DNA of 32,824 bases from an uncultured Alphaproteobacteria bacterium (GTDB taxonomy: Bacteria > Pseudomonadota > Alphaproteobacteria > Micavibrionales > SZUA-601): positions 1 through 32,824 of the forward strand of contig CBFGSX010000003.1 of assembly GCA_965651535.1 (NCBI GenBank), given 5' to 3'. Below, piece by piece: positions 1 through 32,824 of this stretch (position 1 is its first letter; each line of letters begins with the position of its first letter). The position numbers and the translations under genes were made by a program. Under the pieces are notes generated by a model. The model ran no database searches, was not told the DNA's origin, and was given only the letters and a program-made list of their open reading frames with translations.

Positions 1-54
1 GATCGTTCCGATGTTGACGTGTGGCTTGTTCCGTACAAATGTTCCGCGTGCCAT
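1..54 (-). CDS. tuf: Elongation factor Tu, 5' end (runs off the window)
   Basis: Minus strand from ATG at 54 reads MARGTFVRNKPHVNIGTI, the EF-Tu N-terminal signature. GAGGAG RBS upstream; tRNA-Gly immediately upstream. Not in the ORF track. Confidence 0.93.
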   Translation of the reverse strand, partial: MARGTFVRNKPHVNIGTI

Positions 55-202
55 ATTCTTAACTCCTCAAATTCTAAATGACTGGGGGATGATAAAATTC
101 CGATGACGGCCCCAAACCCGTCTCCAATCAGATGGGCCCTTATTTAGGGCAAATACCCTTGCGGCGCAAGGGGGTAATTACAAAGCGAAAACCAGGGAAA
201 AT

Positions 203-276
203 TGGAGCGGGTGAAGGGAATCGAACCCTCATAGCCAGCTTGGAAGGCTGGTGCTTTACCACTAAGCTACACCCGC
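203..276 (-). tRNA. tRNA-Gly (anticodon TCC), CCA encoded
   Basis: Reverse complement GCGGGTGTAGCTTAGTGGTAAAGCACCAGCCTTCCAAGCTGGCTATGAGGGTTCGATTCCCTTCACCCGCTCCA folds as a cloverleaf with T-loop GTTCGATTC and a 3' CCA. Confidence 0.97.
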
Positions 277-370
277 TTACGCCGAGGCTCCGGCGAGCAA
301 GCCCGCCAGCCGTAACGTGACTGCACGCTGTATAGCAAGGTTTTCAGGCATCCGCAAAACAAAAAAGCCC

Positions 371-443
371 GTATTGGCGGCCCCCGAGCCGCCATCCTTG
401 CGCTGAAATCACCCGAGGATGCCGGATCACGTCCGGCATGACG
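371..443. repeat. REP/RPE-like double-hairpin palindromic element (copy A)
   Basis: Ends GGATGCCGGATCACGTCCGGCATGACG and shares ATCCTTGCGC..GAA...CCCGAGGATG...CATGACGAT with the copy at 4270-4350. Confidence 0.7.
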
Positions 444-451
444 ATCATTTC

Positions 452-1417
452 TCAAGCCGCAAAGGGCGATTCCGACAAAGTCAGGCTTGCGCCGGTCTTT
501 TTATCGGCCTTGAGACGGGCGCGACAGCCCTGCGGGAAAATGTAATTGGGATGCAAATGCCCGAAGGACGCGCCCATGACCACCGGCCCCTTCATCTCCG
601 CGGTATGACGGCGAATGACATCGGCGACATCATAGACGAAAGCGCCCGCGCGGCCCGGCGTATCCTTGATATCGGTCATGCCGCCGACGACCAGCCCCGC
701 CAGATTTTTGAAGATCCCGCGCAAGCGCCATGCGCCCAGCTGCGTATCCAGCTTGGCGATTTCCTCGCCGATTTCCTCGATCATCAAAATGGTTTTGTCG
801 AAGGGCGGATGATAACGATTGCCCGCCGCCAGCAACGCATCGACCAGTTGCAGACAACCGCCCCACATGACGGCTTCGGCTTCGCCGTTTTGAATCGTCG
901 TCGGCGCAACGTCCCTGAACAGATCTCCGGACGCATTCCCGGCCAGAAAATCCAGCGCCGCGTCGAACGTCTTGACCTCGTTCGGCTCGTTTTGCTCGCG
1001 CAGGCCGTTGGCCGTCGGCCCGTAAAACGTCACCAGCCCCGTGCGCTCAAGCATGGCGCTTTGTAAATTGGTGATATCGCTGTAGCCGATGAAAATTTTC
1101 GGATTGTTTCGGATCAGATCGTAATCGATCTTGTCCAGCATATGAAGCGCGCCGTAACCGCCGCGCAGGCACCATACCGCGTTGATATTTTTATCCGCAA
1201 AAACCTCGTGCAGCGCTTTGACTTTTTCTTCCGCCGTTCCGGCGAATACATTGTCGCGCAAGCCGCATTGCGGATGCGCGAAAGCCTTGTAACCCAATTT
1301 TTCCAAGGCGGCGACGGCACCGGTAGCCGCTTCCGGCTCGCACCACGAGCTGGGAGCGATCAGCGCGACCGTATCGCCCTGTTTCAGCTTTTTCGGTTTG
1401 ATCAGATCGCGCGCCAT
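452..1417 (-). CDS. LD-carboxypeptidase / peptidase S66 family (LdcA-like)
   Basis: Motifs GDTVALIAPSS, RGGYGA, GYSDIT (catalytic Ser), IEEIGE (Glu) and FGH (His). Confidence 0.92.
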   Translation of the reverse strand: MARDLIKPKKLKQGDTVALIAPSSWCEPEAATGAVAALEKLGYKAFAHPQCGLRDNVFAGTAEEKVKALHEVFADKNINAVWCLRGGYGALHMLDKIDYDLIRNNPKIFIGYSDITNLQSAMLERTGLVTFYGPTANGLREQNEPNEVKTFDAALDFLAGNASGDLFRDVAPTTIQNGEAEAVMWGGCLQLVDALLAAGNRYHPPFDKTILMIEEIGEEIAKLDTQLGAWRLRGIFKNLAGLVVGGMTDIKDTPGRAGAFVYDVADVIRRHTAEMKGPVVMGASFGHLHPNYIFPQGCRARLKADKKTGASLTLSESPFAA

Positions 1418-2208
1418 ATGATTTTCGTGCCTCCCTTGGGACGTTTGAACAGGCGCGAGGCGGAGCCAGAGCGCAAGGAAATCTCGACGAAGCGCTTGCC
1501 CGACCAGCCGCTCGACCCCGCCGACAGCACCAGCCCGCCATCGGGCACGGCGAAAATGCCATCCGCGACGTGCGCCTCGTGCGTGTGGCCGTCAATCTCG
1601 ATGACGACGTTTTCTCCCTTGAGCGGCGCGATGGTCTGAGCGTCGATCGACGTCTTGATATTGCCGTAGCCGTCCGTATAGCACACGACGCTTTCGGGAA
1701 TGTCGGGAATGTCGGACGCGTCGATGACATCGCCCAGCTGCGAGAAATCGCCATGCGCGATCAAGCCGAACGCCTCGGGGAAAACGTCGCGCGAACGGAA
1801 TTGCGAACCTTCGGCGGAGCATTTGATGACGCGCATTTCCGCCGCATATTCTTTGACGAAGGACAGCGAATAACCGCTATTGACCGCGACGATCTGCACG
1901 CCGTCATGCAACCGCACATAAGCCAGACCCTCGCCCGCATTGTTGACGCGCGGACGCGGATCGTCCTTGCGCGGCGCGGTGTTGACGTAGAAGAACTGGC
2001 GCGCGCCCATCTTGTGATTATTCGCCAGCTGCGCCAGATAAAACCCGGTCGCCACCGTGTCGAAAGCCGGAACGGGCGACAATTCCATATGCGCGATCTT
2101 GTCGCGCAGCGCATAGCGCAAGGCCTGGCGCACCTCGGCAAAGGCCATATCGCCCACGGGGCCGTAATCGGCGATGATCTGGACGAAAATGGAATGGCTG
2201 TCGGGCAT
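1402..2208 (-). CDS. SAM hydrolase / SAM-dependent halogenase family (DUF62-like) protein
   Basis: True start MPDSHSIF at 2208 within track ORF 1402..2805. Motifs IADYG, NTAPR, QFRSRDVF, YTDGYGNIKT, GSSG..VEISLRSGSA. Overlaps the start of the downstream peptidase. Confidence 0.75.
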   Translation of the reverse strand: MPDSHSIFVQIIADYGPVGDMAFAEVRQALRYALRDKIAHMELSPVPAFDTVATGFYLAQLANNHKMGARQFFYVNTAPRKDDPRPRVNNAGEGLAYVRLHDGVQIVAVNSGYSLSFVKEYAAEMRVIKCSAEGSQFRSRDVFPEAFGLIAHGDFSQLGDVIDASDIPDIPESVVCYTDGYGNIKTSIDAQTIAPLKGENVVIEIDGHTHEAHVADGIFAVPDGGLVLSAGSSGWSGKRFVEISLRSGSASRLFKRPKGGTKIIWRAI

Positions 2209-2227
2209 GGAAATTCCTTGAATTTGA

Positions 2228-2301
2228 CTGGGGCCCTTGGACTTGATCCGAGGGCCTATCTTGAACCCGTGGACACTCGGGTCAAAGCCCGAGTGACCCA
2301 G
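2228..2301. repeat. REP/RPE-like double-hairpin element (copy B)
   Basis: GGCCCTTGGACTTGATCCGAGGGCC ... CACTCGGGTCAAAGCCCGAGTG: two imperfect hairpins in the divergent intergenic gap. Confidence 0.7.
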
Positions 2302-2367
2302 ACAGATGGCGTTTCTAGCATGGCGACAGGCTTCCCGCCAAGGATTCTTTGCGGTAGAATGACCTTT

Positions 2368-3357
2368 ATGAACATCCAAAACCCCGTCTTGATCACCGGC
2401 GGCTGCGGCTATATCGGCAGCCACATCGTCTATGACCTGATCGACCGGCATATTCCGGTCGTGGTCGTCGACAATCTCAGCAACTCCGCGCGCGACGCCA
2501 TCCCGAGCGCGGCGCATTTCCATCAGGCGGACATTCTCGACAAGCACGCGCTGGAGAAAATCTTCGCCCAAACCGAGCCGCGCGCCGTGATTCACCTGGC
2601 CGCGCTGCTCAGCACCGAAGAAAGCGTCGAAAAGCCCGCCGAATATTACCGCGTCAACGTCACCGGCACGCAAAACGTGATCGACGCGTGTTTGAAATAC
2701 GACGTGCCGAAACTTATTTTTTCGTCCACCGCCGCCGTCTATGCCGCCAATCCCAAACCGCTGACCGAGGACAGCCCGCTGGGGCCGGTTTCGCCTTATG
2801 GTCACAGCAAATTAATGGCCGAGCAAATGCTGCGCGACATCACCGCCGCGACCGAGCTGCACGCCGTCATCTTGCGCTATTTCAACGTCGCCGGAGCCGA
2901 CGCCCAGATGCGCACGGGCCAAGGCGGTAACAAAACGACGCATCTGATCGCCCGCGCCTGCGAGGCGGCGGCCAACGATATCGACGCGCTGGAAATTTAC
3001 GGCGATGATTATGCCACGCCCGACGGCACCTGCATCCGCGACTATATCCATGTCGGCGACATCGCCACGGCGCATCGCATCGCGCTGCAAAAGAATTTCA
3101 AGGAAAAATGCGCCGTGTTCAATTGCGGCTACGGCCACGGCTATAGCGTGCGCGAGATTATCGACACCTTCAAGAAAATCACCAAGATCGACTTTCCGGT
3201 GAAAATCTCGCCGCGCCGCGCGGGCGACCTGACCCAGCTTGTGGCGGATTCAACGGCCCTGCGCGAGGCCGCCAACTGGCAGCCCGAGCATGACGACATC
3301 GGCACCGTCATTCAAACGGCGTGGGGCTGGTATCAGCGCGAACGGTTGAAAAAATAA
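2368..3357 (+). CDS. galE: UDP-glucose 4-epimerase
   Basis: TGGCGYIGSH NAD-binding motif, FSSTAAVY, YGHSK (YxxxK), LRYFNVAGA, TPDGTCIRDYIHV. The N-terminal extension in the track ORF is spurious. Confidence 0.93.
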   Translation: MNIQNPVLITGGCGYIGSHIVYDLIDRHIPVVVVDNLSNSARDAIPSAAHFHQADILDKHALEKIFAQTEPRAVIHLAALLSTEESVEKPAEYYRVNVTGTQNVIDACLKYDVPKLIFSSTAAVYAANPKPLTEDSPLGPVSPYGHSKLMAEQMLRDITAATELHAVILRYFNVAGADAQMRTGQGGNKTTHLIARACEAAANDIDALEIYGDDYATPDGTCIRDYIHVGDIATAHRIALQKNFKEKCAVFNCGYGHGYSVREIIDTFKKITKIDFPVKISPRRAGDLTQLVADSTALREAANWQPEHDDIGTVIQTAWGWYQRERLKK

Positions 3358-4190
3358 GTCACCTGCGCGCCGCCGATAATCAGCAACGCGCCGCCGACCA
3401 CCATCATATCCGGCACTTCGCCGAACAGCATCCAACCGCATAGGGTGGCCCAAAAGAACCCCATAAAGGAATACGGACCCATGATCCCAGCGCCCAAATA
3501 GCGGAAGGCCTCGGTCATGCACATCTGAGCGGCGCTGCCGAACAAGCCCGCCCCGACCAGCAACGCGATCTCGCGCGGGCCGATCTCGACGCGCACGCCG
3601 AAGAAAATCCAGGCCAATGCGCTGGCCAATCCCGCCAGAACGAAAAACCACAGCACGATCGTCAGATTGCTGTCCTGGCGCGACAGGCGACGCACCACCA
3701 GATCGCTTGCCGCCGCCGACAAGGCCACCCCCATGATAACCAGCATCGGCCACATAATATTGCCGCCATGCGGCTGCGCGATCACGGCAACGCCGATAAA
3801 TCCCAGCATACAGGCAAAGACCTGCTGCGCATTGACTTTTTCTTTGAGGATTGGGATAGACAACAACAACAGAAAAAACGGGTAGGTCTGACCCAGCGCG
3901 TTGACGTCGCTCATCGGCAGAAGATACAGCGCATAGAACGACCCGGTCACCGCCGCCAATCCCATCGCCGCCCGCCAAACCTGCCCTTTGAAATCATGCG
4001 TCCGGAGCACATTAAAATATCCGCCCGCACGATGCACTAATGGATAGAACGCAATCACACCGACCCAAAAGCGAAAGGCCAGCTTGATCGTGATGGGAAA
4101 ATCCGGCCCCAGCGCCTTGACGCAGCTGTTCATCAGGGCGAACAGGAAAAACGTCGCCATGGCGTGGACGTGGGGGGACAGGCCGAACAT
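3333..4190 (-). CDS. DMT/EamA family transporter
   Basis: About 10 hydrophobic segments in two EamA-like halves (ILKEKV; LFGEVPD..GGALLII). Confidence 0.88.
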   Translation of the reverse strand: MFGLSPHVHAMATFFLFALMNSCVKALGPDFPITIKLAFRFWVGVIAFYPLVHRAGGYFNVLRTHDFKGQVWRAAMGLAAVTGSFYALYLLPMSDVNALGQTYPFFLLLLSIPILKEKVNAQQVFACMLGFIGVAVIAQPHGGNIMWPMLVIMGVALSAAASDLVVRRLSRQDSNLTIVLWFFVLAGLASALAWIFFGVRVEIGPREIALLVGAGLFGSAAQMCMTEAFRYLGAGIMGPYSFMGFFWATLCGWMLFGEVPDMMVVGGALLIIGGAQVTYFFNRSR

Positions 4191-4269
4191 ACGGGAAAAT
4201 CTCCGCCCCTATCGTAAAACCCCCTCGTCAAAAATCCCTTAATCCTTTAAGATTGAGAAAACTAACGCC

Positions 4270-4350
4270 GTCATCCCGGCGAAAGCCGGGATCCTTGCGC
4301 GGAAGAACGATCTCTTCGCCCGAGGATGGTGGGTCAAGCCCGCCATGACG
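4270..4350. repeat. REP/RPE-like double-hairpin element (copy C)
   Basis: GTCATCCCGGCGAAAGCCGGGATCC ... GGATGGTGGGTCAAGCCCGCCATGAC, with GTCA/TGAC termini. Confidence 0.85.
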
Positions 4351-4367
4351 ATTTTCCGGAGTTGACC

Positions 4368-5072
4368 ATGCGCCGCATTCTGCTTTCCGTTTTCTGGGTC
4401 GCCGTTTTCGTGACCTTTGCCCATTTCGCCTTCGCCGAGGAAGCTGCCAAGGAAGGTTCCAAATTCGCCGACGACGTCCGGCGCGCGCGCGAGATCGTGC
4501 TGGGGAATGCGGGCGACAACCCGCTGGGCCGGGGCTTTATGGTTGCCGTGTTCGAGCCTGTCTTTCTGGCCAGCATGTTCTGTCTGGGGCTTTGGGCCGG
4601 ACAAATGTCCGAGCGCATCACGGCGATCTGGGCGCTGCCGCTTTTCGTGTTCGGCGCAACGCTGGTCGGTGCCTTTATCACCGCTTATCACGGCGAGTGG
4701 AAGCCGCAATTCGACGCCGAAGGCAATGAGATCCTCGCCCAGCTGGGCAATACCGCCGCCGTCACCGTGGTGGTCGGGCTGTTGGCCGGAACGGCGGTCG
4801 GCATGAATTTGATCGTCGCGCCTTTTGTCGCCATTGCCGCCGCCATCGCCGCCGGGCTGGCCTTGGGCTTCAGCCAGACGGCCGAGCTGGGCGAGCATAA
4901 AAACGCGCTTTTTCCCTTTTGGGCCGGATACGGCCTGACCGGACTTTTGGTGAATATCTTCGGCATCGGCTTCGAGACCTTCCTGCAATCGATCAAACTG
5001 GCTTTCATAACGCGCTGGGTCGGCTTCGCCACGCTGGCGATGAGCTTTATGTTTGTCTCGAAAGTGTTCTGA
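4368..5072 (+). CDS. HupE/UreJ-like membrane protein (divergent)
   Basis: Signal peptide (AHFAFA), then LASMFCLGLWAGQM..AIWALPLFV, resembling the HupE/UreJ segment LAMVAVGLWAAQ..LWALP. About 6 TM segments. Confidence 0.6.
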   Translation: MRRILLSVFWVAVFVTFAHFAFAEEAAKEGSKFADDVRRAREIVLGNAGDNPLGRGFMVAVFEPVFLASMFCLGLWAGQMSERITAIWALPLFVFGATLVGAFITAYHGEWKPQFDAEGNEILAQLGNTAAVTVVVGLLAGTAVGMNLIVAPFVAIAAAIAAGLALGFSQTAELGEHKNALFPFWAGYGLTGLLVNIFGIGFETFLQSIKLAFITRWVGFATLAMSFMFVSKVF

Positions 5073-5157
5073 ATCAAGCACTAGCGACCAAAGCGAATCT
5101 TAAGCATTCGGGTATAGTCTGGGAGATGTCCAACCCAGAAGATTTTATGTCCGTCTT

Positions 5158-6024
5158 ATGCCGTCCTTTCCCGTTCCCGACGACCTCGATCCACGTTTAA
5201 CGCCCGCACGCGGCGATCTGGCCGCGTCATGGCTCAGGGACAAAATTCAGGCCGAAAAATTCGTCGAGCCGATGCGTCAGATCATTGCCTCGCCGGTGGC
5301 GACTTTGTACCGGTCGCCCGATCAGGATCAGGCGATCGAGACGCAGCTCCTCTACGGCGAGCCGGTGGACGTTCTTGAAAACAAAAAAGGCTGGGCCTGG
5401 GTGCAGTCGACCCGCGACTTCTATGTCGGCTATTTGCGCGCCGAGCATCTGGGCGCGGAAAAAGGCGACACCAGCCCGACCCATCGTGTCGTCAATGTCG
5501 GCACCTTTGTCTATGGCGGCCCGGATTACAAGGCCACGCCGCGCCACTCGCTGAGTTTCGGCAGCCTGCTGCGGATCGTCGGGGAAAAAGACGGCTTCGC
5601 CGAGCTGGCCGCCGGCGGTTTCGTCCCGTTCCAGCACGTGGCCCCGATCGACTTCCACGCCGAAGACCCGGTCGCCGAAGCTTTTCGTTTTTTGGGCGTT
5701 CCGTATTTGTGGGGCGGGCGCAGCCATCTGGGTATTGATTGCTCCGCCTTGGTGCAACTGGTGTTACAGGCCTGCAATTACCCCTGTCCGCGCGACAGCG
5801 ATTTACAGGAAAAATTCCTCGGCAAGCCGATCGACCGCGAAGATGTGCGCAGCGGCGACCTCGCCTTTTTCCGGGGCCATGTCGGGCTGATGGTCGATGA
5901 CACCACGATGATCCACGCCAATGATCGCGCCATGGCCGTCAGCATCGACGATCTGGACGAATATATCCACTGGCGCACCTCAAATGGCAAAACGCCGATC
6001 AAAATGTTCAAGCGCATCGGCTAG
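5158..6024 (+). CDS. SH3 + NlpC/P60 (C40) cell-wall peptidase
   Basis: DPRLTPARGDLA N-terminus, ETQLLYGE SH3-like segment, PYLWGGRS..GIDCSAL (Cys), GHVG (His), IHAN. Confidence 0.92.
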   Translation: MPSFPVPDDLDPRLTPARGDLAASWLRDKIQAEKFVEPMRQIIASPVATLYRSPDQDQAIETQLLYGEPVDVLENKKGWAWVQSTRDFYVGYLRAEHLGAEKGDTSPTHRVVNVGTFVYGGPDYKATPRHSLSFGSLLRIVGEKDGFAELAAGGFVPFQHVAPIDFHAEDPVAEAFRFLGVPYLWGGRSHLGIDCSALVQLVLQACNYPCPRDSDLQEKFLGKPIDREDVRSGDLAFFRGHVGLMVDDTTMIHANDRAMAVSIDDLDEYIHWRTSNGKTPIKMFKRIG

Positions 6025-6085
6025 AATCTTATCGCATACGCAACAAAAATAGGGGTGGGTTTTTATTTACGCCACGCGCGCCGAT

Positions 6086-9288
<3,203 letters not shown>

Positions 9289-9384
9289 TCAGATCGTTTT
9301 TGAAGACTAAAATGGGTATAAAATCATAGCCTTTTGCCCCTTTTTACACAAGGGGAAAGACCGAAAAAATACAGGAAAAAATGC

Positions 9385-10953
9385 TTATTTTATAAGCTTT
9401 TGGCGGCGGCGCTCGACCGAGGAGCCAATCCCGAGGCTTTCACGGTATTTCGTGACCGTGCGGCGGGCCACGGGGATCGATTCTTCCTTCAAAAGCGAGA
9501 CAATTTCATCGTCCGATAAAACGGCTTTGGGGTCTTCCTTGTCGATCAATTCCTGGATGCGCGCCTTGATCGCGTTGCTGGCCACGGCCATGCCGCCCGC
9601 CGCGCCGCCGACGCCCGACGAGAAGAAATACTTCAATTCGAAAATCCCGCGCGGCGTCGTCATGTATTTGCCCGTGGTGACGCGGCTCACGGTGCTTTCA
9701 TGCACGCCGACGACTTCCGCAACTTCGCGCAAGACCATCGGCCGGAGGAACGACACGCCATACAGGAAAAACGCTTCCTGCTGGCGGATAATTTCGGCGG
9801 CGACCTTGACGATGGTTTGCGCGCGCTGATCCATCGCCTTGATGAGGAACTGCGCGCCCTGATATTTGTCGATCAGGAATTGTTTTTCCTCTTTCTTGAC
9901 GCCCTTGGTGTGGATCATCGCGGCATAGCGCTGGTTGATCAGAACTTTCGGCAGCGTGTCGGGATTCAATTCCACGATCCACGTATCCGGGTTGTCGCGG
10001 TTGGTGTTCTTGCGCATGAGAATATCGGGAATAAGCGTCTGGGCCACGTCATGCGAGAATTTCGCGCCGGGCTTGGGATCGGTGCGGCGCAACGCCACCA
10101 GCATATCGCGCAGCTCGGCCTCAGTGACGCCGCATTTCTTTTGCAGCGCCTTGTAGTCGTGTTTTTCCAAAAGCTGGATATTGGCGAGGAATACCGACAT
10201 TTTCGGCGTCATCAACCCCAGCTCGCGCAGCTGCAACTCCATGCATTGCGCCAGATTGACGGCGAAAATCCCCGCCGGTTCCAATTGCTGCAATCGCGCC
10301 AGCACCAGCTCGACATCCGACAGCTCGCATTCCAGCTGTTTGGCGGTCTCGTTCATGTTGCCGCGGAAATATCCTGCCTCGTCCAGGCCCTCCATCAGCG
10401 CAAAGGCGATCATCTTGTCCTGCGGGCTGTGGAATTCGACCTGGATCTGTTTCGTCAAATGGTCGAACAGACTGTCTTCGCCGCGCAGGCGCGATTCAAA
10501 GGAAAACTCGGGATCGTCGAAACTATGCGCGCCGGAACTGCCTTGAAAATTCGGCATGGTGTCGAATGTATGCGCCGCCTCTGTGCCGTTGAAGACGTTT
10601 TCGGTATCGAATTCCAGACGGTCGTCGCTTGGCCCTTCGTGATGGGATTGCGCGTCCGGCGCTTCATAGCCGTTGAGCGCGTTGAATTCCTTTTCCTTTT
10701 CCGACGGGATATTCTCGGTGTTCGGCGCGGTGCCGCCCGCCTCCTCGCTGCGTTCGAGGAACGGGTTGGTCTGCATCTCGGCCTCGATCATCGCCTCGAG
10801 CTCAAGGTTGTTCATCTGCAGCAGGGCAATGGCCTGTTGCAGGCTGGGGGTCATCACCAGCGACTGAACCTGTTTGAGCGCCAGATACGGCCCGACAGGG
10901 CCGGAAGGCGGGGCGGCGGAGGGGGAGCGATTCTGGCGTGGTGCGTTCTTCAT
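9385..10953 (-). CDS. rpoN: RNA polymerase sigma-54 factor
   Basis: Region I LVMTPSLQQAIALLQM, HESTVSR helix-turn-helix, RpoN box ARRTVTKYRE. Confidence 0.97.
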   Translation of the reverse strand: MKNAPRQNRSPSAAPPSGPVGPYLALKQVQSLVMTPSLQQAIALLQMNNLELEAMIEAEMQTNPFLERSEEAGGTAPNTENIPSEKEKEFNALNGYEAPDAQSHHEGPSDDRLEFDTENVFNGTEAAHTFDTMPNFQGSSGAHSFDDPEFSFESRLRGEDSLFDHLTKQIQVEFHSPQDKMIAFALMEGLDEAGYFRGNMNETAKQLECELSDVELVLARLQQLEPAGIFAVNLAQCMELQLRELGLMTPKMSVFLANIQLLEKHDYKALQKKCGVTEAELRDMLVALRRTDPKPGAKFSHDVAQTLIPDILMRKNTNRDNPDTWIVELNPDTLPKVLINQRYAAMIHTKGVKKEEKQFLIDKYQGAQFLIKAMDQRAQTIVKVAAEIIRQQEAFFLYGVSFLRPMVLREVAEVVGVHESTVSRVTTGKYMTTPRGIFELKYFFSSGVGGAAGGMAVASNAIKARIQELIDKEDPKAVLSDDEIVSLLKEESIPVARRTVTKYRESLGIGSSVERRRQKLIK

Positions 10954-10975
10954 GCTTCCAGCCTACCGGAATCAG

Positions 10976-10991
10976 GTTAAAACTTCATAAA
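10976..10991 (-). promoter_or_regulatory. CtrA-like box upstream of rpoN
   Basis: Minus strand TTTA-TGAAGTT-TTAAC versus consensus TTAA-N7-TTAAC (1 mismatch). Confidence 0.45.
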
Positions 10992-10992
10992 A

Positions 10993-11008
10993 TGGCATGA
11001 AAATTGCA
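10993..11008 (+). promoter_or_regulatory. Sigma-54 (-24/-12) promoter or binding site, divergent from rpoN
   Basis: TGGCATGAAAATTGCA matches TGGCAC-N5-TTGCW with exact GG-N10-GC spacing. Confidence 0.75.
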
Positions 11009-11018
11009 TGAAATCAGA

Positions 11019-11074
11019 GGCAGAGCCTCCTCCTCACACGCTCAAAGCCCCGCCCGAAACAGGCGGGGCTTTTT
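11019..11074 (+). ncRNA. Candidate sigma54-dependent small RNA with an anti-SD motif
   Basis: Lies between the -24/-12 site and a hairpin with T-tract; contains CCTCCTCCTC at 11026-11035. Confidence 0.45.
11044..11074. terminator. Rho-independent terminator, possibly bidirectional
   Basis: AAAGCCCCGCCCGAAACAGGCGGGGCTTTTT. The longer T-tract is on the + strand; it also follows the stop of the minus-strand MipA-family gene. Confidence 0.85.
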
Positions 11075-11077
11075 CCA

Positions 11078-11908
11078 TCAGAACTGATAACCCAGATTCG
11101 TCCCGACAAACAACGACGTATCGTCTTGCGAGATCGGCCCATCGGAGGCATCGCCCGTCAACATATCAAGACGCGCGCGACCCTGCACGAAAGCGCCCTG
11201 CGTAAAGTTATGCTGGATCACGCCACCAAGGCTGTAGCGGTAGAACCCGCCGCCATCGACATCATAGGCCGCAAGACCGCTTGCCCCGCTTTGCGCGCCG
11301 GTGACGCCGAAGAATTCCTGAATGTAATCCTCGCCGCCGAACGAAGCCGTCGCCTCGATCATGCCTTTCCAATGCGGCGCAAGCGGCGCAGCGTATCCGA
11401 CGCCGATCTCGCCCTTATAGCTGCCGAATTCGTTGAACAAATCGACGCCCAACTGGCCGCGCACGAAAAACGGCCCCGGATGCCACGCGGCGAACACGCC
11501 GCCCAAAGCCGTCCAGTCAATATCGCCCATGCCGGCGATGTCGCCTTTCGCGTCGCGGCCGCCGTCATAAGTCAGATTGACCCCGGCGGAGAAATTCTGA
11601 TCGGCCAGCAATTTTACGCCCAAGCCCTCGTAAGGCACCATCATCGCCTCGCGGTCGACGACCAGAAAGCCGCGCTGTTTGTATTCCAGATGAATGGCCG
11701 GGGTGAAGATCGCGCCGTAATCATCCGCGCCCATGTAATCCGGCCCATAGCCGACACCTGCCGCGACCGTCAGCTCCAGATCCTGCGGCAGGCTGGGCGT
11801 GCCGGGGGTGACATCGTGCTGACCCAAGGCGGGGTAACGTGTCTGGGCCAGCGCGGGCATGGCCGCCACGGTGAACAGACAGGCAAAAAGGATCGAAGAA
11901 AAGCGCAT
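11078..11908 (-). CDS. MipA/OmpV family outer-membrane protein
   Basis: Signal peptide (PALA), PDYMGADDY, Y.QEFFGV, ASGLAAYD, DASDGPI, C-terminal GYQF beta-signal. Confidence 0.88.
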   Translation of the reverse strand: MRFSSILFACLFTVAAMPALAQTRYPALGQHDVTPGTPSLPQDLELTVAAGVGYGPDYMGADDYGAIFTPAIHLEYKQRGFLVVDREAMMVPYEGLGVKLLADQNFSAGVNLTYDGGRDAKGDIAGMGDIDWTALGGVFAAWHPGPFFVRGQLGVDLFNEFGSYKGEIGVGYAAPLAPHWKGMIEATASFGGEDYIQEFFGVTGAQSGASGLAAYDVDGGGFYRYSLGGVIQHNFTQGAFVQGRARLDMLTGDASDGPISQDDTSLFVGTNLGYQF

Positions 11909-12104
11909 CACAAACCTCGTTTTGATTTCATTTGCCGTGATTCTAACACCCTGGGATTCGCTTGTGAATCCCTTTTCAAAAATACATAATATGACGCGGG
12001 GGGGCAGGCAAGCCGCCTGCCGTTTCAGGGAGTGTGTTGACCTTTCAAGGCGTCTGTCCGATAAAAGGGCGGCACACCCACTTACATTTTATTCGAGGTT
12101 TCTC

Positions 12105-12602
12105 ATGTCACGCCGCGTTATCGCCTCCCTTGTTCTGACTCTTTTTCTTGCCGCTTGCGCCAACCAAGGCGGCGGCGGATACGGCTCGTCCGGCATGCCG
12201 CAGGCCAATAAACAAAATGTCGGCGGTCTGGCGGGCGCTGTTCTGGGCGGTCTGGCCGGCTCGACGATGGGCAAAGGAAAAGGCCAGCTCTGGACGACGG
12301 GTGCCGGTGTTCTTGTCGGAGCCCTTGTCGGCAGCGAAATCGGCAAATCGCTTGACCGCGCCGACCAAATGTATGCTCAACGCGCCTTCGGTCAGGCCAC
12401 GACCGCCCCGGTCGGCCAGCAAATCAGCTGGGCCAACCCGGAAAGCGGCAATAGCGGAACCTATACCCCGACACGCACGGGCCGCACCTCCGACGGGCGC
12501 ACCTGCCGCGAGTTCACCCAGACCATCGTGATCGACGGCCGCGCCGAAACGGGCGTCGGCACGGCTTGCCAGAATATGGACGGCACCTGGGCGATTAACT
12601 AA
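12105..12602 (+). CDS. 17-kDa surface antigen-type lipoprotein (glycine zipper + RT0821/Lpp0805-like domain)
   Basis: Lipobox LAAC, glycine zipper GGLAGAVLGGLAG, IGKSLDRAD, WANPESGNSG, CREFTQTI, GTACQNMDGTW. Confidence 0.9.
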   Translation: MSRRVIASLVLTLFLAACANQGGGGYGSSGMPQANKQNVGGLAGAVLGGLAGSTMGKGKGQLWTTGAGVLVGALVGSEIGKSLDRADQMYAQRAFGQATTAPVGQQISWANPESGNSGTYTPTRTGRTSDGRTCREFTQTIVIDGRAETGVGTACQNMDGTWAIN

Positions 12603-12610
12603 CGGAAATT

Positions 12611-12700
12611 CGTCATCCCGTTGCAAAACGGGATCCATTCATCCGCATGACAACCGTTTGTTTTTCGGCGCGATGGACCCCGGCTTTCGCCGGGGTGACG
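12611..12700. repeat. REP/RPE-like double-hairpin element (copy D)
   Basis: CGTCATCCCGTTGCAAAACGGGATCCA ... TGGACCCCGGCTTTCGCCGGGGTGACG. Confidence 0.85.
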
Positions 12701-12773
12701 CCGCTTTAATAGGCTTGATGAAACTGAAAATCCCGCTATCCTCGCTCCACAATACAATGTGGAGAATGTTAAA

Positions 12774-13616
12774 ATGAGCAGCAATCTGATGCAGGGGAAA
12801 CGCGGTTTAATTATGGGCGTAGCCAATAATATGTCCATCGCCTGGGGCATTGCCGAGGAACTGCACAAGGCCGGGGCCGAGATGGCCTTTACCTATCAGG
12901 GCGACATGCTGCTCAAGCGCGTGCAGCCTCTGGCCAACAGCATCGGCTCGGATTTCCTGCTGCCCTGCGACGTGACCGATCAAGCCTCGATCGACGCGGC
13001 CTTCGCCGAGGTTGAAAAGAAATGGGGCAAGATCGATTTCCTTGTCCATGCGATTGCGTTCTCCGACAAAAAGGAACTCGACGGCCGTTATGTCGACACG
13101 ACGCGCGAAAACTTCCTGCGCACGATGGACATCTCGGTGTTTTCCTTTACCGCCGTAGCGCAAAAAGCCGCGCATTTGATGAAAGACGGCGGCTCGATGG
13201 TGACGCTGACCTATTACGGCGCGGAACAGGTTATGCCGCATTACAACGTCATGGGCGTGGCCAAGGCGGCGCTGGAATGCTCGGTAAAATATCTGGCCGA
13301 GGATCTGGGGAAAAACGGTATTCGTGTCAACGCCATTTCGGCTGGCCCCATCAAGACATTAGCCGCAAGCGGCATCGGCGATTTCCGTTTCATCCTGAAA
13401 TGGAACGAGCTGAACGCGCCGCTGCGCCGTAACGTCACGCAAACCGAAGTCGGCAAGACGGGGCTTTATCTGTTATCCGATCTGGGTAGCGGCGTCACCG
13501 GCGAAAATCTGCACGTCGATGCGGGCTATCACATTATCGGCATGGCGGCGGTAGACAGCGCGGCTGAGACCGCCGAGCTGCTGGCGACGATGACTCAAAC
13601 CCACGACGCAGCCTGA
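12774..13616 (+). CDS. fabI: Enoyl-ACP reductase (NADH)
   Basis: GKRGLIMGVANNMSIAWGIA, YNVMGVAKAALE, NAISAGPIKTLAASGI. Confidence 0.96.
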   Translation: MSSNLMQGKRGLIMGVANNMSIAWGIAEELHKAGAEMAFTYQGDMLLKRVQPLANSIGSDFLLPCDVTDQASIDAAFAEVEKKWGKIDFLVHAIAFSDKKELDGRYVDTTRENFLRTMDISVFSFTAVAQKAAHLMKDGGSMVTLTYYGAEQVMPHYNVMGVAKAALECSVKYLAEDLGKNGIRVNAISAGPIKTLAASGIGDFRFILKWNELNAPLRRNVTQTEVGKTGLYLLSDLGSGVTGENLHVDAGYHIIGMAAVDSAAETAELLATMTQTHDAA

Positions 13617-13623
13617 TTACCTA

Positions 13624-16224
13624 TCAAGCAACTGCTTTTTTCTTTTTCGACCCGCCTGCGGTGAACTGGAAATCATCGTCGCGCATATCCACGACCACCG
13701 TATCGCCCGGCTTGACCTCGCCCGCCAGGAGTTTCTCGGCCAGCGGATTTTGCACATGGGTCTGGATGACGCGCTTGAGCGGTCTTGCGCCGTAAACCGG
13801 ATCATAGCCACGCGCGGCCAGCCCTTCTTGCGCCAGCGTCGTCACCTCGAGCGCGATATTCCGTTCGGCCAGCAATTTTTCCAGACGGCCCAACTGGATC
13901 GTGACGATATCCTTCATCTGGGCACGCGACAATTTTTGGAATAGCAGCACATCGTCGAGGCGGTTGAGAAATTCCGGGCGGAACGCCTTGCGCACCACCG
14001 ACATGACATCGTCACGGGCCTTTTCCACCGGCTCCTCGTCAGACAATTTGACCAGATGCTCCGCGCCCAGATTGGACGTCAAAATAATCATCGTGTTGCG
14101 GAAATCGACCGTGCGCCCCTGCCCATCCGTCAGGCGGCCGTCATCCAGAACCTGAAGCAGTGTATTGAACACATCCGGATGCGCCTTTTCGACCTCGTCG
14201 AACAAAATGACCTGATACGGACGACGGCGTACGGCTTCGGTCAGCGTGCCGCCTTCTTCATAGCCGACATAGCCCGGCGGCGCGCCGATCAGCCGCGCGA
14301 CGGAATGTTTTTCCATGAATTCCGACATATCGATGCGCACCATGGCGGTTTCGTCGTCGAATAAAAACGACGCCAAAGCCTTGGCGAGTTCCGTTTTCCC
14401 GACGCCCGTGGGGCCAAGGAACAAAAACGATCCGATGGGACGGTTGGGGTCTTGCAATCCGGCGCGGGCGCGGCGCACCGCGCTGGAGACGGCGGCGATT
14501 GCTTCGCGCTGGCCGATAACGCGCTTGCCCAATTCATCTTCCATGCGCAGCAATTTGTCGCGCTCGCCCTCGAGCATCTTGTCCACCGGAATCCCCGTCC
14601 AGCGCGACACCACGCTCGCGATATCGTCGGCGGTGACTTCCTGACTGACCATGCGGCGATCCTTGTCGCCCGTTTCAGCGGCGACTTTTTTCTCCAGCTC
14701 GGGGATCGTGCCGTATTTCAGTTCGCCCGCGCGCGCCCAGTTGCCTTCGCGTTCCGCGCGTTCCAACTCGAGCCGCGCCAACTCCAGCTCTTCCTTGATT
14801 TTCTGGCCGGATTGGATCTGTTCCTTTTCCGCCTGCCATTGCGCGGTGAGCGCGGCGGATTCGCCTTCGAGCTTTTCAAGCTCCGCGCCCAGTTTTTTCA
14901 AACGCTCCTGCGAGGCGTGATCCGTTTCCTTTTTCAGCGCTTCCTGTTCGATCTTGAGTTGCACGATGCGGCGATCGAGCTCGTCGATGGCCTCGGGCTT
15001 GGAATCCGCCACCATGCGCAATCTTGATGCCGCCTCGTCGATCAGGTCGATGGCCTTGTCCGGCAGGAAACGGTCGGTGATGTAGCGGTGCGATAATTGC
15101 GCCGCGGCGACAATCGCGCCGTCGGTGATGCGTACGCCGTGATGCAGATCGTATTTTTCCTTGATGCCGCGCAGGATCGAGATCGTGTCCTCGACATTCG
15201 GCTCGGTGACGAAGATCGGCTGGAAGCGGCGCGTAAAGGCGGCGTCTTTTTCGACGTGCTGGCGGTATTCGTCCAAAGTCGTCGCGCCGACCATGCGCAA
15301 TTCGCCGCGCGCCAAAGCGGGCTTGAGCATATTCGACGCATCCATCGCGCCGTCGCCTTTGCCCGCGCCCATCAGCGTGTGCATCTCGTCGATGAAAATC
15401 ACCAGCTCGCCCGAGGACTGTTTGATCTCGTTCAAGACGGCTTTCAGACGCTCCTCGAATTCGCCGCGGAACTTCGCGCCCGCCACCAGCGCGCCCAGAT
15501 CGAGCGACATCACGCGCTTGCCCTTCAGGCTTTCGGGCACGTCACCCTTGATGATGCGCTGGGCAAGACCTTCGATGATGGCGGTTTTACCCACCCCCGG
15601 CTCGCCGATCAGCACGGGATTGTTTTTCGTGCGCCGTGACAGGATTTGAACCGTGCGGCGAATCTCCTCGTCACGGCCGATCACCGGATCGAGCTTTCCC
15701 TGCATCGCCAGCGCCGTCAGGTCGGTGGCGTATTTCTTGAGCGCGTCGAAATTGTCTTCGGCGTTGGGGTTGTCGGCGGTGCGGCCTTTGCGCTGGGCGT
15801 TGATCGCCTGATTCAATTTCAATTCGTTCACGCCCGCGTCTTTCAGCATCCGCGAGATGGCGTAATCCTCGAGGCTCATCGCCTGCAACACGCGCTCGGC
15901 GGTGATAAAGGCGTCGCCCGCTTTCTTGGCCAGTTCGCCCGCGCGGTCGAAAATCTTGACGGTGTCGGTATGAAGATAAAGCTGCGCTGCGCCACCGCCC
16001 GAAACCTGCGGCAAGGCGGCAAGATTTTTTTCGACCGCCTCAAGCAGCTTTTTCGGATTGCCGCCCGCGCTGTTGAGCAGATCGGACAGGCGTCTGTCCT
16101 CGTCCTCGAGAAAGACCTTGAGCAAATGGTCGGGGGTCAGCTGCTGATGATTGTTTCGCAGCGCCAATGTCTGCGCCTGCTGCAAGAAAGAACGGGTTTT
16201 TTCCGTCAGACGGTCGAAGTCCAT
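13624..16224 (-). CDS. clpB: ATP-dependent chaperone ClpB
   Basis: Two AAA+ modules ([16 protein letters not shown]), coiled-coil M-domain, [10 protein letters not shown]. Confidence 0.98.
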
Positions 16225-16278
16225 GGGGAAGCCTCTTATGCGATTTTGAGCCCGAAACGGCGCTCAAGACAAGACTTG

Positions 16279-16306
16279 ATATAGCCCTGAAAACAGGCAC
16301 TGCAAG
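16279..16306 (-). promoter_or_regulatory. RpoH/sigma70-type promoter for clpB
   Basis: Minus strand CTTG-N17-GCTATAT, resembling the alphaproteobacterial heat-shock promoter pattern. Confidence 0.5.
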
Positions 16307-16348
16307 CCGTATTATATAGCACAAAAACCTAAGAATAGGCGAAGAAGC

Positions 16349-16888
16349 CTATTCCGAAGCGGGATCTTTGGACTTGCCCCCTGCCGAAGCCACCCGGCGA
16401 GGCTGGCGGGTCTTAAGCGGGGCGCCCGGTTCCGGCGCGCCGGAAGCAATCGGCACCTGCACGAAACCCGGCAGAGACGAAGCATTGTCTGTCGCTGCTT
16501 CCGGGCCGGGTGCATCCGCCGCTCCGGGTGCGGGCTCGGCCGCCTGTTGCGCGGCGCGCTGCGCTTCGCGCTCGCGTTCAAACGTGGCATTTTCTTCGGT
16601 GATTTCGTTCAAAAGCCGCTGGTAATGCTCGGCGTGCTGGAAGTAATTCTGCATCAGGACTTTGTCGCCCGAGGCCTGCGCGTCGCGCGCCAGCGAGTTG
16701 AATTTCTCGACAATCTGCGCCGCCGTGCCGCGCACACGCCCATCGGGGCCGTTACTATCGAAAACCTGATTGACGCGGTTGACGTGACGGCGCTGGCCGC
16801 CCTGTTGCTGGTTGCCGCCCTGATTGTTGCGATGGCGGTTATGGTGGTGGCGGCGGCCGCCGTTATTGTTATGACGCATGAAAGCCAT
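16349..16888 (-). CDS. DUF4167 domain protein
   Basis: FDSNGPDGRVRGTAAQIVEKF..LARDA..GD..QNYFQHAEHYQR. Usual position between prmC and clpB. Confidence 0.92.
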   Translation of the reverse strand: MAFMRHNNNGGRRHHHNRHRNNQGGNQQQGGQRRHVNRVNQVFDSNGPDGRVRGTAAQIVEKFNSLARDAQASGDKVLMQNYFQHAEHYQRLLNEITEENATFEREREAQRAAQQAAEPAPGAADAPGPEAATDNASSLPGFVQVPIASGAPEPGAPLKTRQPRRVASAGGKSKDPASE

Positions 16889-17006
16889 GAAAAGCGCTTA
16901 TCCTTTGTATGTGCTGTTTTTGTTTTTCGTTTTCCGAAAAGTGAAGGGCCTCAATCTATTGTGGGCCATCCGATTATGACCCCTATTCTAGCACGATTCC
17001 AAGCGA

Positions 17007-17882
17007 TTACAACCGAAAACCCGTCACAATCCGGTTAATTCCGGCCAGATCGCGGTGGCGCTCAACCCTTTCGAACCCGCTTTTTTTCAGCATTTCCATG
17101 ACAGCCTCAGCCTGATCGCACCCGACTTCAAAGGCAATCAGCCCGCCCGGCTTCAGAGGCGCAGCCACGCCCGCCAGAATCGCCCGGTAGGCGTCGAGAC
17201 CGTCCGCCCCGCCATTCAAAGCGCTGTGCGGCTCGAAGTCGCGCACATCCCTGTCCAGCAAATCCATCTTGTCCGACGGAATATAAGGTGGGTTGGAAAC
17301 AACCACATCAAATTCACCCGTCACGTTTTCAAACCAACTTCCCCGCACGAAAGAAACACGGCTTTCAACGCCGAGATTTTCTGCGTTACGCCGCGCAACT
17401 TCCAAAGCCTTTTCGGAAAGATCGACCGCCACGCCCGAAGCGTCCTTTATCTCGCACAAAAGCGTCAGCAAAAGACATCCCGTCCCGGTGCCAAGATCGA
17501 GTATCTTTAAACTGCCGATCCTCGGGCTTGTCCCGGGGACCCATGTCTCTTGGGCCTCCGGACCAAGTCCGAAGGCCATGATTTTATTTTTTACAACCTC
17601 GATCAGGGTTTCGCTGTCGGGACGCGGATCGAGCGTATCTTCCGTGGTGATGAAATCCCGACCGTAAAATTCTCTTTTGCCGATGATCTTGGCAACGGGA
17701 CACCCCTTTTCGCGCTGCGCGATCAGCGTCTCGACCGCCGCGATTTCATCGTCGCTCAAGGCACGGTCTTTTTGCACCAGAAATTCCTCCTGCGACAATT
17801 TCAACGCATGGCACAGCAAAAGCCGCGCATCCAAAGCATCAACGCGCTTTTTCAGATTTTGATAGAAATCTCCAAGGATCAT
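17007..17882 (-). CDS. prmC: Release factor glutamine methyltransferase PrmC/HemK
   Basis: [40 protein letters not shown]. Coupled to prfA. Confidence 0.96.
17517..17581. repeat. Palindromic element inserted in-frame within prmC
   Basis: GATCCTCGGGCTTGTCCCGGGGACCCA-TGTCTCT-TGGGCCTCCGGACCAAGTCCGAAGGCCATGA has the same architecture as intergenic copy 2228-2301. Confidence 0.75.
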
Positions 17883-18949
17883 ATTTCCGACAATCGTGCC
17901 AGTTGGTCTTCAGCAATCAGCGGCTCGATGATCTTGTCCAGCGCGCTGCCCGCCAAGATCATATCCAGGTCGTGCAGCGTCAGAGAAATGCGGTGATCGG
18001 TCACGCGATCCTGCGGGAAATTATAAGTGCGGATACGTTCCGAGCGGTCGCCCGTGCCGATCTGGCTGTTGCGCGCCGCCGAGCGTTCGGCGGCAAGTTT
18101 CTGACGCTCGGCCTCGTATAAACGTGCGCGCAGGATCCGCAACGCTTTCGCCTTGTTTTTAAGTTGGGATTTTTCATCCTGCTGCGAAACCACGACACCC
18201 GTTGGAATATGCGTGATACGCACGGCGCTGTCGGTCGTGTTGACCGATTGCCCACCCGGCCCGCTCGAGCGATACACGTCGATACGCAGATCGCTGTCCT
18301 TGATCTCGATATCCACCTCCTCGGCTTCGGGCAGCACGGCAACGGTCGCCGTAGAGGTGTGGATGCGCCCTTGCGTTTCCGTTTTCGGCACGCGCTGCAC
18401 GCGATGCACACCGCTCTCGAATTTCAAGCGGCCGAACACGTCCGTCCCGGTGATCGTAGCGGTCGCATCGCGATAGCCGCCCAGATCGTTTTCGGAAACT
18501 TCCATTACTTCGAAACGCCAGCCGCGCAACGCAGCATAACGCTGATACATACCAAATAAATCGGCAGCAAAAAGCGCCGCCTCGTCGCCGCCGGTTCCGG
18601 CACGGATTTCCAAGATGGCATTTTTTGCGTCGGCTTCATCCTTGGGGATCAGCGCCATCTGGATATCCTTTTCCAGATCGGGGATTTGTTGCGCGAGCGC
18701 GTATCTTTCCTCTTCGGCCATAGTCCGCGTTTCGGCATCAAGCGTTTTATCCGCCAGCAATTCCTCCGCGCCCGCGATATCGCGCGTGATCTTTTGCAGC
18801 CGCTCGACTTTCTCGATAATCGGCGTCAGATCGGAATATTCCTTGGCGTATTCCGCCATTTTTTTGGGCGTCAGATCGGGGCTTTGGAGATCGTTCCCCA
18901 AAGTGACGTAGCGCTGGCGTAAAGATTCAAGCTTGTCTTTCATATCCAT
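17879..18949 (-). CDS. prfA: Peptide chain release factor 1
   Basis: [13 protein letters not shown] (PxT motif), [22 protein letters not shown]. Confidence 0.98.
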
Positions 18950-18961
18950 TTTAAAAAATAA

Positions 18962-19034
18962 TGTCCTTCCGGGGCCTGACTGAGGAATCTCATCAATAAA
19001 AAAGGAGATTCCCAGACTTTACCTCGGAATGACA
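18962..19034. repeat. Degenerate REP/RPE-like element
   Basis: TGTCCTTCCG...GGAATCTC ... GAGATTCC...CGGAATGACA, with inverted termini and an internal inverted pair. Confidence 0.6.
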
Positions 19035-19044
19035 GATTGTAATG

Positions 19045-20052
19045 CTAACGTGAACCGAGTTTATCCGCATCCAGCGCGACGTTGCGTTTTACCTCGTTAT
19101 TGCGACCCAGAGGCGGCAACGCTTTGCCGTCGAGGATCAGGCGCAAGCCGCCGGCATTGCCGGTGGTCAGCGTGACACCGTCCTGATCGGGAATGGGCAG
19201 CATCTGCCCCTCTTTCAGAATATTGGTGAACAGCACGATGCCGTTTCCGTCCTTGATCTCGACCCACGAGGATTGCAACGCCTCAAGCACCAGACGCGTC
19301 TCGACCGGTGGCACTACTGGATCGGCGGCAGGCGCTTCTTCGGATGGCAGGGTCGGCGTGGCTGTCACCTCGGGCAGGGCGGGAGCTGCCTCGGAAGCAA
19401 CCGGCGCTTGCACCACAGGGGACGAGATCTCCGGCTCGGGCGGTGCGCCCTCGAAGATCGGGGCTTCTTCCTTGACGGGCGCAGGCGGCTCGATGGTCGG
19501 CGGCGCGACCTCCTCTACAGGCTCGGGAATATCGGCGATCACCTGCTCGACGGCAGCAACCGAAACGGGATCGGGCACGCCCGGAACGGCGGCACCCTTG
19601 TCGCGCGTGGCGAAAACGATGGCGGCAATCATGATGACCAATGCCGCCAGCGCACCGAGAATGGCGGATTTTCCGGGGACGATGCTATGGGCGATCGGCT
19701 CGGGCATAACCAGATCGACCTGATAGCTGCCGCGGGCACCATAGGCTTCGCGTTTAAATTGCTCAACGGCTTGCGGGCCGTCCATACCGAGGTAATTGGC
19801 GTAGTTGCGGACAAAGCCTGTGGCATAGACGCGTTCGGGAAGATCCTTGAACGAACCGCCCTCGAGCGCCTCGAGGTAAAAGCGGCGGATCATCAACTCG
19901 TTGGCAACCATTTCAAGATCCAGACCGCGCTGCTGGCGCGCCTCGCGCAGGGTCTCGCCGATATGAAAGCCCGTACCCGACCGCACCTCCTCGGCCGGTT
20001 CCTTGGGTTTAACAACACGGACGGCAGCGGCTTGGGGTTTCAATGAGGCCAT
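19045..20052 (-). CDS. RodZ-like protein (HTH + TM + DUF4115)
   Basis: GETLREAR..YLEALE..YATGFVRNYANYLG, single TM, Pro/Ala/Glu linker, SWVEIKD..TTGNAGGL. Confidence 0.88.
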   Translation of the reverse strand: MASLKPQAAAVRVVKPKEPAEEVRSGTGFHIGETLREARQQRGLDLEMVANELMIRRFYLEALEGGSFKDLPERVYATGFVRNYANYLGMDGPQAVEQFKREAYGARGSYQVDLVMPEPIAHSIVPGKSAILGALAALVIMIAAIVFATRDKGAAVPGVPDPVSVAAVEQVIADIPEPVEEVAPPTIEPPAPVKEEAPIFEGAPPEPEISSPVVQAPVASEAAPALPEVTATPTLPSEEAPAADPVVPPVETRLVLEALQSSWVEIKDGNGIVLFTNILKEGQMLPIPDQDGVTLTTGNAGGLRLILDGKALPPLGRNNEVKRNVALDADKLGSR

Positions 20053-20131
20053 GGACGAATCGCTTGGGTTTTGTCGTTGGGGGGTGACGGTCTTTATATC
20101 CTAGGTTATACCAGTCTGAGCGCAAAACTCA

Positions 20132-20857
20132 ATGTCACAGCCCGAACACCCCGTTTTCACTCCCGATGCCGAAATCGCCCGATTTGACGGCCTGGCCGCC
20201 GATTGGTGGGACGAAACCGGCCCGATGGCCCCGCTGCATCGAATGAATCCCGTTAGGTTAACTTATATAAAAGAAAGACTTAATAATCATTTTGGCCGTC
20301 TCGACGGGTTGAAAATTCTCGATATCGGCTGCGGCGGCGGGCTGGTCACCGAGCCTCTGGCGCGGCTGGGTGCAAACGTCACGGGAATTGACGGCGCAGG
20401 CGATCTCATCCGCGTGGCCCGCGACCACGCCGCCGCGCAGGGACTCGGAATGGACTATGTGCATGGGCTGACCGGCGATCTGGTCAAAAAGAAAAAAACC
20501 TATGATGCGGTGCTGGCGCTCGAGGTCATCGAGCATGTCGACGACGCCGAGGCTTTCGTTTCCGACATTGCCAAACTTTTGAAACCCGGCGGGCTGGCGG
20601 TTTTTTCGACGCTCAACCGCACGGCCTCGTCTTTTGCCTTGGGCATCGTCGCGGCGGAATATGTGCTGCGCTGGCTGCCTGCCGGAACGCATGACTGGCG
20701 CAAATTCGTCAAACCTTCCGAACTTCATGCGCTGTGCGTCGCGCAAGGCCTGTCGCCGCAGCATACAACGGGCATGACCTATTCGCCCGTCACCAAGGAA
20801 TTCCGCCTCGATGCGCGCAACTTGTCAGTCAATTATTTTCTTACGGCGGTAAAATGA
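20132..20857 (+). CDS. ubiG: Ubiquinone biosynthesis O-methyltransferase
   Basis: WWDETGPMAPLHRMNPVRL, LDIGCGGGL, LEVIEHV, AEYVLRWLPAGTHDW. Confidence 0.96.
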   Translation: MSQPEHPVFTPDAEIARFDGLAADWWDETGPMAPLHRMNPVRLTYIKERLNNHFGRLDGLKILDIGCGGGLVTEPLARLGANVTGIDGAGDLIRVARDHAAAQGLGMDYVHGLTGDLVKKKKTYDAVLALEVIEHVDDAEAFVSDIAKLLKPGGLAVFSTLNRTASSFALGIVAAEYVLRWLPAGTHDWRKFVKPSELHALCVAQGLSPQHTTGMTYSPVTKEFRLDARNLSVNYFLTAVK

Positions 20858-21996
20858 AACAGCGCATCGCCCTCATCGGCACGGGATTGTCGGGCCTGAC
20901 GATGGCGGCGGCCTTGGCGCATCACGGTTTCGACATCGCGCTTGTCGGCCCCGATCTGGCGGCATCGTCGGATGCGCGCAGCACAGCCATTCTCGCGCCG
21001 AATGTCGACTTTCTGGAATCCATCGGGTTGCGGCTTTTCGACGCCGCCACGCCGTTGCGGCGCATGGAACTGATCGACGGCGGCGAGATTTTTTCCTTCG
21101 ACTGTTCCGAAATGGATCTGCCGGAATTCGGCTTTAATGTCGCCAATGACACGCTCAAGGCTTCTCTGCTGAAAGCCGTCCTGAAAAACCGCCGCATCGC
21201 GTGGCGCAAGACATCGTTGCAATCCGCAAAACGCACACCGGACGGTTGGACGCTGAAACTGGCGGATAAAACCATTCTCGACACACAGCTTCTAATCGGC
21301 GCGGACGGGCGGCACTCTGCCGTGCGCGCGGCCTCCGCCATCGCCTGCGACACCCAAGACCGCAATCAGGCTGCCCTTGTCGTGACGCTCAAGGCCGAAA
21401 AGCCGCATCGCAATGTCACGGTCGAACGCTATCGCTCCGGTGGACCTTTTACACTGGTGCCGCATACGCAAAACCGTCTGGCGCTGGTCTGGTGCGATGA
21501 CACCGACCTTCTTGCCGAAAAAATTAAACTCCCACCAAAAGCACTTGCCGCCGAGATCACGGCAATATCGGAAAACCGTTTCGGCACGCTCCATTGCGAG
21601 GGCGCGGCGCAGCTCTGGCCGCTCCGCCCCATGAAAGCGGAAAAACTGGTCGCGCCGCACACGGCGCTGATCGGCGAGGCCGCGCACGTCCTGCCGCCCA
21701 TCGGCGCACAGGGCTTCAATGCCGGCCTGTCGGACATCGCCGCGCTGACGCGCGCCCTGAGCAAAGGCCGATCGCTCGGCCTGCCGGTTCACGATTTTGC
21801 GCTGCTTGAGGAATATGAACGCGCCAGACGCGCCGACATCGCCGCGCGCTATCACGGCATCACGAGACTCAACGACCTGATCCGCGCTGAAAGCTCTGCC
21901 GCGCAAAAAATTCGTCGGCTGGCGCTGCGCGGCGCGACAAAGATCGCGCCCGTCAAGAAAATCCTGATGCGTCTCGGCATGGGAGAAGCCGCATGA
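20854..21996 (+). CDS. UbiH/UbiL-family FAD-dependent hydroxylase
   Basis: Start MKQRIALIGTGLSG with ATGA overlap on the ubiG stop; GADGRHSAVR; GEAAHVLPPIGAQGFN. Confidence 0.88.
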   Translation: MKQRIALIGTGLSGLTMAAALAHHGFDIALVGPDLAASSDARSTAILAPNVDFLESIGLRLFDAATPLRRMELIDGGEIFSFDCSEMDLPEFGFNVANDTLKASLLKAVLKNRRIAWRKTSLQSAKRTPDGWTLKLADKTILDTQLLIGADGRHSAVRAASAIACDTQDRNQAALVVTLKAEKPHRNVTVERYRSGGPFTLVPHTQNRLALVWCDDTDLLAEKIKLPPKALAAEITAISENRFGTLHCEGAAQLWPLRPMKAEKLVAPHTALIGEAAHVLPPIGAQGFNAGLSDIAALTRALSKGRSLGLPVHDFALLEEYERARRADIAARYHGITRLNDLIRAESSAAQKIRRLALRGATKIAPVKKILMRLGMGEAA

Positions 21997-23123
21997 GCCT
22001 GCTTGACCATTACGAAGAGCCGAAGCTGCTCCAGAAACTCGCCCTGATGAACTGGGGGCTGGTGTTCCTGCTCTGCCTGATCGGCGGGATCGGCTTTACC
22101 GCGCTGTATTCCGCCGCCGGCGGCGTCCAGCCTTACGCCGACAAGCATGCCATCCGTTTCGCCGTGGGATTGACGGGATTGTTCGTCACCGCCCTGATCT
22201 CGATCCGCTTCTGGCGTTTCGTGGCATGGCCGTTTTACGCGCTTGGCGTCATTCTGCTGATCATCGTCGACATCAAGGGCCATGTGGGCATGGGCGCGCA
22301 ACGCTGGATCGATCTGGGCATTATCAAACTCCAACCCTCCGAACTGATGAAACCGGCGCTGGTGCTGGCACTGGCGGCGTATTTCGAAAAAAAGGACGTT
22401 ATGACCGTCAGCCGCTTCTCGACGGTGCTGCCCGCGCTTTTCATCATCGGCGTGCCGGTGGGCGTCGTCGTGATCCAGCCCGATCTGGGTACGGGCATCA
22501 TGCTGCTGATCTCGGGCGCAACCATGCTGTTCATCGCCGGCGTGTCGTGGTGGTATTTCATCGTCGGCGGTATCACCGCCGCCAGCGCCGTGCCAATCGC
22601 GTGGCATTTCCTGCACGAATACCAGCGCAACCGCGTGCGTATTTTCCTCGACCCTTCGCAGGATCCGTTGGGCACGGGCTATCATATCACGCAATCGAAA
22701 ATCGCCATGGGCTCGGGCGGCGTCACCGGCAAGGGCTTCCTCGAGGGCACGCAATCCAAGCTCAACTTCCTGCCCGAGAAACAGACGGATTTCATCTTCA
22801 CGCTCTGGGCCGAGGAATGGGGGATGCTCGGCGGGCTGTTCCTGATCGCGCTGTTCCTCCTGACTTTCGCCTACGGGATGCTGATCGCGTTCAACTGCCG
22901 CCAGAATTTCGCGCGCCTAGTGGCGATGGGACTGACGGTCAATATTTCTTTGTATGTCTTTATCAATACCAACATGGTGATGGGGCTTTTGCCCGTCGTC
23001 GGCATTCCGATGCCGCTGGTATCGCATGGCGGCACGGCGATGCTGTCGGTCTTGTTCGCGTATGGGTTGATTTTATCGGCGTCAATCCACCGCGACGTTA
23101 AAATGCGACAGAATTATTTATAA
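21993..23123 (+). CDS. rodA: Rod shape-determining SEDS glycosyltransferase RodA
   Basis: MGAQRWIDLG, QPSELMK, QPDLGT, GTQSKLNFLPEKQTDFIF, PVVGIPMPLVSHGG. Confidence 0.95.
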   Translation: MSLLDHYEEPKLLQKLALMNWGLVFLLCLIGGIGFTALYSAAGGVQPYADKHAIRFAVGLTGLFVTALISIRFWRFVAWPFYALGVILLIIVDIKGHVGMGAQRWIDLGIIKLQPSELMKPALVLALAAYFEKKDVMTVSRFSTVLPALFIIGVPVGVVVIQPDLGTGIMLLISGATMLFIAGVSWWYFIVGGITAASAVPIAWHFLHEYQRNRVRIFLDPSQDPLGTGYHITQSKIAMGSGGVTGKGFLEGTQSKLNFLPEKQTDFIFTLWAEEWGMLGGLFLIALFLLTFAYGMLIAFNCRQNFARLVAMGLTVNISLYVFINTNMVMGLLPVVGIPMPLVSHGGTAMLSVLFAYGLILSASIHRDVKMRQNYL

Positions 23124-23293
23124 GATTTTTTTGAAACGCAGAGATAAACAGAGAGCGCAGAGATTTCCGTGCCTGCGGCTTGTTGCGCGAAGCGCACCCA
23201 AATATCGAAATAAACGTCAGACTTGTGTTTTCAAGCCGCTGCGCGGCAGGGAAGATAGACAAACTCTGTTTATCTCTGCGTTTCAAAAAAATC
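23124..23293. mobile_element. MITE-like element with perfect 30-bp terminal inverted repeats
   Basis: GATTTTTTTGAAACGCAGAGATAAACAGAG (23124-23153) is the exact reverse complement of 23264-23293. Internal GCGGCTTG/CAAGCCGC inverted pair. Fills the whole gap between two convergent stop codons. Confidence 0.7.
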
Positions 23294-23884
23294 CTACACC
23301 GCAGCAGAGCCGTCGGTCGCCTTTTCTTCTTCCGTCGGCCAGATTTCCGGGAAACTGAAGGGCGGCCACGGGCCGGTCAGCTTGATTTCCATCCACGGAC
23401 GGCGGCCGCGCAAACGCATGGCGACGCGCTGGAAACCGACAACCTGATCGGGATTCAAAAGATAGGCGGTTTGAAACGCCTTGCCGTCCTTGGCCCGCAC
23501 AAGCTTGCTGGCGCGGGCGGCGTAGCCGGACAGGAATTCGTGCAGCGGTTCCAGAATGGCACGCGTGACATTGCCCGACCATGTCACTGCGAATTCGACC
23601 TCGTTGGTGACGGCAAGACGGTTTTCATTGGACGGTTTCTTCAAAGGCTGTTTGCGCTCGAAAACATTTTGCAAAATTTCAGGCAGCGGCGCATCCGACA
23701 CCCACGAGCGTCCGTAAATCCCCGTATCAATATACAAATGCGTCGGCTTGTTGCGCGACAGCGGCGTGTGGCTGAACACACCGACCAGGCGGGGCGTCGA
23801 GACGACCCGGACGAAAATCGTATCCTGATTGGAAGAAAGCGAGGGCAGCACACAATGAACGAGACGCGGCGCGATTTGTTTCAT
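23294..23884 (-). CDS. GvpL/GvpF-like protein (divergent, short)
   Basis: C-terminal AYLL....F....L.....IKLTGPWPPFSF matches the GvpL/F terminal signature. Likely start MKQIAPR. Confidence 0.55.
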   Translation of the reverse strand: MKQIAPRLVHCVLPSLSSNQDTIFVRVVSTPRLVGVFSHTPLSRNKPTHLYIDTGIYGRSWVSDAPLPEILQNVFERKQPLKKPSNENRLAVTNEVEFAVTWSGNVTRAILEPLHEFLSGYAARASKLVRAKDGKAFQTAYLLNPDQVVGFQRVAMRLRGRRPWMEIKLTGPWPPFSFPEIWPTEEEKATDGSAAV

Positions 23885-23933
23885 ACCCACGAGTCTAGAG
23901 TCGCGCACGCAACGATGCAACAAAAAACTTTTT

Positions 23934-24377
23934 TCAAAGAGGCTGTGGAGTCTTGCGGCGCTTGCGCTTGAACGGCACGACGTTGTTCGGCGCCGGATTT
24001 ATTGAATCGATTGAATCGCTTGCGGGTTTTGCAGCCGGCATCAGCGACGACAGGACGATGTTGAGCGTCTCTTGCGACGTGCGGGCAAACTCGCGGAGAA
24101 GATCGTGCTGCGGCGTCACATCGGTCTTGGCGACGGTCGGAGCCGGATGATCGGCTTCGGCGTAGCCGTAAATATCGTTGGTATTTTCCTGAAAGCCTCT
24201 GGCCGCGATGATTTTCGGATCGGGCGTGTTGACATTGGCGGGAGCCGTCATGCTGAAGGCGCCCTGACCGAAACCGCTGGTCAGCGCCTGAAGCTCAAAA
24301 TCCTGTTGGCGCGTCATGACGTCGTTGCGCGCGGCGACGCTGCCGAGAATGTCGAAGATACGGGCGAAATCAGGCAT
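23934..24377 (-). CDS. Hypothetical protein
   Basis: Start MPDFARIF overlaps the upstream stop; host-like codon usage; C-terminal NNVVPFKR. Confidence 0.6.
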   Translation of the reverse strand: MPDFARIFDILGSVAARNDVMTRQQDFELQALTSGFGQGAFSMTAPANVNTPDPKIIAARGFQENTNDIYGYAEADHPAPTVAKTDVTPQHDLLREFARTSQETLNIVLSSLMPAAKPASDSIDSINPAPNNVVPFKRKRRKTPQPL

Positions 24378-24798
24378 CCTTTTGCTCCCTTTGGGTTGCC
24401 TCGTCGCGAAATTGGGCCATAAAGGTTGCGATTTGGTTAAAATTCTCGGCCAGCAGGCTGCGTTGAGCCTCGTAAGCCTCGGGATTTTCTTCGACTTTCT
24501 CGGCGAAATCGGGACTGACATGCTCGGCGATGGCCTGCCCCATCGTCTTGAGCGCGTCGCGGTGCGGGTCACCCTCGTCCATGCGGCTGGCGATGGCTTT
24601 CATTGCGTGGCTATAGACCAGAATCGAGCGATAGGGCGGCAATCGGCTCAGGTAAATCTGGAAGCGGCGATAATTCTCCTCGGGCACAGGCCCGCGCGTC
24701 GTGAGAATGGATTGCAACGCGATGATCGCGTTTTTTTCATCGATCTCGTACCGATTGGCAATCGGGTTGGTCAGCTCGCGAAGGGTTTCGGAGGTCAT
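24370..24798 (-). CDS. Hypothetical helical protein
   Basis: 142-aa ORF with host-like codon usage, coupled to the next ORF. Confidence 0.65.
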   Translation of the reverse strand: MTSETLRELTNPIANRYEIDEKNAIIALQSILTTRGPVPEENYRRFQIYLSRLPPYRSILVYSHAMKAIASRMDEGDPHRDALKTMGQAIAEHVSPDFAEKVEENPEAYEAQRSLLAENFNQIATFMAQFRDEATQREQKDA

Positions 24799-24821
24799 AA
24801 GATGAAATTGGCGCGGCCTTC

Positions 24822-24848
24822 GTTACCAAATCCTTACCGGATGCTTAA
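24822..24848 (-). promoter_or_regulatory. Tandem CtrA-like half-site array
   Basis: Minus strand TTAA-N7-GTAA-N7-GTAAC, between the divergent hypothetical operon and comM. Confidence 0.45.
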
Positions 24849-24931
24849 TCGGGCCATCAGCCCGTTAACTGTGGCATAGATGTCACAAAACCGCTCTTGC
24901 GCCGTCCCGCATACCATTTAATGTTGTGCGC

Positions 24932-26455
24932 ATGGTCGCCACAACCCATTCCGTCACGTTTCACGGCCTCCAGCCGATGACCATCGAGGTTCAGGCCCAG
25001 GTTTCGCCGGGTCTGCCGAAATTCGTCATCGTCGGCCTGCCGGACAAGGCGGTCTCGGAGGCGCGCGAACGCGTGCGCGGCGCGTTGCAATCGATGGGGC
25101 TGTCGCTTCCGGCCAAGGGGCTGACCGTCAACCTTGCCCCCGCCGATGTCGCCAAGGAAGGCAGCCATTTTGATTTGCCGATCGCGCTGGCCGTTTTGGG
25201 CGCGATGGACGTCCTGCCGCAGGATGCCCTCGATAACACGCTGGCGATGGGCGAGCTGGGATTGAACGGCCAGATACGCCCCGTCTCGGGCGTGCTGCCC
25301 GCAACCTTGCACGCGCATGACAAGAACATGGTCATGATCTGCCCCGCCGCCAACGGCGCCGAAGCGGCATGGATCGGCGGCGCGAGCATCTTGGCGCCGG
25401 AAAATCTGCTGGCGCTGATCAACCATATGAAAGGCTCGCAAGTCCTGTCGCCGCCCGAAGCGCCGACCTCGCGCGTCGCGCACATTAAAAACATGCCGGA
25501 TTTCTCCGACGTCAAAGGTCAGGAAAGCGCCAAGCGCGCGCTCGAGATTGCCGCGGCGGGCGGCCATAACGTGTTGATGATCGGCCCGCCGGGATCTGGG
25601 AAATCCATGCTCGCCGCGCGCGTGGCCGGTATTTTGCCGCCTTTGTCGCCGATGGAGGCCTTGGAAGTTTCCATGATTCAATCGCTCGCCGGATTATTGG
25701 CCGACGGCGCGATTGCGGCGCACCGCCCTTACCGCGATCCGCATCATTCCGCCAGCACGCCCGCGCTGGTCGGCGGCGGCCACAAAGTAAAACCCGGCGA
25801 GATTTCTTTGGCGCATCACGGCGTGTTGTTCCTCGACGAATTGCCCGAGTTCGACCGCGACTCTTTGGAATCTTTGCGCCAACCTTTGGAAACGGGCCAT
25901 GTCGCCATCGCGCGCGCCAATCATCATGTGACCTATCCGGCGCGGTTTCAGTTGATCGCCGCGATGAACCCGTGCCGCTGCGGTTTTATGACCGATCCCA
26001 ACCAGGCCTGTTCGCGCGCGCCCAAATGCGGCCTCGATTACCAGGCGAAACTCTCGGGGCCGCTGCTCGACCGTTTCGATTTGTTCGTCGACGTGCCGGC
26101 GGTTTCCATCGACGATCTGCAACAAAAAGCGGCCAATGAAAACTCCGCCGCCGTCTCGGCCCGCGTCGCGCGCGCCCGTGCCGCCCAGACCGAGCGCCAC
26201 CGGGAATTATTCGGCGTGACACTAATCAACACCCAGCTTCAGGGCGAGGCTTTGGAAAAAGTCACCGTTTTGGACGCGGCCAGCGAAAGCTTAATGAAAA
26301 CCGCAGCAAACAAGATGAAGCTCTCGGCGCGGGCCTATCACCGCGTCTTGCGCGTGGCGCGCACCATCGCCGATCTGGACGGCTCGGACGCCATACAATC
26401 CAATCACTTGTCCGAGGCCTTGGCCTTTCGCCGCCGCGTTGATACAGCGACGTAA
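24932..26455 (+). CDS. comM: ComM/YifB family Mg-chelatase-like AAA+ ATPase
   Basis: IVGLPDKAVSEARERV, NLAPAD..KEGSHFDLPIA, GPPGSGKS, PHHSAS, LFLDELPEF, AAMNPCRCG, SARAYHRVLRVARTIADL. Confidence 0.95.
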   Translation: MVATTHSVTFHGLQPMTIEVQAQVSPGLPKFVIVGLPDKAVSEARERVRGALQSMGLSLPAKGLTVNLAPADVAKEGSHFDLPIALAVLGAMDVLPQDALDNTLAMGELGLNGQIRPVSGVLPATLHAHDKNMVMICPAANGAEAAWIGGASILAPENLLALINHMKGSQVLSPPEAPTSRVAHIKNMPDFSDVKGQESAKRALEIAAAGGHNVLMIGPPGSGKSMLAARVAGILPPLSPMEALEVSMIQSLAGLLADGAIAAHRPYRDPHHSASTPALVGGGHKVKPGEISLAHHGVLFLDELPEFDRDSLESLRQPLETGHVAIARANHHVTYPARFQLIAAMNPCRCGFMTDPNQACSRAPKCGLDYQAKLSGPLLDRFDLFVDVPAVSIDDLQQKAANENSAAVSARVARARAAQTERHRELFGVTLINTQLQGEALEKVTVLDAASESLMKTAANKMKLSARAYHRVLRVARTIADLDGSDAIQSNHLSEALAFRRRVDTAT

Positions 26456-26543
26456 TCTATATCTAAGCCTGCGGTATAACCGAAGGTCTCAAAGTAGTTA
26501 TCTCATCTAATAAAATACGCAGCGCTCTGCTAGGTTCCAAGAA

Positions 26544-26613
26544 GCGGCAGATAATAGCCCAGACGGTTCAGCACCTTTTTGGCCTATTGCACATCGAACG
26601 GATCGGCAGCGCT
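26544..26613 (-). pseudogene. Degenerate fragment duplicating the 5' end of the MuF-toxin gene
   Basis: 26544-26604 matches 27755-27815 at 58/61 nt. Reads SAADPFDVQ*AKKVLNRLGYYLP, with CAG changed to TAG. Confidence 0.85.
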
Positions 26614-26619
26614 TAACTA

Positions 26620-26928
26620 CTATCTCAATCGCTTTCGCGTAAAAAACTTAACCAATCCATAGACCGCCCAAATTACAGCCTGCACCAGACTATGCGCAGC
26701 AAGAAAAACAAATAATGGTTCTGTAAACGCAGCAATATTGAAATCACACTTTTTGCCAAAAAAATCATCTATGTAATATGATTTCGCACCCTCTGCTACA
26801 GAGCAATAAACCCCACTATAACGCAAATCATCATAAAACATGGCTCCAAAAGGCGCGCTCACAATGACAAAAAAAATAGCGGATAGCAGCAAGAATATCC
26901 CATCTATTTTGTTGCGCTTTCTATCCAT
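26620..26928 (-). CDS. Small two-TM membrane protein; candidate immunity protein
   Basis: AT-rich, two hydrophobic segments around a loop with two Cys, overlapping the 3' end of the upstream toxin-like gene. Confidence 0.6.
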   Translation of the reverse strand: MDRKRNKIDGIFLLLSAIFFVIVSAPFGAMFYDDLRYSGVYCSVAEGAKSYYIDDFFGKKCDFNIAAFTEPLFVFLAAHSLVQAVIWAVYGLVKFFTRKRLR

Positions 26929-27854
26929 GGCCTTTCCCGATAAATGCGTCCGATGTACGCAGCATAGTCACTAATTTTTTCCTGCCCTATATATTCCCAT
27001 ATCGCGCCAATCTTCTCCGGGCTTGGCTTAATAATGCGCGCTTGTATTCGTTTAAGCAATATTGCTCCGGCTTCAACATTCTTTTCCGGATCGTACAAAT
27101 CATCTTTGTTGTCGGAAATAAGACGATACCAAATATCTCGATAAACATTCATTGGCATGATAGTCTTTGATTTTTTAACATTATCCAGTAAGTATCCCGC
27201 ACCTAACCATGACCCGCGCGCATTCTCCGCCCACATGACCGCGCGTATTAAGTCTGGATCAACATGATGCTTCTTTGCTTGCCTTTGAATAATCTCCTCA
27301 TTTTCTTTTACAGCTTGCCGCGCAAGACCGGTATATTCATACCAAGGAGAGGTATCATTATTATAATCGGTATTCTCAATTTCAAAAATTGCTGGCGTAT
27401 CATTTAGAACAGACCGGATGCGCTCTTTTGAAGAGTTGATGACGGGCACATCTTTAATATCCACTGGCTCCGCCCAGCAGCGGCAGTTTATTTCCTCGCC
27501 CGGATCGGGGCTGTCGCCCCATGAACGGAGATCGCCATCGAGCGCGGCATGGGAACCGCGCACCCGATCGTCGCCCACCGTGCGCCAGCGGTAAAACCCT
27601 TCCGGCGTGACCGCCGCCTCGCGCGTGAGAATCTTTTCCGTCTCGCCGCCGGGCCGTATGATGCCGTCGGGCTTCAGATCGTGGTTGCGTTGAAACGCTG
27701 TCAGCGCATCGAACAGCGCCATATCAGGAATGCCGGTAATGCCGAGCTTCTCCGGCGGCCGATAATAGCCCAGACGGTTCAGCGCCTTTTTGGCCTGTTG
27801 CACATCGAACGGATCCACGGCACTGTTGCGGGAGAGGCGCTTAGAAAGCTTCAT
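26904..27854 (-). CDS. Peptidoglycan-binding + MuF (phage minor head) + lytic transglycosylase-like protein
   Basis: DVQQAKKALNRLGYY..ALTAFQRNHDLKPDGII (PG-binding); YRWRTVGDDRVRGSH..PGEEINCRCWAEP (MuF core); IIQRQAKKHHVDPDLIRAVMWAEN..LYDPEKNVEAGAILLK (SLT-like). Confidence 0.85.
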   Translation of the reverse strand: MKLSKRLSRNSAVDPFDVQQAKKALNRLGYYRPPEKLGITGIPDMALFDALTAFQRNHDLKPDGIIRPGGETEKILTREAAVTPEGFYRWRTVGDDRVRGSHAALDGDLRSWGDSPDPGEEINCRCWAEPVDIKDVPVINSSKERIRSVLNDTPAIFEIENTDYNNDTSPWYEYTGLARQAVKENEEIIQRQAKKHHVDPDLIRAVMWAENARGSWLGAGYLLDNVKKSKTIMPMNVYRDIWYRLISDNKDDLYDPEKNVEAGAILLKRIQARIIKPSPEKIGAIWEYIGQEKISDYAAYIGRIYRERPWIESATK

Positions 27855-27876
27855 TGAATAATATTCCTATTAAATG

Positions 27877-27905
27877 AATATATTCCTATATTAAAACCTT
27901 GTCAA
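27877..27905 (-). promoter_or_regulatory. Near-consensus sigma70 promoter of the MuF gene
   Basis: Minus strand TTGACA(27905-27900)-N17-TATATT(27882-27877). Confidence 0.7.
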
Positions 27906-27969
27906 TCCCGTTTTTGGTGGTTTGACAGGTTAACGCCCGCCCCCTAAACAGGACTTACAGGAGAACATC

Positions 27970-28371
27970 ATGATCGGACTGGTTATCGTGACGCACGGCC
28001 ATCTGGCCGAAGAGTTCCACAAGGTTATGGAACACGTGGTCGGCCCGCAAAAGAGCATCGCCACGATCTGCATCGCTCCCGACGACAACATGGAAGAGCG
28101 CCGCGAGGACATTCTCAAGGCCATCGACAAAGTCGATGGCGGCGCTGGCGCGATCGTCCTGACCGATATGTTCGGCGGCACGCCGTCGAATTTGGCCATC
28201 TCCATTACCAGCAACCGCAAGATCGAAGTGCTGGCGGGGGTCAACGTTCCCATGCTGGTCAAGATCGCCGCCGTGCGCGACAAGACGGGCATCGCCGAGG
28301 CCGTCGAGGCGGCGCGCGAAGCCGGACGCAAATACATCAACGTCGCCTCGCAATTGCTGGGCGAGGCTTGA
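27970..28371 (+). CDS. manX: PTS EIIA, mannose/fructose-type (ManX-like)
   Basis: MIGLVIVTHG (phospho-His), LTDMFGGTPSNLA, GVNVPML. Confidence 0.93.
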   Translation: MIGLVIVTHGHLAEEFHKVMEHVVGPQKSIATICIAPDDNMEERREDILKAIDKVDGGAGAIVLTDMFGGTPSNLAISITSNRKIEVLAGVNVPMLVKIAAVRDKTGIAEAVEAAREAGRKYINVASQLLGEA

Positions 28372-28667
28372 TGTTTGCGATGCCGTCACTTACGCAAAAA
28401 ATCATGATCGTCAACCGGCGCGGCCTTCACGCCCGCGCCGCGGCAAAATTTTCCAAGCTCGCCTCGCAATATCACTGCGACATCGACGTGACGCGCGCCG
28501 ACGTGATCGCGCCGGGCAAATCCATTCTCGACCTGTTGATGCTGGCGGCTTCTCAGGGCAAGGAGATCACCATCACCTGCGACGGCGACGACGCCGAAGA
28601 GGCAATGCACGAGCTTTGCGACCTGATCGCGCGCGGTTTCGACGAAAAGGATGACGATGATTGCTGA
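28371..28667 (+). CDS. ptsH: HPr family phosphocarrier (HPr/NPr)
   Basis: NRRGLHARAAAKF (His15), GKSILDLLML (Ser46), GFDE. Confidence 0.93.
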   Translation: MFAMPSLTQKIMIVNRRGLHARAAAKFSKLASQYHCDIDVTRADVIAPGKSILDLLMLAASQGKEITITCDGDDAEEAMHELCDLIARGFDEKDDDDC

Positions 28668-28695
28668 CGGCCACGAATATACGGGATCGGGAACA

Positions 28696-30360
28696 ATGCC
28701 CGAAGAGATCCTCGACGGCATTCCCCTGTCGCCCGGCATCGCCATCGGCGAGGGCTTTATGCTCGAAACCATCGCCGTCGAAGCGCCGTTTTACCCGATC
28801 GCGCCCGAAGCCGTGGCGCTTGAGCTGGAACGCTTCGACAAGGCCTGCCAGAAAGCGCACAAGCAAATCACGAAGCTCCAGACAAAGGCCGAGACGCTGC
28901 CCGCCGAGGCCGCCGAAGACATTGTTATGCTGTTGGATGTGCATATCGCGCTGGTAGCAGAGAACTCACGCCTGACCAAAGGCGTCAAGGAGCGTATCAA
29001 GAGCCACCGCATCAACGCCGAACAAGCGGTGCAACAGGAAATTGCGCATTTGGCCAAGCCTTTCGACGAGATGGAGGATAATTATCTCGCCGGGCGCATC
29101 AAGGATATCGAAGATGTCGGCCGCCGTCTTGTCCGTAACCTGCTCGAGCGCAAATACGTCGCGCTCAAAGCCGTGCCGATGGGCGGCGTCGTCATCTCCG
29201 AGGAGATCACACCTGCCGATACCGCCTTTATGAACCCCGACAAGATCGGCGGCTTTGTCACGATGGTCGGCGGCCGCCAGAGCCACACCGCCATTCTGGC
29301 ACGCTCCTTGCGCCTTCCGGCGGTGGCGGGTATTCCGAATATGCCACGCCATTTATATGACGACAGCTTCGTCGTCATCGACGGCACCGAAGGCCGCGTC
29401 ATCATCAATCCGACGCACGAGACGCTGGCCTTTTATAAAAAGAAGCGCGAATCCGATCAGCAATATCAGGCACGGCTGCAAGCGCGCGCCGCGGAACCCG
29501 CCGTCACGCGCGATGGCACGCGCATTCAGGTCGAGGCGAATTTTTCTTCCCCGGACGATCTCGAACGCATTTTGAAATCCGGCGCCGAAGGCATCGGCCT
29601 TGTGCGCACGGAATTCCTGTTCATCGGACGCGACGACATTCCTTCGGCGCAGGAACAATACGACACGCTGGCCGAGATCGTGCGCGCCATGGACGGCAAG
29701 CCGCTGACGATCCGCACCTTGGATGTCGGCGGCGACAAAATTTCGCCCGCCATTCAGGGCCGCATCCTGCAAGAACAAAACCCGGCTTTGGGATTGCGCG
29801 GCATCCGCCTTAGCCTCGCCATGCCGGATATCACGATCGCGCAATGCACCGCGCTGCTGCGCGTCGCGGCTTTGGGCCATGTCCGCATCCTGTTGCCGAT
29901 GATCACCACGGTCGAGGAGATCCGCCAGTTCCGCCAGATTTTTGCCGAGACCGCTACAAGGCTGCAGGCCGAAAAAGTTCCGATCGGCCCGGTGGACGGC
30001 ATCGGCGTGATGATCGAAACCCCGGCCACGGCCATCGTGCCGGATCTTTTCGCACAAGAGGCCGACTTTCTGTCCATCGGCACGAACGACCTTGTGCAAT
30101 ACACGCTGGCCGTCGATCGCGGCAACGAGGCCGTCGCGAGTATCTTCGATTCCGGCCATCCGGCCATCCGCAAACTGATCGAACAGACGGTCGCCGCCGG
30201 ACGCAATCGCGGCATTCCCGTCACCGTCTGCGGCGAGATCGCCGGAGACCCCAATTTTACCGATTTCCTGCTCAAAGCGGGGGTGCGCGCCCTGTCCATG
30301 TCCGCCGGTGCCATTCCGCTTATTAAGGAACGGGTGCGCAATATCGCGCTAAAAGGTTGA
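28696..30360 (+). CDS. ptsI: PTS enzyme I (no N-terminal GAF domain)
   Basis: SPGIAIG, GGRQSHTAILARS (phospho-His), GIGLVRTEF, RTLDVGGDK, NPALGLRGIR, SIGTNDLVQY, VCGE. Start uncertain (28651-28696). Confidence 0.93.
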   Translation: MPEEILDGIPLSPGIAIGEGFMLETIAVEAPFYPIAPEAVALELERFDKACQKAHKQITKLQTKAETLPAEAAEDIVMLLDVHIALVAENSRLTKGVKERIKSHRINAEQAVQQEIAHLAKPFDEMEDNYLAGRIKDIEDVGRRLVRNLLERKYVALKAVPMGGVVISEEITPADTAFMNPDKIGGFVTMVGGRQSHTAILARSLRLPAVAGIPNMPRHLYDDSFVVIDGTEGRVIINPTHETLAFYKKKRESDQQYQARLQARAAEPAVTRDGTRIQVEANFSSPDDLERILKSGAEGIGLVRTEFLFIGRDDIPSAQEQYDTLAEIVRAMDGKPLTIRTLDVGGDKISPAIQGRILQEQNPALGLRGIRLSLAMPDITIAQCTALLRVAALGHVRILLPMITTVEEIRQFRQIFAETATRLQAEKVPIGPVDGIGVMIETPATAIVPDLFAQEADFLSIGTNDLVQYTLAVDRGNEAVASIFDSGHPAIRKLIEQTVAAGRNRGIPVTVCGEIAGDPNFTDFLLKAGVRALSMSAGAIPLIKERVRNIALKG

Positions 30361-30393
30361 CTTTTACCATAATCTTTGGTATTATCCCCTCCC

Positions 30394-30885
30394 ATGAGCA
30401 AACGCCTTGCCTTCATGGAAGAAGCCGAACGCATGACGGCCAAAGCCTTTTGGGTCTGGTCCGAACCGCAGGTCGACCCGACGCGCCGCTTTATGCGTCT
30501 GATGTATTACGCCAAAAAATCTCTCGACGACAGCCCGACGGTGCCGCGCAATTTGTTCGAAGCCCTGCCCTTCGACTTGCTTGACGAAGCCAAGCACAAC
30601 AAGGAATTGCACGCCAATATGGACTTTATGCGCCTGATGCTTAAAGAGAAGTCCTATTACGTGGTGGAGCCGGAAACACGCATCGCGCGCGCGGACGGAA
30701 AAAGCCCGACATCCCCGCTCGAATACGCCCAGGAGCTGGGCAAAGATTACCCGCCTCTGGAAAAATGGCTGACGGAAAAGCTCCTGCAGCAACAGAAGAA
30801 ACTGCTCTATTTTGGGCATGAGTTTCCCCGCACAGGGCAATCCAGCGTGTCGCAGGAACTTTTTCGACGCAAACCTGCGCCGTAA
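30394..30885 (+). CDS. Hypothetical protein
   Basis: 163-aa ORF (MSKRLAF...) with host-like codon usage, between ptsI and ahcY. Confidence 0.6.
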
Positions 30886-30914
30886 GAGCCTTTTATCCGC
30901 GATTCAAACGGCGT

Positions 30915-30940
30915 GGGTCTGGTCAGGCCCTGTTTTTTTT
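30915..30940 (+). terminator. Probable intrinsic terminator
   Basis: GGGTCT-GGTC-AGGCCC hairpin followed by TG and 8 T. Confidence 0.5.
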
Positions 30941-31000
30941 CCTTGCTCCGCACCCCCAGACCTTTATGGTGCGGAGAAACATAAATTCAAGGAGCCCTCC

Positions 31001-32311
31001 ATGACCCTCGCCACCGTCACCAAAGATCAGGACTTCAAAGTCAAGGATATGAGCCTTGCCGAATGGGGCCGCAAGGAAATCACCATCGCCGAAACGGAAA
31101 TGCCGGGACTGATGGCGCTGCGCGCCGAGTACAAAGGCAAGAACCCGCTCAAGGGCGCGCGCATCGCGGGCTGCCTGCACATGACGATTCAAACCGCCGT
31201 GCTGATCGAAACGCTCGTGGATCTAGGCGCCGAAGTCCGCTGGTCGTCCTGCAACATTTTCTCGACGCAAGACCAGGCCGCCGCCGCCATCGCCGCGCGC
31301 GGCATTCCGGTTTTCGCGTGGAAAGGCCTGACCGAAGAAGAATACTGGTGGTGCGTCGAAAAAACCCTGTTCGGCCCGAATGGCTGGAAGCCGAATTTGC
31401 TGCTGGATGACGGCGGCGATATGACGATCTTCGCGCACGAAAAATTCCCCGAGCTGCTCGCCGACATCAAGGGTGTTTCGGAAGAAACCACGACGGGCGT
31501 GCATCGCCTGTATGAAATGGCGAAGAAAGGCACGCTGAAAATTCCGGCGATCAACGTTAATGACTCTGTCACGAAATCGAAATTTGACAATCTCTATGGC
31601 TGCCGCGAAAGCCTCGTCGACGGCATCAAGCGCGCCACCGATGTGATGATGGCCGGCAAGATCGCCTGTGTGGCCGGTTTCGGCGATGTCGGCAAAGGCT
31701 CCGCCGCCTCGCTTCGCACGCAAGGCGCGCGCGTCTTGGTGACCGAGGTCGATCCGATCTGCGCGCTTCAGGCCGCGATGGAAGGCTATCAGGTCGTCAC
31801 CATGGAAGACGCCGCCCCCATCGCCGATATCTTCGTCACGGCAACCGGCAACATGGAGATCATCACCATGGATCACATGCGCGCAATGAAAGACCGCGCC
31901 ATTGTGTGCAATATCGGTCACTTTGATAATGAGATCGATACCCAAGGCCTGCGCAATCTGAAATGGCACAATGTCAAGCCGCAGGTCGATGAGATCGAAT
32001 TCCCCGACGGCAAGCGCATCATCCTGTTGGCCGAAGGCCGCCTGGTGAATTTGGGCTGCGGCACGGGTCACCCGTCCTTCGTCATGTCGGCTTCCTTCAC
32101 CAACCAGACCATCGCCCAGATCGAGCTGTGGCAGAATGCGGACAAATACGAGAACAAGGTCTATGTGCTGCCGAAACATCTCGACGAGAAAGTGGCGCGT
32201 CTGCATCTCGACAAGCTCGGCGTAAAACTCAGCAAGCTCTCCAAGAAACAGGCCGAGTATATCGGCGTCAATGAGTCCGGCCCGTTCAAAGGCGACGCGT
32301 ATCGTTATTAA
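31001..32311 (+). CDS. ahcY: Adenosylhomocysteinase
   Basis: [68 protein letters not shown] before the ATG at 31001. Confidence 0.98.
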
Positions 32312-32312
32312 G

Positions 32313-32383
32313 AGCCCTCTCCCGCTCGCGCCTTTCGGCGCTCACGACCTCTCCCTTTCAGGGAGAGGGTCGGGGTGAGGGCT
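32313..32383. repeat. CCCTCTCCC/GGGAGAGGG-type palindromic element
   Basis: Nested hairpins GCGCC-TTTC-GGCGC and CCTCTCCCT-TTC-AGGGAGAGG, with outer AGCCCT/AGGGCT. Confidence 0.65.
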
Positions 32384-32422
32384 TCCCCTTCCAAATCAAC
32401 TGTGGCAAAATCAAGGGCGCAA

Positions 32423-32824
32423 ATGCCTGACGATTTTTCCCCCGATCCGATCCCGAAAAAGCCCGGTAAAATCCGCCGCGCGCTGAAGCGCGCGCGCGCC
32501 TATGCCTGGCCCGCGGGGAAAACTTTTCTCGACACCGAAGCCGAGAACAACCGCCTGCGCCAGCTTCTGGAGCAATCCCCCCAAGCCTATGCGATCTGGT
32601 CGGATGCGGGTGAAAGCGCCGTGTCGCCGCTTTTGCCGCGCTGGCTGGGCGTTAAAAAAATCAACGGCGTCGACGATGTGATTTACGCCCTCGCCCCGTC
32701 GGATGCCGCCGCGCTCGAAGGGCTGTGGCAACGTCTTGACCGCGACGGGCAACCGTTCAGCTTGCGCGCCAAGACCGCCGACGAGCAGCGCATTCTGGGC
32801 ATTCAGGCCGAGCGCCGTCGCGGC
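32423..32824 (+). CDS. 5' part of a probable PAS-domain sensor kinase (DivL-like), truncated by the window
   Basis: Open frame MPDDFSPDP...LAPSDAAALEGLWQRLDRDGQPFSL to the window end. The product call rests mainly on ahcY-adjacent synteny in Alphaproteobacteria. Confidence 0.55.
   Translation, partial: MPDDFSPDPIPKKPGKIRRALKRARAYAWPAGKTFLDTEAENNRLRQLLEQSPQAYAIWSDAGESAVSPLLPRWLGVKKINGVDDVIYALAPSDAAALEGLWQRLDRDGQPFSLRAKTADEQRILGIQAERRRG

Follow-up and report, generated by a model that had tools for sequence, protein, structure and literature searches.

The intergenic gap upstream of rpoN in the window (that is, the whole 32.8-kb stretch of DNA analyzed here) contains a canonical sigma-54-type -24/-12 box, TGGCATGAAAATTGCA (10993-11008, + strand), which points away from rpoN and recurs at a similar place and in the same orientation in related genomes. 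On balance we favor the proposal that this box is an operator for the sigma-54 holoenzyme, placed back-to-back with the rpoN promoter, through which rpoN would be negatively autoregulated. In the genus to which the genome belongs the box also heads a genus-specific mini transcription unit, which is plausible as a second output of the same site. An autoregulatory box of this kind would be a clean and testable candidate operator, in that it is canonical, lies at a fixed distance and was kept through gene rearrangements; moreover, a related box upstream of rpoN is possibly widespread in Alphaproteobacteria, as the survey of such loci suggests.

Contents of the rpoN-mipA gap

The window corresponds to contig C3 in a metagenome-assembled genome of 1.40 Mb that is 89.5% complete. 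Its rpoN gene (9385-10953, - strand) encodes a sigma-54 protein of 522 aa with the Pfam domains Sigma54_AID, Sigma54_CBD and Sigma54_DBD and a score of 583 bits against the NCBIfam model for RNA polymerase factor sigma-54; the nearest named relatives of this protein are alphaproteobacterial. Upstream of rpoN, and likewise on the - strand, lies a gene for a MipA-family outer-membrane protein (11078-11911; Pfam MipA, E = 8e-40), the orientation of the two genes being absent from an earlier sequence-only reading of this DNA. The rpoN start (10953) and the mipA stop (11078) are 124 bp apart, and no sequence difference was seen within this gap (10954-11077) across four DNA contig runs covering 10700-11400. 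The wider neighborhood (6859-11911) has gyrB downstream of rpoN and mipA upstream; lptB, hpf and ptsN are not neighbors of rpoN here.

The sigma-54 box has its GG at 10994-10995 and its GC at 11006-11007, and the start codon of rpoN is 39 nt away. When scored against TGGCAC-N5-TTGCW with the GG and GC 10 nt apart, which we take to be the sigma-54 consensus, it fits 11 of the 12 scored positions, as do the boxes that precede flagellar genes elsewhere in the genome. The IUPAC pattern TGGCAYGNNNNTTGCW has a single match in the window against a mean of 0.02 in 100 dinucleotide shuffles of it, only two of which contained the pattern at all. Genome-wide, 16 boxes score at least 11/12 as against a mean of 13.4 in simulated sequence, and hence match quality by itself proves nothing. 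A second sigma-54-like word in the window, TGGCACGCTCCTTGCG (29297-29312, + strand), has one pattern mismatch, is situated inside a 577-codon open frame and is probably a chance occurrence.

Next to the sigma-54 box, 1 nt away from it and 22 nt upstream of the rpoN ATG, is a tentative CtrA-like box (10976-10991, - strand), which reads TTTA-N7-TTAAC on the rpoN strand and is assigned by what we take to be the CtrA consensus. Most genomes of the family have a TTxx-N7-TTAAx word in the interval from the sigma-54 box to the start of rpoN (the window, and loci L011-L013 and L016-L018), and its presence at rpoN suggests that the gene may be under cell-cycle control, as class II flagellar genes are. 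The genome has 14 full TTAA-N7-TTAA sites, where about six are expected, and two overlapping copies stand upstream of an ORF whose beginning resembles DnaN by eye.

Sigma-54-dependent transcription usually starts about 12 nt after the -12 GC, which for this box predicts a start at 11019 and a hypothetical transcript of 56 nt (11019-11074, + strand) ending in a T-run. This stretch contains an anti-Shine-Dalgarno-like pyrimidine tract, CCTCCTCCTC (11026-11035, + strand), and a GC hairpin, GCCCCGCC/cgaaaca/GGCGGGGC (11047-11069), followed on the + strand by TTTTT (11070-11074). Together with a preceding AAA, the 8-bp GC stem, the 7-nt loop and the TTTTT constitute a bidirectional intrinsic terminator (11044-11074, both strands), whose T-run is T5 on the + strand versus T3 on the - strand. 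Given that the hairpin starts 3 nt past the mipA stop codon (11078-11080), it can also terminate mipA, a point that the earlier reading had likewise left out.

The sequence-only reading had described a near-perfect -24/-12 element divergent from rpoN, followed on the same strand by a stretch of about 55 nt with CCTCC, a GC hairpin and a T-tract. The element is confirmed by its 11/12 match and by the 0.02 matches expected per window, the stretch corresponds to 11019-11074, and box, tract, hairpin and T-run were all recovered in place. Its view that the gap holds no credible protein gene likewise stands, in that the sole ORF (11008-11205, 65 aa) has no Pfam family. A leader peptide or small protein was rejected on the grounds that this family-less ORF begins within the -12 element, ahead of where transcription is predicted to start.

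Conservation of the box at rpoN loci

We compared the rpoN upstream regions of all ten species genomes that the family comprises, four of which belong to genus g1 (G000, the genome of the window, and G001, G002 and G003). The box is conserved in these relatives, five of the ten genomes having a divergent-strand match of 11-12/12 at a distance of 39-52 nt to the start of rpoN. Besides TGGCATGAAAATTGCA in G000, these are TGGCACGCTTGTTGCA in G001 (12/12; 39 nt from a GTG start, with a gene for an HTH_3 protein upstream), TGGAACGGTTTTTGCA in G002 (11/12; 52 nt, with a gene for an unknown protein upstream), and, in genus g5, TGGCATGTTTATTGCA in G007 (11/12; 41 nt) and TGGCACATATTTTGCA in G009 (11/12; 43 nt), both of which have lptB as the upstream gene. 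No box was found in the rpoN upstream regions of G003, G004 and G005, and the 9/12 words that are all G006 and G008 offer are regarded as doubtful, the former overlapping a TTAA-type box and the latter sitting within the upstream ORF. As G003, G004, G005 and G008 have no good box, autoregulation by this route would be dispensable. Outside the family a divergent 10/12 word is present in one of 20 order-level genomes, and co-oriented boxes are found upstream of rpoN at none of the 30 loci from the ten family and 20 order-level genomes. In G001 the box of the flagellin promoter (L223, C8:13983-13998) is the identical 16-mer to the one beside rpoN, the identity extending even to the four free spacer positions.

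The gap DNA aligns with no genome but its own; the box nonetheless recurs. A similarity search with the gap in 40 relatives yielded merely hairpin look-alikes at other places, and scans of the collections with RpoN retrieved relatives of at most 52% identity and no additional members of the genus. Since the upstream gene varies among mipA and the genes for an HTH_3 protein, an unknown protein and LptB, the box travels with rpoN. Furthermore, the four genomes of genus g1 have four different genes upstream of rpoN, indicating repeated rearrangement of the junction, yet three of the four retain the box. By these sequence comparisons, the sigma-54 box near rpoN is under selection.

The gene upstream is oriented towards rpoN in each of the five strong-box genomes. 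This arrangement accords with an alternative that we consider unlikely, in which the box counters transcription from the upstream gene, with either bound polymerase or a short divergent transcript blocking or pairing with read-through and thereby insulating rpoN, which would then be driven by its own promoter alone. A divergent transcript would have full complementarity to read-through RNA, the weak T3 run on the mipA side of the hairpin makes such read-through plausible, and the lptB-rpoN genomes would be covered too. However, this account is purely inferential, and it explains the conserved distance to the rpoN start no better than does direct occlusion of the promoter.

To place the box in a wider context we turned to collections of metagenomes and genomes, in which 140 rpoN loci with 40-50% RpoN identity, largely of the Hyphomicrobiales type, were usable, and surveyed these for GG-N10-GC boxes of at least 10/12 within 250 nt upstream of the conserved RpoN N-terminal region. 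A divergent-strand box is present in 66 of the 140, a count that is not a statistic because the loci are mutually related; a co-oriented box is present in four, and a control stretch of 250 nt inside rpoN gave none in the 140. Of the 66 boxes, 63 have the form TGGTCCG-N-TTCTTGCT and three are of the GGCA type. The former group shares a near-invariant 16-mer, TGGTCCGATTCTTGCT, on the strand opposite rpoN (63 of 140 loci, in the range L046-L205; for example L191, L175, L186 and L156), and in the loci that were inspected the complement of the box directly follows a CTATA -10-like word and lies 15-25 nt before the rpoN ATG. The box in the window differs from this TGGTCC-type version in being canonical (TGGCAT...TTGCA) and in lying 39 nt from the start beside the CtrA-like box, not right after a CTATA word; in addition, rpoN has here left lptB. 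We infer that TGGTCCGATTCTTGCT is a sigma-54 site, but its invariance even at normally free positions means that it may be something else. On these sequences, a box with sigma-54 spacing whose -24 end is nearest rpoN seems to be common in alphaproteobacterial rpoN control regions. Exact-string literature searches for the TGGTCCGATTCTTGCT-type box found no paper.

These comparisons also bear on whether anything in the gap is functional, as against a chance sigma-54-like word that happens to stand beside an incidental pyrimidine run and an ordinary mipA terminator. The genome-wide count of boxes set against simulated sequence and the placement of the hairpin, which is that of a normal mipA terminator, are in keeping with such an explanation. 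We nevertheless hold it to be very improbable, given that boxes of equal strand and distance occur in half of the family genomes though the surrounding DNA is unaligned, that the expectation for the window is so low, and that the distant-locus control was empty.

Proposed autoregulation of rpoN and the sigma-54 regulon

No activator is needed for the sigma-54 holoenzyme to form a stable closed complex. We propose that sigma-54 RNA polymerase would bind 10993-11008, and that the upstream edge of the bound holoenzyme would then extend as far as the CtrA-like box and the region of the rpoN promoter, the overlap with the promoter being deduced from the distance to the start codon and from the tentative CtrA-like motif. 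Rising levels of sigma-54 would in this manner lower the transcription of rpoN. In genus g1 the site is additionally framed as a complete mini transcription unit, in which the box is followed by 37 nt with the pyrimidine tract and then by a terminator; were FlbD to activate this site, an RNA of about 56 nt could be released as a by-product or second output.

The box stands next to rpoN and is conserved with it both in the family and in the distant loci, as would befit an operator. Furthermore, neither a GC hairpin plus T-run nor any conserved sequence follows the box in the lptB-rpoN spacers of G007 and G009. Since these two genomes retain the box in the absence of an RNA body, and since comparable boxes recur among the distant loci, the conserved function of the box is most likely that of an autoregulatory operator of rpoN. 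A pure operator leaves two features of G000 and G001 unexplained, namely the near-identical offset of the tract and the equal 37-nt spacing of the terminator.

The rpoN1 gene of R. etli and the rpoN2 gene of B. japonicum are reportedly subject to negative autoregulation. The sequence-only reading had likewise appealed to negative autoregulation of rpoN in rhizobia, which is indeed reported for Rhizobium leguminosarum (PMC3538637), and a 2025 survey remarks that rpoN genes in alpha-, beta- and gamma-proteobacteria have sigma-54 promoter motifs, 'implying autoregulation' (PMC12316311). The common alphaproteobacterial rpoN box fits these reports, and TGGTCCGATTCTTGCT is a candidate operator for the rhizobial case; no operator is named in the literature on rpoN autoregulation that we found, and the original rhizobial papers may already describe one. 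The likeness of the present locus to the rhizobial systems lies in a sigma-54-type box immediately upstream of rpoN, through which repression would here be exerted.

The genome encodes both sigma-54, from the rpoN gene of the window, and candidates for its enhancer-binding activators. Nine of the 16 boxes of at least 11/12 are intergenic and located 24-71 nt upstream of ORFs, of which four have flagellar Pfam domains (flagellin, two rod proteins and FlgI), one an SLT domain and one DUF1150, while three are without a family. On this evidence the recognizable sigma-54 regulon of the 1.4-Mb genome looks largely flagellar; its loci (L234-L242) are distributed over contigs C7, C54, C39, C2, C64, C33 and C31. 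Among six matches to PF00158, the sigma-54 interaction domain, in the 89.5%-complete assembly, the only clear ones are FlbD (a FlbD-like protein scoring 741 bits against the NF050807 cut-off of 750) and NtrX (659 bits), the other four being weak matches in ClpB-type and other AAA proteins. FlbD is the sole clear sigma-54 activator found, and were the rpoN-side box to fire, this would accordingly most likely be FlbD-dependent and part of the flagellar program. A sigma-54/FlbD flagellar program of this kind is described in Caulobacter (PMC3930126). No consistent enhancer motif emerged from searches for exact shared inverted repeats among the nine intergenic box regions, for mismatch-tolerant 10- and 12-mers among such regions, or for per-promoter inverted repeats and GGCA/TGCC-type dyads, nor from footprinting of six orthologous promoter sets.

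The candidate short RNA

In silico, the + strand combines a promoter box, an unpaired seed and an 8-bp GC stem with a U5 run, which is the architecture of a small RNA gene. A 58-nt + strand RNA is predicted to fold with -25.1 kcal/mol (z = -3.9), none of 200 shuffles being as stable, and the fold places the strong terminator after a tract that is essentially unpaired or lies within a weak loop. A conserved 5' hairpin presenting the tract was considered and rejected, as the 4-bp stem of the window's RNA is not reproduced in G001.

The architecture is partly shared within the genus. In both G000 and G001 exactly 37 nt separate TTGCAT from the GC stem, and the tract of G001, CTTCTTCCTCCT, is 12 nt long and has its end as far from the box as that of CCTCCTCCTC, the shared CCTCCT being shifted by 1 nt. 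The terminator sequences and the upstream genes of the two loci are unrelated. Such a tract with CCTCCT has a probability of 0.0014 in a random 37-mer, and the box-plus-tract pattern is found only at these two loci within the ten family genomes. G002 keeps the box and the terminator with a spacer of 33 nt and has CCUAACCACC in place of the CCTCC tract, while G003 is without the box, so that tract and architecture are common to two of the four genus genomes; the hairpins of three genomes do not align column by column.

These observations raise the possibility, which we entertain only tentatively, that the main function of the locus is to produce a stand-alone trans-acting sRNA. This RNA would be activated by FlbD, run for about 56 nt from near 11019 to the T-run, and act as a late-flagellar riboregulator whose unpaired 5' CCUCCUCCUC tract pairs with the Shine-Dalgarno regions of its targets, probably with Hfq. 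The consensus match of the box, which equals that of flagellar-gene boxes, the better T-run on the + strand, the predicted fold, the parallel arrangement in G001 with its unrelated terminator and different upstream gene, the low chance probability of the tract and its confinement to two places in the family all speak for this RNA, as does the presence of hfq in the genome. However, the motif is restricted to half of the genus genomes, G007 and G009 outside g1 retain the box without the RNA body, and the terminators directly follow the stop codon of the upstream gene and may simply be that gene's terminator. Nor was an enhancer motif, an Rfam family or a clear ribosome-site target found. The proposal of the sequence-only reading, in which an sRNA gene would act as the non-coding arm of the sigma-54 regulon, is supported in part: its box, CCTCC tract and terminator are present and echoed in G001, which shares the CCTCCT, but G002 has no CCTCC and G003 no box. 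The autorepression site for rpoN, which that reading had offered alongside the sRNA, is favored by the comparison of family and distant loci, whereas the sRNA part is limited to G000 and G001.

The two functions could also be joined. In such a two-way switch, which we regard as rather doubtful, one box would shut rpoN and, when fired by FlbD late in flagellar assembly, would release the 56-nt RNA, whose 16S-like CCUCCUCCUC end would mask ribosome-binding sites. If this were true, a single stretch of 16 bp would control both sigma-54 levels and a post-transcriptional output. A real short RNA at this site would be a sigma-54-dependent sRNA physically coupled, in a reduced genome, to the promoter of the sigma factor itself; our literature search found no report of a sigma-54-dependent sRNA coupled to the rpoN promoter.

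Qrr, GlmY, CrcZ and NrsZ are known sigma-54-dependent sRNAs, and the candidate, if transcribed, would resemble them in being short, non-coding and controlled by sigma-54 with an enhancer-binding protein, while having no sequence or Rfam relation to them. Campylobacter jejuni has an RpoN-dependent flagellar sRNA, CJnc230 (FlmE), which is reported to be processed from the flgE mRNA (PMC11187230), a precedent in favor of the stand-alone sRNA; in contrast, the candidate here would be a primary 56-nt transcript back-to-back with rpoN. The Cuckoo/alpha-r14 RNAs (CcsR, NfeR1) are described as having two to four adjacent hairpins with CCUCCUCCC in each loop (PMC4615179). The candidate, also alphaproteobacterial, resembles them in its CCUCCUCC-type anti-Shine-Dalgarno word, but has one CCUCCUCCUC tract in an essentially unpaired 5' stretch and one terminator hairpin; membership was rejected because the multi-hairpin loop motif that defines the family is missing, and there is no Rfam match at the gathering score.

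At the gathering score, Rfam models matched nothing in the whole window but a tRNA (206-276), and the candidate sRNA proposed earlier thus has no Rfam family. With permissive settings, 10850-11200 yielded 16 matches, all below threshold and led by Yfr1 with 23 bits against a cut-off of 38, and seven related loci gave no match. A crude seed-based target scan of the genome listed 375 sites, the top matches of which are mostly inside genes and include no clear ribosome-site target. As a separate observation, the flagellin leader (G000 C7:1272-1330) has 58 nt between its sigma-54 box and the ATG and carries an inverted repeat, CTCCTTT...AATGGAG, in which the anti-Shine-Dalgarno word would pair with the gene's own ribosome-binding site. 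This leader resembles the translationally controlled flagellin leaders of Caulobacter.
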